Shown one piece after another: positions 1-64,000 of a stretch of DNA of 64,000 nt. The position numbers and the translations under genes are program-made. The first letter of the stretch is position 1. The number at the start of each line of letters is the position of its first letter. A model generated the notes under the pieces. The model saw only the letters and a program-made list of their open reading frames with translations. It had not been told where the DNA came from and searched no databases. Source of the DNA: a virus; IMG/VR virus record IMGVR_UViG_3300036806_000484, positions 4,821 through 68,820 of that record. The stretch is one strand, 5' to 3'.

Positions 1-117
1 GTTGCGCAGGCCCCAGTATGGCTATGGAGGTGACGTGACAACACAATGCACACTGTTGTCAGGCAGCCGCTTCATCACGTCGAATACATCGCCGAGATAG
101 AGTTTGGCTATCGTCAC
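1..117 (-). pseudogene. 5' end of a beta-class amino (N4-C/N6-A) DNA methyltransferase with an in-frame TAG; runs off the window edge
   Basis: Manual translation from GTG at 117: VTIAKLYLGDVFDVMKRLPDNSVHCVVTSPP*PYWGLRN. This is the typical 'GD...LPD.SV.CVVTSPPYWGLR' N-terminus; the TAG is at 22-24. Confidence 0.8.
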
Positions 118-245
118 CTCTCGTCCCTCCTTCCCACGGCATTGAGGGCTTTCGCCTTGAGAAACAAGGACTCCATCTCGGCCCCGGTTTCGTCGATGTC
201 AAAGACGTCGCCGAGGTAGAGCTTGGCAGCCGTCTTGGAGCTCAC
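114..245 (-). CDS. Small hypothetical protein (43 aa) repeating the MTase N-terminal peptide AKLYLGDVFD
   Basis: GTG start overlaps the upstream TGA and its own TGA overlaps the MTase GTG; it is the 3' part of ORF 114..656. Confidence 0.5.
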   Translation of the reverse strand: MSSKTAAKLYLGDVFDIDETGAEMESLFLKAKALNAVGRRDER

Positions 246-553
246 GATTCCCTCCGTAGGTGGGGCGGCAGCGCCGCCTGGATGGCGCGGTACGAGGCCT
301 CCATGAGGCCGCGGGCGTCGAAGTCGGGCCCGGTTTTCTCGCCGATCGCCGCGACGAAGCAGACGTAGAGGTTCTTCCCGCCCTCGCCCATGATGCCCTG
401 GAAGCCGTGCATCCCGCGGACCTTGTCGTCCGCAGCGGTCCCCTGCATCCACTCGGCGAAAAGCTCCTTGATCTCGCCTGCGATCTCGGCGACCTCGGGC
501 GCGCAGCCGCGCAGCTTCAGGTCGTTCTCCCAGGACTGGCCCTCGGTGGTCAT
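242..553 (-). CDS. Hypothetical protein
   Basis: 103-aa ORF with 4-nt start/stop overlaps to both neighbours and protein-like composition. Confidence 0.65.
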   Translation of the reverse strand: MTTEGQSWENDLKLRGCAPEVAEIAGEIKELFAEWMQGTAADDKVRGMHGFQGIMGEGGKNLYVCFVAAIGEKTGPDFDARGLMEASYRAIQAALPPHLRRES

Positions 554-852
554 CCGGTCCTATCCTTGACGATGTGGTCGATCGCGATTTCCGCGGCCGC
601 AGCGAAGCCGATGTCGGTGAACGATGGCACCTCGCCGGCCGAAGCTGGCGCCACACCGCCGATGGCCGCGAGGTACAGCCTGCCGTCGAGGGTGATTGCC
701 ACCCAGCGCGCCATCGGCCTGATGCCGGCGTCAGCGTTCAGGACGGCAAACATCTTCTGCGCCTCGGCCATGAACATCCGGTACGCGCGGGCGAGATCCG
801 GGTCTTTCGGTAGTTCGCGGTCGTCGGTCCACTCGAAGATGGGGGCGCTCAC
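550..852 (-). CDS. Hypothetical protein
   Basis: 100-aa ORF, translationally coupled to neighbours. Confidence 0.65.
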   Translation of the reverse strand: MSAPIFEWTDDRELPKDPDLARAYRMFMAEAQKMFAVLNADAGIRPMARWVAITLDGRLYLAAIGGVAPASAGEVPSFTDIGFAAAAEIAIDHIVKDRTG

Positions 853-2639
853 CGCCCCTCCAGGAATAGGCTGGAGGTCGCGGCCACCTCGCCCGGTGAC
901 GGGTACTCGACGAGACCGAGCGAGCTGAGATGGCTCAGCGGGTTGCGGAAGGCGCTGCCTTCAGCGGAGTAGCGGGCGCCCTCGGCGACCTGGTCGCGGG
1001 TCAGCGCGTTGGGGTAGGCGTCGATCAGCACCGCGAGAATCTTCCACTCCGGGCCCGTCAGCACTTTCTCGACCCGGCTGAACACCTCCTGCTGCGTGGC
1101 CGGGCCGGGTGACTGCGCGAGATCGCGCCCCGCCCCGGTGAGCCTAACGGCGTCCGGGCGCGGGTACCTTACCAGTCCGGCGCTGCTCAGCGCGCTGAGT
1201 GGATTCCGGAAAGCCGAGCCTGTCGGGCTGTACCCGGCGCCTACCGCGACCTGTGTGCGGTTGGGTGACTCGACGTTCAGCGCCTCCCACCACGCGAGGC
1301 TGTTGAGGATCTTCCGAGCAGGTCCGCCGAGTCCTGCCACGTCGGGCATGGGAACATCGGGTCGAGGCCGCACGCGATTCCCTTGCTTCTGCTGCTCGAA
1401 CACCTTCACGAGGGCGTCGGCTTCTCCAGCGAGTCGGCGATCTTTTTTCTGGAGCGGCGACAGGACCGGGGCCTTTGTGCTGTGGATAGCCGATGCGATC
1501 TCCGCCGCGTGCCGCTGGAGCGGGATGATCAGCTTGTTGGTGATCTCATCCACAAGGCCAACCATCCGTTCCGCTGCACCGTCGGCGCGCTCTACCAGCT
1601 TCTGGGCAAGCGCGAACTGCCCGTCCTTCAGGACCGGCTTCTCGACCACCTTCGCCTCTGCCTTCGGGGCGTCCAGCATCGTCTGGGCGTGAAGCCGCTC
1701 GAGCGCCCGCATCTCGCCGCGCAGCTTCCCGATTTCGGCGCGCAGCAGCTTCGGATCCTCGTTCTTCGCCTGTTCAGCGGCGGCGGCGAACCTCTGCGTC
1801 ACGTCCGCCAGGTCGACCTCCGCCCATCCCTTGAGGTGCTTCGTCTCTTCGACGCTCTGCTCGCGGAACGAGTCGTAGGTCGAGAACATCGGGAACTTCA
1901 CGCGCTCCGGGCCGAACTTCACCTCCGGGGACCACGCCCAGCCCTCGCCGCGCGCCATCTGCGCCACGGTCGCGAGGACCTCCTTGCCCTCGGAGTCGCC
2001 GGCGCCCTTGATCCAGTCCGCCACCGCGTCGCGGTCGGCCTTGTGGATCACCCGCATGGCGATCAGCGTCTCGGCCGACGTCAGGGAGTCGTTGTGCACC
2101 TTCTGGGGGCGCTGCGAGGCGAAGAGCAGCCGCAGTCCCTTGCCCAGACCCTCGCTGGCGATCCGGTTCGACCAGTGCAGCATCTTCCCGGCGTCCACGT
2201 CCAGCACCTTCCCCTTCGGCGCGAAGTTGTGGAACTCGTCGACGGCGAGCCACCGCTGGCCCCTCGTGTGCCGGAACAGTGCCGAGGCGAAGTCGATCCA
2301 GAACCTCGTCCGGTCGCCGGGCATCCAGCCGCCCAGGTCGATCAGGCAGGGCCGGTTGTCGGTCGCGAACAGGTCGGCCACGCCGGCGCCGCTGGTCGCG
2401 TTGATCGGCACGTCGGCGTGCTCGCCGCCGAAGATGACCACCGGGAAGCCGGCGCTCTTGCCGTCGGCGCCGAGCTTGATGCCCCACCAGTCGCCCTTGG
2501 GGTCGACGATGCAGACCGGCATGTGACGCCGCAGCAGGTCCTCGACCAACAGCCGCATGACCGACGACTTCCCCGAGCGGGTCTTGCCCAGGATGGCGAC
2601 GTGCTGGCCGAGGACCTCGGCAGGAATCGGCAGCTTCAT
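849..2639 (-). CDS. HerA/DUF87-like P-loop ATPase with coiled coil and two tandem C-terminal winged-helix-like repeats
   Basis: Walker A GKTRSGKS, IVDPKGDW, Walker B LAVDEFHNF, ASQRPQ; repeated KIL...R.QVA.GA.YS..GSAFRNPLS.LSS.GLV.YP. Confidence 0.8.
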   Translation of the reverse strand: MKLPIPAEVLGQHVAILGKTRSGKSSVMRLLVEDLLRRHMPVCIVDPKGDWWGIKLGADGKSAGFPVVIFGGEHADVPINATSGAGVADLFATDNRPCLIDLGGWMPGDRTRFWIDFASALFRHTRGQRWLAVDEFHNFAPKGKVLDVDAGKMLHWSNRIASEGLGKGLRLLFASQRPQKVHNDSLTSAETLIAMRVIHKADRDAVADWIKGAGDSEGKEVLATVAQMARGEGWAWSPEVKFGPERVKFPMFSTYDSFREQSVEETKHLKGWAEVDLADVTQRFAAAAEQAKNEDPKLLRAEIGKLRGEMRALERLHAQTMLDAPKAEAKVVEKPVLKDGQFALAQKLVERADGAAERMVGLVDEITNKLIIPLQRHAAEIASAIHSTKAPVLSPLQKKDRRLAGEADALVKVFEQQKQGNRVRPRPDVPMPDVAGLGGPARKILNSLAWWEALNVESPNRTQVAVGAGYSPTGSAFRNPLSALSSAGLVRYPRPDAVRLTGAGRDLAQSPGPATQQEVFSRVEKVLTGPEWKILAVLIDAYPNALTRDQVAEGARYSAEGSAFRNPLSHLSSLGLVEYPSPGEVAATSSLFLEGR

Positions 2640-3124
2640 GTCGCCGCAGTCTCCGCCACCACGTCCGACTGCTTGGCTGGCTCGAGGCCATCCGGCAGCA
2701 GCTTCTGTTCGTCCAGCAGCGGCAGGATCCGACCCTCGACGTCTGCGGCGATGTCCTCCGCCTCCGTCGCCCAGTCAGAGCGAGAGCAGCCCAAGCAGGT
2801 GCCGCGCAGCGCCTTCAGGTTCTTCACGTACATGGCGATCGCCGTGCGCCCGAGCTCGCGCTGCTTCGCGGTGAGGCCGGCGACGCCCTGCTCGTCAAGC
2901 ACGCGCGGCATCAACGTGTCGAGCTGCCCGACGTCCGCGCGAATCGCCTGCGCTGCCCTGGTCGAGTGCATCTCCTCCTGCTCCTCGGCCTTCTTGCCCT
3001 GCTTCGACGCTAGCACCCGGAACGCCGCCTTCAGGTGGCCGATGTCGTCCTTCGGTATCTCCGGCGCCTCGACCTCAACATCCTCTTCGTCGAACGCCTC
3101 TCCCTGCGTCTCGTCGTCCTTCAC
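2636..3124 (-). CDS. Hypothetical protein
   Basis: 162-aa ORF with AGGAG SD upstream of GTG; coupled to the ATPase gene. Confidence 0.7.
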   Translation of the reverse strand: MKDDETQGEAFDEEDVEVEAPEIPKDDIGHLKAAFRVLASKQGKKAEEQEEMHSTRAAQAIRADVGQLDTLMPRVLDEQGVAGLTAKQRELGRTAIAMYVKNLKALRGTCLGCSRSDWATEAEDIAADVEGRILPLLDEQKLLPDGLEPAKQSDVVAETAAT

Positions 3125-3149
3125 AGCGCACTCCTGGTGAATGGTTGAA

Positions 3150-3228
3150 TTGCGGTGGCGGGGATCGAACCCGCCTCCTGCCCGGGAGCTACCAGCCGGG
3201 CATCCGACGACCCTGTCGGCTCACCGCG
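3150..3228 (-). ncRNA. Non-canonical tRNA-like RNA
   Basis: Folds by eye as CGCGGTG AG CCGAC-AGGGTC-GTCGG A TGCCCGG-CTGGTAGCTC-CCGGGCA GGAG GCGGG-TTCGATC-CCCGC CACCGCA A: canonical T arm, abnormal D and anticodon arms. Confidence 0.65.
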
Positions 3229-3239
3229 AACCTCATCTT

Positions 3240-3334
3240 TGCCGCCGCGGCGGGTCTTCCCCGGCGCTCCCCGCTGCTTGGCTGGCGTACTACCACGTGG
3301 ACCAGCCCTGCCACTTACAGCCGGTTCGGCGGCA
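3240..3334 (-). ncRNA. Candidate multi-branched (cloverleaf-like) structured RNA
   Basis: Closing stem TGCCGCCG/CGGCGGCA with internal stems GGCTGG/CCAGCC and GCGGG/CCCGC; fills the intergenic gap. Confidence 0.45.
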
Positions 3335-3338
3335 TCAA

Positions 3339-4556
3339 CTACTCGTCCAGGTCGCTCTTCACCTTCTCCAGGTCGAGAATCACTTCGGCTGCCTGCTCCG
3401 CCGTGGCGATCGCTTGGTAGGTGTCCAGCTTCAGGACGCGCTTCACGATGGCGTTGAGGTCGGACAGCGTGTCGAGCCCGAGCCGCTTCGCCTCGGCCTT
3501 CAGGTGCTTGTGCAGGTCCGACTGCTTCATCCCCTCGAGGCTTTCGAGGACGAGCGTCAGGCGGTCCTTCGGCTCTTCTGCGGCCGGCGGCGGAGTCGGG
3601 GTGGAAGCGACGTCTGGGGCCTTTTCACCGTTGCCGGGTTGGGCGGCAGGGGTACCATCTTTGTCCGTCGCTTCCGACCCCGACGGCGCGCCGGAAGCGG
3701 GCTTCCTCTTCTTCGCCTCAAGCTGCTCGCGCAGCTTGTCCTGCCGCTCCTTGGTGCGTGCTGCCGTGCGCTCGTTGTCATCCTCGCCGTCGAGGTTGCG
3801 GATCAATCCCTCGACTGTCGTATCGCCGTCCCGGATGGCGGTGATCACGCCGCGCAGCGTGATCAACTCGTCGGTGCCGATGTCGTCCAGCCCCTGCACG
3901 CCGAGCAGCTTGAACACCTGAGCCTCCACTACGCCGGCCTTGGCGAACCACGCCATCGCGTTCTGGCGCGTCTGGGCCAGCGTGCCGGCCTGCCCCACCG
4001 ATGCCGCACGCGCCGCCTGATAGATGCGCTGCGTCAGCGCCGCGGGGATGACCTTGAAGACCGAATTGCGGAGCGCGATCGACGTCGCCGCATTGCCGGT
4101 CACCACGATCATGTCGTCGTTGAGCCGCTTCCCGTTCCTGTCGGTGATCCGCCGGCGCACCCGCACCCGGACGGCCACGTTCTTCTCGAGGTCGAAGCAG
4201 GTGCCCTGGGCGGTAACGTGGGTTGCGTCGTCGCCCACCACGCCGGCGTCGACCCGCAGGTTGCCCCACGAGTAGGCCATGATCTCGGCCAGCCGCGCCG
4301 AGGGACCCTCGATCGTCTTGCCCGCGCGCGGCAGGGCGTAGAAGCAGCTTGCCGCCGTCTCCGCATCGAGGGTGGCGAGATCCATCGCCTCCTTCAACGA
4401 CTTGGTGATGCTGCGCGGGTACTTCTTCGCCGTCGAGACCTGCACGTCGACAGACGCGCGGTCGACGTCGTCCATCCGAACGAGCCCCGATCCGATCACG
4501 ACCTCTTCCTGAATCTCGTCTTCTGCGCCTTGGGCGCCCTTCCCTGGTCCCGTCAT
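3339..4556 (-). CDS. Putative ssDNA-annealing/recombination protein
   Basis: N-terminal AKKYPRS...FYALPRAGKTIEGPSARLAE...WGN block typical of phage genes paired with YqaJ exonucleases; low-complexity linker. Function inferred from position. Confidence 0.55.
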   Translation of the reverse strand: MTGPGKGAQGAEDEIQEEVVIGSGLVRMDDVDRASVDVQVSTAKKYPRSITKSLKEAMDLATLDAETAASCFYALPRAGKTIEGPSARLAEIMAYSWGNLRVDAGVVGDDATHVTAQGTCFDLEKNVAVRVRVRRRITDRNGKRLNDDMIVVTGNAATSIALRNSVFKVIPAALTQRIYQAARAASVGQAGTLAQTRQNAMAWFAKAGVVEAQVFKLLGVQGLDDIGTDELITLRGVITAIRDGDTTVEGLIRNLDGEDDNERTAARTKERQDKLREQLEAKKRKPASGAPSGSEATDKDGTPAAQPGNGEKAPDVASTPTPPPAAEEPKDRLTLVLESLEGMKQSDLHKHLKAEAKRLGLDTLSDLNAIVKRVLKLDTYQAIATAEQAAEVILDLEKVKSDLDE

Positions 4557-5620
4557 TCTTTCTCCTTGTCGTTGTCATCGCCGCGCAGGTATAGCCGCAG
4601 CTCGTCGTAGGGTGCGCCCCGCTTCTCGAACTGCGCGAGGTCGATGGTCACGTCTTCCTTCTCCAGAATCGCCTGGAGTATCTTCGGGCCAGCGAGCGTC
4701 GGGTCCATCGTCTTGGCCATGAGCCCGAACAGCTTCTGCCGATCGATGGGCCGGGCGGCGAGCAGCGCCTTCTTGTCGAAGGACGTTTTCTGTCGGGCGC
4801 TGAAGTGCAAGGTATCGTTGCCGATGCGCAGCGCGCCGCGGCTCGGGCCCAGGAGCTCGATCATCTGCCCGCGCGCCTGCTTCTGGAGGTCCTCGCCGGT
4901 CTTCGCCAGGTCGCGCGCCTCGGCATAGGCATCGATCGCGGCGCGAAGCTCCGGCGTCTCGGCAAGCTCGATCACCTCGGTCTGGGCCTTCACCAGCGCC
5001 GACGGCACCCGCCAGCCGGTGTCAGATGGCGGCTTCTCCGTCAGGATGTGATCGTTGTAGAAGGTCTGCGCGGCCTGGAACAGGCTCCGCTGGAGAATGT
5101 TGTCGGCCTCGTGGTCGAAGCGGATCAGCACCCAGTATTCGGCGCTGAACACCCCGAAGGCGCCGGTCGGGCTCTCCATCAGTCCCGGCTGCATGTACCA
5201 CTGAAGCTGGGTGCCGAACCTCTCCGGGAGCCCGTCGCGCTGCGCGGCGATGAAGACAGGGACCATCATCGTCTTCAACTCGAGGGGAGAAAGCTGGCCG
5301 GCCGCGCGCCTGATCTCGTCGAGGTAGAAGCCGCGATCGACGTTGCCCACCACGAACGGGTACTTCGGATGCCGCAGCATCTCCTTCACGCGGACCAGTT
5401 TCCGTCCGGTGTCCTTCTGATACTTCTTCGCCACGATCGGCTCGAGCATCCGGCCGCGCTCGAGCACCGGCAGGTCCTCGGGCAATTCCTTCGCCTGCCC
5501 CATCTTCTCGAGGAACAGGTCCAGCGGGCCCTTCTTGGGATCCGCCCCGACCAGGGCGGCGACGTCTGACCCTCCGATGCCCGAGCGGCGATCGGCGAGG
5601 AACTTCTTCCTGCTCGTCAT
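4553..5620 (-). CDS. YqaJ/lambda-exonuclease family protein
   Basis: Motifs RRSGIGGSDVAALVG, RGRMLEP, HPKYPFVVGNVDR, LELKT, QLQWYM. Confidence 0.9.
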   Translation of the reverse strand: MTSRKKFLADRRSGIGGSDVAALVGADPKKGPLDLFLEKMGQAKELPEDLPVLERGRMLEPIVAKKYQKDTGRKLVRVKEMLRHPKYPFVVGNVDRGFYLDEIRRAAGQLSPLELKTMMVPVFIAAQRDGLPERFGTQLQWYMQPGLMESPTGAFGVFSAEYWVLIRFDHEADNILQRSLFQAAQTFYNDHILTEKPPSDTGWRVPSALVKAQTEVIELAETPELRAAIDAYAEARDLAKTGEDLQKQARGQMIELLGPSRGALRIGNDTLHFSARQKTSFDKKALLAARPIDRQKLFGLMAKTMDPTLAGPKILQAILEKEDVTIDLAQFEKRGAPYDELRLYLRGDDNDKEKE

Positions 5621-5734
5621 GTGAATTGACTCCTACGTGGGGCTTGGTATCTTGCTCGTCAGGCGAGTCGGGTGCTCCTGTTCCCGATCCCTGCCTGTAG
5701 CACCGGCCTGCGCTGCCCACCAGCGCGGGCCGAC

Positions 5735-5902
5735 TTACTTCCTGCCGTTACGCTCCCACTTCATGAGCACCTTGCGCATGTAGTCGGTGATCAGCCGTTC
5801 GATGGTGGTGTTGTTGTCGGACGCGAGCCTGCGCAACCGCCACATTTCGTCGCGGGTCATGAGGTGCCGGATCAGGCCCTTCTTTTCCGGTTGGTTCGCC
5901 AT
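5735..5902 (-). CDS. Small ribbon-helix-helix (CopG/Arc-like) DNA-binding protein, probably leaderless
   Basis: Manual translation MANQPEKKGLIRHLMTRDEMWRLRRLASDNNTTIERLITDYMRKVLMKWERNGRK; not in the ORF track (55 aa). Confidence 0.65.
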   Translation of the reverse strand: MANQPEKKGLIRHLMTRDEMWRLRRLASDNNTTIERLITDYMRKVLMKWERNGRK

Positions 5903-5909
5903 GGGAGGG

Positions 5910-5938
5910 ACGGTACTACGTTACGTCGAAACGCGCAA
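5910..5938 (-). promoter_or_regulatory. Sigma70-like promoter TTGCGC-N17-TACCGT
   Basis: -10 ends 7 nt before the ATG at 5902 with no SD (leaderless geometry); spacer contains ACGT-A-ACGT. Confidence 0.55.
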
Positions 5939-5942
5939 GTCC

Positions 5943-6599
5943 TTACGGTATGTGCGACCGCCCGAGCAGGTAGACGCCGATACCGAGCAGCAGCTTGAAG
6001 GCAAGGCTCTGGGTCTGGTGCAGGTTGGTGGCGATCTGGACCCGGGCGCTGTCCACCTGGACGGTTGCCGAGGCGTCCGGCGTGGCGGCGCGCAGGGCCA
6101 TGCGACCGTCCGCGCTCCGATTCAGCGCCGCGATGATTTCCGTAGGGTCGCGCCGAATAGTCCACGCGACAGTGGCAGGCTTCGGCGGCCGCGGTACGTC
6201 GGCCTTGATGCTGGCGTGGAAACCGGCGGTATCGATCGATGCCGCGAGCTGCCGCACGGTGCTATCGGTGGTGGACGTCGTAACCGTACCGGCGCGCACG
6301 ACCTCGTGTAGCGAATCGAGCTGAACCTTGAGCGCCGTCAAGCTGACGGTCTTCTGGCCATCGTCCTTCAGCGCCTTGCCGAGCTCGCCGCGCAGCTGGA
6401 TGGCCTGCGTCTGCTGGAATGCCAAGCGCTCGTGGACATTGAGGGACTTCGAGCGGTAGACCAGCCGCGACGTGTCGACCGCCGCCATGTCGTTGAAGTG
6501 ATCGAGCTTCTCCTGTGCGAGACGATCGCGGAGCAGAGAGATGATCAGGAGCATCGCGGCGAACGCCGCAGCAATGGCGAGGACGATGGGGCGTTTCAC
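5943..6599 (-). CDS. Lysis-cassette membrane protein (spanin-like)
   Basis: N-terminal TM (IVLAIAAAFAAMLLIISLL), coiled-coil segment, hydrophobic C-terminus; last gene of the lysis cluster. Confidence 0.55.
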   Translation of the reverse strand: MKRPIVLAIAAAFAAMLLIISLLRDRLAQEKLDHFNDMAAVDTSRLVYRSKSLNVHERLAFQQTQAIQLRGELGKALKDDGQKTVSLTALKVQLDSLHEVVRAGTVTTSTTDSTVRQLAASIDTAGFHASIKADVPRPPKPATVAWTIRRDPTEIIAALNRSADGRMALRAATPDASATVQVDSARVQIATNLHQTQSLAFKLLLGIGVYLLGRSHIP

Positions 6600-6682
6600 G
6601 GGTGCCTCGGGGGCCTGGGACCGAAGGAAAGAAGGGCGGCGATACCAACCATGATCCAGCCGAATACCCAGACGGCGTCCAT
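6596..6682 (-). CDS. Very small single-TM peptide (28 aa)
   Basis: MDAVWVFGWIMVGIAALLSFGPRPPRHP; coupled by start/stop overlaps on both sides. Confidence 0.45.
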   Translation of the reverse strand: MDAVWVFGWIMVGIAALLSFGPRPPRHP

Positions 6683-6927
6683 CAGCGTGGGGGAAGGACG
6701 TCCTTGAAAGCTCGCTGCATCCAGCCGTTCAGAAAGCGGGCCTGGCTGGGGTCGTGGGCCACGATGTTGGCGTAGTGCCGGGCCCGGTCCTCGGAGAACA
6801 GGACGCGCACCTTGAGACGGTGGAACTCGGTGGTGTCGCAGGCGACTGCCGATGTAGTCTGCGGATTCCTGGGGGCCGGGACAGCCGCAATGACGAGGGC
6901 AGCCGCCCATGGAACCCAGCTACGCAT
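6682..6927 (-). CDS. Signal-peptide protein carrying the C-terminal motif of GH108 endolysins
   Basis: MRSWVPWAAALVIAAVPA followed by DRARHYANIVAHDPSQARFLNGWMQRAF. Confidence 0.6.
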   Translation of the reverse strand: MRSWVPWAAALVIAAVPAPRNPQTTSAVACDTTEFHRLKVRVLFSEDRARHYANIVAHDPSQARFLNGWMQRAFKDVLPPR

Positions 6928-7333
6928 CGCGCGCTCGCTCGAGCCGGGCCTTGGCGACGGACTCGCCCTCGTTGATCGAGGAGTCGTAGACCTCGTCTGC
7001 CAGCTCCTGGTCGGGTTCACTGTCGAGGCCCAGCGGCGTCCAGTACCGCTCCTTCCGGAAGTCTTTCACCAGCTGCTTGAACTCCGGATGCTGTGAGGCA
7101 AGCTCGGCGTCAACCTGCTTCCAGACCGCCGCGCCGGCGTCCTTCGTCGTGGTGAGGCCCAACCTGCGGCATACCTCGGATACGGCGTGATCAACGAGTG
7201 GCCAGCCGATGAAGTGAGGGTTGGCCTGGCGTGCGATCGCGCAGATTGTTTCCCCGCCGCGGTCCTTCGAGTCGTTGGCGTAGCCGCCCTCGGCCCCGGA
7301 CGTCTTTGCGTCGGAGATGTTGAAGTCAGCCAT
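6920..7333 (-). CDS. Endolysin, GH108 lysozyme catalytic domain
   Basis: EGGYANDSKDRGGET motif, RYW, VYDSSINEG. Confidence 0.85.
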   Translation of the reverse strand: MADFNISDAKTSGAEGGYANDSKDRGGETICAIARQANPHFIGWPLVDHAVSEVCRRLGLTTTKDAGAAVWKQVDAELASQHPEFKQLVKDFRKERYWTPLGLDSEPDQELADEVYDSSINEGESVAKARLERARDA

Positions 7334-7760
7334 CGCCGCGCCGCGCGAACGGGACCAGCTTCCCGGCCAGGTTGCCGATCGTCGAGAACGCTGCTTGGGT
7401 GACGGTCTGCGAGAGCGACATACAGCCGGCGACGAAGAGCCCGCCAGCTGCGATCAGGGCGATGACCTTGGCGGACAAGGGGCTCGCGACGGCCATGCTG
7501 TCGAGCCACCACTGGGCCTTCACGACCTTGGTGAGGCCGAAGAAGAAGGCGCCCGCCACCGCGACGTGGGCCACGGTGATGACGATGTTGAGCCCAGGGG
7601 ACCGCATCTGTACCGCCGTCTGGACGTTCTCATCGGCCTTCTTCACCGCGTCGGCGATCTTAGTGAGGGTCGTCGACCGACTGGGCCGTGGCTGCGGCAC
7701 CGGCGGCGGCGTAGCTGGCCGCTCGAGTCCGGTCAGGTCCTTGGCGTCGCTGTCCGTCAT
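7326..7760 (-). CDS. Putative holin
   Basis: Two hydrophobic segments; directly upstream of the endolysin. Confidence 0.5.
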   Translation of the reverse strand: MTDSDAKDLTGLERPATPPPVPQPRPSRSTTLTKIADAVKKADENVQTAVQMRSPGLNIVITVAHVAVAGAFFFGLTKVVKAQWWLDSMAVASPLSAKVIALIAAGGLFVAGCMSLSQTVTQAAFSTIGNLAGKLVPFARRGDG

Positions 7761-8170
7761 GCTGGGCTCCCCTCGCCGCGGTCGCCGCGGCCCGTGGTGG
7801 CGTAGTAGAGCCGGGCGATCCGCTCGCGCGCGATGCGCTCTTCCGTCGCCGTCGACTGCTGCACTGCCATGAACTCCGACACCTTCACCGTGAACTCGCT
7901 GATGACCGCGACGAGCCCGTCCAATCGCTCGAGCGCGGCGCCTCCCGGCTGCTCACTTGGCGGGTTGGCGGCTCCCTTGACCAGTTTGAAAGCCAGACCG
8001 ATCCCGCCACTGGCGGCTCCGATGCCGACGCCGATGCCTTCGATGAGCTGGGGTAGCGAACCCGACTGCCCGCTCTGGGACTGCTGGAGCGCGTGGAGCA
8101 CCGCCGGCGCGAAGATCACCACCAGCACCCCGGCTGTCGCGGACATGAGCACGTCGCGCAGTCTCATCAT
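7757..8170 (-). CDS. Membrane protein (holin/antiholin-like)
   Basis: Hydrophobic N-terminus and a Gly-rich TM segment; start taken at the ATGATG downstream of GGAAGG. Confidence 0.5.
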   Translation of the reverse strand: MMRLRDVLMSATAGVLVVIFAPAVLHALQQSQSGQSGSLPQLIEGIGVGIGAASGGIGLAFKLVKGAANPPSEQPGGAALERLDGLVAVISEFTVKVSEFMAVQQSTATEERIARERIARLYYATTGRGDRGEGSPA

Positions 8171-8292
8171 AGCGGCCTTCCACCGAGCATCGTTCCTCCT
8201 GGACGGTTTCAGGACGACTACGTGGTTAATCGGGGACGCCACAAAGTAGGGGGTTTCATGAAGGCGTCCACTAGGGTTGCTCCGAGTCGCGG

Positions 8293-11200
8293 TCATCGCC
8301 CCACCCTGAGATGTTGTGGATGAACGGGCCGCACCGGACGGGCGACTCCACCGCCGGCGTGGTTGGCTTCCTTCTGCTCGAGGATCGGCTGCCAGAGCGC
8401 CTTTTCCTGCGGTGTCCCCACGTTGTAGACGTTCTGGGCTTCCTCGAAGTTCAGCTGCCTGAAGCTGCTTACCCGCGGATCCTCTTCCGTGCCCCGCATC
8501 GTGCTCAGGTACTGGAGCCTCGTGATCTGGCCGCTGTTCACCATTGAGTCAAGCGCCATCTGGGCGGTCTGGTCGCCGGCCTTGATCCGGCGTCCAATCT
8601 CCCGCCTGGCGTCGCGTAAGGCACCCTGTTCCGGTGTCGGTGTGTCCTGGCCGCGCCGCGAGAGGTAGTCGTGCATCATATTCACTGCGTCGGACCCCTG
8701 ATGCTCGGCCGGCGCCGACGTGATGCCCAGCATGCTCTGGACGTCCCCGCCGTACTGGAGCCCGATCGGCTTGAACTGCTTGATGGAATGGGCGAATTCC
8801 TGCTCCGCCACCTTCCCCGCGTAATGCGGCAACGCCTCGTTCGGCTCGCGCGGGCTATGGATCATTCGGCCGCTGAAGTCGCGGTTGTCGAGCACGTCGA
8901 AGATGGCCGTCAGCAGCGGGTGGAGCTTGTTCTTCACCGTCTGCCAGGGGCGGCTCTGGAAGTCGATCACGTCGCGCATGTAGGACGCGAACCAGCGCCG
9001 GTGCGGTGTACCGTCCGGGTTGAGCGTGCCGTCCTGGGGGAAGTAGAGGTCCTTCAAGCTCTCAGGCGGCTTCCCTGACGCCAGCATCTGATAGATGGCC
9101 CCGGCCATGGCGATCGTCGCCGGCAGGGCAATCGTGTAGGCCAGCGGATGCGTCAGTCGCGGGCGCTTCAGCGGCTCGCGCGCCTCGCCCTCGTCCTGGA
9201 AACCATCCTCGTCCGGCGCCGACTTCGGGCCCTTCGGGCGCTCGGAGGTGCGGCCATTGAGTAGGTGCCTTACGTCGGCCATGCCTCCGCCCAATTCTTT
9301 TCCGGACCCCACGTTCCAGCCCAGCGAGCGCACCGTGACCATGCCGAGGTCGCGCATCAGCGGGTGCCAGAACAGGTAGTTTACCGACATCTGCCCGAGC
9401 CGGTTCTCGACCGAGTTCCAGACCTCGCGCGCGATCATCCTAGCGTCGTCGTCCGTCGCTCCGTCTGGCATTCTCGAGAGTTCGTAGCGCATCAGGTCGG
9501 CAAAGACGCCCAGTTTCTGGAGCGGCACCAGGCGCTCCATGATCGGGCGAGCCACCCACTCAATGAGCCCCGGCGCGGACCACGCAGCCGCGCTCAGCGG
9601 GTGCTTCTGACGCAGCGCCTCCCAGAACTTGGCCGCAGCGCCGGTCTTATAGAAGCCGTGCTGATCGACGCGGCCGCCGGCCACCACGAGGGCGTGCACC
9701 AGCGCCTGCATCTCGGGATCCACGTTGCCGCCCGAGAGGTAAGCGTTCCTGAGCTTCACGCCGCGCAAGAGGTTGGCGACCGGAGCGATCGGCGCCGCCG
9801 CCCAGGACGCCAGCGCCTTACCGGGATCTCCGCCCATCATCTGCTCGATGCCAAGCGCCACCTTCGAGACCACCACGTCCATCGTTGTGAACATCGCGTG
9901 GAAGGCGGACAGGCCTAGCTGCACTTGGTTGAGCACGTTCCCTATGCCGCGGTACGCCGAGTAGAGCGCGTTCTGCTGGAGCCCGGGCGCGAGGGATCGG
10001 TTGATGGTGTCAGCGGCCTCGGGCTCGGCGTAGTAGTGACCGCGCACGACGAGGCCTCCGACGGCCTGGTCATACTGCGCTGTCTCGATCACCAGCGACG
10101 GCTTGATGTCGAGCAGCGGCCGCAGGTCAGGGTCCGTCTGGAAAATCTTCGTCAGCGCCGCCTTCACGGTGGGCGCGATCTTCTGCATCAACTCCGGCGC
10201 GTACATGAGTGCGTGCACCGCATTGGCGATCTGCTCCGCGCGCCCGCGCACATACTCCTTGTAACCCTGGGTCGCCGTGGCTTCGCTCCCCTGGAACCGT
10301 GCGTCGGCCAGGTCGCGCAACTCTGAGCGCATCGTTACCCTGCGCTGCCGCTCCGCATCGCGCGCCGCCTTGATCTTGGCGTTGTCGCGGTTGATGGCGC
10401 CGTGCTTGGATTGCCGACCACTCGCCTTGTCGATGACCGCATCCACCAACTTGTCGTGCGCCGTGGCCGGAGGAATCAGCTTCTCCATGAGGTGGTAGCG
10501 GACGTCGAGGATGTGCCCCAGTTCGTGCATCTTGACGCCGTGCACGCTGCCACTGCGCGTCGCCATCAGGTTCCCGCCCTCGGCGAATCCCGGCGCGCGA
10601 CCGCCGATGTTTGGGCCGTGCTCATGCGTGACGCCGTGGCGCGCGATCCAGTCATCCAGCGCCTCGTTGACCATCCCATCGACCGCCTCGGAGACCTTCA
10701 CGTAGGGCGACCCGAACACCGTGAAGATGTTGTCTTCGATCTTTTTCATGTCCTTGGGGGGCGGCATGAGCGCTGATCGGAAGACGAAGCGGCCAGCCCG
10801 CTTCCCTTGCGCCACCAGCTTGTGGGCGAGGATGTAGCGGTCCATCTCGTGGAGTTTGAGCAGGAGTAGATCGGCCGGGTTGGTGCTCACTGGCCAGCGG
10901 GATCCGGACTGCCGCGCCTCCTTCAGCATCTTTGCAGCTGTCTTCCCGTCGCCGGCCATGGCGGCCGACCGGAAGGCGTTGATCCGGTCCGCGTCCCCGT
11001 CGAAGATGCCATCCAGCGTGGTCGGGATCGACCGGTGCTTCGTGAACGACTTCCCTCCCTCGATCGGCCGCCGGCCTACGACCTTGCCGATCTGGGCCTC
11101 GCGCGCTCCGCGCTCCCAGATATGCTCCATGTAGTTCTCGACCAGCACCTCGAGCTTGCCCGTGCCGAGCGACCGAACCTGCGCGATGCGCGCCTGGCGC

Positions 11201-14200
11201 ATCCTGTCGAACAGTTCGGCGGCTGCGGGACGATCGCCGCCGTAGGTGTCCGGGCTCTCAGCTTGGTCGATGAACATGAGCCGCTGCCAGTCGGCCAGCT
11301 TCTCGAGCTGCGCACGGACCTGCTTCACCCGCTTCTTCGCGAGTTCGTCCCGACGCGCCAGCCGGCCCTGCATCTCGCGGTACATATCCGCCACCTGCCC
11401 AGCCTCGGGCGTCACGGTCGGCAGGGCGAAAGCCTCCTGCACCGCCGAGCCGATCTTCGCCAGCTTGTCCAGCGCAGTCCGGACCTCACCGGTGTGCATC
11501 GGGGGCGTGGCGCCCTCCGGGGCTGGCGAGACGTCGACAAGCGCCGGTACGTCCAGCGGCTTGCGCTTCGCGCGTGGCCGCACCGGAGGCGGCGCGGTGC
11601 CGCGGCTGACCGCCCTGGCTTCGTTCACCTCGCCGCCCTTGGCTGGGCCCTGCGCCGGCGGGAATCGATCGAGGAGTTTCTTGAGGTGCGTATCGTCGAG
11701 CGGGACGTACAAGAAGGTCCCCACCGGCTCATAGCGCGCGTAGCCCTTCAGCACTCCTTGGTGCTTCGAGAGCGTGGCGCCCTTGATCTGGACCTTGTCG
11801 TCTCGCCGCGGGTGCAGTATCCACTTCTCTCCGTTGGCGCCCATGATCGGGACGTTCTCGCCCAGGCGCAACGCGGCGATAGCGTCCTCGGCCGTGGCGA
11901 TCGTCGCGCCGGCGCCGAAGGCGCTCGCCACCCGGGAGCCCTCGGCTGGATTCAGTACCATGCCAGAGATGACCGCTCCGGTCTTGTCGTCGGTGAACTG
12001 GCCGTAGCGGCGGCTGCGCGCCTCGCCGTACTCGTGGCCGCGGACGCTCTGAATCGTGATCATGTGGTCGGTCACGTAGCCATTGAGCATCGCGCCCTTG
12101 CCGCCGGCTGCGTCGACGGTCTCGTACATCGTCAGCGGCGGCTTCTCTGAGAGCTTGATCGACCGAACGATCTCCCCGTGGGCCCTGGCTGTACGCCTGG
12201 CGGCGGAGGCCTCGGCTCGCTCCCCGGTGGTCAACGCCTCGCGGTTCGCCACCCAGAGCCGCATGACCTCTTCGGCTTCCTTCGTCGGCAGCATCATCAC
12301 TTCGAGCAGGAACTTGCGGATGTCGATGCCGTCAGGACTGTGCTTCGGCACGTACATATCCGGCGCGCCATGGCCACCCTTCCGGAACTCCACGAAGGTC
12401 GAGCCGGTGAAGTGCTCCTTGATCGAGCCGGGCAGCTGCTGGTAGGCGAGGCGCGCGGCCTCGAGGGAGATGTCACCGCCCATCTCGAAGCGCTCGAGCG
12501 CGTCGGCGGCCGAACTGGACTCTGCGGACCCCGTGCTGCTGGCCCCCAGGGTTGACATGCGCGCCGCGATCGTCGCGGCGAACTTGCGCTCGCCCGCGGC
12601 GTTGGACGCCACCAGCTCGATGATGGGCTTCGACTTCTGCCCGGCGCGATCGACCCGGCCCAGTTCCTGCCAGAAGGTGTCGGCGCTCCATTCGTAGTCG
12701 GCCACCAGCATGTGACGCTGCTTGCCGTTCACGTCATGGAGGCTGATGCCGACCTTGCCGGCCGGGCTGATGAGCGCCACCGGACGCGCGCCAGACTGGA
12801 ACTCGGCCATCAGGGCGCCGCGCTTCTTCTGCGCCACGCGGCCGGTGATCGCCGCGACTTTGGAGGCGCCGAACCGGTCCTCGATCGTCCGGACCGGATC
12901 CCGCAGCGGCACTAGTTCGCGCGCGCGCTCCAGCAGCTTGGCCTTCTTGACCACCGCCTCCGGGATCTCTCCCAGGTCGATGTATTCCGCGTCCTCGCCG
13001 GATCCTTCCTTCTCCACCTCGCGGGTGTTGATCCGGTTGATCGCGGCCTCGAGCCGCTTGTTGACCGGGACCTCGCTGTCAGCGGCAGACATGCCCTCTT
13101 CGAGGTCGGCGTCGCCTGCGACCGAGTGGACGCTGATCACCGGCTGGCGCCCGGCCTTCAGCGCGTCCTCGGCGGCATCGAGCACGTCGTCCAGGCGCAG
13201 GTCGAACAGCACCTGCTTGAGGTAGGACTGGATCATCGCCCGGTCGAGGCCCATCGTCTTCGTCTGCTTGTTCATCTGGCCGAACTTTCGGCCGGCGCGC
13301 ACGATGTCGCGGGAAAGTTCTGCGGCCGTGTCGTACCGCTTCCGGTCCTTCACGCTCTTGGTGCTGTCGCCGAGCAGGTCGATCTCCTTGACCCGGAACA
13401 CGACGCCGCCACGCCACAGGTCCCGCGAGATGAACTTGCCCTTGCCCTTCAGCTCCCGGACGATCTGCTCGGTCTCCGCCGGCGTCACGCGCGTCGTAAA
13501 TACGTCCGGCCTGGTGCGCATGAACTTCTTCTTCTTGCCCGGCTCGATGTCCTGCCCCTCGGCGCCACCCGCCTTCACGGTGGGCCGCTCACCGACCTCG
13601 GCGTCCTCTCCCTGCTGTGCGGCCGCGGCGGCATCGGCCGCCTCCTGCTCTCCCTCGGGCTTCTCAGGTGGCGCGTGACCCGTCTTCCGGTCCACCCAGT
13701 CGCTGAAGCCGCCGATCGGCCATTCCTTCAGGCCGTAGAGGTAGGCGTATTCGTCGAGGGTAACGCCAGGCGTCGCCGTCAGGTAGGCAAACTTGCCGCC
13801 CTGCTCGAGCATCTGGTTGTGCAGTCCGCGCCACGCCATGCCGCGTCCGGCGAACTGGTTCTTGTAGAGGTGGGCCTCGTCCGCGATCCAGACCTTGGGG
13901 TTGATCTCGGCGAGGGCCGCGGCGTAGGCCTCGAGGTTCGTGGCCTGGACGAAGTAGATGGCCGCGCCCTTCGGTTGCGGCAGTGACTCCGTCCCCTTCT
14001 TCACGCCCTTGTAGTCGCTGACGCGCACGAAGGTCGCCGGGAACTCCCCATCTTCCTTCCCCGAAGATACCAGCCGGAACTCGCGCATGGCGTCGTCAAT
14101 GTTCACTTCGTTCTTGGTGGAGTAGATGATCGGCCCGTAGTCGCGGGCGATCGCCTCGAGGGCCAGCGCCGCTGCCTCGCGCGTCTTCCCGAGGCCCACG

Positions 14201-17200
14201 TTGTCGGCGACGAGGATGCCGTGGTCGTTCTCCCAGGCGGTCAGGCCGTGGAGAACGGCGTCGGCCTGTTCGTCTGAGATGCCGCCTTGGTTACCGGGAC
14301 GGCCCCATGCAGCTTCGACGAGTGGGGATTTGAACCCGGCGTCGATCGGCGGGGACGGCATCCCGCCGAGCGAGCGGGTCTCGACTACGAGTCGCGGGTG
14401 GGGACGCCGACGCTCGGCAGTTCCGAGTGGGTAAGCACTAAACACCGGGCTATCGTTTGCCGCCTCGAGCTCAGATCGGCGTTCCTCAGAGTCTCCTGTT
14501 CGGGGCTCAACTCTCCCCCGAGCCACTCCAGGAACCACTGCTTTCTTTCCTCCGGGCTGAGCGGCTTGGGATCCTTCTGGGGCCACCACGTCGGCACCCC
14601 GTCCGGTCCCAGTTGCAGCGCCGCCTCCGGATCCTGATGCGGGTCGCTCGGATCCACCGCTGGCCCCGCCTCGCTGGGCTGGAGCGGATGCTTCACGATT
14701 TCCAGCAGCCACTCCTCCAGCAGCTGGGGGCTCAACGGCTTGGGCGGTACCACCAGTCTCCTCCTCCACCAAGGCGGCGCGCGGCTTCTCTTTCGGCGGC
14801 GCGGTCTCGGTGCGCTTGACGGGGGCCACGTTCTCGGCTGGCTCATGTCCACCGGTCCGGCGCAGGTCGCCGGAGCCGCCGAGTCGCGCCACCGCGTCCA
14901 TCCACTGCTCCCACGACGGCTTGGTGACCATGGCGATGTCGCCGCCCGTCGCATCGGTCGGTGGCTCCTTGTCGACCACCACCATGACCGTCCCGAAGTC
15001 AGTGCCCCGCGTGCTGTAGGCGCCCTCCGGGCTCTCCAGATACATCCTAACGTGATAGTTCTCGCGCAGCCACTTCCGGAACGGCGTTGAGCTGGGGTTC
15101 AGCGTCCCCTGCCCCATGATCGCCACCAGTCGGCCGCCGGGGATCAGGCTCTCCATGGCAGCATAGACGAACCTCTGCGCCACGTCGTTCGAGGCGAACG
15201 GCGTCGCACCGAAGCCGCTGTACTTACCGGTGTTGGCCGCGCCGAAGGGCGGGTTCATCACCACCGAGTTCACGCGCAGGCCGGTCAGGGGCAGTTCGAG
15301 TGCGCTTCCGGTCATCGGGTGGAAGCCAAGCTCCTCGAGCAGGTGCGCGCGCCGCGGGTCCAGCTCGTTGACGATGACGTTCTGCGCGGCCGGCAGCATC
15401 GAGATGAGGTTGCCGGTGCCGGCGGTCGGCTCCAGCAGTTTCTCTTGGGTGATGGCATCCGTCGCCCACTGCGCGGCCGCAGCCATCGGCAGCGGCGTCG
15501 AGAACTGCTGGTTCGCCAGCTTGTCGGAGCCGCGCGGCGAGAGCGGGACCATCTTCTCTTCGACCTCGCGCATCGCCTTCAGGTAGTCGATGATGCGCGT
15601 GCCATCCCACTTCATCAGGTCGATGCGACCGAAGGTGTTCTGGACCCAGCGGTTCAGCGCCACCTCGACCGCGTCGTACAGGTCGTCGGTGCGCCACGTC
15701 CCGCTCGCGTAGTCGCGACCGAGCACCTGGCCGGCCCACTTCCGGAGGTCCTGCGCCTTCTTGGGCAGCGAGCGGTCGATCAGGCTGTTGAGCGCCGCGT
15801 CGGACAGCTTTGTGAGATCCGCGCTGCTCGCCCGCGTGGCGCCCTCTTCGATGACCGACTGGACGCCGCGCTTCGACGTGGCCCCGGGTGCCGGTGCCTC
15901 ATTGAATTCTTCGGTCTCGGCCACCGACGGCGTGCTCAGCTTCTCGAGATCGGCGATGAGGACCTGAATGGCGCGCTTCGTCTGGCCCTCGCCGATGTCG
16001 ACGTAGGCGCGATGAAGACTGCGATCCGCCTGCTCAATGTCGCCCCGCTCTAGATCGGCGGCGACCTCCTCGAGGTAGCGTGCGATGCGCCGCGGCTGAC
16101 CGCTGGCAATGTCGAGCGCCTCGGCCGACAGGTTGCTGAGCCGCTGGCTGACCTTTTTCTCCGCGGGAGACGGCTCTACTACTCCCTCCTGCGCGGCCAT
16201 CTTCGCCAGTTCCTCGGCGCTCATGTCGTTCAGCATCCGCTCGTCGTCGGATCCCGGCTCGGGCGCCAGCCTGCGGATGATCTCCTGGCGCGCGGCCTGC
16301 TGCTGCGGCGTCAACTGGTGCGGCAAGGTCTCCGTGGCAGGCTTCGGCAGCGGCTTCGGCGGCGCAACCATCCCCGGCTCGACCGCTGGCGGCAGGTCGC
16401 GCACGTTGCCGACCTCGCTCGCCGGCTCCGAGGGGATCGCCTCGGGCCGGTATACCACCTCGCCGTTAGGCCCGCGCGTCGGCACAACACGGCCCTTGTC
16501 CGCGGGCTTCGGCGCCGGCGCGGACCATCCGCCCATAGCCGTCATGGGGTGATCAGTGATCTGCTTTATCCTGGCCTTCAGGATTTTTACGATTTTCTTG
16601 GCCTGCTGAGTCTCCTCGTCTGTGGCGAGCCCTGCATCAAGCATCTCTTCATGGCGCGCTAGTTCCGCTTGGGCACGGGCCATGTCGAGCGAGGCGAACC
16701 CCTGCTCGTTCGCGCTCAGCGGCGGGGGCACCTTTACGGCTGGCGAGGCGGCAGTCTCCCCGTTGAAGAATGACTCGATCGCCTTCTGCGTCGGCTTGAT
16801 ACCGAACTTCTTCGCGGTCGCGCGGATCGCCGGGCCGTTGGTCACCGTGTAGTTGCCGGACTCGAAGGCCTTCCGCATCGCGGTCAGCACGCCCGGCACC
16901 TTGTCGAGCCCGTAGGCGTACTCGGTCGGCCTGGTGCGCACGGCGTTTTTCAGTTCCTCGCCGTAGACGGTCATCCAGCGGTCGACATTCTCGGCCCGAC
17001 CCGTGAGGCCTTCCGGAACCGACTCGCCTGAGCGGTTGATCGTGTGCGGGGACTCCGGCGCCTGCCATCCCTTGGTCGGCGCTGCCGGTGCATAGGTCGG
17101 CGCTGCCACCGACGTCTCGCCTGGCTGCCCCACGCCGAGCACGCGCCGCAACTCGTTCAGCAGCTTCGTGCCCTTGAGCATGATCTTCGATCCGTCCGTC

Positions 17201-20200
17201 TGCTCCAGCGACAACCGCGGGTTCTTGCCGCCCCAGTGCTCGAAGCCGGCCATCTTCTCCGAACCGCCGGTGCCGCCCATGACGCCGAAAGCCTCGCTGG
17301 CGTGCTGGCGAAGCTCCTCGTCGCTCAGACCGTACTCCCGCGCCACGTCCCACTTCGGGGATCCGCCGCTGGTTGCGCGCCACACGGCGCGATCGTTCCG
17401 GTCGGTGATGGCTTGCTCGCGCGCGATCTCGTCGTTGGAGTGGCCGTGCTCACTCTCTCTCAGTTCGTGGTCGATGACGCTGGCACGGGCCCGCAGGATC
17501 TCCAGCACTCCGCCGCGCTCACCGGTCTGCTCTCCTGGCGTGGCGCGCGAGCTCTCGAGGTGCAGACGTTCAAGTTCGCGGCGCGCGTTGACCGTATCGC
17601 CGGTGTGCGCCAGCCGCGCGGCCGTGTCGATCCGGGAAGACGCCGCGCGCAGCGCGGGGTCGGCGATCGCGTCGGTCTGCGGGCCTTCTAGCGCGGCGCG
17701 CATGTCCTTCATCTGGTCGCGCACCTGTCCCGAGTAGGCGTTGCCCCATGACTTGTCGTATTCGGCCAACATCTGCTGGGCGTCGTCGGCCGACTCATGG
17801 AAGCCGCCGCGTGCGCTGACCCGGCCCACCTCATCAGGCGCGGCCATCGCCTCGATCGTTAGCCCGCGCAATTCGCCCATGCGGTTCTCTACCAGGCTGT
17901 GAAGCGGCATCATCGCCTGGGCGGGCGTCTGGTGTTCTGGCTGCCGCAGGGCCGCTTCTTCGCGCGGCATGTGCTCGATCGCCTCGGGGAAGAATTCCGG
18001 CTGCTGCTTCGCCTCTTCCTCCCGCTGCTGGATCGCGTGCTCCAGGGCGTCGTCCGGCTCATGCGCTGCGGCCATTTCGTCGTAGAGCGCGCGCGCGTCC
18101 CTCACCCGGCCGCCGCGCATCGCGTCGAGGATCCGGTCCTGGTAGTCCCGCATGTCGCCACGCTCGAACGGATAGGCGTCGTCGCCCAACGTCGGCCTGT
18201 TCACCGACTCGTCGCGCTCGAGCGCCGTGGTGCCGGCCCTCTGCGCCTCGCCGCGCTGTTCCTCTGAGATTCCAGCGACCTCGGTCTTGGCCTGCTCCAG
18301 CGGCTTCCCGCCGCCCAGCAGGTCCTCGAGCTTGAAGGGGGCCGCTGCTGCGCCGCTGCTCGGCACTGCGCCCGGAGCGACCGGCGGTGGGGCTGTGGCT
18401 GGCGTGGGAGCCGCTTCAGGCTCCGTCGTGGCGGGGCTCTGGATGAACGCCGGGATCTCAGCCGGTGGCTCCGTCGGCGGGGCCGGAATATCGATCGGCT
18501 GGGTCGGCTTCCCTATGATGGACTGCCAGTCGCCGCCGGCCAGGCGCGCCTCGCTGGCCCGCTCCGCCACAGAAGGCGAGACGTCGGGCCAGATGTGCGA
18601 GGAGCCGTCCGACAGCCAGACCGTGGCGCCGTTGCCGTTGCGCTCCACCCGATCGATGGTCGGGCGCTCGGCGGCGGCTTCCTGTGGGGCCGCAGGAGGG
18701 GCTTCGGCTGCCGGAGCCACAGGTGGCGGGGTTTCGGCCGCGGGCGGCTCCTGCACGCTGGGAGCCCTTGGGGGAGCCGCTTCCGGAGCCGTCACGCCCG
18801 GCATGTTCGTAGCTTCCGTCTGATACGCTGCCAACGGGTCGCCTGCCTGCTGTATCCCTCTCTGGATAGCCGACCGCGCCTTCGCCACGGCTGCGCGCTC
18901 TGCCGGCGTCTTGGCAGCGCGAAGCTGGTCGTCTGTGGCGCGCAGCTGCTCCATCAGCGGGGCGAGGCGAGCCTGGACGGCCTGCTGATCGGACAGCGCC
19001 GCATCACGAGCCTTTGTCATCAGCCGGTAGGCATCTGGATCCGGTTGCGCGCCTGTGTCCGGGTGATACTGCATCACGGCTCGGCGATAGGCGCTCTTCA
19101 CGTCCTCGACGCTGGCGTTGGCGTCCAGCCCGAGCGTGTAGAACGGGTCGCCGGATCCCGCGCGCACGATCGGCGAGGCGGGCGACGTCAGCGACTTGCC
19201 GGCCGTCATGATCTGGGCCTGCTGCACCGCGCCCGCCCACGCCTGCCGGGCCCGCTCCATGGTGGCTCGAGCTGCGGCCCCGATGAAGGGCTCCGCTGCT
19301 CCGAAGCCGACACCGGCCGCAGTCGCCTGGCTGACGTTCTCGCCCAGCTGCTCGGCCGTCGGGCGATCGGGGCCAGCGAGCTCCTTGCCCGCCTCGTAGG
19401 TGCCGAAGCGCGCACCCTCGGTCACGCCGGACTCCAGCGCTCGCTCTCCGATCGGCTGGGCGGCGTGGGCGACGGACGCAGCGACGTCGGCTGCCGCTGG
19501 CGCTCCGGACTCCAGGACAGCCTCTGTCAGCGGCGCTGCTTCTCCGCCCACGGCCATCGGCAGCATTCCAGCGGCTACGCGGGCGAGGTCGCCGGCGCCT
19601 TGGGCAATGCGCTCGGGAAGTGGAGCGCCTTCGTCGGTCCTCCCGACCTCGTCAATGGCGCGGCGCTTCATCTCCGACATCGCCAACTGATCTTCGAGCG
19701 CCTGAGACCCTGTGGCCGCGGCGCCCGCCTTCAGTAGTGCTTCTCGCACCGGCTCCCCAAAATCCGACCACGCCTGTCCCACACCTCTCGCGATGGAGTT
19801 CTCGCCAAGATTGCGCTCGTACCCTTCCCTCGTCGCCGGCTCGGCCGCCGCCGCAGCTTCCTCCGCTTTCCCGCGGCGGATCGTGTCACCCATCGCCCCT
19901 TCAACGAGGTCGGCCTGGTCAGGCCGTTCGCCGAACGGCCGCGCCTGGACGGGCGGCATCGTAGCGGCCGGAACCGTCTTCGGCGGCGTGAGATCCATCC
20001 CCGGAGTCACCGGCGCGCGCCCGAACCTCTCGTTCTGCGCCTCGGCACCGAGCGTCGGACCCTCGGCTGCCGGCGGCTGGAAGCGCACCGGGGCGACATC
20101 GAGCGGCTGTATCTCGCGGGTGTCGGCCTGCTGGGTGGCTTCGGCGGCGGCGGGGCGCGGTTCGAGCGCGGGCGCGGCGTGCGCGCTGGCCTCGAGAGAG

Positions 20201-20349
20201 TCGAGAAGCTGCTGGCCGCCGGCTGCGGTGGGCACGGGCTGGCGGCGCTGGATGTCGGTAACGGGTTTGAGGAGGTCCTCAATGCGAAAAGCAGGGCCTT
20301 TGCCCTGCTCTCCGGAAAGAAGGTCCTCGAGCCGGAACGGTGTGCTCAG
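8293..20349 (-). CDS. Giant polyvalent (DarB-like) virion-ejected protein: J-domain, N6-adenine MTase, Strawberry-notch-type SF2 helicase, zincin-like HExxH region; probable CTG start at 20349
   Basis: DPFYTLGL...KSAYRR..MQYHPD; QQFSTP, LEPTAGTG, VMNPPF; ADNVGLGKT, ADEAH, LTATP, AGKVGISLHD, QELGRVDRAGQ; MHELGH. Follows the ejection-protein genes. The frame stays open upstream of the tracked start (20235) to a CTG preceded by GGAGGG. Confidence 0.85.
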   Translation of the reverse strand: MSTPFRLEDLLSGEQGKGPAFRIEDLLKPVTDIQRRQPVPTAAGGQQLLDSLEASAHAAPALEPRPAAAEATQQADTREIQPLDVAPVRFQPPAAEGPTLGAEAQNERFGRAPVTPGMDLTPPKTVPAATMPPVQARPFGERPDQADLVEGAMGDTIRRGKAEEAAAAAEPATREGYERNLGENSIARGVGQAWSDFGEPVREALLKAGAAATGSQALEDQLAMSEMKRRAIDEVGRTDEGAPLPERIAQGAGDLARVAAGMLPMAVGGEAAPLTEAVLESGAPAAADVAASVAHAAQPIGERALESGVTEGARFGTYEAGKELAGPDRPTAEQLGENVSQATAAGVGFGAAEPFIGAAARATMERARQAWAGAVQQAQIMTAGKSLTSPASPIVRAGSGDPFYTLGLDANASVEDVKSAYRRAVMQYHPDTGAQPDPDAYRLMTKARDAALSDQQAVQARLAPLMEQLRATDDQLRAAKTPAERAAVAKARSAIQRGIQQAGDPLAAYQTEATNMPGVTAPEAAPPRAPSVQEPPAAETPPPVAPAAEAPPAAPQEAAAERPTIDRVERNGNGATVWLSDGSSHIWPDVSPSVAERASEARLAGGDWQSIIGKPTQPIDIPAPPTEPPAEIPAFIQSPATTEPEAAPTPATAPPPVAPGAVPSSGAAAAPFKLEDLLGGGKPLEQAKTEVAGISEEQRGEAQRAGTTALERDESVNRPTLGDDAYPFERGDMRDYQDRILDAMRGGRVRDARALYDEMAAAHEPDDALEHAIQQREEEAKQQPEFFPEAIEHMPREEAALRQPEHQTPAQAMMPLHSLVENRMGELRGLTIEAMAAPDEVGRVSARGGFHESADDAQQMLAEYDKSWGNAYSGQVRDQMKDMRAALEGPQTDAIADPALRAASSRIDTAARLAHTGDTVNARRELERLHLESSRATPGEQTGERGGVLEILRARASVIDHELRESEHGHSNDEIAREQAITDRNDRAVWRATSGGSPKWDVAREYGLSDEELRQHASEAFGVMGGTGGSEKMAGFEHWGGKNPRLSLEQTDGSKIMLKGTKLLNELRRVLGVGQPGETSVAAPTYAPAAPTKGWQAPESPHTINRSGESVPEGLTGRAENVDRWMTVYGEELKNAVRTRPTEYAYGLDKVPGVLTAMRKAFESGNYTVTNGPAIRATAKKFGIKPTQKAIESFFNGETAASPAVKVPPPLSANEQGFASLDMARAQAELARHEEMLDAGLATDEETQQAKKIVKILKARIKQITDHPMTAMGGWSAPAPKPADKGRVVPTRGPNGEVVYRPEAIPSEPASEVGNVRDLPPAVEPGMVAPPKPLPKPATETLPHQLTPQQQAARQEIIRRLAPEPGSDDERMLNDMSAEELAKMAAQEGVVEPSPAEKKVSQRLSNLSAEALDIASGQPRRIARYLEEVAADLERGDIEQADRSLHRAYVDIGEGQTKRAIQVLIADLEKLSTPSVAETEEFNEAPAPGATSKRGVQSVIEEGATRASSADLTKLSDAALNSLIDRSLPKKAQDLRKWAGQVLGRDYASGTWRTDDLYDAVEVALNRWVQNTFGRIDLMKWDGTRIIDYLKAMREVEEKMVPLSPRGSDKLANQQFSTPLPMAAAAQWATDAITQEKLLEPTAGTGNLISMLPAAQNVIVNELDPRRAHLLEELGFHPMTGSALELPLTGLRVNSVVMNPPFGAANTGKYSGFGATPFASNDVAQRFVYAAMESLIPGGRLVAIMGQGTLNPSSTPFRKWLRENYHVRMYLESPEGAYSTRGTDFGTVMVVVDKEPPTDATGGDIAMVTKPSWEQWMDAVARLGGSGDLRRTGGHEPAENVAPVKRTETAPPKEKPRAALVEEETGGTAQAVEPPAAGGVAAGNREASAPAQRGGASGGSERPASGSGGGAATGTGRGADVVAPEGSQAAQPGGKKAVVPGVARGRVEPRTGDSEERRSELEAANDSPVFSAYPLGTAERRRPHPRLVVETRSLGGMPSPPIDAGFKSPLVEAAWGRPGNQGGISDEQADAVLHGLTAWENDHGILVADNVGLGKTREAAALALEAIARDYGPIIYSTKNEVNIDDAMREFRLVSSGKEDGEFPATFVRVSDYKGVKKGTESLPQPKGAAIYFVQATNLEAYAAALAEINPKVWIADEAHLYKNQFAGRGMAWRGLHNQMLEQGGKFAYLTATPGVTLDEYAYLYGLKEWPIGGFSDWVDRKTGHAPPEKPEGEQEAADAAAAAQQGEDAEVGERPTVKAGGAEGQDIEPGKKKKFMRTRPDVFTTRVTPAETEQIVRELKGKGKFISRDLWRGGVVFRVKEIDLLGDSTKSVKDRKRYDTAAELSRDIVRAGRKFGQMNKQTKTMGLDRAMIQSYLKQVLFDLRLDDVLDAAEDALKAGRQPVISVHSVAGDADLEEGMSAADSEVPVNKRLEAAINRINTREVEKEGSGEDAEYIDLGEIPEAVVKKAKLLERARELVPLRDPVRTIEDRFGASKVAAITGRVAQKKRGALMAEFQSGARPVALISPAGKVGISLHDVNGKQRHMLVADYEWSADTFWQELGRVDRAGQKSKPIIELVASNAAGERKFAATIAARMSTLGASSTGSAESSSAADALERFEMGGDISLEAARLAYQQLPGSIKEHFTGSTFVEFRKGGHGAPDMYVPKHSPDGIDIRKFLLEVMMLPTKEAEEVMRLWVANREALTTGERAEASAARRTARAHGEIVRSIKLSEKPPLTMYETVDAAGGKGAMLNGYVTDHMITIQSVRGHEYGEARSRRYGQFTDDKTGAVISGMVLNPAEGSRVASAFGAGATIATAEDAIAALRLGENVPIMGANGEKWILHPRRDDKVQIKGATLSKHQGVLKGYARYEPVGTFLYVPLDDTHLKKLLDRFPPAQGPAKGGEVNEARAVSRGTAPPPVRPRAKRKPLDVPALVDVSPAPEGATPPMHTGEVRTALDKLAKIGSAVQEAFALPTVTPEAGQVADMYREMQGRLARRDELAKKRVKQVRAQLEKLADWQRLMFIDQAESPDTYGGDRPAAAELFDRMRQARIAQVRSLGTGKLEVLVENYMEHIWERGAREAQIGKVVGRRPIEGGKSFTKHRSIPTTLDGIFDGDADRINAFRSAAMAGDGKTAAKMLKEARQSGSRWPVSTNPADLLLLKLHEMDRYILAHKLVAQGKRAGRFVFRSALMPPPKDMKKIEDNIFTVFGSPYVKVSEAVDGMVNEALDDWIARHGVTHEHGPNIGGRAPGFAEGGNLMATRSGSVHGVKMHELGHILDVRYHLMEKLIPPATAHDKLVDAVIDKASGRQSKHGAINRDNAKIKAARDAERQRRVTMRSELRDLADARFQGSEATATQGYKEYVRGRAEQIANAVHALMYAPELMQKIAPTVKAALTKIFQTDPDLRPLLDIKPSLVIETAQYDQAVGGLVVRGHYYAEPEAADTINRSLAPGLQQNALYSAYRGIGNVLNQVQLGLSAFHAMFTTMDVVVSKVALGIEQMMGGDPGKALASWAAAPIAPVANLLRGVKLRNAYLSGGNVDPEMQALVHALVVAGGRVDQHGFYKTGAAAKFWEALRQKHPLSAAAWSAPGLIEWVARPIMERLVPLQKLGVFADLMRYELSRMPDGATDDDARMIAREVWNSVENRLGQMSVNYLFWHPLMRDLGMVTVRSLGWNVGSGKELGGGMADVRHLLNGRTSERPKGPKSAPDEDGFQDEGEAREPLKRPRLTHPLAYTIALPATIAMAGAIYQMLASGKPPESLKDLYFPQDGTLNPDGTPHRRWFASYMRDVIDFQSRPWQTVKNKLHPLLTAIFDVLDNRDFSGRMIHSPREPNEALPHYAGKVAEQEFAHSIKQFKPIGLQYGGDVQSMLGITSAPAEHQGSDAVNMMHDYLSRRGQDTPTPEQGALRDARREIGRRIKAGDQTAQMALDSMVNSGQITRLQYLSTMRGTEEDPRVSSFRQLNFEEAQNVYNVGTPQEKALWQPILEQKEANHAGGGVARPVRPVHPQHLRVGR

Positions 20350-20350
20350 A

Positions 20351-21427
20351 CTACTGCCCTCCGAACGTCACATTGAATCCTTCGCTGCGCATCTTGTCGC
20401 GAATCTGCTGTGGATTCAAGCCCTGAGTCTGGAGATCCATGGCGCGTCGCTGCGCCACTGCCGGGTCTGTCACGTCCGCGCGCGTCGACGTCGAACTCGG
20501 CTGAGTCATCTGGGGCCTCATCGTCGGCGCAACGGTCGTCGGTCTCACCGCCGGTGCCGGGGCGACTGGAGCGGCCGCGCTCGGCGCAGTCGCGGGAGCC
20601 GCGGTCGTATCGGCCGGAACGGTCTCATCTGCCTGGCCACCCGTAGCGATGCGGCCGATCGCCTTCACCCTGCCCCACAGCCCGGTCGGCTGAACGGTGG
20701 TCGGAACGACTGGTGGGGGCGTGACAGTGGGCGCGGCGGGTGCGGAGGGTGTCATTCTGCCGCCCTTCACCAGGTTGACTGTCTCGTCGTACATCTGGTC
20801 GTAACTGGTGCCATCCGGAACCGCCATCATCCGGCCGCCGACCATCTGCGTCTTCGTGTGTTGGTCGGTCACCATCCGCCACGCCTGGGAGAATGTCGGC
20901 GCGCCGCGACCGCCGCCAGTACCGGTACCTGATCCGCGCCGGTTGTTGTATCCGGCCTGCGCGAGCGCCCGATCCGCCTCGTCCTGCCAGAGCTGGCGGC
21001 GCTGGTCGTCATCGAGGTTCGCGCGGTCCTGCGCGCCCTTCTTGAGTAGGAAGTCGGGATCTTGGTCGGGCCGAAGAATGTATCCCGACGCCGCGGGGCC
21101 CCCGATCGCGACGTAACGATCGTCTGGGTGTGCTGGCGTGCCTGGCGTCGTGGCGGTCGTCGTGAGATCCGCGCCCGCGCCGGCGTTGGCCATCTGATCG
21201 CGCGAGAGCGGCGTCGTCTCGGTGACGGCAGGCGTCGCGGCCACCACAGGCGGAGCGCCGACGCCGCCGCCGTGCAGCGCGGCGAATTCGGAGAACCTCG
21301 CGGCGTCCTGCTGCGCTTGGCGCGCGCGCGTCTCGGCGTCCTGCTGATCCTGACCGGCAATCTGGCCGATCCTGAACAGGCCGTTGCTCAACGCCAGTCC
21401 GGCACCAGCCCTCGCAAGGTTGTCCAT
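20351..21427 (-). CDS. Putative internal virion/ejection protein
   Basis: Ala/Gln/Pro-rich, 358 aa; lies between the tail-nozzle gene and the giant protein. Confidence 0.6.
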   Translation of the reverse strand: MDNLARAGAGLALSNGLFRIGQIAGQDQQDAETRARQAQQDAARFSEFAALHGGGVGAPPVVAATPAVTETTPLSRDQMANAGAGADLTTTATTPGTPAHPDDRYVAIGGPAASGYILRPDQDPDFLLKKGAQDRANLDDDQRRQLWQDEADRALAQAGYNNRRGSGTGTGGGRGAPTFSQAWRMVTDQHTKTQMVGGRMMAVPDGTSYDQMYDETVNLVKGGRMTPSAPAAPTVTPPPVVPTTVQPTGLWGRVKAIGRIATGGQADETVPADTTAAPATAPSAAAPVAPAPAVRPTTVAPTMRPQMTQPSSTSTRADVTDPAVAQRRAMDLQTQGLNPQQIRDKMRSEGFNVTFGGQ

Positions 21428-21430
21428 GGC

Positions 21431-22276
21431 CTAGTGGCCCGTCCGGCTGGATTCCCATGTCGCGAACGGTACGCGCGGCGTCAGCGCCTTCTTTGCGGCG
21501 GCCTGCTGGAGCGCCAGCTCCGCGTCCTGCGCCTGGCCCCGCTGCTCGGCCCCGTACATGCCGGCCGCGGTACCGGCCATACCCAGCGCCAGTTGCGGGT
21601 TCTTCGTGGCGAACCTGCCGATCGCGCTCGGCAAGCTCATGATCGTGCTGCCGAGGTTGGGCCCGGCGGCAGCCATCGCAGGCGCGGCGTCTTCCTCGCC
21701 CGTCGCGATCGTGGCTCCCGGACCGCCGCCCGGCATGACCGAGGATCCATCTCCCGGCACGCCCGAGCCACCGCCGATGATGTCCTGCGCCGCGTGGGCC
21801 GCGCCGGCTGCGAGTCCACCACGAACGGCGCCGCCCACTACCGAGTGGTTCGTCACTCCGGTTCCGGCCTCGAGTCCACCCATCGCCGCCCCGGCGGCGA
21901 TACCGCCGATGCCGGGAAGCAGCAGTCCAGCCGCAGCAGGCGCGAGTTCGGCCAGCGTGCCGCCATCCCAGTCCTTGTGGCTCTGAGTAGCTGTCTGGGA
22001 CAGCGTGTTGAATCGATCCTGGTTGCCGGAGAGCAGTGCGCCAGCGGCGGCGCGCTCAGATGCTCGGCCGCCCTGCGAGCCGGAACTGTCCTGCGAGTTC
22101 CAGTTGATGTCGCCATTCCACCCAGGCACCTCTGTTCCGTGGGTCGTGCCTCCCTGGGAGATGGTGCGCAACGTCGCCAGCGACTGCGCGTCGCCGCGCG
22201 CCGCCAGCTGCTGGAGCGCGCTCATGACCGCCGGATTGCCCCCTGGATTCCGACTATGCTCGCCGAGAAGGCCCAT
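21431..22276 (-). CDS. Putative ejection (pilot-like) protein
   Basis: Gly/Ala-rich hydrophobic stretches (LLLPGIGGIAAGAAMGGL); position in module. Confidence 0.55.
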   Translation of the reverse strand: MGLLGEHSRNPGGNPAVMSALQQLAARGDAQSLATLRTISQGGTTHGTEVPGWNGDINWNSQDSSGSQGGRASERAAAGALLSGNQDRFNTLSQTATQSHKDWDGGTLAELAPAAAGLLLPGIGGIAAGAAMGGLEAGTGVTNHSVVGGAVRGGLAAGAAHAAQDIIGGGSGVPGDGSSVMPGGGPGATIATGEEDAAPAMAAAGPNLGSTIMSLPSAIGRFATKNPQLALGMAGTAAGMYGAEQRGQAQDAELALQQAAAKKALTPRVPFATWESSRTGH

Positions 22277-22291
22277 TGTCCCCGTCCCTTT

Positions 22292-23920
22292 TTACGCGGC
22301 CCGCGACTGGAGCCACTGGAGAATTTCGTTCTGGGTGGTCGGATCCAGCCCAGCCAACGTAGTGCTAAGACCAGCGATATCCGAGCCCTGTGCACTTCCA
22401 GTCGGCAGCGGCGTCCCGGCTGGGTAATACTGCCCGCCGATCACCGTGCCCCCCGGAGGCGAGACGCCCCCACCGGACCCTGTCCCCGTACCGCCGCCCG
22501 TCGACTGACCGCTCGGTGTGCTGCCGGTCGGATTGCCGCCAGGCACGGTCGGTACGCCAGGCTGCGTGCCCGGCTGCGTGCCCGCGCCAGCGCCTCCGGT
22601 GCCAATCGCCCCGGTTCCCGGCGTGCCGGGAGCAGGCGCTCCGCCGCTGGTGATGCCGAGGTTCTGTTCCGCGAGCCACGTCTGGAAGTCGAGGTTGCCC
22701 TGATACTGGGTCTGCTGCTGGGCAAGCTGGCGATTCTGGTAATCCAGCTCGGCTTGGCGGTAGGCCTGATCCGCCGTCATGCCCTGCTGCTGGAGATTCA
22801 GCGCCTCCTGCTTGAACTGCGCGTCTTCCGACAGCGCGGCGTAGCGGTAGGCGTTGTCCTGCGCCATCCCCTGAGCCTGAAGCGCCTGCGCCGCTTGCGT
22901 CAATTCCTTCGACTGCGCGAGCGAGGCCTGCTGGTACGCCGTGTTGGCGTCGAGGCCCTGCTGCTGGAGGTCCAGCGCGCGGTTCTGGAGCCCCGTGGTA
23001 ACGGTGAACTGTGTGTCCTTGTCCTGGAGCGTCGCCGCAAACTGCTGATTCTGCATCAGCAAGGCGCTGCTCGAGAGAGCGTATTGCTGGGCGAACTGGC
23101 TCTGCTGCGCCGCAAACTGCTGCTCGTTGAGCCCCATCGTCGAGGCGAATTCCGTCTGGCGCTGCGAAAGGTCCGCAGCGGCTTGATTCGCCTGGTTGGA
23201 GACCTGCTGCTGCGCGATCGACTGCGTGCCGCCGAATTCCCGCTCCTGCTCGGCAAGTTTCGCGGCGTCCTGCGCGGACTGAGTGCGCGCCAGGCCGGAC
23301 GTCTCACCCTCCTGCGCAGCCGCCAGCGCGTTCCCCGACGCGGCCGCATTACCGGACGCCTGGGCCTGCGCGATCTTATCGAGCAGCGTGGACTCGAAGT
23401 CACCCTTCGCGCGCTGCATCTCACCGGCGAGTTCTGTCCGCTGGTCTCCCTCGTAGCTGCTGCCCACCAGTCCGCGGCTGGACGCCCAATCAGAGATGCC
23501 GCGCTCGGCATCGGCCTGCGATTTGGCGAGGTCCGCGTCGCTCGCTGACCGCTCCGCCTGGACGGTGGTGCTGTTGTAGGCGTTCGGATTGTTCAGCCAA
23601 TCGCCCGCGAAGCTCTGTATCTGCGACTCGAGGTCGCCGAGGTTCGGCGGCGGCGGCGGCGGAGCCGGTGGCGGCGGGGCGAAGCCCGTCGGGAGGTCGG
23701 TTGTCGGTGTGGTCGATGCCGGGGCAGCCGGCGCTGATGGCTGCGCACCGCTCGCCGAAGCGGTCGGCGCTTGGGCCGCCAACTGGTCCGCTGCCGTGGT
23801 GTCGGTGGAGGAATCAGCCGTGGCTGTCGGATCGGCACCGGTGGTAGCGGCCGTCTGCTGCTTCTTGAGCAGAGGGTCGTTGGGATCCACGGTCGGAGCA
23901 ACGGGAGCGGTCATTGTCAC
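22292..23920 (-). CDS. Gln-rich putative ejection protein
   Basis: SRGL..SS motif, long Q/A-rich repeated helices, G/T/P-rich tail. Confidence 0.6.
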   Translation of the reverse strand: MTMTAPVAPTVDPNDPLLKKQQTAATTGADPTATADSSTDTTAADQLAAQAPTASASGAQPSAPAAPASTTPTTDLPTGFAPPPPAPPPPPPNLGDLESQIQSFAGDWLNNPNAYNSTTVQAERSASDADLAKSQADAERGISDWASSRGLVGSSYEGDQRTELAGEMQRAKGDFESTLLDKIAQAQASGNAAASGNALAAAQEGETSGLARTQSAQDAAKLAEQEREFGGTQSIAQQQVSNQANQAAADLSQRQTEFASTMGLNEQQFAAQQSQFAQQYALSSSALLMQNQQFAATLQDKDTQFTVTTGLQNRALDLQQQGLDANTAYQQASLAQSKELTQAAQALQAQGMAQDNAYRYAALSEDAQFKQEALNLQQQGMTADQAYRQAELDYQNRQLAQQQTQYQGNLDFQTWLAEQNLGITSGGAPAPGTPGTGAIGTGGAGAGTQPGTQPGVPTVPGGNPTGSTPSGQSTGGGTGTGSGGGVSPPGGTVIGGQYYPAGTPLPTGSAQGSDIAGLSTTLAGLDPTTQNEILQWLQSRAA

Positions 23921-24336
23921 ACCCCTATGTCAATGAAGGCCATCCTGTCGGGACGACCGGACTGCCCATCGAAGTAGAGCTTGGCGCCAGCGCCATCGAT
24001 CTGCACCGGGATCAGCCACACCCAGTACCGACCGTAGGGAAGCTCCGCCAGCGTCACGTCCTGTAGCCCGCCGGCGCGGCAATCCTGGTCGACCTCGGAA
24101 ACAAAGTTCACCGGGTCGAACGTCCCGCCGCCCTTGCCGGGGTCGGTGTCCTGGACGTGGATGCGCACGTATGGCGTGCCGATCGCCGCCCGGAACCGGA
24201 CATTCAGGTTGGTGCCATCATTGCGCCAGCCTACGAAGGTGGGCTCGATCTGGTCGAGCAGCGCGTTCAGCAGCGCCGCGACCTGCGTGAGCCACAGATC
24301 GCCGCTCGGCGGCGCCCCCATCCGCGGCAGCGTCAC
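23917..24336 (-). CDS. Hypothetical structural protein
   Basis: 139-aa ORF coupled to both neighbours. Confidence 0.6.
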   Translation of the reverse strand: MTLPRMGAPPSGDLWLTQVAALLNALLDQIEPTFVGWRNDGTNLNVRFRAAIGTPYVRIHVQDTDPGKGGGTFDPVNFVSEVDQDCRAGGLQDVTLAELPYGRYWVWLIPVQIDGAGAKLYFDGQSGRPDRMAFIDIGV

Positions 24337-26006
24337 TGCGTCGGCTCCCTCATCAACTCTGACGTCAGCCCGATCAGCGTCAGCTTGACGTCGTCGGTCG
24401 TGCGCACCTCGACGTGCGGCTCGTCCGCCACCAGATAGGTCGGGGCGGTGCTGCGCTGCGGGTCGTCGTCAATCGTGCCGGGGATGTTGATGGTGCGCTC
24501 TGGCGACCGCTTGAGGCCAGCGTGGCTCAGCACGGTCAGAACAGCAGGCGCAGTAGAGGTGGCGGCGACGTGGATCGCCCTGGCCCGCTTGCGCTGCCGG
24601 GGACGGCCAAGAAGGTATGGCCGCGACACCACGGTCATCTCGACCGGGACCCCGCCCGTACCGTCGGATAGCGTGTCGTCGTTGTTCACGCCGTAGTGCA
24701 GACGCACGAAGCCATCGTAGCCCAAGGAGTAGACCATCGATGGCCGCGCGGTGCCCGGCGCCACAAACAGCGTGGCCGGCAAAGCGTCATTGGTGACCGT
24801 CGAGAGATAGCCCGCTACTGAGGCGATGGAATCGCCGCCGCCCGATGCAGAGGCCAGGGAGAGGTAGCCAGCGGCGTCGCTCACCGCGTCCACGCCACTG
24901 GTACCCGCGTCGAGATAGCCGTCCGAGGCGCCAGACAGCAGGATGTCATCCGCTGTGCCCGGAAACCGATCGACCGAACTCGCAGATCGAGGCCCCGGCC
25001 GCTGCCACTGCACCTGCTGGAGCATGTTGATCACCAGGACCCGGTTATTTCTGATCCCGGTGGTCGAGAGCGCGAGGAAGTAATTCTGCTCGACCGTGTC
25101 GTAGGTCGCGCATGGCACGCCAGGGTTCGCGGCGATGAACGTCCAGTTGATGCTCTGAAGGAAGATCGGGACGTTCTTGGTGATCAGCACGATGCCGGAC
25201 GCCGGCGTGTAATACTCGACGCCGCGCTTGCTGAGCCAGCAGGCCGCGTTATCGCCGATACCCACCACGGTACGGAAGGCGATGCAGCCCACCGACCTCG
25301 AGAAGCCCTCCGCGCCGACCGCGACCACCAGCGTCGCTTGGCCGTACCCGTCGATGTAGGAGGTCGAGTCCTCATCGTAGACGAGCAGGTGCGGGCCAAT
25401 CTGGAAAAGCCCCGTGGGCCTGTTGCCGCTGTTGGTCATCACCTGCACTGTGAGGCCGTCGGGAGAGGCCCAGAGTGTCTGGTCCCCAATCGCAGAGCCC
25501 TGCACGATCACACCGTTGTGGCCCGTGGCGTAGAGCCGGCTGTTGAATACAGCGATGAACTTCACGCCGCTGGGAGCGTTGGTGACGGTGCCCCACGTCG
25601 CGCCATCCCACTGGTAGATGACCGTGTCGCCGTTGGCCATAAACAGAAAGTTCGAGGCACCGACGCGCATCGTCGCAAAACTGCAATAGTCCTCGTGCGT
25701 CACAGTCGCGATGTTCGCCCAGGTCGCGCCATTGTCGTCGCTCGCCCAGACATCGGTGCCGAATACGACGACCATCCAGTCCACGGCGCTTGCATCCCGG
25801 AAGTAGGCTCCGCCCCAGCCGGTGCCGGCCGTCAGAAAAGAGGGATGCGTTCGGATGGATCCCCACCGGCGGCGCAAAGAGCCGTCCGGCTGTACCCGCG
25901 CGTTGATGAGGTCCGACACGGCGTTCTTTGGCATAGCCGTCGGGGCAGCCCCGTCGACCGCCCCGAACGAAAAGTCCGCCGTGACCTCCGGAATGAGCTT
26001 GGCCAT
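24333..26006 (-). CDS. Tail nozzle/stabilisation protein (P22 gp10/tail tubular B-like)
   Basis: N-terminal DFS.G...N.....DGSL.RR.G; beta-rich repeats; VGCIAFRTV; 557 aa. Confidence 0.7.
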   Translation of the reverse strand: MAKLIPEVTADFSFGAVDGAAPTAMPKNAVSDLINARVQPDGSLRRRWGSIRTHPSFLTAGTGWGGAYFRDASAVDWMVVVFGTDVWASDDNGATWANIATVTHEDYCSFATMRVGASNFLFMANGDTVIYQWDGATWGTVTNAPSGVKFIAVFNSRLYATGHNGVIVQGSAIGDQTLWASPDGLTVQVMTNSGNRPTGLFQIGPHLLVYDEDSTSYIDGYGQATLVVAVGAEGFSRSVGCIAFRTVVGIGDNAACWLSKRGVEYYTPASGIVLITKNVPIFLQSINWTFIAANPGVPCATYDTVEQNYFLALSTTGIRNNRVLVINMLQQVQWQRPGPRSASSVDRFPGTADDILLSGASDGYLDAGTSGVDAVSDAAGYLSLASASGGGDSIASVAGYLSTVTNDALPATLFVAPGTARPSMVYSLGYDGFVRLHYGVNNDDTLSDGTGGVPVEMTVVSRPYLLGRPRQRKRARAIHVAATSTAPAVLTVLSHAGLKRSPERTINIPGTIDDDPQRSTAPTYLVADEPHVEVRTTDDVKLTLIGLTSELMREPTQ

Positions 26007-26008
26007 GA

Positions 26009-26449
26009 CTACGAGGTCGGGGCCTCGTCCACGGTGAACAGGTCGCCCAAATCGGCGATAACGGCACCGAGGGCCGCGCCGTTTCTCCAGCCATCCTGGC
26101 CGGACTCGGCGCTGGGTAGATCGGCCTGCTTCAGGGCAAACTCGATCGGCAGGGCAACATCGATCATGGCATCGTCTACTCCGCGCTGCGAGGCGTCGAT
26201 GGCGAGCCTGAGAACCTGCTCCTGCATCGGCGTGAGCGACGCTCCCTCCGGCACCTCTTCCTGGTAGAGGGCAAGCGCGTTGGCGCTCTTCTTGGCCTCG
26301 AGCGGCTCCGCGAGAGGTGCCAGTAGGCGCAGCATCCGCGCGACCTTGAGGTCCGCGCCGAGGTTGGCCATGCGCCGGTTGCCCAGAATCTTGAGAGCAC
26401 CGAACATCCGCTGGAGATCCGAGTTCTTCATCTGCATTGCCTTTGCCAT
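26009..26449 (-). CDS. Hypothetical protein (possible fibre chaperone)
   Basis: ATG after GAGG; helical ~146-aa protein next to a fibre-like gene. Confidence 0.55.
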   Translation of the reverse strand: MAKAMQMKNSDLQRMFGALKILGNRRMANLGADLKVARMLRLLAPLAEPLEAKKSANALALYQEEVPEGASLTPMQEQVLRLAIDASQRGVDDAMIDVALPIEFALKQADLPSAESGQDGWRNGAALGAVIADLGDLFTVDEAPTS

Positions 26450-26465
26450 CCCAACCTCGAAAGAA

Positions 26466-27311
26466 TTAGGCCCCGATGAGTCCGTGAGTCGTGATGTCTG
26501 CCTGAAGTTGCGCGACCCGACCGGCGAGTTGCGCGAGTGTAACGGTTCCGGTCGCATACGCGGTGGCCTTGTCGGGCGATCCGGTCATCGCCGTGTAGCC
26601 GGTTACCCTAGCCCTCACGACCTGGGTGCCACCGATTTGGAAAGCACGGCCGTTATCAAGGTCGAGGTCTTCGTAAACCACCATCTGTGCCGATCCTATG
26701 TTCTGGCGCATCACCCGGCTCCAGAGGGGCTGAGAAGCCCCCGCAGCGTCGGTTGTGAAGCAGACGAAATTGTTGTCATTCTGGGCGACGAAATATCCTT
26801 TCCCGCCACCCGTGTCGAGAAAGACGAGTTTCGCGTTGTTCTGGGGTCCGAAATCGTTATAGAACGTGAACGCAGCGCCGGCACCGAACGCCCTGAGTGT
26901 CGTGGCGCCCGTCGCGTCGGTCAGGCTGCCCCAGCAGTTGTTTCCGTCGTAGCCGAATAACACCTGGTACGTGGTCCCGGCCTGGGTGCCGAGAACTATC
27001 AGTGCGTTGACGTTAGCTGCTCCGACCGAGATGGTGGTACCCCCGCCAAAGCGCACCAACCCCAGCCCGGTATAGATGGCATAGCAAGTACTACCGCCGA
27101 TCGCCGACGCCCCGGCTGCGATAAGTCCGCCGGCGATCGTGAGGTTGCCGTTCAGGTCTAGCACCAGCCTCTTCGCGGCCCCGGTGCCGTCGTTCCACGC
27201 CTCGAGAAGCGAATCGTTAGGGGCCGTGCGTGGAGTGGCAAAGCCGAATATATGAGGGATATTCGCGCCGGCTCCCTGCTGAATAGATTTGATTCCATAC
27301 AAGAGTGACAT
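26466..27311 (-). CDS. Tail fibre/appendage protein
   Basis: Gly/Thr-rich beta region with C-terminal QVVRAR...LQADITTHGLI, a typical fibre terminus. Confidence 0.6.
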   Translation of the reverse strand: MSLLYGIKSIQQGAGANIPHIFGFATPRTAPNDSLLEAWNDGTGAAKRLVLDLNGNLTIAGGLIAAGASAIGGSTCYAIYTGLGLVRFGGGTTISVGAANVNALIVLGTQAGTTYQVLFGYDGNNCWGSLTDATGATTLRAFGAGAAFTFYNDFGPQNNAKLVFLDTGGGKGYFVAQNDNNFVCFTTDAAGASQPLWSRVMRQNIGSAQMVVYEDLDLDNGRAFQIGGTQVVRARVTGYTAMTGSPDKATAYATGTVTLAQLAGRVAQLQADITTHGLIGA

Positions 27312-27351
27312 GGTGTCAGCGCCCCGTTTTGGTTAGATTGTGGGCGTGGAC

Positions 27352-27873
27352 ATGGCACGACTCCCAGCGCGATTCATCTCGAAGACCAGAGTCGACCGGA
27401 CGACGGGGTGCTGGAAGTGGACCGGCACAATTCTCAGTCGCGGCTACGGTCAGTATTACGTCGGAGGAGGGCAGAAGAACCGCATTCAACTCTTGGCGCA
27501 TCGCTTTGCATACGAAGTTCTCATCGGGCCCATCCCGTCGGATCTCACCATCGACCACCTGTGTCGGAATCGGGCCTGCGTCAATCCGCTCCACATGGAG
27601 GTTGTCACTCGAGGCGAGAACGTACTGCGCGGCATCGGCACATCGGCTGTCAACAAGCGGAAGAAGAAGTGCATCCACGGTCACGCCTTTACTGACGCGA
27701 ACACATACCGGCCGCCGGGCAACCCCAACCAGCGCATGTGCCGAGAGTGCCTGCGCGCCAGAGACAGGGCCAACAACGCGAAGCGGCGTGCCTACTTCCG
27801 CCGCTACCAACGCAGTGCGCGCGGCCGCGAAGTACAGCGCGCCTACCGCGAGCGAAAGAGAGCCAAGACCTAG
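27352..27873 (+). CDS. HNH homing endonuclease, antisense to the tail operon
   Basis: CWKWTG, GYG, AHRFAY, DHLCRNRACVNPLHMEVVT..EN, CIHGH...CREC. Confidence 0.9.
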   Translation: MARLPARFISKTRVDRTTGCWKWTGTILSRGYGQYYVGGGQKNRIQLLAHRFAYEVLIGPIPSDLTIDHLCRNRACVNPLHMEVVTRGENVLRGIGTSAVNKRKKKCIHGHAFTDANTYRPPGNPNQRMCRECLRARDRANNAKRRAYFRRYQRSARGREVQRAYRERKRAKT

Positions 27874-27889
27874 CGACATCGCGTCTCTC

Positions 27890-28234
27890 CTACTTCATCA
27901 GCAGTTGAAGCGTGCGCGCGCCAGACTCTCCGTCTGCCGCGTCCGAGGAGAGCTCGATGTAGTTACAGCCCGCGATCGCATCGGCGAACGTGCCGGTGAT
28001 GCCCACGGTCGTTCCCTGCGCGACGACGATGTTCACCGGGGCGCCTGTGGCGTCGTACAGCGGCTGGTACGTGCCGCCGCGTGTCGGGGCGACCTTCACC
28101 TGGAGGTGGGTCCCGTCAAAGGTGGCCGGCAGGACTACCGTGAACATCGTGTAGTTGCCGCCGATCTCGATTTCCGAGGAGTCGGCGGCGCTCGAGGCGA
28201 TCGTCGCGGTGCGAACAGCTGGCTGGATATACAT
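27890..28234 (-). CDS. Small beta-rich structural protein
   Basis: 114 aa; strong AAGGAG SD. Confidence 0.65.
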   Translation of the reverse strand: MYIQPAVRTATIASSAADSSEIEIGGNYTMFTVVLPATFDGTHLQVKVAPTRGGTYQPLYDATGAPVNIVVAQGTTVGITGTFADAIAGCNYIELSSDAADGESGARTLQLLMK

Positions 28235-28246
28235 GGCCTATTCTCC

Positions 28247-28378
28247 TTAGCGCCGGCGACGTCGGTCGCGGCGCCCGAAGCGTTCGTGGTCGGTGGTACT
28301 GGACGCGCCCCCACCGCCAGCGCCACCGAAATAGCCCTGACGGAAAAACTTCTGGGCAAAGAACCCCTGGCGGAACAT
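28247..28378 (-). CDS. 43-aa peptide with aromatic repeats and an Arg-rich tail
   Basis: MFRQGFFAQKFFRQGYFGGAGGGGASSTTDHERFGRRDRRRRR; TGATG coupling; fills the gap exactly. Confidence 0.6.
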   Translation of the reverse strand: MFRQGFFAQKFFRQGYFGGAGGGGASSTTDHERFGRRDRRRRR

Positions 28379-29205
28379 CAGCTTGCGTCCCTCGTGACGG
28401 CGGTGCGATTGAAGCTGCCGTCGATGGTTGCGGTAAGCCTGTCCTTCGTGTCGTTGAAGTCCCGGTACTTCTCGGTGCCGGTGCCCGCTCCGGTGTTCTT
28501 GCTAAAGAGGGCAGAGGCCCCCAAACGGAACCATCCGCGGAGTGTGAGATTGGTCTCCACTCCCGCCGCACCGTCGAGGGCGCCGTCCAGGGCACCGGCC
28601 GCGCTCGACACCATGGTGGACTGAAAAGGCAGCGTCGAGACGCCCCGCGGAGCCGCGAACACCCGGACGAAAACGCCGAGCGAGGTCGCGGTCAGCGGCG
28701 AGTTCGGGAACAGCAGCGTGTCGTTGGCGGTGTTCGTGGTCGCGAGCTCCTCGATGAAGACCTCGCCGATCCCGTCCACCATCACCCAGTTTCCCACGGT
28801 GATGCCCGCGAAGCGTCCGGCCGGCATGACGATCTGCACGGTGTTGCTGCCGGTCGCGGCAACGCCAGCCTGCTTGATGCCCTCGTTGTTCAGCCTGGTG
28901 TTGAAGGTGATAACGACCTCACCGACGACTGAACTGCCGCCGACCGTTCCGGTCGTGATCGTGGCGCCGAAATCCTCGCTGAACGGGTAGGTCGTGGCAT
29001 CGGTCATGTCGATCGCCAACCGATTGTAGCCCGTGACGCCATCGTAATCGACCACCAGCGTCACGCCGGTCGTGAACTGCGTCACGCCGCCCGCGCCGCT
29101 GTAGACGCTGATGGCTGGCGTGCCCGAGAGCGTGGCCGGCACCCCGGCTGCCCGGCAGGTGAACCAGTGGTAGTGGGTGCGGCCCGGAATCCGTCTGACG
29201 CTCAT
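28378..29205 (-). CDS. Structural/appendage protein
   Basis: Thr/Gly-rich 275 aa; C-terminal TEKYRD..DTKDRL.ATIDG.FNRT. Confidence 0.65.
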   Translation of the reverse strand: MSVRRIPGRTHYHWFTCRAAGVPATLSGTPAISVYSGAGGVTQFTTGVTLVVDYDGVTGYNRLAIDMTDATTYPFSEDFGATITTGTVGGSSVVGEVVITFNTRLNNEGIKQAGVAATGSNTVQIVMPAGRFAGITVGNWVMVDGIGEVFIEELATTNTANDTLLFPNSPLTATSLGVFVRVFAAPRGVSTLPFQSTMVSSAAGALDGALDGAAGVETNLTLRGWFRLGASALFSKNTGAGTGTEKYRDFNDTKDRLTATIDGSFNRTAVTRDAS

Positions 29206-29486
29206 GCGTCACCTCGCGAGGAGATAGTGGGCTCCCCCATCGGCTCGGGGCGCAGGCGTTCGGCCAGTGTGTCTGTGATCTCGTGCGCCTCGAGCTCGCG
29301 AAGCCGATTCACCTTGCCGGCCATCGCGCCGGGGTGCTTGGCGAGGACCCGCGTCACCGCGTCGTCCTCGTTGGCCGCGCGGACGTGGTGGAGGACCGTG
29401 AGTTTCGAGGGGTCCGAGGCCGGCGTGCTGCGCGCCGACAGAACCTCGACCTCGAAGACGGCGACGGGATCGGTGCTGGTGTCCAT
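29202..29486 (-). CDS. Hypothetical protein
   Basis: 94 aa with AAGGAG SD. Confidence 0.6.
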   Translation of the reverse strand: MDTSTDPVAVFEVEVLSARSTPASDPSKLTVLHHVRAANEDDAVTRVLAKHPGAMAGKVNRLRELEAHEITDTLAERLRPEPMGEPTISSRGDA

Positions 29487-29497
29487 TGTATTGCTCC

Positions 29498-30628
29498 TTA
29501 GCCTACAGGTCCGCCGACGCCGACCGGCCGCGCGCCAGCGACGCTGATGCCATCATTCACGCCGACGATGCCCAGGGAGAACCAGAAGGGCAGTTTGGTC
29601 GGCGTCTTGGTCCACGCCCCGCCGGCGCGCGTCGCAAAGCCAGCAACGATGCCCGAGAGCAACTGCACCTCATTGGCCGTCGAGAAGGTCAGCGTGTGGA
29701 TCGTCACGTTGGTCGCGCCAGCAGGCGTGACCGCGAGGAAGATGTCGCCATTCGCCACCGAGGCGGCGTAGTCGGTGAACGCGGCCTCCATCATTCCGCC
29801 CGTCGCATCGGCGCGCCAGTTTTTGGAACTGATGGGAACGGTCTTCTTGGATGTCGTCCCCTCGTACAGCGTGAAGGTGAAGTCGCCGCCGGCAACCGTG
29901 CGGATGAATGCCGCGAGTCTTGCGAGGTAAAGCGGCTCGCCCGGCGTGAGGTACAGCCCCTGCTCGTTGGTGCCGGTGTTGTTGAACGTCACCGTCGTGA
30001 CCGCGGCGCTGATGGCTGGGTAGCACCCCTCCAGCGTCCCGTAGTGCGTGCCGGTGGCGTCGACGAACGTGAAGGCGGGCATGTCGCCCGAGGTGTACAC
30101 GGCGTAGGTCGTGCCGTTGTAGTACGTCGCGACGGGGTACTGGGGCGCGATCGCACCGCCCGATGGCGGGCAGGCGATCTGGACCGAACCCGAGACGTAG
30201 GCCGAGAAGTCCCAGACAACCGTGCGCAGCGCGCCATGCGCCACCCCGGTGTCGTCGACCGTGAAGTTGGTCGTAAAGTTGGTATTGCTCGCCGGGTTGG
30301 TATGCAGGCCGTTCGTGCTGCCGGCTGTTCCGTTGTCGCGTGCCGGGGGGCCGTTCGACAGGTCAGTGGTCCGCGTGCCTACGCGCACGATCGTGCCCGC
30401 GTTCGGCGCCGCTGTCAGCGTCCGCCACAAGATCGAGTGGATGTCGTGAGTCCCGCCGTCGTCCCACTTGACCGTGCCCGTGACCATGATGCGCTCGTTG
30501 GCGCTGGCGGCCGCGCCCAGGGCCTGACCGGTCTGGAGCGCGGGCGCGCTCCCGCCGCTGGTTACCGATAACGCGGGCCACGATGGGACCATTGCCGCCG
30601 CCCCACCCGGGAATCTCACCTTTGCCAT
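29498..30628 (-). CDS. Structural/appendage protein
   Basis: 376 aa, beta-rich, T/G/A-rich; TAATG coupling. Confidence 0.65.
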   Translation of the reverse strand: MAKVRFPGGAAAMVPSWPALSVTSGGSAPALQTGQALGAAASANERIMVTGTVKWDDGGTHDIHSILWRTLTAAPNAGTIVRVGTRTTDLSNGPPARDNGTAGSTNGLHTNPASNTNFTTNFTVDDTGVAHGALRTVVWDFSAYVSGSVQIACPPSGGAIAPQYPVATYYNGTTYAVYTSGDMPAFTFVDATGTHYGTLEGCYPAISAAVTTVTFNNTGTNEQGLYLTPGEPLYLARLAAFIRTVAGGDFTFTLYEGTTSKKTVPISSKNWRADATGGMMEAAFTDYAASVANGDIFLAVTPAGATNVTIHTLTFSTANEVQLLSGIVAGFATRAGGAWTKTPTKLPFWFSLGIVGVNDGISVAGARPVGVGGPVG

Positions 30629-32502
30629 TAGGCCGCCATCCCCATCGGCTTGGAGCCAATGCCGATCATGTCGAATTGGTCAGAACTGGTCCCATCATTC
30701 ACGCTGTTGGTGGTCCCGCGGTACTGGTGGAACTGCCATGAGCCGACGGAGATGTTGCGCTGCGTCCCGCTGGCCTTCGTGTAGTCGAAGTAGAGCACGC
30801 CGTTGATCCAGCCCTCGAAGTCGGTCGTGCCATCGCCGTTGTCCTTGACGTGCGACTCGAAGACGACCCAAGTACCCAGCAGCGAGTTCATGTTGGGCGC
30901 CGGCAGATTGACGTTGGGGCCAAGATTATGCGACGGATCCACTGTGTCGAAGCGGAAAATGATCCCGCCGGGATTACTGTTGTAGCTATTGCCCAGCAGC
31001 CACGAGCATCGGGTCACGCCGTTCCCGATGGCGTGGCGGCGAGCGAGCTTCACCTCGTCAACGTTACTGGTGCCCGACTGTGGCCCACTCGTCGGCGCGT
31101 TGAACGGGTTCGACTGCTTATAGGCGAACCGTTCAAAATCCTCAGTGACCGCAGCCGCACGCTTGTAGTAGAACTCAGTGCCGGTGTTGTAGCCCACCGC
31201 GCCGTTGTTCGGGGTCGGGGCTACCGTGCAACTGACGGCCGTGCCGCCCGAGGTAACGAAGGTGAAGTGGTCGGCATCAATCTTGGTCCCGGTCCCAGCT
31301 TGGTTCGGGGACACGTTGAAGGTGCCGCCCACGATCGCCGCGACGTTGACGCTCTTGGTCGCCCCCCATGATGCACAGGCACCGGGCGCGTGGAAGACTG
31401 CGGGGCTCGCGACCGAGACGTCGGTAACCTGGAATCCGGTCTGCGAGTAGACCTGCCGCACGCACTGGGCGCCGATGTAGGCGTCGGCGTACCGATCCCA
31501 CGGCGTGTTCTCGATGAATGCCTGGTTGCCGGCATTGATGAATGGCCCGTCGGCTGCGGCATCCGATGCGCCCTCGAAACTGTTTCCTGCTGTGCCGTTG
31601 TTCGGCGTGACGTCCGGGGTGTCGCACATCGCTACCGTGGGATCTGCGCCCTGGCCGGTCATGTGAATACCGTTGATGCTCGCCGAGACGGTCAGCGCGC
31701 TACGATCGGCGGAACCCAGGGTGAGGGCGGTGAACGTGAACGTGTAGGTGCCATCGCCGTTATCCACCACTGACGAGAGCGCCCACGACCCGGAATTCGT
31801 CCCGGTCACCGACGCTATGACAACTGGGCCGCCGCTTGCGCCGATCGCCACGCCAGCGGCCTTCGCCGTCACCGTGAAGGTCGCGATAACCGCACCACCG
31901 CCGGTTCCGATCACCACTCTCGTTGTCGATCCAACGAGGGTGGATGTCGCGTCGCCCAGACCGCCCGAGACGGTGCCGGTCACGGTGACAGTGGCCTCGA
32001 GCGTGACGCTGCGGACCTTGAACGTGAAGACGTGGGCGCTCGCGTCGGTCGTGGTGAACGAGGCGGTCGAGACGCCATTGGCGTCTGCGGCGCTGAAGGC
32101 GCCGAGCGTTCCGGTGCCGGTGAACGTCGCCGTGGGGACGTCGCCCGCGATGGCGGCGCTCTTGATGCCCTTCACGTTGACCGTCAGCGTCGCCTGCTGG
32201 GAGCCGTCGTTCTTGATCGTGAGAGCGTTGGTGCTGGCGGTCGAATTGTGCGCCGACGGCCCGTAGGCCGAGTCCGCAGCCTTGCCGAGAGGCGTCGCCA
32301 AGAGCACGGCGATTGGCATCGCTAGCATGAGCCCACGAACACCTCGACCGGCGTGGGCCGAGATCGCGTTGAAGAGCACCGACAGGCTCGGCGTAGCGTG
32401 CGCGACGACGTGCACCGTGGCCAGCGCCCGGCTCGGAGCCATGAGCACGAGGCCGACGATAGCGCCGGCGAACTTGACGAGGAACCAAGCGAGGCGGCGC
32501 AT
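30628..32502 (-). CDS. Signal-peptide-like protein with Ig-like repeats and a C-terminal lectin-like (ConA/LamG) region
   Basis: ATG at 32502 overlaps the upstream TGA; MRRLAWFLVKFAGAIVGLVLMAPSRALA; VDNGDGTYTFTFTA; WVVFESHVK...FEGWING. Confidence 0.65.
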   Translation of the reverse strand: MRRLAWFLVKFAGAIVGLVLMAPSRALATVHVVAHATPSLSVLFNAISAHAGRGVRGLMLAMPIAVLLATPLGKAADSAYGPSAHNSTASTNALTIKNDGSQQATLTVNVKGIKSAAIAGDVPTATFTGTGTLGAFSAADANGVSTASFTTTDASAHVFTFKVRSVTLEATVTVTGTVSGGLGDATSTLVGSTTRVVIGTGGGAVIATFTVTAKAAGVAIGASGGPVVIASVTGTNSGSWALSSVVDNGDGTYTFTFTALTLGSADRSALTVSASINGIHMTGQGADPTVAMCDTPDVTPNNGTAGNSFEGASDAAADGPFINAGNQAFIENTPWDRYADAYIGAQCVRQVYSQTGFQVTDVSVASPAVFHAPGACASWGATKSVNVAAIVGGTFNVSPNQAGTGTKIDADHFTFVTSGGTAVSCTVAPTPNNGAVGYNTGTEFYYKRAAAVTEDFERFAYKQSNPFNAPTSGPQSGTSNVDEVKLARRHAIGNGVTRCSWLLGNSYNSNPGGIIFRFDTVDPSHNLGPNVNLPAPNMNSLLGTWVVFESHVKDNGDGTTDFEGWINGVLYFDYTKASGTQRNISVGSWQFHQYRGTTNSVNDGTSSDQFDMIGIGSKPMGMAA

Positions 32503-33185
32503 CAGTACCTGTTCGCTATGCGGTAAGGCTTCCGGAATTCCCGTGGGCCCTTGGTGGTACGAACGATGCCGCGCGCCTTCTCCCGCCACTGCGTCAACGC
32601 CTGGGCAATCTTGCTCTCGAGGTCGGTGAAGCCCGGCAGCCAGTTCTCTTCCTTGGCCGCGTTCGCCGCTTCCGCCGCGATCAGATACCGCGCCTCGATC
32701 GGGAAGTCGAGGGTCACGCCGTCGGCGAGCTCGGGGTGACGGTAGTGGTAGTCGAGATAGCACGTCGTCGGCGGGTTGGCGCCGCGGGTGATCCACAGTT
32801 GCTCGCCCTGGACGTAGTAGAAGTCCCCACGCAGGCTCAGGTCCTCGTCTCCGACCTGGCGCCCCCACCGGTTGCCGTTGGCCTCGGTGATGGCGGAAAG
32901 CCGCTTGTTGCCGAAGGTGCGGAGAAAATCGTCCGGCACCGCGACGTAGCGACCACCAGTCGTGTCGTCGGATCCCACGAAGACCAGCGCCGCGCTCCTC
33001 GATCGCCAGCCCGTGTAACCCATCTTCAGCAGCCACCGCTGCGCTTCCCTGATCCCGGTCGTCAGGAAGAGGTATCCGACCTCGTCCTGCGCCTCGCCGT
33101 TCTGGGTGAGCGCCGGATCGTCAGGCGCCACCCCGGTGAGGCGGTAGAAGGCCGCGAGCAGGGAAGCCGCAGTGGTGATCTCCAT
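32502..33185 (-). CDS. Head-tail adaptor (P22 gp4/tail tubular A-like)
   Basis: YVAVPDDFLR, YYVQGEQLWI, LDYHYRHP.L; position after head genes. Confidence 0.65.
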   Translation of the reverse strand: MEITTAASLLAAFYRLTGVAPDDPALTQNGEAQDEVGYLFLTTGIREAQRWLLKMGYTGWRSRSAALVFVGSDDTTGGRYVAVPDDFLRTFGNKRLSAITEANGNRWGRQVGDEDLSLRGDFYYVQGEQLWITRGANPPTTCYLDYHYRHPELADGVTLDFPIEARYLIAAEAANAAKEENWLPGFTDLESKIAQALTQWREKARGIVRTTKGPREFRKPYRIANRY

Positions 33186-33848
33186 CTAGATCTCGGGCTG
33201 CGCGTTGGACTCGGCCACCGCCTCGGTGCGCAGTGCCTCGTCCGCCTTCTGGGCGTCAACCTTCTTGCCCTTGAACTCGCTGCCATCGGAGAGCTGCCAG
33301 ACGTTCCCATGCTTGTGTATCGGGAAGCCGTAAACGACCGGCACATTCTCGGGCGCCGGCGCGGCGACGGGAGCCTCGGCTGCCGGGGCCGACGGAGTGG
33401 CCGCGCTTTCCACGCGGCGGCGGGCGATCTCCTCGACGAACTGCCGAACCGTGAGGCCGCTGTCCACGATCTCGGCCGCCAGCTCGTTCTTGGCGGACTC
33501 GATCGCGCGGTTACGCCGTTCGGCGGCCAGTTCTTCCTCGGTCGGCATGTGCCACTCTTCCCAGGACAGGTTGCCGTTCCCCTGCTGGTTCGGGACGATC
33601 AGCATCGTCTCCATGACGGCGGGACCGCGGGTCATGATCGTGTAGGCCGGCTCTCCGGTCGTGGGGTGCTTCTTCATGACGTCGTTGCCGTCCCGGTCCT
33701 TCTTGACCGAGGCGGGGCCAGCCATCATCCTGCTGCGCTTGTAGATCGGTCGACCGTCCGGCGTCCGACCGACGATCACGGCCCCTTCGGGCGGTTCCAC
33801 GTCGACAATGAGTGGCTTGATTTTCGGAAGCGTCGCGCTCGACATCAC
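33186..33848 (-). CDS. Hypothetical protein
   Basis: 220-aa ORF in the late operon. Confidence 0.65.
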   Translation of the reverse strand: MMSSATLPKIKPLIVDVEPPEGAVIVGRTPDGRPIYKRSRMMAGPASVKKDRDGNDVMKKHPTTGEPAYTIMTRGPAVMETMLIVPNQQGNGNLSWEEWHMPTEEELAAERRNRAIESAKNELAAEIVDSGLTVRQFVEEIARRRVESAATPSAPAAEAPVAAPAPENVPVVYGFPIHKHGNVWQLSDGSEFKGKKVDAQKADEALRTEAVAESNAQPEI

Positions 33849-34444
33849 TTCTCCTCGCGTTTGAGATCCACAGCAACAGGGACTACAGGAATCTTGAGCA
33901 GCGAGCGCCGGCGGTCGCGGGCGGTCGCTTTGGCGTCCTCGCGCTTGCCAGCGCGCAGCTTTACGGCGGCCTCGTCATCGGCCGCGAGCGCCTTCTTCAC
34001 TGATTCTTCTACGGACTGGAACTCTCCACGGCCGCTGAAGGTGTCGCCCTTCTCGAGAAATTCGCGCACGCCCGAGGCACCCATCTGGCAGATGTCGAGC
34101 GGGACGTAGCGACCGTGCCGGACTGGCCGTCCGTTCACGATCTCGCCCGTTGGCTTGCCATCGAGCGGGTTGTTCTGGTGAAACCAGATGTCCTCGGTCG
34201 GCGGTGCGGCGGCCCGCCCCTCCTGGTACATGATCATCCGTCGATCGTTGGACCGGAGGCTGAAACGCGCCATCCATCCACCGACCGGGATGAAGTGAAG
34301 CGTGCCGGTGCGCCCATGCCTGCGAGCGTACAGCTCCACCTCGTCCACGATCTCGACCGGAGCAGCGGGTAGCCCATTACTGCCGACTCGAACAGTCGAG
34401 CCGAGCCGAAGTGTGCCGCCCGCCATGCCGGTCGCGATCGTCAT
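33845..34444 (-). CDS. Hypothetical protein
   Basis: 199-aa ORF in the late operon. Confidence 0.65.
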   Translation of the reverse strand: MTIATGMAGGTLRLGSTVRVGSNGLPAAPVEIVDEVELYARRHGRTGTLHFIPVGGWMARFSLRSNDRRMIMYQEGRAAAPPTEDIWFHQNNPLDGKPTGEIVNGRPVRHGRYVPLDICQMGASGVREFLEKGDTFSGRGEFQSVEESVKKALAADDEAAVKLRAGKREDAKATARDRRRSLLKIPVVPVAVDLKREEK

Positions 34445-34447
34445 GAC

Positions 34448-35518
34448 CTACAGGCCGTCAGCCGTGAAGGAGTCCTGATAGGTCGGCAGCGCCGGCCGGG
34501 TAACCTGGTGCGAGTTGAAGCCGCTGGGCACGTTCCGGTTCCAACCCAGTGCGTCGCCGTCGGTGATGGTCGACGTAACGCTGGTGGCGTCCCAGTGGGT
34601 GGTCTTGGCTGTGAACGTCCCGGCCGCTTGGTTGCTGACCTTGATCAGCGCCAGCGGCACGAAGAGCGACGGCAGGCGGTCGACCACGAGGTCGGAGTGC
34701 GCCAGGGCGATGGCGGCCGTGGTCTGGCCGATCGCGGTGGCTCCAGGCGTACCCTCTCCATTCAGCGTGACAAATCCCGTCCCCACGAGGTTCGAGAGAA
34801 CGAGGATGTTGCCGTACTTGAGTGTTGCGATCGTGTCGGCGTCCGTGAGCGCCTGCGCCGCGGCGGCCGCTATCTGCGCGACCTTGAGACCGTTGATGTT
34901 CAGGTCCCATGTGTCGTGGCCGAAGGTCGTGGAGGCTGCCGTCAGCGTCGAGGCGGCGCCGGGCGCGGCGTTCATCCCGCTGATGCGCTTGCGGGGACCA
35001 CGCTCGTAGTAGATCACCGCCGTCGCCGTCGCCACGGTCAGGTTGTCGGTCCCGATGTTGAAGGCCGATCCCGTCTTGATGATGGTCAGGTAGCCCAGCG
35101 TGACCGCGCCTGCGGTCGGGGCCAGTCCGCCCATTGCCAGCAGGGCGATCTGCGCCGAGGCGTAGCCGCCGACCGTCGGTGACGACTTCGCCGTCACGGC
35201 GCCCAGCTTGTCGATCTCGATGCGCCACGAGCCGTAGTTGTTCTGGCTGATGTCGCCGAGATCCTCGAGTGTGATCGTGGCGGGCATGACGGCGGTATAG
35301 ACCACCCCGCCGATGCGGTAGCGCACCACCCCAGTCGCCGCGAGCGTGACAGCGGCGCCAGCCGAGAAGAGGTAGCTGCCGCTTTCCACGCCGTCCGCTG
35401 TGATGCCGGGGTCAATGTTGTTGATCAGAGATTCGCGGCCGAGAACGGCCGTGTTGATCCACTGGAGCACCTTCCGGAACGTGGCCCAGCCGGTGCCGTA
35501 CAGTCGGATGCCAGACAT
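34448..35518 (-). CDS. Putative capsid decoration protein with a duplicated domain
   Basis: Near the capsid gene; two similar halves (YRIGG/LNING, NYG/KYG, AQIAL/AAIAL, F..GT/F..KT). Confidence 0.55.
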   Translation of the reverse strand: MSGIRLYGTGWATFRKVLQWINTAVLGRESLINNIDPGITADGVESGSYLFSAGAAVTLAATGVVRYRIGGVVYTAVMPATITLEDLGDISQNNYGSWRIEIDKLGAVTAKSSPTVGGYASAQIALLAMGGLAPTAGAVTLGYLTIIKTGSAFNIGTDNLTVATATAVIYYERGPRKRISGMNAAPGAASTLTAASTTFGHDTWDLNINGLKVAQIAAAAAQALTDADTIATLKYGNILVLSNLVGTGFVTLNGEGTPGATAIGQTTAAIALAHSDLVVDRLPSLFVPLALIKVSNQAAGTFTAKTTHWDATSVTSTITDGDALGWNRNVPSGFNSHQVTRPALPTYQDSFTADGL

Positions 35519-35609
35519 GATCTTCTCCTCTGCGCCGAAGACTTGGGCGCTTGCAGCCGTTTACGTCGATCGCGGCCCGGTCAGGCTCCGCGGCGTGAGT
35601 ATCGTCTTT

Positions 35610-36128
35610 CTACTCGAGGTGCGTCCATATCTTTCGGCGCACGATCTGACTGATCAGCGGCTGGCTGACGTGATACTTTCTTGCCAGCGCTGCGGTGCTG
35701 ACATCGCCTTGGGCGTAGCGCGCGCGAATCGCTCGTACCTTTTTGTCCGTGAGCTTCGCCCGTCCGTGCTCTGCTCCCCGCGTTTGGAGTCCAGTCCTGT
35801 AAGCGTGCAACTGATTCTCGGACCTAGTGCACCACTCCAGATTGTCCGCGCGGTTATCATCCTTGACGCCATTCTTGTGGTTCGGCGCGCAGTCCTCCGG
35901 GGGGTTGCCCAGGAACGCTCTCGCAACGACTTGGTGAACGAAGAAATGCGCCGCGAGACGAGCGCCGTCTCTCCGAAGCCCGACTCGCAGGTAACCTTGA
36001 GGATTCGGCGTCCCGATGAGCACGAGCCCCGGGCGCGTTCCAGATGCCGGTGCTGAGCGCCTGATGCGCCCGAGACTCGAGACTTCATAGGGCCAGCCCT
36101 CAATGTTCCTCCACTGTTCCTGTGCCAC
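35610..36128 (-). CDS. NUMOD4-HNH homing endonuclease with C-terminal HTH
   Basis: EQWRNIEG..YEVSSLGRIR, VHQVVARAF, NHKNGVKDDNRADNLEW, AKLT...VRAIR. Confidence 0.9.
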   Translation of the reverse strand: MAQEQWRNIEGWPYEVSSLGRIRRSAPASGTRPGLVLIGTPNPQGYLRVGLRRDGARLAAHFFVHQVVARAFLGNPPEDCAPNHKNGVKDDNRADNLEWCTRSENQLHAYRTGLQTRGAEHGRAKLTDKKVRAIRARYAQGDVSTAALARKYHVSQPLISQIVRRKIWTHLE

Positions 36129-36194
36129 GGCTCTCGACTCCTGCTAGGGTGAACCGACATCATAACGTCCACCCTAGTAGTAGCGTAAGAGCCG

Positions 36195-37517
36195 TTAATA
36201 ATTTGGCACGGCATCGAAGTCGGCGGTGGTCACGTCCGGCGTCGAAATGCCGGTCAGTGCTCCGTTGGCCCCGCGGTGGTTGGAGAAGAACTGCACGTAG
36301 TCCACCACGAAGGCTTCCTTCCCGTCGTAGTCCATGATCCGCTGCCACATGGAGCCATCCTCGCCCCAGAAGTCCGCCTGGGCTCCGAGCGGAACGCGGT
36401 ACAACCGTTCCTTGTTCAGCGTGACCATGGCGTTGTGGTAGAAGAAGTGGTCCTGGACGAAGTCGACGTTGGCGATCCGGACGCCGGAGTACCCGCCGTC
36501 CAGATTCCCGCCGCTGTAGCTGGCGTTCATCTGGAAGCCCATGAGGCTGCGGGCCAGCTGCGCGATCGGCGCGGGGTGGCTCAGCGCCACGTCCGTGCCT
36601 GCCGTGACGTCGAAGCCACGCTTCGCGGCGAGCTTCAGCCAGAATTCCGTCACCTCGAGATGGTCGAACGTCACCGAGGCCTTCCGGAACGGCTTCCACC
36701 GCTGATACGTGCCCTCGGCGATGTTGAACACCGTCGTCGCCGCAGCGGCCGGATCCACGATGGTTCCGACACCGTTCGGCGCCAGGTTGCGCTCGAGGGT
36801 GAAGTAGTCCTTCGTGCTGTCCGTCGTCGTGGCGAAGTAGATCAGGTCGTCCGCGGCGATCTGGGCCGAAGGCTCCCAGGTCGTCGCTGACGCCATCGTG
36901 ATCGTGTTGTTGACGTAGTCGATGCTCGAGATCTTCCCCGAACCGCCCACGCCGACGGCGCTGACATCGTACCAGCCGATGATCGAGCCTTCGGAGAGGT
37001 GCTGGATCGGGTTGGTGCCCGAGTTTCCGTAGCCGCTCTTGAGCACGACGACCGTGCTCGAGGTGCGGGAGGAGCACTTGCACACCAGGCCGGTCGAGTC
37101 GCCGATCGAGTGGCGGATCTCCATCGAGGCCCACGAATCCCAGAGCTGATCGAAGATTCGCTGGGCGAGATCCTCGAACGCGCCGGGACCGCTGGCACGC
37201 TTCTCGACGAAGTTGTCCACCGCAAGCCGAGCGTAGCGCCGGATCGGGGTGATCTTGCCCTGGACGGCGTCCATCGGGACATGGTCGGGGAGTTTCCCGT
37301 CCGTGCCGAGGGCGCCAGTCTTGAAGCGGAGGTCCGTCGCAAAGACCATGTTCTGGCCCTCGAGGCGGTAGTCGCCCTTGCCCGCTTCCTGGAAGAGCAT
37401 GGCGGTCTTCGACTCGCGCTTGACGTCGTTTTCCACCTGCCCGACGAAGATGTCGTGCGTCAGGCCCGTCAGGGCGCTGATCAGATCGACATTTGCCTGT
37501 TGGCTGCCGAGTGACAT
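36195..37517 (-). CDS. Major capsid protein
   Basis: 440 aa, directly after portal and scaffold; capsid-like C-terminus (NHRGANGALTGI). Confidence 0.75.
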   Translation of the reverse strand: MSLGSQQANVDLISALTGLTHDIFVGQVENDVKRESKTAMLFQEAGKGDYRLEGQNMVFATDLRFKTGALGTDGKLPDHVPMDAVQGKITPIRRYARLAVDNFVEKRASGPGAFEDLAQRIFDQLWDSWASMEIRHSIGDSTGLVCKCSSRTSSTVVVLKSGYGNSGTNPIQHLSEGSIIGWYDVSAVGVGGSGKISSIDYVNNTITMASATTWEPSAQIAADDLIYFATTTDSTKDYFTLERNLAPNGVGTIVDPAAAATTVFNIAEGTYQRWKPFRKASVTFDHLEVTEFWLKLAAKRGFDVTAGTDVALSHPAPIAQLARSLMGFQMNASYSGGNLDGGYSGVRIANVDFVQDHFFYHNAMVTLNKERLYRVPLGAQADFWGEDGSMWQRIMDYDGKEAFVVDYVQFFSNHRGANGALTGISTPDVTTADFDAVPNY

Positions 37518-37561
37518 TGTTGACTCCCGCGCCGGCTAGGCCGGCGACCGTGATTTCTCCG

Positions 37562-38848
37562 TTAGGTGCCTGGGGATGCGAACCGTCGCCCGATTTCGGC
37601 GGCGTTCGCGCGATTGGTCCGGCGAACCTGACCGGCGGTCCCAGTCCCTTCCTCACGGCCAGCAGCTGCCGGCGGCGAGGCCACGGGTGCGGGCGCTCCG
37701 GGAATGCGGCTCGTCGCGGCGGCGGCGATCTTCCCCAGCGGACTGAGCGGGGGCTGACCAGCCCTGCGAGTGGCCTGCTGCTTGATGAACTCCTCGACGG
37801 CCTCTTTCCGGAGGCGGTCGTCCCGCGCCTTCAATTCCGCGGCCGTCATGGCGACGGAATCCTTACCCTTCTCGAGTGCCGCCTTCGCGGCGGAGAAAGC
37901 CTGCACAACCGATGGCTGGTTCTTCAGGATGTCCCCGAAGAACAGCTTGAACGCCGTCACCATCTCGTCCCGGTTGGTGACGTTCACGCCAGCGATCTGG
38001 TGGCCCAGCTGAAGTTCGGACTCGAAGGACTCGAGCGCCGCGTCGAACCAGCCCTTGAACTGCGGCAGCGCCGTCACGGCCGGGTTGATCTGGTTCACGT
38101 CGACCCACATCTCGCTCATGAAGCGCACCGCCGCGCGGCCCTCGCGCTCGGTCTGCGCCTCGGAGGTCATCTTGCTGACCTCGTCCTTCATCAGCGATTC
38201 AAGGCTGCGGTCGAGCCCGGCCAGATACTGGTCGGCGTCCTCGTCCCCATACTGCTCGCGGATCTCCGCGGCGCGCTGCATAGCGGCCTGGTACTTCGGG
38301 TCCTTCGCGAGCTTCTCGCCCGCGATCTGCCGCGCCTTTATGGTGATCAACTCGCTCTGGAGTTTCTGGTTCGACTGATCGAGCTCGGACAGTTCGCGCG
38401 GGCGCACATACGTCCCGTTGATCATGGCGCGCGTGGCGTCGGCCTGCTCCTGGGTCTGGAACTCGTAGGTGACGGCCTTGCCCCGCGCCGCAGGGTGCTC
38501 GGCAGGCAGTTCGACCCTGAAGGTCTTCGGCGCCTCGGCCGCCGGTGCGGCTGGGGCGGCAGGAGCGCCAGCTGCGGGCGCGCCGGACTTCGCCTCTCCC
38601 TCGCCGGCCTTGGGCTCGGCAATGAGCTCCTCGCTGCCACCCACGGCCTCGAAGGCCTTCCGGGCGATGTCGCCCAGGCCCGAGCGCGCGTCGCGCTTCG
38701 AGCGGGGGCCCTGCGGTTCGGCGGCCGGCGCAGGTGCGGCTGCTGGCTCTGCGGCGGCTGGCGCGGCTGCTGGCTCCGCGGCCCCGGCATCAGCGGGGGC
38801 GGCGGGTTCGGCTACGGCGGCTGCGCCTTCGTCTGCAAGCATGGTCAT
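37562..38848 (-). CDS. Capsid scaffolding protein
   Basis: AEPAA-repeat N-terminus and helical acidic core; between portal and capsid. Confidence 0.65.
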   Translation of the reverse strand: MTMLADEGAAAVAEPAAPADAGAAEPAAAPAAAEPAAAPAPAAEPQGPRSKRDARSGLGDIARKAFEAVGGSEELIAEPKAGEGEAKSGAPAAGAPAAPAAPAAEAPKTFRVELPAEHPAARGKAVTYEFQTQEQADATRAMINGTYVRPRELSELDQSNQKLQSELITIKARQIAGEKLAKDPKYQAAMQRAAEIREQYGDEDADQYLAGLDRSLESLMKDEVSKMTSEAQTEREGRAAVRFMSEMWVDVNQINPAVTALPQFKGWFDAALESFESELQLGHQIAGVNVTNRDEMVTAFKLFFGDILKNQPSVVQAFSAAKAALEKGKDSVAMTAAELKARDDRLRKEAVEEFIKQQATRRAGQPPLSPLGKIAAAATSRIPGAPAPVASPPAAAGREEGTGTAGQVRRTNRANAAEIGRRFASPGT

Positions 38849-38914
38849 CCTCGCTACGTGTGTCGGGGTGCGGCGGCGCGGCGTTCGCGACGCTCACCGG
38901 TCCCCCGGTAACAG

Positions 38915-41344
38915 CTACCGCGCGGTCGAAGCCACCAACGGCGCGGGGTTGCTCGGTCTCGTCGGAGGGACGTGCTGCCCTCCGCTCAGAACTTGCGCGG
39001 CGATGCCGCGCCGATCGATGGGACTACCAGTTCGAGCCGGCTGCCCCGGCGCGGGGGGAGGACCAGCCGGTGCGCCCGGCGCCCCAGCGGCACGACGCCC
39101 GTTCTGGGCTGGCGGCTGGGCCTGGTCATCCGTGATCCCCTCGTCGGCCATGACCTTGTCGAGCTGGCTCTGGGTCAGGTCCTGACCCTTCAGGGCGAGG
39201 TTGACGGTCATCGGCTGTGGCTGCGCGCCGCCGCCGGCCATCTGCTGCTGCCACTGGAAGTAGAGTTGCTGCCTGAGCTTGGCGGCGATGCGCGCCACCG
39301 GATCGGCCGTCTCGTCCTGGGTGATCTCGGACAGAGCGGCCAGATGGGAGGCGAGGTCGTCGTCCTGGAGCCGGGGATACCGGGACTCGAGGATCATGAA
39401 CAACTGCTGCGCCGCCTTCGCGACATTCGGGCTGGCGATGTTGTCGTCGTTCATGCCGGTGCGCGTGCGGTACGTCTCCGCGAGGAAAAGGATCTGGGCG
39501 GAGATCGTCTTGGCGCGCCGGCGCGCGACGGTGCCTGGATCGCCGGCGTCATCGAAGATCGAGTGGTCCGGGTACGCCTTACGGGCCTCGGGGGTGAGCA
39601 GGAAGGGCTTGCCGTCCGCGCCCTTGGTCTGCATCAGCTCGAGGATTTCCTGCGCGCGAAGTTCGGGGCTGGCCCCGAAGGCGTTCACCAGCTTGTAGTT
39701 GGGCGGGGTGTCTGAGAGCTTTGTCCAGTCGACCCACGGCTCCGCGAGGTAGGCCCAGTTGTCTCCGGTCGCCTTCAGCGCCATTCCGACGTCGCCATAC
39801 GCCTTGAACTGCTTCCAGCAGCCGCGGGCGAAATCACACGCCGCGCGCCTGAATCGCAGGTTCACCGGACCATGGATCGAGTTGTCGGCCTGCTGGAGCG
39901 CCACGATCGCCCGGTAGGCGATGCGGGATCCCGGGGCCTCGCCGCGCGACGCGGCTTGGTATCCGCCGGCAGAGTAGATCGCCTGGCGCAGGTCTCTGAT
40001 CTCGGCATCGAGGCCGGTCAGGATCTCGACCGGGAACCTCATCATCTCTGGGCGCCACGCGCCCGCGCTCGGCTCGATCTCGAGTATCTGGTAGCCGCCG
40101 ATGTCGGCCATGTCGCCGTCGATCGCGCCCGCAGGCGAGACGATCGGCGCGTCCATCATGCGGTTGATGGCTTCCCACCGCTTGGACTTGGCGATGTTGA
40201 GGTCGACCTGGAGCGGATCGAGGTCGCCCACCCACGGCGCCCCGTGGATGTCGTTGCCGCGGTGGTGGGAGTAGAAGTTGGTCAGCGAGAAGTCGGCACC
40301 CGGTAGCTCCTGGTCGGCCAGCGCGACCGCAGCGCTCGCCCGGCCCTGGCCGCGGAGCAGATCCACCGCGCCCGGGACGGCCACGATCTGGAGCCGGCCG
40401 CGCGGGTAGTCCGTCAGCACCCCGGGAGCGGTCTCCCGGCAGATTATGACGATCTGCTCTTCTTCCTCCGGGTCGCCGCGCCGGTACGATGTGACCGGGC
40501 TGCCGTGCACGTTCAGGCCCATCATGTTCCAGTTACGTGCGATACGCTGGAATTCGGCCACCGACGGGATCCGCATCGTCCCTTCGAGCGTCCTGGACTC
40601 CGGGATGTGGTCGAAGGCCTGCTTCACCAAGCTGAGTGGCAGCACCCGCCCGTATGAGGTCCAGATCCACGACCCGCGCTTGGCGCCGCGATCGAAAACG
40701 GTGTCGAAGGGGTTCCCGAGCCAGCAATCGATCATCCCAGCGCCAATCGGCTGGATCATCTGTCCGCCGGCGCTCTGCTGGTCGCCATAAGCGATCGGTT
40801 CGTAGAGGTCGTTCCCATCCTCGCGCCAGTACCGGTGCACCGGGCAGAACCCGGCAGGCACGCCCATGAACATCGCGTCAGCGAACAGGCTATTGAGGTC
40901 CTGCTCGTCGGCGATCGTGTTCATCATCAGCGTGTCTACGAGGGCCTTCTGGCGGGACTTACGGTCGGAGCGGGCGTCGGTGTAGTAGTTGAGCGGCATC
41001 GTCGTGTGGTGCGCCACGGCGTTCTCGACGACCACGCGCAGGATGTTCTCGGTCTTCCGGAACTCCGAGACCATCCGCGGGATCTCGACGCGGGCGCCGT
41101 AGACGATGTCGGCCCACTGGAATTCACCGCCGTCGATGTGCAGGAGGTACTTCTCGCTGAGCAGGTCCCGCTCGCGCCGCGCCTGAAGCCCGGCCTGGTG
41201 CGCCTCGACAACCCGTCGCGCATCATCCGCTTTCGAGCGCCTGCCCAGGGCGTCCACTTGGTTCGAACTGGGCATGGGTGACACCACCGGCGGAGGCGGT
41301 GCTGGGCGCTGCGGTTGCTGGATGAGAGCCGGCGCTGCGGTCAT
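38915..41344 (-). CDS. Portal protein
   Basis: 809 aa; first gene after a late promoter; VGDLDPLQVDLN..KS block and Q/P-rich C-terminal tail typical of podovirus portals. Confidence 0.8.
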   Translation of the reverse strand: MTAAPALIQQPQRPAPPPPVVSPMPSSNQVDALGRRSKADDARRVVEAHQAGLQARRERDLLSEKYLLHIDGGEFQWADIVYGARVEIPRMVSEFRKTENILRVVVENAVAHHTTMPLNYYTDARSDRKSRQKALVDTLMMNTIADEQDLNSLFADAMFMGVPAGFCPVHRYWREDGNDLYEPIAYGDQQSAGGQMIQPIGAGMIDCWLGNPFDTVFDRGAKRGSWIWTSYGRVLPLSLVKQAFDHIPESRTLEGTMRIPSVAEFQRIARNWNMMGLNVHGSPVTSYRRGDPEEEEQIVIICRETAPGVLTDYPRGRLQIVAVPGAVDLLRGQGRASAAVALADQELPGADFSLTNFYSHHRGNDIHGAPWVGDLDPLQVDLNIAKSKRWEAINRMMDAPIVSPAGAIDGDMADIGGYQILEIEPSAGAWRPEMMRFPVEILTGLDAEIRDLRQAIYSAGGYQAASRGEAPGSRIAYRAIVALQQADNSIHGPVNLRFRRAACDFARGCWKQFKAYGDVGMALKATGDNWAYLAEPWVDWTKLSDTPPNYKLVNAFGASPELRAQEILELMQTKGADGKPFLLTPEARKAYPDHSIFDDAGDPGTVARRRAKTISAQILFLAETYRTRTGMNDDNIASPNVAKAAQQLFMILESRYPRLQDDDLASHLAALSEITQDETADPVARIAAKLRQQLYFQWQQQMAGGGAQPQPMTVNLALKGQDLTQSQLDKVMADEGITDDQAQPPAQNGRRAAGAPGAPAGPPPAPGQPARTGSPIDRRGIAAQVLSGGQHVPPTRPSNPAPLVASTAR

Positions 41345-41360
41345 GCACCTCCCACAACGA

Positions 41361-41403
41361 GAAAAAGCCCCGAGGCGCCTGATGGTTCAGGCGACCCAGA
41401 GCC
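41361..41403 (-). terminator. Terminator-like hairpin in the portal 5' leader
   Basis: GGCTCTGGGTCGCCTGAACCATCAGGCGCCTCGGGGC followed by TTTTT. Confidence 0.55.
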
Positions 41404-41486
41404 TTGATCAGCAGTCCGCCGTGCTGGCGGAGGCCTCGAGGAGTCCGGACTACGTTCTGCGTTAAATCAGATGAGCGACGTTGGCG

Positions 41487-41517
41487 AACTTAGGGACTTG
41501 ATGGGCATGAGGTCAAG
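41487..41517 (-). promoter_or_regulatory. Promoter TTGACC-N18-TAAGTT for the portal/capsid operon
   Basis: Shares CTTGACCTCA with the promoter at 51954-51984; inverted repeat ACTTGA-N11-TCAAGT overlaps the -35. Confidence 0.55.
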
Positions 41518-41622
41518 TTTTCCACGCATGAGGGCCCCCAGCTCGCTACCGCCGGAGGCCCGTTCTTCGCTTCGCTCAAGCTACTCTCGGGTGGGTTTTC
41601 TGGCCCCTCAGCAAGGTACGAA

Positions 41623-41695
41623 TGGCGGGGGCTGGACTTGAACCAGCGACCTCCGGGATATGAGCCCGGCGAGCTACCAACTGCTCCACCCCGCT
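41623..41695 (-). tRNA. tRNA-fMet (CAT), initiator type
   Basis: AGCGGGGTGGAGCAGTTGGTAGCTCGCCGGGCTCATATCCCGGAGGTCGCTGGTTCAAGTCCAGCCCCCGCCA; 1:72 mismatch, three G-C pairs closing the anticodon stem; no encoded CCA. Confidence 0.95.
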
Positions 41696-41718
41696 ACGGT
41701 GTTCCCGCTACCAGTGAG

Positions 41719-41791
41719 TCGCGGCGGTCGGACTCGAACCGACGGCCCCCTGCTCCCAAGGCAGGTGCTCTGCCAACTGAGCTACGCCACG
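41719..41791 (-). tRNA. tRNA-Pro (TGG)
   Basis: Canonical cloverleaf, anticodon arm CCTGC-CTTGGGA-GCAGG. Confidence 0.95.
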
Positions 41792-41898
41792 AAGGATTAA
41801 CGTGGCGGTCGGGGGAAGGGCGCGCGTCTCACGCGCTGAAAATGGGGAACAGCATCTGACGGCGCAATGGTCGGCCGCCCCGGAACCTTACCTGTGCG

Positions 41899-42060
41899 TC
41901 AGGAGGGCCGGGGCGGCGCGTGTTCGGGAGGGCGGTGCGGATTCATGGTGGCGTAGACACTGCCGCCGGCACGCTGGCAGTCGCGTGCAATCTCAAGAAA
42001 CCACGCGTCATGCATCAGCGAGAACTCTTCGGTGATCAGGATGATCCGGGCGCCAAGCAT
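41899..42060 (-). CDS. Possible small hypothetical protein (53 aa)
   Basis: MLGARIILITEEFSLMHDAWFLEIARDCQRAGGSVYATMNP...; AGGA upstream. Confidence 0.35.
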   Translation of the reverse strand: MLGARIILITEEFSLMHDAWFLEIARDCQRAGGSVYATMNPHRPPEHAPPRPS

Positions 42061-42069
42061 GACCGAATC

Positions 42070-42276
42070 CTACCGGCCACTCGTTTCTCCTGCAAGGCTG
42101 GGCAGGTCCGACGGCTGGCGCTGACGGGAATCCTTGATCGTTCGTACAGCGCCACCGACGCAGTTTAGTTCGATCGATCCCGTGAATCCCGAAATGAGCA
42201 GGCGCGCGACCTCGGCGAGGGCGGCTCTCGTCCCCTCCGAAAGCTTCGACGGATCGATCGCCTGCTCCGCGCTCAC
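42070..42276 (-). CDS. Small hypothetical protein (YezD/DUF2292-like pattern)
   Basis: GFTGSIELNCVGGAV pattern; coupled to groES. Confidence 0.55.
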   Translation of the reverse strand: MSAEQAIDPSKLSEGTRAALAEVARLLISGFTGSIELNCVGGAVRTIKDSRQRQPSDLPSLAGETSGR

Positions 42277-42593
42277 CGCTTGATGACCGCCATGACGTCA
42301 GCCTCGCGGATGATCAGCACCGGCTTCTCGTCGACGGTAACCTCGGTTCCGCTGTATTTACCAAACAAGACGCGGTCCCCCTTCTTGAGGTCCATCGGCA
42401 CCAGCACCCCGTTCTCCGTCCTCCGGCCCGGGCCCACCGCCAGAATCTCGCCCTCCTGTTGCTTCTCCTGGGCCACGTCCGGGATGTGGATCCCGCCCCT
42501 CGACATCTCCGCCTGCTTGACCGGCAGCACGATCATCCGGTCCCCGGTCGGCTCCAACCGCGCCGCTGACTTTTGCTTCGGGATCGACTTCAC
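42273..42593 (-). CDS. groES: Co-chaperonin GroES
   Basis: LEPTGDRMIV, SRGGIHIPD, AVGPG, KGDRVLFGKYSGTEV, IIREADVMAVI; GTG start after AGAGGAGG. Confidence 0.95.
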   Translation of the reverse strand: MKSIPKQKSAARLEPTGDRMIVLPVKQAEMSRGGIHIPDVAQEKQQEGEILAVGPGRRTENGVLVPMDLKKGDRVLFGKYSGTEVTVDEKPVLIIREADVMAVIKR

Positions 42594-42879
42594 TGTTCCG
42601 CGCCTCCTCTGGAAGTAGGTGTCGCTTCTCATACGCTATCATCGCGGCCTCGTGCCAGCCCTGCACCAGGAGCCACAGCTTCTTGTACCACGGCAGCTCA
42701 AGGTACTCCACGCGCCGGCGCAGGCCGGCAACGTAGTCTCGGTCATAGGCCGCCATCGAGAGGGCCATGGAGTGACCCTGTTCGACGCGGAACTCGTGCA
42801 TCACCCGATTCATGTACGCCTCGAGCTTGTGCACGCGGACGGTCTTTTGCTGCGGCCTATCGTGGTGGTTCGGCACCAT
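42358..42879 (-). CDS. Hypothetical protein; 3' end overlaps groES
   Basis: First ~95 aa protein-like (LELPWYKKLW); the remainder is an out-of-frame read of groES. Confidence 0.45.
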   Translation of the reverse strand: MVPNHHDRPQQKTVRVHKLEAYMNRVMHEFRVEQGHSMALSMAAYDRDYVAGLRRRVEYLELPWYKKLWLLVQGWHEAAMIAYEKRHLLPEEARNSEVDPEAKVSGAVGADRGPDDRAAGQAGGDVEGRDPHPGRGPGEATGGRDSGGGPGPEDGERGAGADGPQEGGPRLVW

Positions 42880-43225
42880 TTCCCCCGTTGTCTTCTAGTT
42901 CGTCGTATTGCTGCCACACCGGCTTCGGCGTCATCGCCTCGCGCTTGATCGCTTCCCATGACTCGCCGGCAAGGTGGCGCTTGTAGGCCTCGTTGCGCTG
43001 CGCGCGCCGGATACTCGGATCCGCAAAGGCGTTGAGATGCTCGGCCAGGTCGTCGGGCATCGACTCGATTTTCTTTCGTGGCTCGCGCGGGACCTCGGCT
43101 AGGCCGTGCTCGGCGCGGTCGACGCGCTTGACGTGGTCGAGCAGTTTGCCGTTCTGCTCGATCAGCCGATCGCGCTCGCCGCAAACGGCCTCGAAGGCGC
43201 CACGCGACACCCAAGGCCACTTCAT
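42857..43225 (-). CDS. Hypothetical protein
   Basis: 122 aa, ATGA-coupled to terL. Confidence 0.7.
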   Translation of the reverse strand: MKWPWVSRGAFEAVCGERDRLIEQNGKLLDHVKRVDRAEHGLAEVPREPRKKIESMPDDLAEHLNAFADPSIRRAQRNEAYKRHLAGESWEAIKREAMTPKPVWQQYDELEDNGGNGAEPPR

Positions 43226-46023
43226 GCGCGCTTCCGGAACATGCGCTTGATGCGATTCTCCTCGAGCCGCACCCGCTTGGCGTGTTCGGCCAGCCGGCGC
43301 TCGAGCCCGAAATCGCGGTTACGGTCGGTCTCGCGTGAAGGCGGCGGCTCCTTCCCTTCGCCGCGCGGAACCCACGCGCGCCGGCGCACAAAGTTGCCGC
43401 AGGCCAGCGCCATCGCCTGGTTGGGGCTGCGCTTGATCAACTTCTTCACCGCCTTGGTCTCGCAGACCTCGATCTTACCGCCTGGCGTGGCGAAGGTGAA
43501 GGCGGTCATCTCCTCGAAGAGCTTTTTGCTGTACGGGATGGCGACGCGCAGGAGCCTAACGTCTTCCCGGAGCTTCCAGAGGGCCTGGCTGCGAATATTG
43601 TCGAACTTCTCGGCCTCAACCACCTTCGGCCCGGCCGCCTTGATCTCCCCGTCCCTGACATCGACCTCGCTCCACAGCGAGTCCTCATCGAGTCCCGGGA
43701 CTGCCTTCATCGCCTCGGAGATCACGCGCGGCCGGAAGCCGCCCTTCCGCATCGCGTTGACCGTGCCGGCGCCGACACCCACGCCGTCCACGCCGACGTG
43801 GCGCTGGTCAATGGGATGGTCGTCACTCTGCACCACAAGCAGCAGGTCCTCGCCGAGTTTATTGGCGTCCGGGCATGGCTTCTCGTCGATATGCGTGCAG
43901 CAGGCGCCGTCACCGTAGGCGATCGCAGCCGGGTCCCCGTCGTCGGAGTTTGCCGGGTCGACGCCCATCCATGGCGCGCCGCCGACGCGGTAGTTGGGGC
44001 TGTCGTGCAGCTTGGCGGAGGCCTCGCACCAGGCCCACTGGATCAGCGACTCGGATGACTGGGCCGGGCAGACGCCGCGGATCTGCGAGAGGTAGCGCCG
44101 GGAATCCGGCGGCTGGTTCTTCAGCTTCCGTTCTGCCAGCCGGCGGCGGCCGATCGCGCCCGGGACGATCCGGAGCCCGCTCACCACGTTGGGGTGGTCA
44201 TCGGCGCTGATGCGCACCGCGATGGTGGACTCGAGGACGCAGAACTGGTGTAGTTCGTCGCGCTGGTGATCCGGGTTGCCGAGCGCCAAGTGGAGGTTGT
44301 GGTCGTCCGTCCGGGTTTCGCTCAGCGAGCTCATGATGGCGCCGTCGATCGACTGCGTCTCTTCGCTGATGATCAGCATGTGCCCAGCGTGGAAGCCTTT
44401 GGCGCGGCCGGCCAGTTCTTCGTTCGCGCCGACGCCGCAGACGAAAGCCTGCGCGGCCCACACCTCCTGCTCAGCTCGAGCCGGCTTCATCCGGAGCTTG
44501 CCGCTCGCCGGCAGAAATTCCGCCTCGGGGAACATGGCCTGGAAACGGGGCCACAGTTTGCCCATCTCCATCCAGATTTGCGTGAGGAGCTGGTCTTCCT
44601 TCGGCGCGACGTGGATGACGCGCGAATCGCCGTAGACCGCGAGGAAGGCGTAGGTGATGCAGGCGGCGGTATAGGTATTGTGTGTGACGATGTAATCTCT
44701 GGTAACGTAGAGATGGTCATCGGCCGCCACTCTGATACAGACACACTCCGCTTCTCCGTCCGGCACAACTGACCGCAGCAGCCTCCTTGGCTCGCGACCC
44801 GTGACTACCCTAGCCGCCTTACGTGCAAGGCGAAACGGGTTAATTCCGTCTGGAAGGCGGATGTACACCCAGTGGGCATCGAGACACCGCTTCCCACCGA
44901 ACCAGGACGGCAGCGTTGTCAAAGTTGCCGTGCCGCCAAGCGACCTCACCAGATCCTGCACCCCGTTAGCTAGATCGCGCGATGTGGAGCAGAACCCCAT
45001 AGCGCCACTGGGGCGACAGAATCCGTCGGTATCCATTAGACCTTGCAGAAGGGCAAGTCGGTCCCGCTGTGCTGCAATCAGATATTCGGGGGGAATGTGT
45101 TTGTTCTCGCTACGCTTGCCCATCAGGTCGAGCGTCCTAAGCGTGGCCGTCAGGGGGTTTTCCCTACCGCCTCGCTGGCCTCCAGTAATCCCGTAGTCGC
45201 ACGTCAAGCCGCGCTGCACCACCCCGATGTCTTGGGGAAGGGATTCCTCTACCTCGTTTACTATCTCGGCATCGGTCGACGAGAGAGTCGGGTAGCCAGA
45301 TCGCAGTCCCCCGTCACCTAGAAGAACGCCCAGTAGGTATGGATCGAGCGGTAGGTCGGACCCGCGCATCTCAATCGGCCGAGGCACAGGGATACGCCAT
45401 GATGCGTCCGGATGTGCGGCCAAGAGCCTCGCCATATCCAAGGTGGAGACCGTGCGCCATCCCGAACCTCGGTGCGCAGCGCTCTTATCTTGGATCGACC
45501 ACAGGTGAGCGCCGCAGGCGCGAGTGGTTGAACCATCCGAGAAGGCGAGCGAAAAAACCTCCTTGCGACCTTGCGGAAATACGCCTGTCACCCGTGTCGG
45601 CAGACCGTTGCTACCGATGACATGATCGCCGAGACGGAGGGATCCAATCGACTGCCAGCCCGTGGGGGTCAATACCGGCTCGTCAACGGGCTGGGCCTTC
45701 TGGCAGCCGGTGGCAGATTCGACGCCGCAGTCCCGGCCCTCGCTGATGGCGTTGATCATCTTCGCCAGCGGGTCGACGTCGCCGTCCCATTGATGCGCCT
45801 CGTAGCCAGGATTCAGCGACCACTCGATCGTGTTCCGAGGAACGCCCAGCTTCTCGACGATCCAGTCCAGCAGCCGGCCCTCGTATTCCGAGTGCGGCTG
45901 TGGTCCGGCGGACGAGCCCTCAGTCCTGACCCTGCGCTCGAACTCCGCCTTGCAGCGGAGTCGGAAGGCTTCGTCATCGGCCGGCGAACTGGGTTCGAGG
46001 CGAGGGAGAAGAGCGGCGGTCAC
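43222..46023 (-). CDS. terL: Terminase large subunit (intein-containing)
   Basis: P-loop ESATGCQK|TY, VAPKEDQL, GFHAGHMLIISEE, LGNP, nuclease WMGVDPA, RSPNQAMAL; GTG start overlapping the upstream TGA. Confidence 0.9.
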   Translation of the reverse strand: MTAALLPRLEPSSPADDEAFRLRCKAEFERRVRTEGSSAGPQPHSEYEGRLLDWIVEKLGVPRNTIEWSLNPGYEAHQWDGDVDPLAKMINAISEGRDCGVESATGCQKAQPVDEPVLTPTGWQSIGSLRLGDHVIGSNGLPTRVTGVFPQGRKEVFSLAFSDGSTTRACGAHLWSIQDKSAAHRGSGWRTVSTLDMARLLAAHPDASWRIPVPRPIEMRGSDLPLDPYLLGVLLGDGGLRSGYPTLSSTDAEIVNEVEESLPQDIGVVQRGLTCDYGITGGQRGGRENPLTATLRTLDLMGKRSENKHIPPEYLIAAQRDRLALLQGLMDTDGFCRPSGAMGFCSTSRDLANGVQDLVRSLGGTATLTTLPSWFGGKRCLDAHWVYIRLPDGINPFRLARKAARVVTGREPRRLLRSVVPDGEAECVCIRVAADDHLYVTRDYIVTHNTYTAACITYAFLAVYGDSRVIHVAPKEDQLLTQIWMEMGKLWPRFQAMFPEAEFLPASGKLRMKPARAEQEVWAAQAFVCGVGANEELAGRAKGFHAGHMLIISEETQSIDGAIMSSLSETRTDDHNLHLALGNPDHQRDELHQFCVLESTIAVRISADDHPNVVSGLRIVPGAIGRRRLAERKLKNQPPDSRRYLSQIRGVCPAQSSESLIQWAWCEASAKLHDSPNYRVGGAPWMGVDPANSDDGDPAAIAYGDGACCTHIDEKPCPDANKLGEDLLLVVQSDDHPIDQRHVGVDGVGVGAGTVNAMRKGGFRPRVISEAMKAVPGLDEDSLWSEVDVRDGEIKAAGPKVVEAEKFDNIRSQALWKLREDVRLLRVAIPYSKKLFEEMTAFTFATPGGKIEVCETKAVKKLIKRSPNQAMALACGNFVRRRAWVPRGEGKEPPPSRETDRNRDFGLERRLAEHAKRVRLEENRIKRMFRKRA
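44677..45696 (-). mobile_element. Class-3-type intein (340 aa) with LAGLIDADG endonuclease
   Basis: Starts AQPVDEPVLTPTGW, has HLW, CVCIRV and ends IVTHN/T; LLGVLLGDG and LLQGLMDTDG motifs; codon usage visibly less GC-biased than the exteins. Confidence 0.92.
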
Positions 46024-46373
46024 GAAATCCAGTCCTCGGGCACCGGGACGGATGCGCCCATGCACACGCCGCAGGGATTGCTGGTTGTCACGCTACGGCA
46101 TTTGCGACAAATCCTGTCGCCCGCGCGGTAGTTGCCGCCGCGGCGAGGACGTGGTACCGATGGCGCAGCTACCGCACGCTTGGTGTACGGCCGCCGCGGC
46201 GGGATCGATCGGTGGATGGGCTTCTTGCGGATCCAGCCGCGGGCCTTGGCGTGCAGGTGAATGGAGGAGTCGCTGATGCCGTGGCTATGGGCGATCGCGT
46301 CGACGGTTTCTTCGCCAGCCTCGTACCGTGGCTTGATCTCGTCCCAGGACTCCTGCCTGATGCGGGGAGCCAG
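46020..46373 (-). CDS. HTH protein with C-terminal CxxC...CxxC zinc ribbon; probable CTG start
   Basis: WDEIKPRYEAGEETVDAIAHSHGISDSSIHLHAKARGW; CRKC...CGVC; no ATG/GTG/TTG between the upstream stop and the HTH. Confidence 0.7.
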   Translation of the reverse strand: MAPRIRQESWDEIKPRYEAGEETVDAIAHSHGISDSSIHLHAKARGWIRKKPIHRSIPPRRPYTKRAVAAPSVPRPRRGGNYRAGDRICRKCRSVTTSNPCGVCMGASVPVPEDWIS

Positions 46374-46374
46374 G

Positions 46375-46974
46375 CTATTCCTCGTCCGTCCGCTGCACCT
46401 GGGCGATGCGGCCGATAGCCGGCGCGATCGCTGCGCGCAGCGCCGGGATCCTCTTCTGGGTCCAACCGGGGTTCTGCTCGAGACCGCCTTCGCCGTAGCC
46501 GCCGACCGCTGCGGTGTTCGTGGTATTCGGTATCTGGTGGTAGAAGTTCTCGCGGATGTCGATGTAGTGAGACGGATCTCCGCCACTCTCAGCCAGCATC
46601 TTCCGAGCTTCGCCCTGACCGTGGTTGACCGCCGCGTCGAAGTGCACGAGGCCCAGGCTGCGCGGCATCGCGCCGGCGCCTGACCGCTGCCACTGATCGT
46701 GCCAGAATCCGAGGTTGAAATCCGACATGGCCCTGGGCCCGTCGTTCGCCGCAGCGGCGTGCTCGCTCGGATGCTTCGCGACATACTCGTTGTACGCGTC
46801 GCCGGTACCCGCGCCTGACGCCAGCGCCTCCGGGACGGTCTCGCGCGGATCCCGCTCCTGGTCGAGCACGAACTGGAGCGCGTGCATGAACGGCATGTCG
46901 TCGCGAGGTCCAGGCGGTGGCGCCGGCGCAGCTGGGCCCGTCGGCGCCATTGGGTTTCCGAAGGGGCTCGTCAC
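46375..46974 (-). CDS. Divergent GH108-like peptidoglycan hydrolase homologue
   Basis: FMHALQFVLDQE, MP..LGLVHFDAAVNHG.G.A.KML, IRENFY, GW..R; lacks EGGY. Confidence 0.7.
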   Translation of the reverse strand: MTSPFGNPMAPTGPAAPAPPPGPRDDMPFMHALQFVLDQERDPRETVPEALASGAGTGDAYNEYVAKHPSEHAAAANDGPRAMSDFNLGFWHDQWQRSGAGAMPRSLGLVHFDAAVNHGQGEARKMLAESGGDPSHYIDIRENFYHQIPNTTNTAAVGGYGEGGLEQNPGWTQKRIPALRAAIAPAIGRIAQVQRTDEE

Positions 46975-47211
46975 CTAGTCGCCGTCGTTGTCGGTGTCGG
47001 GACCGCGTTTCATGGCGATGCGGCCCATGTTGCGGGCGAAGTTGGCCTTCTTTTTCATCGCGGGCGAGGCGTTAGGCGACGCCAGTTCGTGGGCGGCAAA
47101 AGCCTGGACGCCCTCGCCGGCCCTGTTTGCGGCCGCGGTGAAACTGCCGGTCGTGCCCTTTTTCTTCATGCGCTCGCTGGCGTCTTGGATCCACTTCCCG
47201 GCCATGATCAT
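46975..47211 (-). CDS. Small basic protein
   Basis: KWIQ...G.FT...KKANFARN pattern; GGAG SD. Confidence 0.65.
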   Translation of the reverse strand: MIMAGKWIQDASERMKKKGTTGSFTAAANRAGEGVQAFAAHELASPNASPAMKKKANFARNMGRIAMKRGPDTDNDGD

Positions 47212-47228
47212 CTCCCTGTTGGTGAAAG

Positions 47229-47301
47229 AGCCAAGGGCCGGGATCGAACCGGCGACATCCTGCTTACGAAGCAGGCGCTCTACCGTCTGAGCTACCTCGG
47301 C
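47229..47301 (-). tRNA. tRNA-Thr (CGT)
   Basis: GCCGAGGTAGCTCAGACGGTAGAGCGCCTGCTTCGTAAGCAGGATGTCGCCGGTTCGATCCCGGCCCTTGGCT. Confidence 0.95.
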
Positions 47302-47303
47302 AT

Positions 47304-47421
47304 CGCGGAACGGGGTCGGGGAGGGCCGTGTCCAGGACGCGGACCTTTTGTTGTTTTGGACCGGCTCGGTTTGCCGGCGCCGCGTTGCTCTACTGCGACT
47401 ACCTCCCGTTGCCCGTTCGCG
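47304..47421 (-). ncRNA. Candidate rod-shaped ncRNA directly upstream of tRNA-Thr
   Basis: Nested stems GAACGGG/CCCGTTC, GGGAGG/CCTCCC, ACGCGG/CCGCGT, CCGGC/GCCGG with an unpaired CCAAAACAACAAAAG bulge. Confidence 0.5.
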
Positions 47422-47432
47422 CGCTTGGTTCT

Positions 47433-47849
47433 TCAGCCCTGCGGCTGCGCTTCGACTTCCTCCGACATGGTCTCGGTCGTTGTGGATTCCGCCTCGGCGG
47501 CCTGGGTGGTGTCGATCGCGCCGACGCCCGCCACCACGGCGTCGGGCTCCGCCTCAGCGGCAGCGGGAGCCGGGGCCGGCTCTTCCACCACGACCGGGCT
47601 CGCCATCACGGCGACGCCGAAACCGAGCACCTGGCCGGTGCCCTGGCCGCCCTCGTCCTTCTCGGTCATCACCTCGACGCGGACGTCGAACTGCTTGCCG
47701 TGGTGGGGGACGGAGCGGAAGAATTCGACAGCGGCGTCGGCGGCTGCGGCGCCCAGGCGCGGGAACGCCTTCCCGATCGGGCCGCTGCGCAGGTCCTCGT
47801 TGACTCCCGCCTCGAATTCGGCGGTCTGATAGGTCTTGCGGTGCTCCAT
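47433..47849 (-). CDS. Hypothetical protein with acidic tail
   Basis: 138 aa; GGAG SD. Confidence 0.65.
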   Translation of the reverse strand: MEHRKTYQTAEFEAGVNEDLRSGPIGKAFPRLGAAAADAAVEFFRSVPHHGKQFDVRVEVMTEKDEGGQGTGQVLGFGVAVMASPVVVEEPAPAPAAAEAEPDAVVAGVGAIDTTQAAEAESTTTETMSEEVEAQPQG

Positions 47850-47876
47850 TCACTCTCCACGTTGAAATGTTGACAG

Positions 47877-48107
47877 CTATGTGGACGGACTCAGTCCCCT
47901 TCCAAAATCGGTGTAGATCATGCAGTGCTCGAAGATGTAGCCACCAATCAGGCGGCTCGGGATCCGGGTGACTGTCTTCTCGCGCGCCTTGCGATTTCGT
48001 GCGCGCCGCGCTCGCTCGGACCCCAGCGCCATCTCGAACCTGCGTCTCACCTCGTCCGACCTGACCTGGCCGGGCCGGCGCGAGTCTCCCTTCCCTGCGT
48101 CAGGCAC
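47877..48107 (-). CDS. Hypothetical protein
   Basis: 76-aa basic ORF overlapping the upstream stop. Confidence 0.4.
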   Translation of the reverse strand: MPDAGKGDSRRPGQVRSDEVRRRFEMALGSERARRARNRKAREKTVTRIPSRLIGGYIFEHCMIYTDFGRGLSPST

Positions 48108-48354
48108 CGTACTTCGGCAGCTGCACGCCGGGCGCCGAGATGTTGGCGATACGGCCGATCGCCCGGGTACCGAACTTCTTCTTCCCGGGGATCTGTGGCT
48201 TCACGCCGCCGGCGAAGTCCATGCCGGGGGCCTGGGCCATGGCGACCGGCGCCGCGGCGATCGGCGCGCGCATCGGAACGGCGGGGATGGCGGGCATCGC
48301 GATCGGGACGCGCGCGGCGGCGTGCGTGAAGGCTGGCTTCTTGGCCGGGAACAT
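48100..48354 (-). CDS. Pro/Ala-rich basic small protein
   Basis: 84-aa ORF in a tightly packed operon. Confidence 0.55.
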   Translation of the reverse strand: MFPAKKPAFTHAAARVPIAMPAIPAVPMRAPIAAAPVAMAQAPGMDFAGGVKPQIPGKKKFGTRAIGRIANISAPGVQLPKYGA

Positions 48355-48361
48355 GGGTTGC

Positions 48362-48541
48362 CTACCTGTGAAGGAGGTTGGTGTGCACGAGGATGGCGAT
48401 GATCGCGGCCGCGACGGCGACGATCTCGAGCGGGGTGACGGACGTTTCCGACAACTTGAGTGCCTTGGCTGCCTTCTGGATGAGCAGGAAGGCGAGCGCC
48501 AGGACGACGATCACGACGACGAGGAAGATCAGGATGTCCAT
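48362..48541 (-). CDS. Small two-TM membrane protein (59 aa)
   Basis: MDILIFLVVVIVVLALAFLLIQKAAKALKLSETSVTPLEIVAVAAAIIAILVHTNLLHR; GGAGGT SD. Confidence 0.7.
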   Translation of the reverse strand: MDILIFLVVVIVVLALAFLLIQKAAKALKLSETSVTPLEIVAVAAAIIAILVHTNLLHR

Positions 48542-48638
48542 ACCACCTCCGATAGTGTTGCACGTTTGTCAACACGCCTAACGTGGCGCGCAGTCTGGTC
48601 TTCCGTCTCAGCGTTGGGCGGCCACGGCAGCGCGCGCC

Positions 48639-48920
48639 TCACCTGACCACCTGGATCATCGCCACGATGATAAGCATGACCGTGGCCCGTTGAAAGAGGT
48701 CCTCGTAGCTGAGCCCGTTCCGGTCCCAGAACCGCTCGTACAGGTAGCTCACCACGCTGGCCGGCACGAGGGACTCCCAGCCGGGCAGTACCCAGAAGCG
48801 GTACATCATCCGCTCCCAGGGCGCCGTGAGGATCAGGCCGATCGCCACGCAGCCGGCGGCGCCGATCGATTCGACGATCCACGAGCTCCACGGCCACATG
48901 AACTTCGGAGGGATGTTCAC
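48639..48920 (-). CDS. Membrane protein
   Basis: Hydrophobic 93-aa ORF, GTGA-coupled. Confidence 0.55.
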   Translation of the reverse strand: MNIPPKFMWPWSSWIVESIGAAGCVAIGLILTAPWERMMYRFWVLPGWESLVPASVVSYLYERFWDRNGLSYEDLFQRATVMLIIVAMIQVVR

Positions 48921-49126
48921 CTGACCGCCTTCCCGGAGTAGAGGAATTCCGGCGTGCCGATCACGTTCTTGTAGACGCTGCACTCGGTCATCACGTACTC
49001 CTGCGTCTCACTAGGCCAGGTGGTGACCGTGTCGCGGCGCCGGATCGGCACGTAGATTGATGCCGCCGGGTTGGGCAGCTCGATCTCCACGCCGTCGTCG
49101 GGCCCACCGTTCAGCCGGAAGTGCAT
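48917..49126 (-). CDS. Hypothetical protein
   Basis: 69 aa with GGP.DG motif. Confidence 0.6.
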   Translation of the reverse strand: MHFRLNGGPDDGVEIELPNPAASIYVPIRRRDTVTTWPSETQEYVMTECSVYKNVIGTPEFLYSGKAVR

Positions 49127-49560
49127 CAGAAAATCCCGCTTCCCTGCCAGCCGATGGTCGGGTTGGCTTCCCAGACCGCCTGGTCATGCTGGCGCGCGTG
49201 CTCGAGCGCCTCGGAGAACGAGTAGACCTTCCAATCCGGATGGTCCGTGCAGGTGAAGACCCGAAATCCCTCGGCAGGATAGCGCGGATTTGGATGCTCG
49301 ATCGAGTACCTGAGTCCGCGCTCGTACAGGCCCTGATCCGCCAGGCCGCGTGGCTGCGCCAGCGCCACCACCACGTCCCGCAGCTGCGGCTCGGCCGGCA
49401 CTGGGTCGTCCAGGTGCGCGATCACCCAACCCGAGGACTCAAGGTTCTTCACGATGTCTTCGGCGACCTCCGAGGTCGGGTGACCGCTCTGGTAGAGGTG
49501 GTGCCTGGCGTTCAGCGCCGACTCCACCGCCCCCACCAGGTACTCCCGACGGCTCGGCAT
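49126..49560 (-). CDS. Hypothetical protein
   Basis: TGATG-coupled; GGAGG SD. Confidence 0.6.
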   Translation of the reverse strand: MPSRREYLVGAVESALNARHHLYQSGHPTSEVAEDIVKNLESSGWVIAHLDDPVPAEPQLRDVVVALAQPRGLADQGLYERGLRYSIEHPNPRYPAEGFRVFTCTDHPDWKVYSFSEALEHARQHDQAVWEANPTIGWQGSGIF

Positions 49561-49820
49561 CAGTATCCCTCCGGGAAGGAGGCGCCACGGGCCCGCGCTC
49601 CGTCGATGCACGCCATCGTCTCGTCCATGGTCTCGCTATGCGGCACGATCGCCCAGCCTGCCCGCTCAAGGCTGTCGACCAGTTCCTCTTCGTACCTCAC
49701 GCGATGCTTTTTTGCCCTGGAATTGGCACCGCGGATGGCCGAGAGTAGTGCCGCGGCGGACCGCTCGCGGTCGTCCTTCAACCTGCGGCCGGAGACCAAA
49801 CTCGCTGGACGGCTCGGCAT
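49560..49820 (-). CDS. Hypothetical protein, partly similar to its downstream neighbour
   Basis: TGATG-coupled; shares MPSR start and E..V..LE..GW.I. Confidence 0.55.
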   Translation of the reverse strand: MPSRPASLVSGRRLKDDRERSAAALLSAIRGANSRAKKHRVRYEEELVDSLERAGWAIVPHSETMDETMACIDGARARGASFPEGY

Positions 49821-50272
49821 CACCCACCCGCCTCGTTCAGACGCTCCAGCTGCCGGCCCACCCGATTCAGCGCCAACTCGACGTCGTCCAGCATCCCGTT
49901 CACCCGCGCCACCCACCCCGGCTCGTCCGGGCGCGCCGAATTCAGCGCCGCGTTCTCAGGAAGGGGTACCCGACCCAGAATCTGGTCCGCCACGTCCGCC
50001 ATACCGGCCAGCTTCCTTGACCGGCCCACCAGCATCTCTACCCGCTCCGCCAGCGCCGTCATCGGCGTCTCGCCTGGCATCAACCGCCTGTCCGCACTCG
50101 GCTGCGATGTCTCGATCGCCGGGCGCCGCGCCAGATTCGGCGCCGGAACCGACTGGGCCGCAGCGTCGTCCCGCACAACCGGCTCCCCCAACCCACTGCG
50201 CCGAACCAGATTCTCAGTCCCCCGCGGCTCACCGAAATACCGGTCCCGACTCGCCTCGCTTGGTCCCGCCAT
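49820..50272 (-). CDS. Hypothetical protein with coiled-coil C-terminus
   Basis: ATG just downstream of the AT-rich tract. Confidence 0.5.
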   Translation of the reverse strand: MAGPSEASRDRYFGEPRGTENLVRRSGLGEPVVRDDAAAQSVPAPNLARRPAIETSQPSADRRLMPGETPMTALAERVEMLVGRSRKLAGMADVADQILGRVPLPENAALNSARPDEPGWVARVNGMLDDVELALNRVGRQLERLNEAGG

Positions 50273-50529
50273 GGCCTCGTTCCCCCTGTTCGACGTTGAC
50301 CTACCCACTCCCGAACTGCCTTTTCGACCCTTTTTTTCCTTTTTTACCACATAATTCCTGGAAACTACGAAAACCCCACCCCCTACACCCGCTTTCTTCA
50401 AAAACTCCCACTCATCCAGAGGCGGAAACCGACTGAGGCCGGTGGGGTGTAACCCCGCCGGGGTGGGGGGTTGAACGGGCTTGGCGGTTTGCCGGCGCGC
50501 GCCTGTCGCCCGTCGCCTGGTGCCGTTCG

Positions 50530-51456
50530 TCACGTCGCGTCGCTCTCATCGGTCGCGGTTTCGTCGCCGCCGGCTGCTGAAAGCGTGCGCGCGGGAATGG
50601 CGCGCTGCGTTTCGAGGGCAGCAAGGGCGGCTTGGGCGTCGGAGGCGAGCACGGCGAGCGGGTTTTCCCCTTGGGCTATCCGGGCGAGCTGGGCGAGGGT
50701 GAGCTTGGCGACGTCCAGTGTGGCGAGCGAGCCCTTGACCGTCACGGTGTCGCGGTAGCCGGGGTCGAGCTTCTTCATCCGGAACATGGTCAGGAGGTCG
50801 GAACGCTCCCGCACCAGCGCGCCAGGCTGCCCCTGATACCATCCCGTCGGCTTCAGAACCCCGATGACCGCCCGCCGCATGACCTCGTCCTCGTACAGCT
50901 CGAGCACGATCCCCTCGGCAACCTTCATCCCCGCCTGAAACTGAGGATCCTCCTGCCACTGCGCCGTCCGGTTCGTGCCGTGCGACACCCCGGCCAGCCT
51001 CGCCGCCTCGGCCTTCAAGCCCGTCACCGCATATCCCGCGCAGAACGCTCGCCTTTTGCGATGGCCAACAAACGCGAACGGGCCCGCGGTGCTGGTCAGG
51101 GCCCTGAATCGGGCTCGGATGGCCAGTCGGAGTGCCTTTGAGACGCGGGCTTCGTGCTCAGGGATGGACTCGCCGGGTCGTCGGAGGGAGTAGTCGTCGT
51201 CGTCCTCGGGGATGTTTGAGGAGGAGATCGGGGCTCCTGGGGGCGCCTGCGAAGCCGAATCGATGGTATCGGCGCTGGAATAGTGGGTCCGGGAGTCGGC
51301 GGGCGGGCCGGGGAGCGCGTCGCTGTTGGTGGCGTGGCGCTGGTCCTGCTGCGCGGGGTCGGGTCGTGGCGCAGTCGGGTCACCGGCAACTACATCGGCG
51401 GCTTCGCCGCCTCGCGGAGAGGTGGTGGTGCTGGAGGGTGGTTTCCGGCGCGTCAC
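50530..51456 (-). CDS. terS: Terminase small subunit
   Basis: RAF..GY..TG...EAARLAGVS, W..DPQF, LYEDEVMRRAVIG, RSDLL.MF.MK..DP.YRD. Confidence 0.8.
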   Translation of the reverse strand: MTRRKPPSSTTTSPRGGEAADVVAGDPTAPRPDPAQQDQRHATNSDALPGPPADSRTHYSSADTIDSASQAPPGAPISSSNIPEDDDDYSLRRPGESIPEHEARVSKALRLAIRARFRALTSTAGPFAFVGHRKRRAFCAGYAVTGLKAEAARLAGVSHGTNRTAQWQEDPQFQAGMKVAEGIVLELYEDEVMRRAVIGVLKPTGWYQGQPGALVRERSDLLTMFRMKKLDPGYRDTVTVKGSLATLDVAKLTLAQLARIAQGENPLAVLASDAQAALAALETQRAIPARTLSAAGGDETATDESDAT

Positions 51457-51620
51457 AGGGTCCGTCCGTGGGAGAGGAGGTACCAGAGGGTGAGGCCTGC
51501 CGCGATGGCGAGGAGCGAGAGGAGGGCGCCGGAGAGGATACCGGCGCATCCTGCGGTGCCGTGGTCGGGCCCCAGGACGCGCGGATTCGCGTCGTGCTGG
51601 GGAGTCTGGCTACAGGCCAT
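51453..51620 (-). CDS. Small membrane peptide
   Basis: C-terminal TM (ILSGALLSLLAIAAGLTLWYLL); GTGA-coupled to terS. Confidence 0.4.
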   Translation of the reverse strand: MACSQTPQHDANPRVLGPDHGTAGCAGILSGALLSLLAIAAGLTLWYLLSHGRTL

Positions 51621-51778
51621 GAATGGAAGTGGGGCAAAGGGTCCCGGCTGCCCCGTACCGTGTTCCGGTCCTCGATCTGCGAGAGGATCGGCGCTCCATG
51701 CCCCCGATAAAGCCTGTCGGCCCAACCTCGACGTGAGTGCGCATCGACATCCGAGCGAGACCGGCCGGGGCAGGAGCG

Positions 51779-51946
51779 TTAGAAGCCGGTCTTCCGTATG
51801 TATCGGGCGATGTCCGTCGGCGAGGGTCGGCGGCTGGATTCGGGGGGGCAGTCTGCGTGATCCCGGAGCCGCCGGTGCTTGGCGGCGCGCTGGAGGCGCA
51901 CCAGGTCGAGATTCTTTGCGCGTTGCGCGCGCCGTTGCCGGGTCAC
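51779..51946 (-). CDS. Small basic protein (55 aa), probably leaderless
   Basis: GTG 7 nt after the -10 box; MTRQRRAQRAKNLDLVRLQRAAKHRRL...IARYIRKTGF. Confidence 0.45.
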   Translation of the reverse strand: MTRQRRAQRAKNLDLVRLQRAAKHRRLRDHADCPPESSRRPSPTDIARYIRKTGF

Positions 51947-51953
51947 GGGGGCC

Positions 51954-51984
51954 ACAGTAGTCGAGACCGGGCTGTGAGGTCAAG
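51954..51984 (-). promoter_or_regulatory. Promoter TTGACC-N18-TACTGT for the terS operon
   Basis: Identical CTTGACCTCA and the same spacing as the portal promoter. Confidence 0.6.
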
Positions 51985-52059
51985 CCGGATCGGTGCATGC
52001 GAGGGGCAAGTGTAGGGGAAGTCGCGCAGCAATGCCAGTGCCGAGGTTGGGCAAGGTAC

Positions 52060-52089
52060 TTGACGTTGTTCGTATTCTGTTCGTATGAT
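52060..52089 (+). promoter_or_regulatory. Promoter TTGACG-N18-TATGAT with a TGTTCGTA direct repeat (GTTC-N7-GTTC) in the spacer
   Basis: Near-consensus hexamers upstream of the only + strand operon. Confidence 0.7.
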
Positions 52090-52159
52090 TGTGGTGCGTG
52101 GGTGCTGGTCGAGGTGGGCTCGGCCTGACCCGATTCCCGCAAACAGGAGGCTGCATCAA

Positions 52160-52393
52160 ATGAGACTGGACCGCAGCGAGAAGATGGCCCGAGCCTTGGC
52201 GAAAGCCCAAGCCTACGCGGCCTGCAACAAGATGGCCGAGGCGGAGCAGTGGGCACGCAGGCTGGTCGCGTTGCTCGGCCTCGCCGGGATTCTCAATGAC
52301 GACGATAGCGAGATGGACGAGAGAGAGCACGACGACTCGCCCTCGCTGGAAGCTCATCCCGCCGCCGAACACATGAGGGGGTACACCTCGTGA
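52160..52393 (+). CDS. Hypothetical protein
   Basis: AGGAGG SD; 77 aa. Confidence 0.7.
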   Translation: MRLDRSEKMARALAKAQAYAACNKMAEAEQWARRLVALLGLAGILNDDDSEMDEREHDDSPSLEAHPAAEHMRGYTS

Positions 52394-53598
52394 ACCCTAT
52401 CACCATCACGCGCGCCACCATCGTGCCGGATTTCTCGCACACCGAGAACGAGGCGCAGGTGTCGTTCAACGACCGGGACGGCAACGAGCGCACCCTCTAC
52501 ATCACCCTCGAAGAGAGGGAGAATCAGGCGGTCCCCGGCGCGAAGGCTGGGCTCACCATGATCGTGGTCCGCAACAAACCGACGATGTACGCGGAAGACC
52601 TGAAGGAGCGCACAGAGGCGACGGAGGACGAGCGCGCGGAGATGAGTACGCGCGAGCGGCGGCAGGATGGCTGGCCCGCCTACCTCATCACCTTTCGCCA
52701 GGGCGGCAAGGTGACAACGTGGACGCGGTTCTACGCGACGCCACAGGCGGCGGTAGTGGATGCCGTCGAGTTGATGCAGAAAGAATTCCCGGACGGCAAG
52801 GGTGGGACTACGGCTGACCTGATGGGCGTGCACCCCGAGCGCGCTGACATCTGCGAAGGCTGCGGCAAGCAAGTCGAGCCGCCTGCCATTCGCTGGTGCG
52901 CGGCCTGCCGTGGCGCCGACAACGAGGTGGCTTGCCCGAGGAACGACCCGAGCTGCACCAGCGGCGACGACGAGAACCACGACGCCTGCGAGGCGCCGAA
53001 GCCCGGCACGATGTACGTCGTGCATTTTAAGACCCGACACGAGGAAGGGCTCGCGACCGTCCACGCCAGCGAGGACAATGCGGACGACGAGGCCGACTCG
53101 ATGGCGAACAAGTGGGCGGCGGAAGACGCGCAGCACAAAGACGTCGAGGCGACCGCCGCCGAGTTGGAGGACTACTGGACCGAGACGTGCGACCGAGGCT
53201 CCTACTGCCGCTCGGGCGGCGACGAGTGCATCTGGGTCGAGCCGGTGGACGCGGGCGAGGACCTTCTGGTGGTAATGGCATCGGCCGAGGACAAACCCGA
53301 GCCGCCGAACATCACCGAGAACGGCATCGAGTGGGCGCCTAACGGCCACTTCGCCACAGGGCTGGACCCGTACAGCCGCCTGCTCGCCACGCTGGCGACC
53401 TGCCCGGTGTTCGCTGGGACCCAGATGCACCTCGAAGCCATTGAGGTAGGGGACAACGACGAGCTGGAACAGGTCGCGGTGAACCCGCAGCTTCGCGACG
53501 AACTCGACCACCTCCAGTCGGTCAACAACAACACCTTCCAGACCACGCGCATCGGAGGGCGGGAGTATGTCGTGTACGCGCTCCCGCACGGCGCATGA
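52390..53598 (+). CDS. Acidic mosaic hypothetical protein with Cys clusters
   Basis: 402 aa, strong GC3 bias; CEGC..CAAC..C..C..HDAC. Confidence 0.75.
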   Translation: MNPITITRATIVPDFSHTENEAQVSFNDRDGNERTLYITLEERENQAVPGAKAGLTMIVVRNKPTMYAEDLKERTEATEDERAEMSTRERRQDGWPAYLITFRQGGKVTTWTRFYATPQAAVVDAVELMQKEFPDGKGGTTADLMGVHPERADICEGCGKQVEPPAIRWCAACRGADNEVACPRNDPSCTSGDDENHDACEAPKPGTMYVVHFKTRHEEGLATVHASEDNADDEADSMANKWAAEDAQHKDVEATAAELEDYWTETCDRGSYCRSGGDECIWVEPVDAGEDLLVVMASAEDKPEPPNITENGIEWAPNGHFATGLDPYSRLLATLATCPVFAGTQMHLEAIEVGDNDELEQVAVNPQLRDELDHLQSVNNNTFQTTRIGGREYVVYALPHGA

Positions 53599-53759
53599 TG
53601 GCCATCGCGATCGTTCTCATGGCGCTGCTGCTCGCCATCCGCGCCATCACCGCGCCGCGCTTCGGCCGCGGCGACTACGCTCTCCTGACGCTCCTGATCC
53701 TTGTCGTGGCCGTAGCGGTGTTCACGGCTCCCACACCAGCACCGGGGTACATCCCATGA
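53595..53759 (+). CDS. Small two-TM membrane protein
   Basis: MMAIAIVLMALLLAIRAITAPRFGRGDYALLTLLILVVAVAVFTAPTPAPGYIP; ATGA overlaps at both ends. Confidence 0.55.
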   Translation: MMAIAIVLMALLLAIRAITAPRFGRGDYALLTLLILVVAVAVFTAPTPAPGYIP

Positions 53760-54580
53760 AGCCGCTCAGCCTGCTTCCAACATCCGCGTTCTCCTTCCAC
53801 CCCGGCGACGATGCGCGTCGCCGGTCCACGGGCGAGCGCGTCCACGTCCTCGCCGTCTGCACCGCGAAGGGCGACCCGAAGCCCTACTACGTCAGTCGGG
53901 ATCCCGAGCACGCGCAGCAGGAGCGCGTCCGGGCGTCCGACCTGGAGCCGTTGGCCGCAGCTCGCGGGCCGGGAACGATCCTGACCATCGTACTGCCAAA
54001 CGGCGACGATGTGCGCCTGCGTGCCTACGTCGGCGCCTGGCGTGCGCTGCTGGACATGCCATCCGAGATAAGGGCTGGGCGCACCTTCCTCGGCTGGAGC
54101 CACTTTGCGGAGGATGGCGAGGTCATCCTGCGCGAGATGCGTCGGGGCATGGACGAGAGAATCAACCGCCACGTCCCCGGCTACGGCGTGGGAAAGAAGT
54201 GGGGCTCGGACTACTTCCACGCCTGCCTGCGCGACGCCACGCGCCTCAACAGCCGCACCGTGATCCATCGATTCGAGACCGAGGCGGCGCGCCTGCGCTT
54301 CCCCGACCGCGAGATGTACCCCGGCAACGTGAACCCGGGCCGGCTGCTCGCGCGCGACCTGCGGAGGATCCGCGCGGCAGTCGAGGCGGCAAAGCCCATC
54401 GGCAAGATGATCGCCGGTCTGGCGCTGGCCGCGATGCTCTTCACCGGGTGTGCCAGCCCCGCCGAGCCGTGCACGCTCAGGAACGCGACGTGGGTTGACA
54501 CCCTCGCCACCTGGCCGACCGGGCAGCCGGCGGCGCTCAGCTTCGGCTGTGGCGCCGAACCTCGGAGGATTGCACCATGA
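53756..54580 (+). CDS. Hypothetical protein with an internal lipobox-like segment near the C-terminus
   Basis: ATGA-coupled; MIAGLALAAMLFTGC. Confidence 0.6.
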   Translation: MKPLSLLPTSAFSFHPGDDARRRSTGERVHVLAVCTAKGDPKPYYVSRDPEHAQQERVRASDLEPLAAARGPGTILTIVLPNGDDVRLRAYVGAWRALLDMPSEIRAGRTFLGWSHFAEDGEVILREMRRGMDERINRHVPGYGVGKKWGSDYFHACLRDATRLNSRTVIHRFETEAARLRFPDREMYPGNVNPGRLLARDLRRIRAAVEAAKPIGKMIAGLALAAMLFTGCASPAEPCTLRNATWVDTLATWPTGQPAALSFGCGAEPRRIAP

Positions 54581-54852
54581 GGCACACGCCGGGACCACTG
54601 CTGGCCTGCCCCTACCTCAACGCATTTGGCTCCTATCCGATCAAGACCGTGGCCGGGGGAGACACGCCACACAACCCTAACGTCGGGAGCGCGCGGCGGA
54701 TGGAGGACGCGCGGCTGTTCGCCGCTGCGCCGGAACTCCTCGAATTGGTACGCCAATTTCTTGCCGCCCACCCATGCGACCTGCACCAATGCGCCAATGA
54801 AACCTGCCTCGCCGTCAGGGCCCGCGCCGCACTGGCGAAGGTGGACGCATGA
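54577..54852 (+). CDS. Hypothetical phage protein
   Basis: HTPGP...DARLFAAAPELLE...ARAALAK, a common small phage protein pattern. Confidence 0.75.
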   Translation: MRHTPGPLLACPYLNAFGSYPIKTVAGGDTPHNPNVGSARRMEDARLFAAAPELLELVRQFLAAHPCDLHQCANETCLAVRARAALAKVDA

Positions 54853-54931
54853 GGCGCCTCAAGATTGCCGCGTCAATCACCTTGGGCGCGGCTGCCTTCG
54901 GCTGGCTGGTGTACGTCGCCTGGAGGCTCCT

Positions 54932-55171
54932 GTGAGCGCGACATGGCCCGGATCGGTGATCGCGCACGGCGCGCTGCTCAACAGCATCGAAGCCGAGATG
55001 GCCGAAGCCGAGGAGAAGGCATGGGACAGTCTCGGACGGTACAAGTTCCAGATGTTCGGCTACTGGGCCGCGATCTGGGTGCATCTCAACCGGCTCGGCG
55101 GATTCCGGCGTCCGAACCCCTTTACCACCATCGTTGCCGCCGCGCGCAACCGGCCGAGGAGCCATCTATGA
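54932..55171 (+). CDS. Hypothetical protein
   Basis: GGAGG SD before GTG; AW.SL.RYKF.MFGYWAA.WVHLN. Confidence 0.65.
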   Translation: MSATWPGSVIAHGALLNSIEAEMAEAEEKAWDSLGRYKFQMFGYWAAIWVHLNRLGGFRRPNPFTTIVAAARNRPRSHL

Positions 55172-55205
55172 GCCGCAACCTCGACCACTTCGGCCAGGAG
55201 GCAGC

Positions 55206-55526
55206 ATGACCAGCAAGGAACTTGTGGCGGCGCTCGAGCGCGCAGGTATGACGCAGGCCGAACTCGCCACGCGGCTGGGCGTCACGCTGCGGTATGTGCA
55301 GCGGTGGGTCGCGGCTGGCGTACCAGGGAAGTGGGCAGCGCGGTCCGTGGCGGCGATCCGCACTAGGCCGCGGATACTGCTCAACCGGGCGGAGCGCATC
55401 AGGGTCGCGGAACTACTGGATAAGATCACCGACCCGACGACACCGTGGAACCAAGGCGATCAGCGGGACTCCAAGCGGCTGCGCGACAAGATCAAGGCCA
55501 GCGTCGGAGGCGTGATGGCCGACTAG
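55206..55526 (+). CDS. XRE/Cro-family HTH protein
   Basis: GMTQAELATRLGVTLRYVQRW; AGGAGG SD. Confidence 0.85.
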   Translation: MTSKELVAALERAGMTQAELATRLGVTLRYVQRWVAAGVPGKWAARSVAAIRTRPRILLNRAERIRVAELLDKITDPTTPWNQGDQRDSKRLRDKIKASVGGVMAD

Positions 55527-55549
55527 GACTGGACGGCGAGTGACTCCGG

Positions 55550-55588
55550 GAGATGCCGCAGGGGACGCGCCTTGCGGCATTTCTCTTG
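55550..55588 (+). terminator. Hairpin terminator between convergent operons
   Basis: GAGATGCCGCAGG...CCTTGCGGCATTTC followed by TCTT. Confidence 0.6.
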
Positions 55589-55657
55589 TCAGGGGTGTTC
55601 GCTGGGTGCAGAGCCTCGCCACGGCATCCCGCTTGAACGACGTTGTGCGAGCGACCG

Positions 55658-57171
55658 TTAGGCGGGATTGTTCCGTAGCAGGCTGTCCGCAGCAACGATC
55701 CGTCGGCCAATCCACTCCGCGACATTCTTCACCACGCCGTTGCCGATCATCCGGTAGCGGGGCGAGTCCTTCATTCCGTTCACGTCCGTCCAGCCCCGGG
55801 GCCAGCCCATCAGTGTTTCGCATTCAGAGGGCGTTAGGCGACGGGGAATGATGGTCTGACTAAACACGGTCCCCGGATCGCCATTGCGACGTGTAAGCGG
55901 CGGGACGCCAGGGAGACTCAGTCCGAGCGCCGTGTCGCCTGCGGTATTCGCGAACACTCGCGGTTCGTCGGCAAGCAGAACGGCGACGTTGCCTGTCGTA
56001 TTCAATGGCGGCGCTTCCGCTGTCGGGTGCGAGCGGTTGGCCTTGCTGGTGATCTGGGCGAGGTCCACCGCAACAATCGGCGTTCCTCTGCCGGTCCCAT
56101 CTTCCGAGGCGTCGAAGCCTTCCCCGCACAACGTGTGGGCGACCAGGTTTTGCGCTTCATCCACTGATGGCCCTCCCGTGCCTTTCGCCATCTTCGACGT
56201 GAGGCGGGGACGCAGGAGGGGACGTAGGTGTCGCCATCCAAGTCGCCGCGGAAACCGCCCGTCTGATTCGAGCCTAACGGGTTGGCGATCTCCGGCATGA
56301 TGCCGTGCTGCTTCCCCGCTTGCAGCGTGAACATCGGGTCGCCAGGCTCGCCTATCCCGCATCCGTTGCGTCCCTCGCCGCCGCTCGCCGTTCGAGCGCC
56401 GACTTCAAGGACGGGGGTAACGCCTTCCCCCGTCGTTCGGCGCGGCGCAGAATCCCCCGACACGCTTTCGGGCTCAAGCAGTATTTCGGGTCGGGGCACT
56501 CTTCCAGTACCTGCGACAACGAACACACGCGCACGTCGCTGGGCCACGCCGAACCATTGAGCGTCCAGCACGCGCCAGACGCACCAGCGCAGCGGGCCGA
56601 CGCAGACGCCAGCCGAGCGCCACCCTTCTTCAGGAACGGCGGGCCGGAAGCCGGTGAAGCCCTCCAGGCAAACGGCGAAGTCGGAGCCAGCGGCGTCGCG
56701 CTGGTGCTCTTGGAGAAGGCTTGAGGCTGCGGCGACTTCGGCCTCGCGTCGCTCGGAATCCTTGAATCGGCGCACGAAGTCAGTCGCTGCCTCGCACTCA
56801 ACACATCCGCACCGCCCGCTCGACAGAGCGCCATCGACGTTCTCCCACAGAATCCAATCGGGAGCGAGCCAATCAGCGAGGCGTATGAACTCGAAGAACA
56901 ATCCGGACCTTGCGCCATCCAGTCCCGCACGGCGTCCAGCCACCGAGAGGTCTTGGCAGGGGGTTCCGCCGGCGAGGAGCTGAACAGGTTCAAGTCCGTC
57001 ATGATCGGCTAGCCCTTCGAGATTGTCGTAGATGCTCACGCCGGGGAAGCGATGGCTGAGCACGGTGCGGCATTGCGCGTCCTTCTCGCAGAGCCACGCC
57101 AACGAGAAGCCCGCAGCCTCGAGCCCCATGTCCATCCCGCCGACGCCGGAACAGACGGAACCGAGTTTCAA
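55658..57171 (-). CDS. C5-cytosine DNA methyltransferase, frameshifted near 56200-56225
   Basis: Frame 1 from TTG 57171: SVCSGVGG (motif I), GGTPCQDLS (IV), WENV (VI), AQRRARVF (VIII). Frame 2: RRLTPSECETLMGWP (IX), RMIGNGV (X). Confidence 0.85.
56352..57002 (-). CDS. Nested out-of-frame gene inside the C5-MTase (M.EcoHK31I beta-like arrangement)
   Basis: 216-aa ORF ending SLSQVLE...KYCLSPKACRGILRRAERRGK.LP..LK.AL. Confidence 0.7.
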   Translation of the reverse strand: MTDLNLFSSSPAEPPAKTSRWLDAVRDWMAQGPDCSSSSYASLIGSLPIGFCGRTSMALCRAGGADVLSARQRLTSCADSRIPSDARPKSPQPQAFSKSTSATPLAPTSPFAWRASPASGPPFLKKGGARLASASARCAGASGACWTLNGSAWPSDVRVCSLSQVLEECPDPKYCLSPKACRGILRRAERRGKALPPSLKSALERRAAARDATDAG

Positions 57172-57572
57172 ACGAGCGTTTCCTGCTGCTCGCCGACCGG
57201 CGTGACCGTCACCCAAACGCCCGGCTCGCCGCCATCGACGCGCTCAGCGACGATGCGCACCACCTGGCTGTCGTTCTCGAAGGCCAGATGCTGGAGTGAG
57301 TCCTCGAGCACCTTGATGCGGTTGGAGAGGTCGCCCGACCGAATCTTCCGGTGCCAGACGATGCCGAGCTCGATCGGCCCTTCGAGTGGCCGACGCTGCA
57401 AACCGAATACACGCCGGAACGCCGACTGCACCGCGACCTTGTACGCCTCGGCCTCGTCGGTGAGAATGACGAACGCGCGGAATCCCCCGCCCTTCTTTGG
57501 CCGCACCACGGCGCGCCAGTAGGCGTTGTTGCTCGGCGGGACCGGTAGAAAGATTTTCAGCGATCCCACCAC
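57168..57572 (-). CDS. rusA: RusA-like Holliday junction resolvase
   Basis: LPVPPSNNAYWR, DLSNRIKVLEDSL, ENDSQV. Confidence 0.9.
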   Translation of the reverse strand: MVGSLKIFLPVPPSNNAYWRAVVRPKKGGGFRAFVILTDEAEAYKVAVQSAFRRVFGLQRRPLEGPIELGIVWHRKIRSGDLSNRIKVLEDSLQHLAFENDSQVVRIVAERVDGGEPGVWVTVTPVGEQQETLV

Positions 57573-57604
57573 AGCCCCGGCGCCTGCGCGGCGCGCTGAA
57601 GGTC

Positions 57605-58312
57605 TCACCGCGGCCACGATCGATCCTCGTGCTTGTCGTCGCCCTTGGCCTTCCAGTGCGCGTTGACGCCATCGCGCCAAGTGGCGTACCACTCGACTTG
57701 CTGCGCGTGCAGCTGGGGCAAGGTGAACTGGCGCAGGTGCTGAAACTGAATGGCCTGTTGCCTGGCCACCAGGCAGGAGAGTAGTGCGTCGGTCCTGGCG
57801 TCGTGCCAGCCAAGCGCCTTGGCCGTCGTCTCGGCGCGATCGAAAAGGTACTGCGGCGCCACGTCGGCGAGCTTTCGCGAACCCTTCCGGTACTGGTCGC
57901 AGTGTCGATCGATGAGCAGCGGGTCGATGATGTGCGCCCGCATCGCCACCTCAAGCACGCCGGCGCGGCAGATCTCCTCGTACAGCACAGTCCAGTCGTA
58001 AGGGGCGTTGTAGATCACCACCGGCACGGCGCGCGGGAAGGCCCAAGCGAGGGACGTGCCGATGGTCCGCAGCAGCGGGCTGAGGTCGATGCCCTCGGCG
58101 TTGGCCTGCTCGGTGGTGACGTGGTGGATCCCGGTGGCTTCGGCCGGAATGGGCTGCGCCTGCTTCACGAGCTGGTACCATGACTTTATTACCTGGCCGG
58201 CTCCATTGACCACGACCAGGGCGGCCGAGACGATACGCGCGACCTCCGGCAGCTTGTCGGTAGTTTCAAAATCAAGTCCGAGAAATCTCCGCTCATACCA
58301 CGGCACCGGCAT
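57605..58312 (-). CDS. DEDDh 3'-5' exonuclease (DnaQ-like)
   Basis: LDFETT, YNAPYD, HDARTDA. Confidence 0.9.
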   Translation of the reverse strand: MPVPWYERRFLGLDFETTDKLPEVARIVSAALVVVNGAGQVIKSWYQLVKQAQPIPAEATGIHHVTTEQANAEGIDLSPLLRTIGTSLAWAFPRAVPVVIYNAPYDWTVLYEEICRAGVLEVAMRAHIIDPLLIDRHCDQYRKGSRKLADVAPQYLFDRAETTAKALGWHDARTDALLSCLVARQQAIQFQHLRQFTLPQLHAQQVEWYATWRDGVNAHWKAKGDDKHEDRSWPR

Positions 58313-58555
58313 TTACCTCGGCACCTTGCGCTTGAACCTGCTGATCTTCCATGTCCCGTGGCGTATCGCATCGCGCAGGTTGTCGGTCCTAGTCCCGTAC
58401 TCAAGGTTATCGGCGGTGTTGTTCGTGCGCGTGCCGTCCTTGTGGCGCACCTCCTGGCCTTGTGGGCAGGGACCGATGAACGCTGCGGCTACGAGGGAAT
58501 GGACTGTGCGTGAGTGACCGCGCCCCAGATGGCTAGTGCAGGTGCGGCTACTCAC
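58313..58555 (-). CDS. Minimal or truncated HNH endonuclease
   Basis: VHSLVAAAFIGP.P...VRHKDG...NN.ADNLEYGT..DN. Confidence 0.75.
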   Translation of the reverse strand: MSSRTCTSHLGRGHSRTVHSLVAAAFIGPCPQGQEVRHKDGTRTNNTADNLEYGTRTDNLRDAIRHGTWKISRFKRKVPR

Positions 58556-59964
58556 GCGTCGCCTTTCTGGTCGCTGGGGCTCGGCGCGACCGCGCCAAAT
58601 GCCTCGTCCATCTGGCGCTGTAACTCGTGTTCGTTCGGACCCTTTGCCACGACACTCCGATACTGCGCCTGTTGCGCGACGGTTAGGCAGGGACCGGCGC
58701 CGATCTCGTCGCGATCGCCGCAGTAGATGCAGAGTCCGCGTGGGCTGAAACTATGATTGCCGTCCGAGTCGGCGGAGGCAGGACTCACTTGCCGGGCTCT
58801 TACCGGCGACTCGGCTTCATCCTTCGGGGTGCTGGTGGGGCTCGACACGGAGCCGCCTAGCGGGAGAAAGAGGTCTGAGCCTAAGCCTAGCGCCTGCGAC
58901 TTGGCATTGAACGTGTCGCGTACCGCGTCGCCAAGATCAATGCCTTGGCTGGCCGCTGTGAGGTCGGCGTAGATCACCACGTCGGCCAGCTCAGCGCGCA
59001 GCTTTGCTCGCAGCGCATCGAGGTCGGTATCGGTGCCCTGATTGCCCCCCGTTGCGTCCCGGTGGCGAATCATCTTCTTGGCGATGTTGGCCGCTTCGCC
59101 CGCCTCGCCGCACATGGCGTTCGTCCACTCCGCCACCGACCAACTATCCAGCCGATGCTTGAAGCCATTGTAGCACCGATCGACGTTGACCATGCGGAGC
59201 ATCGAGAAAAACAAGTCATTCTCGGGCAGCGTTGCTCCTGCTTCGTCTCTCGGGGAGCCAGAACCTAACGAGAGGCCGTAGGCTCGCAGCACGTCACCTA
59301 GGACGTAGCCCACGGGGTGCCGGTAGCCAAGATCGCGGTGATAGTCCAGCGTCTTGCAAGCGGCCAGCCATTCTGGGCTGTGGTCGAAGCGTTCCTTCTC
59401 TGGCGTCTGTGGGGCTTCGGGACTCGGGGAGCGCACACCAGACGCGATTTTACTGAGAATGCCGAAGCGGCGCTGCCACGATTCGGAACAATCGTCGCAG
59501 CACTTCTTGGCGGGCTCAACTTGTGTGGCGCAGTAGCTTGCCAGCGAGGCCATCTCTAGCTGCTCGTCGTCGGTCAACGGCGCCGTTTGGGGGCTTGGGG
59601 AGACGGAACCTAACGCCCGCAACGCTTTGTATCCGGCACGCAGCCCAGCGCCGATTAGCAGGTCATGGTCATAGTCGGGCTGCGCTGGAACCGACATCGT
59701 GAAGCGGGTGCCATCGCACAGCGCGGCCAACGCCTCACTCGCGCTGTCGAGTTTCTCTTTCAGATTCTCAGCGTCGACTCGTGGTCCCTCGGAGAGCGCA
59801 CGCAACAGAGCAGCGATAGTCTCGTCGCGCTCAGCGTAGGCGTCCTCAACACGGGCCGCAGGCTCGTTTCTCGATGCTCTAGCATGTTCGGCTGAGCGAC
59901 GATGGGCGTGCGCTTCCTCGTCCATGTGGCGGGCGAGCCGTTCGTGGGCGGGGCGGTCAGCCAT
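58552..59964 (-). CDS. Mosaic protein containing a MazG-like nucleotide pyrophosphohydrolase domain
   Basis: GEAGEAANIAKK...ELADVVIYADL....GIDL..AV..TFN; Ser/Pro linkers separate short modules. Confidence 0.75.
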   Translation of the reverse strand: MADRPAHERLARHMDEEAHAHRRSAEHARASRNEPAARVEDAYAERDETIAALLRALSEGPRVDAENLKEKLDSASEALAALCDGTRFTMSVPAQPDYDHDLLIGAGLRAGYKALRALGSVSPSPQTAPLTDDEQLEMASLASYCATQVEPAKKCCDDCSESWQRRFGILSKIASGVRSPSPEAPQTPEKERFDHSPEWLAACKTLDYHRDLGYRHPVGYVLGDVLRAYGLSLGSGSPRDEAGATLPENDLFFSMLRMVNVDRCYNGFKHRLDSWSVAEWTNAMCGEAGEAANIAKKMIRHRDATGGNQGTDTDLDALRAKLRAELADVVIYADLTAASQGIDLGDAVRDTFNAKSQALGLGSDLFLPLGGSVSSPTSTPKDEAESPVRARQVSPASADSDGNHSFSPRGLCIYCGDRDEIGAGPCLTVAQQAQYRSVVAKGPNEHELQRQMDEAFGAVAPSPSDQKGDA

Positions 59965-60247
59965 CGTGCGCGCTCCCTTGCTTTGGGCCCGGCGCGATTT
60001 CGATGACTTCTGCGTTCGCGGGATTGAATGGTGGCGCTCCAGCGCCTAACGCCTGCATCCGTCGCTCGATGGCATCTAGCACCAGTGGCCCTGAGACAGC
60101 CGAGAAGATCATGCCTCGCTGCTCGCCGTGGAGATAGACGGCTTCGGCGCACTCCGCAAGAACCGCAAGCTGTGCAACCCGCGATTCCTCGACCGACTCG
60201 CAGCGGAGTCGGACGTATCCGGTCCCGGACATGCGTTCAACTTTCAT
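59957..60247 (-). CDS. Hypothetical protein
   Basis: 96-aa ORF in the operon. Confidence 0.5.
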   Translation of the reverse strand: MKVERMSGTGYVRLRCESVEESRVAQLAVLAECAEAVYLHGEQRGMIFSAVSGPLVLDAIERRMQALGAGAPPFNPANAEVIEIAPGPKQGSAHDG

Positions 60248-60286
60248 CGTGCGGCCTATCCTGGTTGGAGGTCGGGGCTTCCGCGG

Positions 60287-60421
60287 CTAGTCGGTGCAGC
60301 AGTTGCAAGTCGTCTTGCAATCGTCGTCGATCTCACACCGGTACGGGCAGATGTGCGGGTCTACGGCAAGACGCTTCCCACAGGATTGGCACGTTTCCGC
60401 CGCAGCCTTCTTGGGGCTCAT
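60287..60421 (-). CDS. Small Cys-rich protein, possibly truncated
   Basis: CQSCG..HICPY..EIDDD..T.CNCC; GGAG SD. Confidence 0.5.
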   Translation of the reverse strand: MSPKKAAAETCQSCGKRLAVDPHICPYRCEIDDDCKTTCNCCTD

Positions 60422-60492
60422 GGAGCTCTCCGATCTACGCGGTACGCTGCACGCAACGCCTTTCGTAATTCTTCGTCGGTCACTCCGCACTC

Positions 60493-60714
60493 TCATGTAC
60501 CGGCAGCGTCCGCCGCTGCATCGAACGCCGCCTCACTCGGTTCGTCGGGGAGCGTCGCGTCCTGTCCCCCAGAGCGCAGCAGGGCGGCCGCGAGTCGATC
60601 ATAGATCACCTTCGCCACGGGCTCGGCAATCGGGACGCCCACCGACTCGGCGAAGCCTTCGATGTACGCGAGCGTTTCACGGGCCCATGCTTCGCCTTCG
60701 GGGTGCGCGCTCAC
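60493..60714 (-). CDS. Hypothetical protein
   Basis: GGAGG SD plus GTGA coupling. Confidence 0.55.
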   Translation of the reverse strand: MSAHPEGEAWARETLAYIEGFAESVGVPIAEPVAKVIYDRLAAALLRSGGQDATLPDEPSEAAFDAAADAAGT

Positions 60715-60884
60715 GCCTCCGCCTTTCGCATGTAGTTGCGACTCGTGAACACCTCGAAGCCATCCTCGAAGCGCACCCAGCAAGTATTCAGCTTCCCGCG
60801 TGCCAGCACGGCGCACCGGGAGCCGAACCGCTCGGGGAATCGCGTCCGCACGCGCCAGACGTAGGGGTAGGGGTGCGCGCTCAC
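60711..60884 (-). CDS. Small hypothetical protein
   Basis: YVWR...ERFG..C.VLARGK.NT..VRFEDG....TSRN; GGAGG SD. Confidence 0.65.
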   Translation of the reverse strand: MSAHPYPYVWRVRTRFPERFGSRCAVLARGKLNTCWVRFEDGFEVFTSRNYMRKAEA

Positions 60885-61126
60885 GAAACCTCCGCGACGT
60901 ACCTGAGATTTCTGGCGCGGCCATCGAAACGCTTGAGCGCGATGTTGGTCCGCATCTGCGTCGCCTCGTTCACGACTTGCGCCTTCGTGCCGACGATGGC
61001 GAGCACCCGCAGCCGACGCAGCCCACGCGTCGTACCCGGATAGAGCGGGTCCACGTCTTCCCAAACTTGACCCACACACACTTCGGGTAGGGGTCGCTGG
61101 TCCGCTCCCCTGGTATCCTCAGTCAT
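60881..61126 (-). CDS. Hypothetical protein
   Basis: VGQVWED.DP pattern; coupled to neighbours. Confidence 0.6.
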   Translation of the reverse strand: MTEDTRGADQRPLPEVCVGQVWEDVDPLYPGTTRGLRRLRVLAIVGTKAQVVNEATQMRTNIALKRFDGRARNLRYVAEVS

Positions 61127-61944
61127 ACGCTACACACTCCCGCACATTCGTTTCCGAATAGATCGGGCTCATTGGACGACGGCGCGTTGAAGTCAAGATC
61201 GGCAAGTGGCTTCCCGGAGCGGTGCAGGAACAACGTCCCCTTGGACCGATACTCGCCAGACGGAGCCGACCGGAGAGATTCATCGACGCGGATGGCCTCG
61301 GCCATCTCGTCGCTGGTGAGGGCGCGCCATTGGACCGCCGAGTGGTAGGGGCAGTAGACACACGACGACTTCGGGGGTGTCGGGAAGTCGTGGTCGCGCA
61401 TCCACTCAAGGCAGTCCGAACGGCGCTTCATGGATTCGATGAGCGGATAACGGAGGTGAATCCAAGGCTCGCGGGAAGTGTTCATCCGGTGCGCCTCATC
61501 GACGCTAATGCCCATCCACTGAATCACCGCGACCGTTGACGGTGAGCGGCGTCGCGTGAGCCCCAGCAGTTTGCGAAGCTGGCGCCGGATGGGACGAATC
61601 TTGAAATCCTGGGTGCAGCTTCGGTTGATGAGCCCCGCCATCTCCCCGTTGACCTTCACAAACGCGGGGATTGGAACGCTCCGGTACTTCCCCCGCACAC
61701 GCTTGGCGCCGATCTTCTTGGTGAGACTGCCTTCGGTGACGCGGTAAACGGGGAACGGCAGTTGCGTTTCAAGCCACGCTAGCCAGTCATGGACGGCCCG
61801 GGGTTCGGCCTGAGTGTCAGCGAAGATTGCGGCCTCGGGCATGGGCGTTATCTCTCCACGGCTCGCCATCAGGGCCATCGTGGATGACTGAACGCCAGCG
61901 CCAAGGCTGATGACGTGCATCGGTCCCGTGCCGGAGCCGCTCAC
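61123..61944 (-). CDS. PAPS-reductase-like (PP-loop) phage protein
   Basis: ISLGAGVQSS, IFADT, CT.DFKI.PI, KSSCVYCPYH, EC.GVC. Confidence 0.8.
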   Translation of the reverse strand: MSGSGTGPMHVISLGAGVQSSTMALMASRGEITPMPEAAIFADTQAEPRAVHDWLAWLETQLPFPVYRVTEGSLTKKIGAKRVRGKYRSVPIPAFVKVNGEMAGLINRSCTQDFKIRPIRRQLRKLLGLTRRRSPSTVAVIQWMGISVDEAHRMNTSREPWIHLRYPLIESMKRRSDCLEWMRDHDFPTPPKSSCVYCPYHSAVQWRALTSDEMAEAIRVDESLRSAPSGEYRSKGTLFLHRSGKPLADLDFNAPSSNEPDLFGNECAGVCSV

Positions 61945-62144
61945 CGGACACCCCCGCGACCAGATTTCAGCGCCGCTTCGTACTTCCGCTGGCGCTTCGC
62001 CGTGGCCTTCGCCAACCGTGCCGCGTCGTGACTATCGGGCTGCTTCGCCAGCGGCGGGACAACGTTTCTCGCGGGCGGCCCATAGCCATCTGCCGCCGCA
62101 CCCATCATGATCGCGGTCAATGCCGCATTGATTCTCGGGCTCAT
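61941..62144 (-). CDS. Hypothetical protein
   Basis: 67 aa, coupled to neighbours. Confidence 0.55.
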   Translation of the reverse strand: MSPRINAALTAIMMGAAADGYGPPARNVVPPLAKQPDSHDAARLAKATAKRQRKYEAALKSGRGGVR

Positions 62145-62425
62145 GTCTGGCGTCCTTTCAGGGACTCGGGGTCAGCATCGTCAGGGCTTGGGGCCACAGT
62201 ACCGCTTGCGTTAGTCGCACTGTCGGGGCCACACTGGCACGACGCGACCCATGGAGCGTTGCCGCGTCCGCACTTCGGGCAGCACCAGCCGAGCAGCGAT
62301 AGCGGCGGATAGGCTACCGGAATGTTCCACGGCGTAGGCGGCGGATTGAACGGCATCGAAGTCGGTGACGGGCAGCCCGTCGAATGCCAGCCATTCGCGC
62401 CGCCGCAGCTAGAGCACGGATTCAC
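62141..62425 (-). CDS. Small Cys-rich (zinc-ribbon) protein
   Basis: GW.CPKCGR.NAP.V..C.C. Confidence 0.6.
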   Translation of the reverse strand: MNPCSSCGGANGWHSTGCPSPTSMPFNPPPTPWNIPVAYPPLSLLGWCCPKCGRGNAPWVASCQCGPDSATNASGTVAPSPDDADPESLKGRQT

Positions 62426-62855
62426 GTCGCTTCTCCTTGGGTAGCGTCGTTAGGCTGCTCAGGGTCAGCCGAGGTGACGGGAGGAACGGACTCCCCGACT
62501 TCCCACGGGAACGGATCGCAGACATCGGCAGCGTCGCCGGTCGGCGTGAGCGAGCGTTCAATTTCCGCCAGCCGTCGCGCCTCATCGCGTTCGGCCTCCG
62601 CTTGCTGGCAGCGTTTCCATATCCGGTCGCAGGCCCGAGCGCAGGCGTCTCCCTCCCGTTCCTGCTCCATGCGGGCCAGTCGGGCCAGTAAGTCAGGCGC
62701 ATCCGTTTCGTACCAGTTGACCCCGTTAGGCGTGTTCTCAATGGTACTGGCGCCAGTCGCCAATCCGCGCAGCCACCGCATCCGCTGTTCGATGCGGGCT
62801 CGCAGCTCATCGAGGGTTGGGGGGCATCAGCCGTGCTTTGGGGAACCGCGCTCAT
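62422..62855 (-). CDS. Hypothetical protein, apparently frameshifted at a 6-nt homopolymer (62819-62824)
   Basis: ATGA-coupled start (MSAVPQSTADAP) joins frame TLDELRARIEQRMRW... if one C is added. Confidence 0.45.
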
Positions 62856-64000
62856 TCGTCGCCTCCGCCGACCCGTACCGGTCGGTGTAGTGTTGGAGTC
62901 TGGTAGATGCTCTGCTGCTCGCCGCGCTCGTCGCCTTCGCGGTAGTTGTCGAACCTGGTGTAGCTCGAGTGGAAGAAGAGCTTCACTGTGCCGGTCGGAC
63001 CGTTGCGCTGCTTGCCGATGATGATCTCCGCCTGGCCGGCCAATTCCTCTCGCTCCGCCTCGTCCTTCGCGTACATCTCCGGTCGGTAGACAAAGAGCAC
63101 TGTGTCTGCGTCTTGCTCGATCGAGCCCGACTCACGCAGGTCCGACAGTTGAGGCCGTCGACCGCCGCCGGTTCGCGCTTCCGGTGCCCTGGAAAGCTGC
63201 GACAGCGCCAGCACGGGGATGTTGAGCTCCTTCGCGAGCGCCTTCAGCGACCGCGAGATGGCGCTGATCTCCTGCACCCGGTTCTCCGAGTGCTCGGGCT
63301 CCCGCATCAGCTGGAGGTAGTCCACGATGATGAGGCCGAGATTCTTGTTTTCGGAGGCGTGGCGCCTCGCCCTGGCGCGCAGCTCGAGCGGGGTCAGGCC
63401 GGATCCGTCGTCTACCCAGATCGGCGCGTTGGACAGGATGCCAGCAGCCTTCGCCATCAGGCTGTAGTCGCCGTCCCTGAGCGTGCCGGTGCGCAGGCGG
63501 TGGCCGTCGATGCGCGCCTCGCCTGTCAGCATCCGCTGGACCAGCGCGCGGTCCGACATCTCGAGCGAGAAGATCGCGACGCCGATGCCGTGCTCGATGG
63601 CGGCGTACTGCGCGACGTTGACGGCCAGGGCCGTCTTCCCCATCGAGGGGCGCGCGGCGAGGATCACCAGGTCTGCCGGCTGGAAGCCTGCCGTCAGGCG
63701 GTCGAGATCCTTAAAGCCCGTCGCCAACCCCGTCACCTCGCTACCGCCGGACCCGTGCTGCTTCTCAATGTCCTCGATGGTCTCGAAGATCATCTTGCGC
63801 ACCGGCTTCAGGCCGGCATCGGTCGTCCTGTCCTGGCGGAGCGCGAATATCTTGGCCTCGGTGGACTCCAGTATCTCGGCGGCGAGCCGCTTTCCCTCGA
63901 AGGCTTCCTGGACGATCTGGGTGCCGACTTCGATCAGCCGGCGCAGCAGCGCCTTGTCGCGGACGATCCGCGCGTGGTAGTCGAAGTTGGCAGCGGTGGG
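62852..64000 (-). CDS. dnaB: Replicative DNA helicase DnaB (5' end outside the window)
   Basis: LAARPSMGKT, FSLEMS, IVDYLQL, LSQLSR, SDLRESGSIEQDAD, KQRNGPTG; the frame is open to the window edge. Confidence 0.97.
   Translation of the reverse strand, partial: PTAANFDYHARIVRDKALLRRLIEVGTQIVQEAFEGKRLAAEILESTEAKIFALRQDRTTDAGLKPVRKMIFETIEDIEKQHGSGGSEVTGLATGFKDLDRLTAGFQPADLVILAARPSMGKTALAVNVAQYAAIEHGIGVAIFSLEMSDRALVQRMLTGEARIDGHRLRTGTLRDGDYSLMAKAAGILSNAPIWVDDGSGLTPLELRARARRHASENKNLGLIIVDYLQLMREPEHSENRVQEISAISRSLKALAKELNIPVLALSQLSRAPEARTGGGRRPQLSDLRESGSIEQDADTVLFVYRPEMYAKDEAEREELAGQAEIIIGKQRNGPTGTVKLFFHSSYTRFDNYREGDERGEQQSIYQTPTLHRPVRVGGGDE

Follow-up and report, generated by a model that had tools for sequence, protein, structure and literature searches.

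A putatively split GH108 endolysin encoded by two overlapping genes of a phage lysis cassette

The genes described here belong to a soil phage and lie in a stretch of viral DNA of 64,000 nucleotides (further called the window; IMG/VR record IMGVR_UViG_3300036806_000484, positions 4,821 to 68,820). Its G+C content is 66%, and the minus strand holds most of the genes. ORF1 (6920-7333, minus strand) codes for a GH108 muramidase chain of 137 amino acids, residues 11-123 of which match positions 4-85 of the 85-position Pfam profile Glyco_hydro_108 (PF05838) with an E-value of 2.6e-11 and a score of 44.3 bits (cutoff 21.2). The EGGY motif is present as A-E-G-G-Y. Its catalytic glutamate, Glu15, is invariant across four split-type homologues and is aligned to the EGGY motif of the solved structure 2IKB. 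Judged by the profile score and the EGGY motif, ORF1 is a member of the GH108 family, and muramidase activity is predicted for it. The protein ends 14 residues beyond the end of the GH108 profile, where fused relatives extend further.

The second gene, ORF2 (P0001; 6682-6927, minus strand, with ATG at 6927 and stop at 6682), codes for 81 amino acids and matches Pfam family PG_binding_3 (PF09374) with 28.2 bits (cutoff 24.6). Only profile positions 25-75 of 76 are covered; the domain is thus incomplete, and its positions 1-24, including the DG..G..T loop, are absent. Three-frame translation of the minus strand between 7040 and 6660 found this loop encoded in no frame. As read directly from the sequence, ORF1 and ORF2 overlap by 8 nt (6920-6927, minus strand; ATGCGTAG), with the start codon of ORF2 embedded in the final codons and the stop of ORF1. 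The overlap suggests translational coupling, and the two genes are probably translated in this coupled manner. GC content at third codon positions amounts to 0.85 for ORF1 and 0.79 for ORF2. Along a sliding window, the frame of high third-position GC passes from that of ORF1 to that of ORF2 at about 6900 (0.80-0.87 in the ORF2 frame), which argues that the ORF2 frame is itself coding. In PHROGs, both chains fall consecutively on one endolysin profile, ORF1 on positions 340-426 and ORF2 on positions 439-484, and there is no separate family for the small chain; in PHROGs, NCBIfam and Pfam together it matches only 'endolysin' or PG_binding_3.

The N-terminus of ORF2 (residues 1-30, 6838-6927, minus strand) resembles a signal peptide by translation and hydropathy. 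One arginine represents the basic n-region and is followed by a hydrophobic stretch of 16 residues and a polar stretch leading to A-V-A-C30. The 17-residue hydropathy maximum, 1.43, is closer to the h-region of a signal than to a membrane helix, and we regard it as close to certain that this part is a Sec-type export signal. While the signal-peptide-like N-terminus is present, the canonical lipobox carried by most relatives is missing: A-V-A-C30 sits 10 residues past the hydrophobic region, downstream of Arg20, and does not conform to the lipobox pattern. The signal may be processed by signal peptidase I after AVA, may be used as an atypical lipobox, or may stay uncleaved. The small chain of this phage would accordingly be either soluble in the periplasm or anchored in an unusual way, and its anchoring is uncertain. 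ORF1 carries no signal, SAR or membrane segment; because its best 17-residue hydropathy is 0.55, and hence no hydrophobic segment is present, it is expected to be a cytoplasmic chain in need of a holin. The straightforward reading of these two sequences is that the chains would be exported by separate routes. The original prediction had placed the end of the EGGY domain at 137 amino acids, right after its helix, and the C-terminal motif in an overlapping frame with a signal-peptide-like start; it had further claimed that the usual linker is absent and that the halves are exported by different routes. All this agrees with the locus as described above.

Neighbouring genes include candidates for other lysis functions. 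Directly upstream, and overlapping the start of ORF1, a minus-strand gene (7326-7760) codes for a 144-aa protein with hydrophobic segments at residues 59-79 and 99-115, a candidate holin. Another upstream gene (7757-8296, minus strand) codes for a 179-aa membrane protein with one strong hydrophobic segment at 49-65, which is a candidate for a second holin or an antiholin. The 218-aa product of the downstream gene (5943-6599, minus strand) contains no cysteine and has, at residues 5-21 (hydropathy 2.84), an N-terminal segment of the membrane or signal type; it might possibly be a spanin-like envelope protein. None of these three neighbours matched any Pfam, PHROG or NCBIfam entry, and atlas feature matches of the 218-aa protein consisted of viral hypothetical proteins only. 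It bears no similarity to the 219-aa downstream protein of L004, a viral contig discussed below. No ORF with a lipobox is embedded in 5943-6599. ORF2 also does not have the gene layout of o-spanins, as it overlaps the endolysin gene and precedes the gene for the 218-aa membrane protein.

GH108 and PG_binding_3 are known in fused form from the muramidases of Neisseria (NMB1012, 2IKB) and Salmonella (TtsA, 6V40; Sen1395, 6V3Z), which have the same catalytic and C-terminal motifs as the two chains, and phage endolysins of the N4 gp61 type are fusions of the same two domains. Together, ORF1 and ORF2 can be aligned from end to end with the solved chains and with fused relatives (185-193 amino acids). 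In an alignment with the fused proteins L081-L083 (185-193 aa), which have an insertion in common with ORF1, ORF1 occupies columns 1-137 and mature ORF2 approximately columns 169-208. Neither chain, be it of the window, of L004 or of L029, has the intervening stretch of about 30 residues, which comprises the DG..G..T loop and the helix after it. In contrast to fused muramidases, the window has two polypeptides with the break located within the substrate-binding bundle, the second chain has its own export signal, and some 30 residues are lost.

The relevant passages of the TtsA report (PMC6996933) describe a small catalytic part at the N-terminus, which has a flap, and a six-helix bundle (residues 68-180), whose groove, together with the flap, rings the peptidoglycan and binds its peptide stem. 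According to the same passages, the groove is lined by I116, D118, Q120, Q164 and N166, diaminopimelate is held by D118 and T125, function is abolished by the substitutions D118A, I116D and N166D, and peptidoglycan is cross-linked by probes placed at D118, N166 and F169 (PMC6996933). We calibrated TtsA numbering on the EGGY glutamate, using a fused family member aligned to chain 6v40_A. By this alignment, P60, Q62 and F65 of ORF2 are equivalent to TtsA Q164, N166 and F169, and the loop missing in the window pair is the region of D118 and T125. Because the two chains map on the TtsA bundle, the break is located inside the substrate-binding domain rather than between independent domains. The small chain, as far as the alignment tells, carries half of the peptidoglycan groove; as the DG..T loop with the equivalents of D118 and T125 is absent, a rebuilt groove would be incomplete. 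In structural models, the second half of ORF1 forms four helices and ORF2 forms two. This helix count is soft, as the ORF1 model is of mediocre quality (mean pLDDT of 69.9, and below 50 for residues 1-28) and retrieved no solved structure at E <= 0.001, TtsA (E 4.6) and Sen1395 (E 6.0) appearing as weak matches.

The small chain has numerous relatives. A HMMER search with ORF2 in 1.84 billion representative proteins (E <= 1e-3) listed 12 matches: the query, nine short proteins (90-117 aa), one protein of 238 aa and one fused GH108 protein of 180 aa. Among the 27 proteins listed by a profile search of 1875 candidates, 25 were short (81-131 aa) and two were fused. Where the source gives a name to these proteins, it is 'hypothetical protein'. 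Of 29 short members, 25 have a lipobox cysteine right behind the hydrophobic stretch under a relaxed lipobox rule, and two more narrowly miss it. The other two, ORF2 and P0007, genuinely lack this cysteine and keep a later one, equivalent to the second cysteine of their relatives. Proline-rich linkers are common in the family, a second cysteine is frequent, and the mature length varies from 52 to about 205 residues. On the evidence of their sequences, these proteins are small phage lipoproteins that have had no family name so far.

Homology to the last part of PG_binding_3 resides in a conserved hairpin, formed in ORF2 by residues 31-81 (6685-6837, minus strand). Residues Y52, I55, Q62, G68, W69, R72 and A73 are invariant in the family alignment, and P60 and F65 are nearly so. 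For the most part these residues belong to the hydrophobic core or the groove and are common to fused enzymes, a pattern expected if the hairpin still packs on the same helices, and not if it had taken up an unrelated role. The ORF2 model has helices at residues 32-58 and 60-73, with pLDDT of 87-92. The small chain gave no match in a tblastn search of phage records or in sequence and profile searches of solved structures. Foldseek comparison of the hairpin model with solved structures retrieved nothing, and VIA-align retrieved generic helical hairpins only (Z <= 5.4).

Whether homologues keep the split was a check attached to the original prediction, and the answer is affirmative. A word-based search of an index of 5.8 billion proteins found one homologue of ORF1 (P0003) and none of ORF2. 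P0003, known from the catalytic chain alone, is 78% identical to ORF1 and likewise 137 amino acids long; scans of viral contigs and genome contigs with ORF1 and P0003 confirmed no locus. The independent viral contig L004 (GC 0.67) contains a GH108-only gene with about 42% identity and, after it, a small gene whose start lies at the homologous junction GTGCGTAG and is preceded by a strong Shine-Dalgarno sequence. A homologue of the C-terminus of the 3980-aa protein of the window is encoded upstream of the pair in L004. L029 (GC 0.38) contains a split pair with an ATGA overlap, and in L062 the small gene also overlaps its GH108 partner. Four GH108-only proteins, with identities of 37-78%, end within two residues of each other in the alignment.

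Systematic scans recovered both architectures. Viral contigs scanned for the conserved C-terminal motif yielded 46 loci, namely 42 complete fused enzymes, two fused enzymes cut by contig ends and two split pairs (L004 and L029). When the GH108-only alignment was used on viral contigs, 12 loci were found: L004 and L029 again, and ten fused enzymes (one of them truncated). Five of the 16 loci from a scan with the low-GC subfamily of small proteins were split (L062, L070-L073) and 11 were fused, and none of eight loci from metagenome contigs was split (six fused, two cut by contig ends). Among crAss-like phages, cr3_1, cr110_1 and the prototype crAssphage code for a GH108-only 'lysozyme' of 139-144 amino acids and a lipoprotein of 110-116 amino acids that ends in the C-terminal motif; the lipoprotein gene is located 0.2-1 kb upstream of the GH108-only gene and is not adjacent to it. 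The isolated Chryseobacterium phage MA9V-2 has a 140-aa GH108 gene and, 8 nt further on, a gene for a 222-aa lipoprotein that contains the motif and a long helical middle. The catalytic chain of MA9V-2 shows a PG_binding_1-like match at residues 103-131, the part that is missing in the window pair. Because these residues are retained there, the breakpoint must differ between lineages. A tree of the GH108 domain (12 rows; narrow profile, 90-residue filter) does not separate one origin of the split from several. Altogether the split pair is present in 12 distinct records from very different phages, and from these comparisons it is close to certain that the split is natural, conserved and recurrent.

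This conservation bears directly on the simplest alternative, namely that the split is an assembly or sequencing indel, a recent frameshift or a decaying gene, possibly rescued by ribosomal frameshifting. Since the ORF2 frame stays open as far upstream as 7020, a frameshift would indeed yield a fusion. Such a fusion would still miss the loop, however, which no frame encodes. The junction is kept in the independent L004 and the length of 137 amino acids in P0003; third-position GC supports both frames, and the same architecture occurs in isolated phage genomes. We thus consider this alternative extremely improbable. An assembly indel in particular is very unlikely because junction and length are conserved in relatives. 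Assembly artefact and pseudogene were rejected on the grounds of the conserved junction, third-position GC and the architecture of isolated phages. A programmed-frameshift fusion as the main product was rejected as well, since the N-terminal signals of relatives, with their functional-looking lipoboxes, require a free N-terminus.

Distribution of the two architectures was summarized in a census of 80 sources, which were scored with two home-made narrow profiles and represent a sample biased by the way the loci were fetched. Both halves are present in one ORF, as a fused enzyme, in 55 sources. A short protein and a separate GH108-only gene were found in 14 sources (12 distinct records). The last 11 have one ORF with one half missed by the narrow profile, nine of them being of fused length and two cut by contig ends. 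A separate short protein occurs at none of the 55 fused loci, and in 14 of 14 sources the short protein is accompanied by a GH108-only gene, never standing without a truncated GH108. Across the 80 sources, the fused enzyme and the short protein are cleanly complementary.

The two genes might nevertheless be independent. The 137-aa chain would then be self-sufficient, as GH108-only proteins might be active alone, and the small protein would be an envelope factor descended from the C-terminus of an endolysin: a tether that binds peptidoglycan, a spanin-like protein or a factor destabilising the outer membrane. o-Spanins of the lambda Rz1 type are lipoproteins, typically with proline-rich linkers and an extra cysteine. 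Most members of the small-chain family are likewise lipoproteins, have a proline-rich linker and in many cases contain a second cysteine, so the likeness to o-spanins (lambda Rz1) and u-spanins (T1 gp11) extends to a small lipoprotein of the lysis cassette with a linker and, in many relatives, an extra cysteine. The wide range of mature lengths (52 to about 205 residues, with the long helical middle in MA9V-2) and the non-adjacent genes of crAss-like phages also fit independent functions, and the window pair, being without the diaminopimelate-binding loop, would not rebuild the full groove anyway. Several observations are at variance with this explanation. The C-terminus of the small chain, unlike that of spanins, is homologous to an endolysin domain, and its gene follows the endolysin gene instead of being located in or after an i-spanin gene; in the window it lies ahead of the downstream membrane protein gene, neither after it nor embedded in it. 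L029 has its own u-spanin-like gene, with a lipobox and a C-terminal membrane segment, right behind the split pair, so that the small protein is not the sole spanin candidate of L029, and the copy of the small chain in the phage studied here lacks a canonical lipobox. Among the 80 sources, the small gene is absent from every locus scored as fused and always accompanied by a truncated GH108, and the residues invariant in its product belong to the core and groove of the fused enzyme. Left on its own, a hairpin of two helices would moreover expose a hydrophobic face and need a partner. On balance, independence of the two genes seems unlikely to us.

That the two chains assemble, as the original prediction had it, is probable. 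Strict co-occurrence, retention of core and groove residues and the position of the break within a domain speak for it indirectly. Complex prediction of ORF1 with ORF2 gave a median ipSAE of 0.55 (0.60, 0.55, 0.54) against 0.00 in all three controls, a result classed as 'weak support' and one to be read with the caveat that halves of a split protein can pass such prediction by memory of solved fused structures. Contact agreement was at least 62%, and pLDDT of the partner at least 61.

Assembly could also serve a purpose other than completion of the enzyme. The small chain might dock as a regulator that restrains the lysin, localises it or retains it, for example on cell debris, with activity being independent of the small chain. 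The same co-occurrence and homology point to this possibility as to completion, and the lipobox of 25 of the 29 relatives fits a role in localisation. Computationally the two readings are equal. No family of inhibitors or retention proteins was matched in Pfam, PHROGs or NCBIfam, however, and we regard a purely regulatory small chain as distinctly improbable.

We therefore slightly favour the view that the two overlapping genes code for a naturally split GH108 endolysin of the phage lysis cassette, whose two chains are completed to one enzyme in the periplasm. The proposed mechanism is as follows. The catalytic flap would come from chain 1 (137 aa), together with the first helices of the bundle that binds the substrate. 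This chain would accumulate in the cytoplasm and meet the wall only once the holin opens the inner membrane. Chain 2 (81 aa), a lipoprotein in most relatives, would be exported beforehand by its Sec-type signal and contribute the two final helices of the bundle, with groove-lining residues among them. After holin triggering, chain 1 would dock onto chain 2 in the periplasm. Docking would rebuild the substrate-binding platform and, in the relatives, would also fix the enzyme to a membrane next to the wall. Activity may depend on chain 2, which might also have a part in timing; the lysis-timing safeguard of the original prediction is speculative. Membrane tethering proposed for the relatives may not hold in this phage, in which the canonical lipobox cysteine is absent.

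A more far-reaching form of this proposal is put forward tentatively, as falling somewhat short of an even chance. It holds that the pair is an obligate two-chain muramidase, in which the bundle is completed in trans by a hairpin exported in advance and usually anchored by lipid, so that the enzyme would be competent only in the periplasm, fixed to a membrane beside the wall. Enzymes of this type would be widespread in phages of diderm bacteria, comprising phages from soil, phages of Bacteroidota and the crAssphage proteins gp80 and gp82.

For phages that infect diderm bacteria, endolysins are generally regarded either as one-chain soluble proteins set free by a holin or as SAR enzymes. Lysins in which a catalytic chain is joined by a wall-binding chain made from a separate gene or by separate translation include PlyC of streptococcal phage C1, Lys170 and CTP1L. 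These lysins act on Gram-positive hosts, and each of the two subunits is a cytoplasmic protein that folds as a complete domain; to our knowledge, none of the PlyC-type lysins involves a lipoprotein or splits a single domain. The likeness to the window pair, the complex of which is predicted only, is in the origin of the catalytic and the second chain from separate genes, and the two-gene lysin PlyC may be the nearest functional analogue. If the proposal is true, the pair would represent a third layout of lysins, in which part of the substrate-binding domain would sit on a lipoprotein that is exported and part on a cytoplasmic chain. The components, GH108, PG_binding_3 and phage lipoproteins, are all known; linking the two chains as ends of one enzyme appears to be new. 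A search of open-access full-text literature retrieved no account of a GH108 enzyme whose break falls inside a domain and of which one end is exported. The proposal would also assign a function to a family of 'hypothetical' lipoproteins, and GH108-only candidates for enzybiotics mined from metagenomes may be incomplete without their partner chain.

The lysis step of crAss-like phages is poorly understood, and the passages of the Crassvirales review that concern it mention spanins and lysins only. If the proposal is correct, this step could be tested through gp80 and gp82 of p-crAssphage. The first of them, annotated as 'putative lysozyme', corresponds to ORF1 and is a GH108-only protein of 142 amino acids. 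The second corresponds to ORF2 and is a lipoprotein of 116 amino acids that matches positions 28-75 of PG_binding_3; its record carries the label 'putative membrane protein, contains peptidoglycan-binding domain' and does not link it to gp80 as one enzyme. The arrangement differs from that of the window in that one small gene is located between the two and the lipoprotein gene comes first.

A u-spanin-like gene lies after the split pair, composed of the GH108-only catalytic chain and the exported small chain, in the viral contig L029 (4312-4794), and such genes also stand after the fused GH108-PG_binding_3 enzyme at loci L066 (4150-4629) and L077 (4063-4581). The products of these genes share a lipobox at the N-terminus and a hydrophobic segment at the C-terminus, the layout of unimolecular spanins. 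In the window, the small chain gene is followed on the same, minus strand by a gene coding for a 218-aa protein (5943-6599), whose N-terminal segment is strongly hydrophobic and whose C-terminal tail is likewise hydrophobic. The protein contains no cysteine and did not match any family; its feature matches in the Atlas (0.93-0.94) are all viral hypothetical proteins, with DUF6549 present in a minority of one matched cluster. It may represent the envelope-spanning component of the window's lysis cassette.

By structure, the Atlas clusters closest to the small chain consist of stand-alone PG_binding_3 proteins of only 65-74 aa, mostly viral, which may be additional split forms lacking the long linker. 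Across the small-chain family, a D-S-L/I motif is found upstream of the hairpin, often right behind a second cysteine. In the homologue from Chryseobacterium phage MA9V-2 (L079, 2431-3099), which reaches 222 aa, this motif recurs in an A-D-S-L-like form: three copies lie in the extended middle part, which looks helical, ahead of the conserved C-terminus.

In crAss-like phage cr3_1 (L001), the genes for the lipoprotein and the GH108-only protein flank an HNH/NUMOD4 homing-endonuclease-like gene (498-1196), which may be a mobile insertion that drove the two apart there. The lipoprotein gene of crAss-like phages is directly preceded by a PD-(D/E)XK nuclease gene. The lysis cassette of the window is also adjoined by a nuclease gene (4553-5620, minus strand), of the lambda-exonuclease family (TIGR03033, 67.1 bits, slightly below the cutoff of 68.05); this shared proximity to lysis genes may be a coincidence.

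Immediately upstream of the lysis genes of the window, a single minus-strand ORF (8293-20235) codes for 3980 amino acids. Residues 364-410 match a DnaJ domain, residues 1945-2058 an AAA_34 P-loop, and residues 2457-2667 helicase C-terminal domains of Strawberry-notch type. In the viral contig L004, too, the lysis genes come after a homologue of the C-terminus of this protein.
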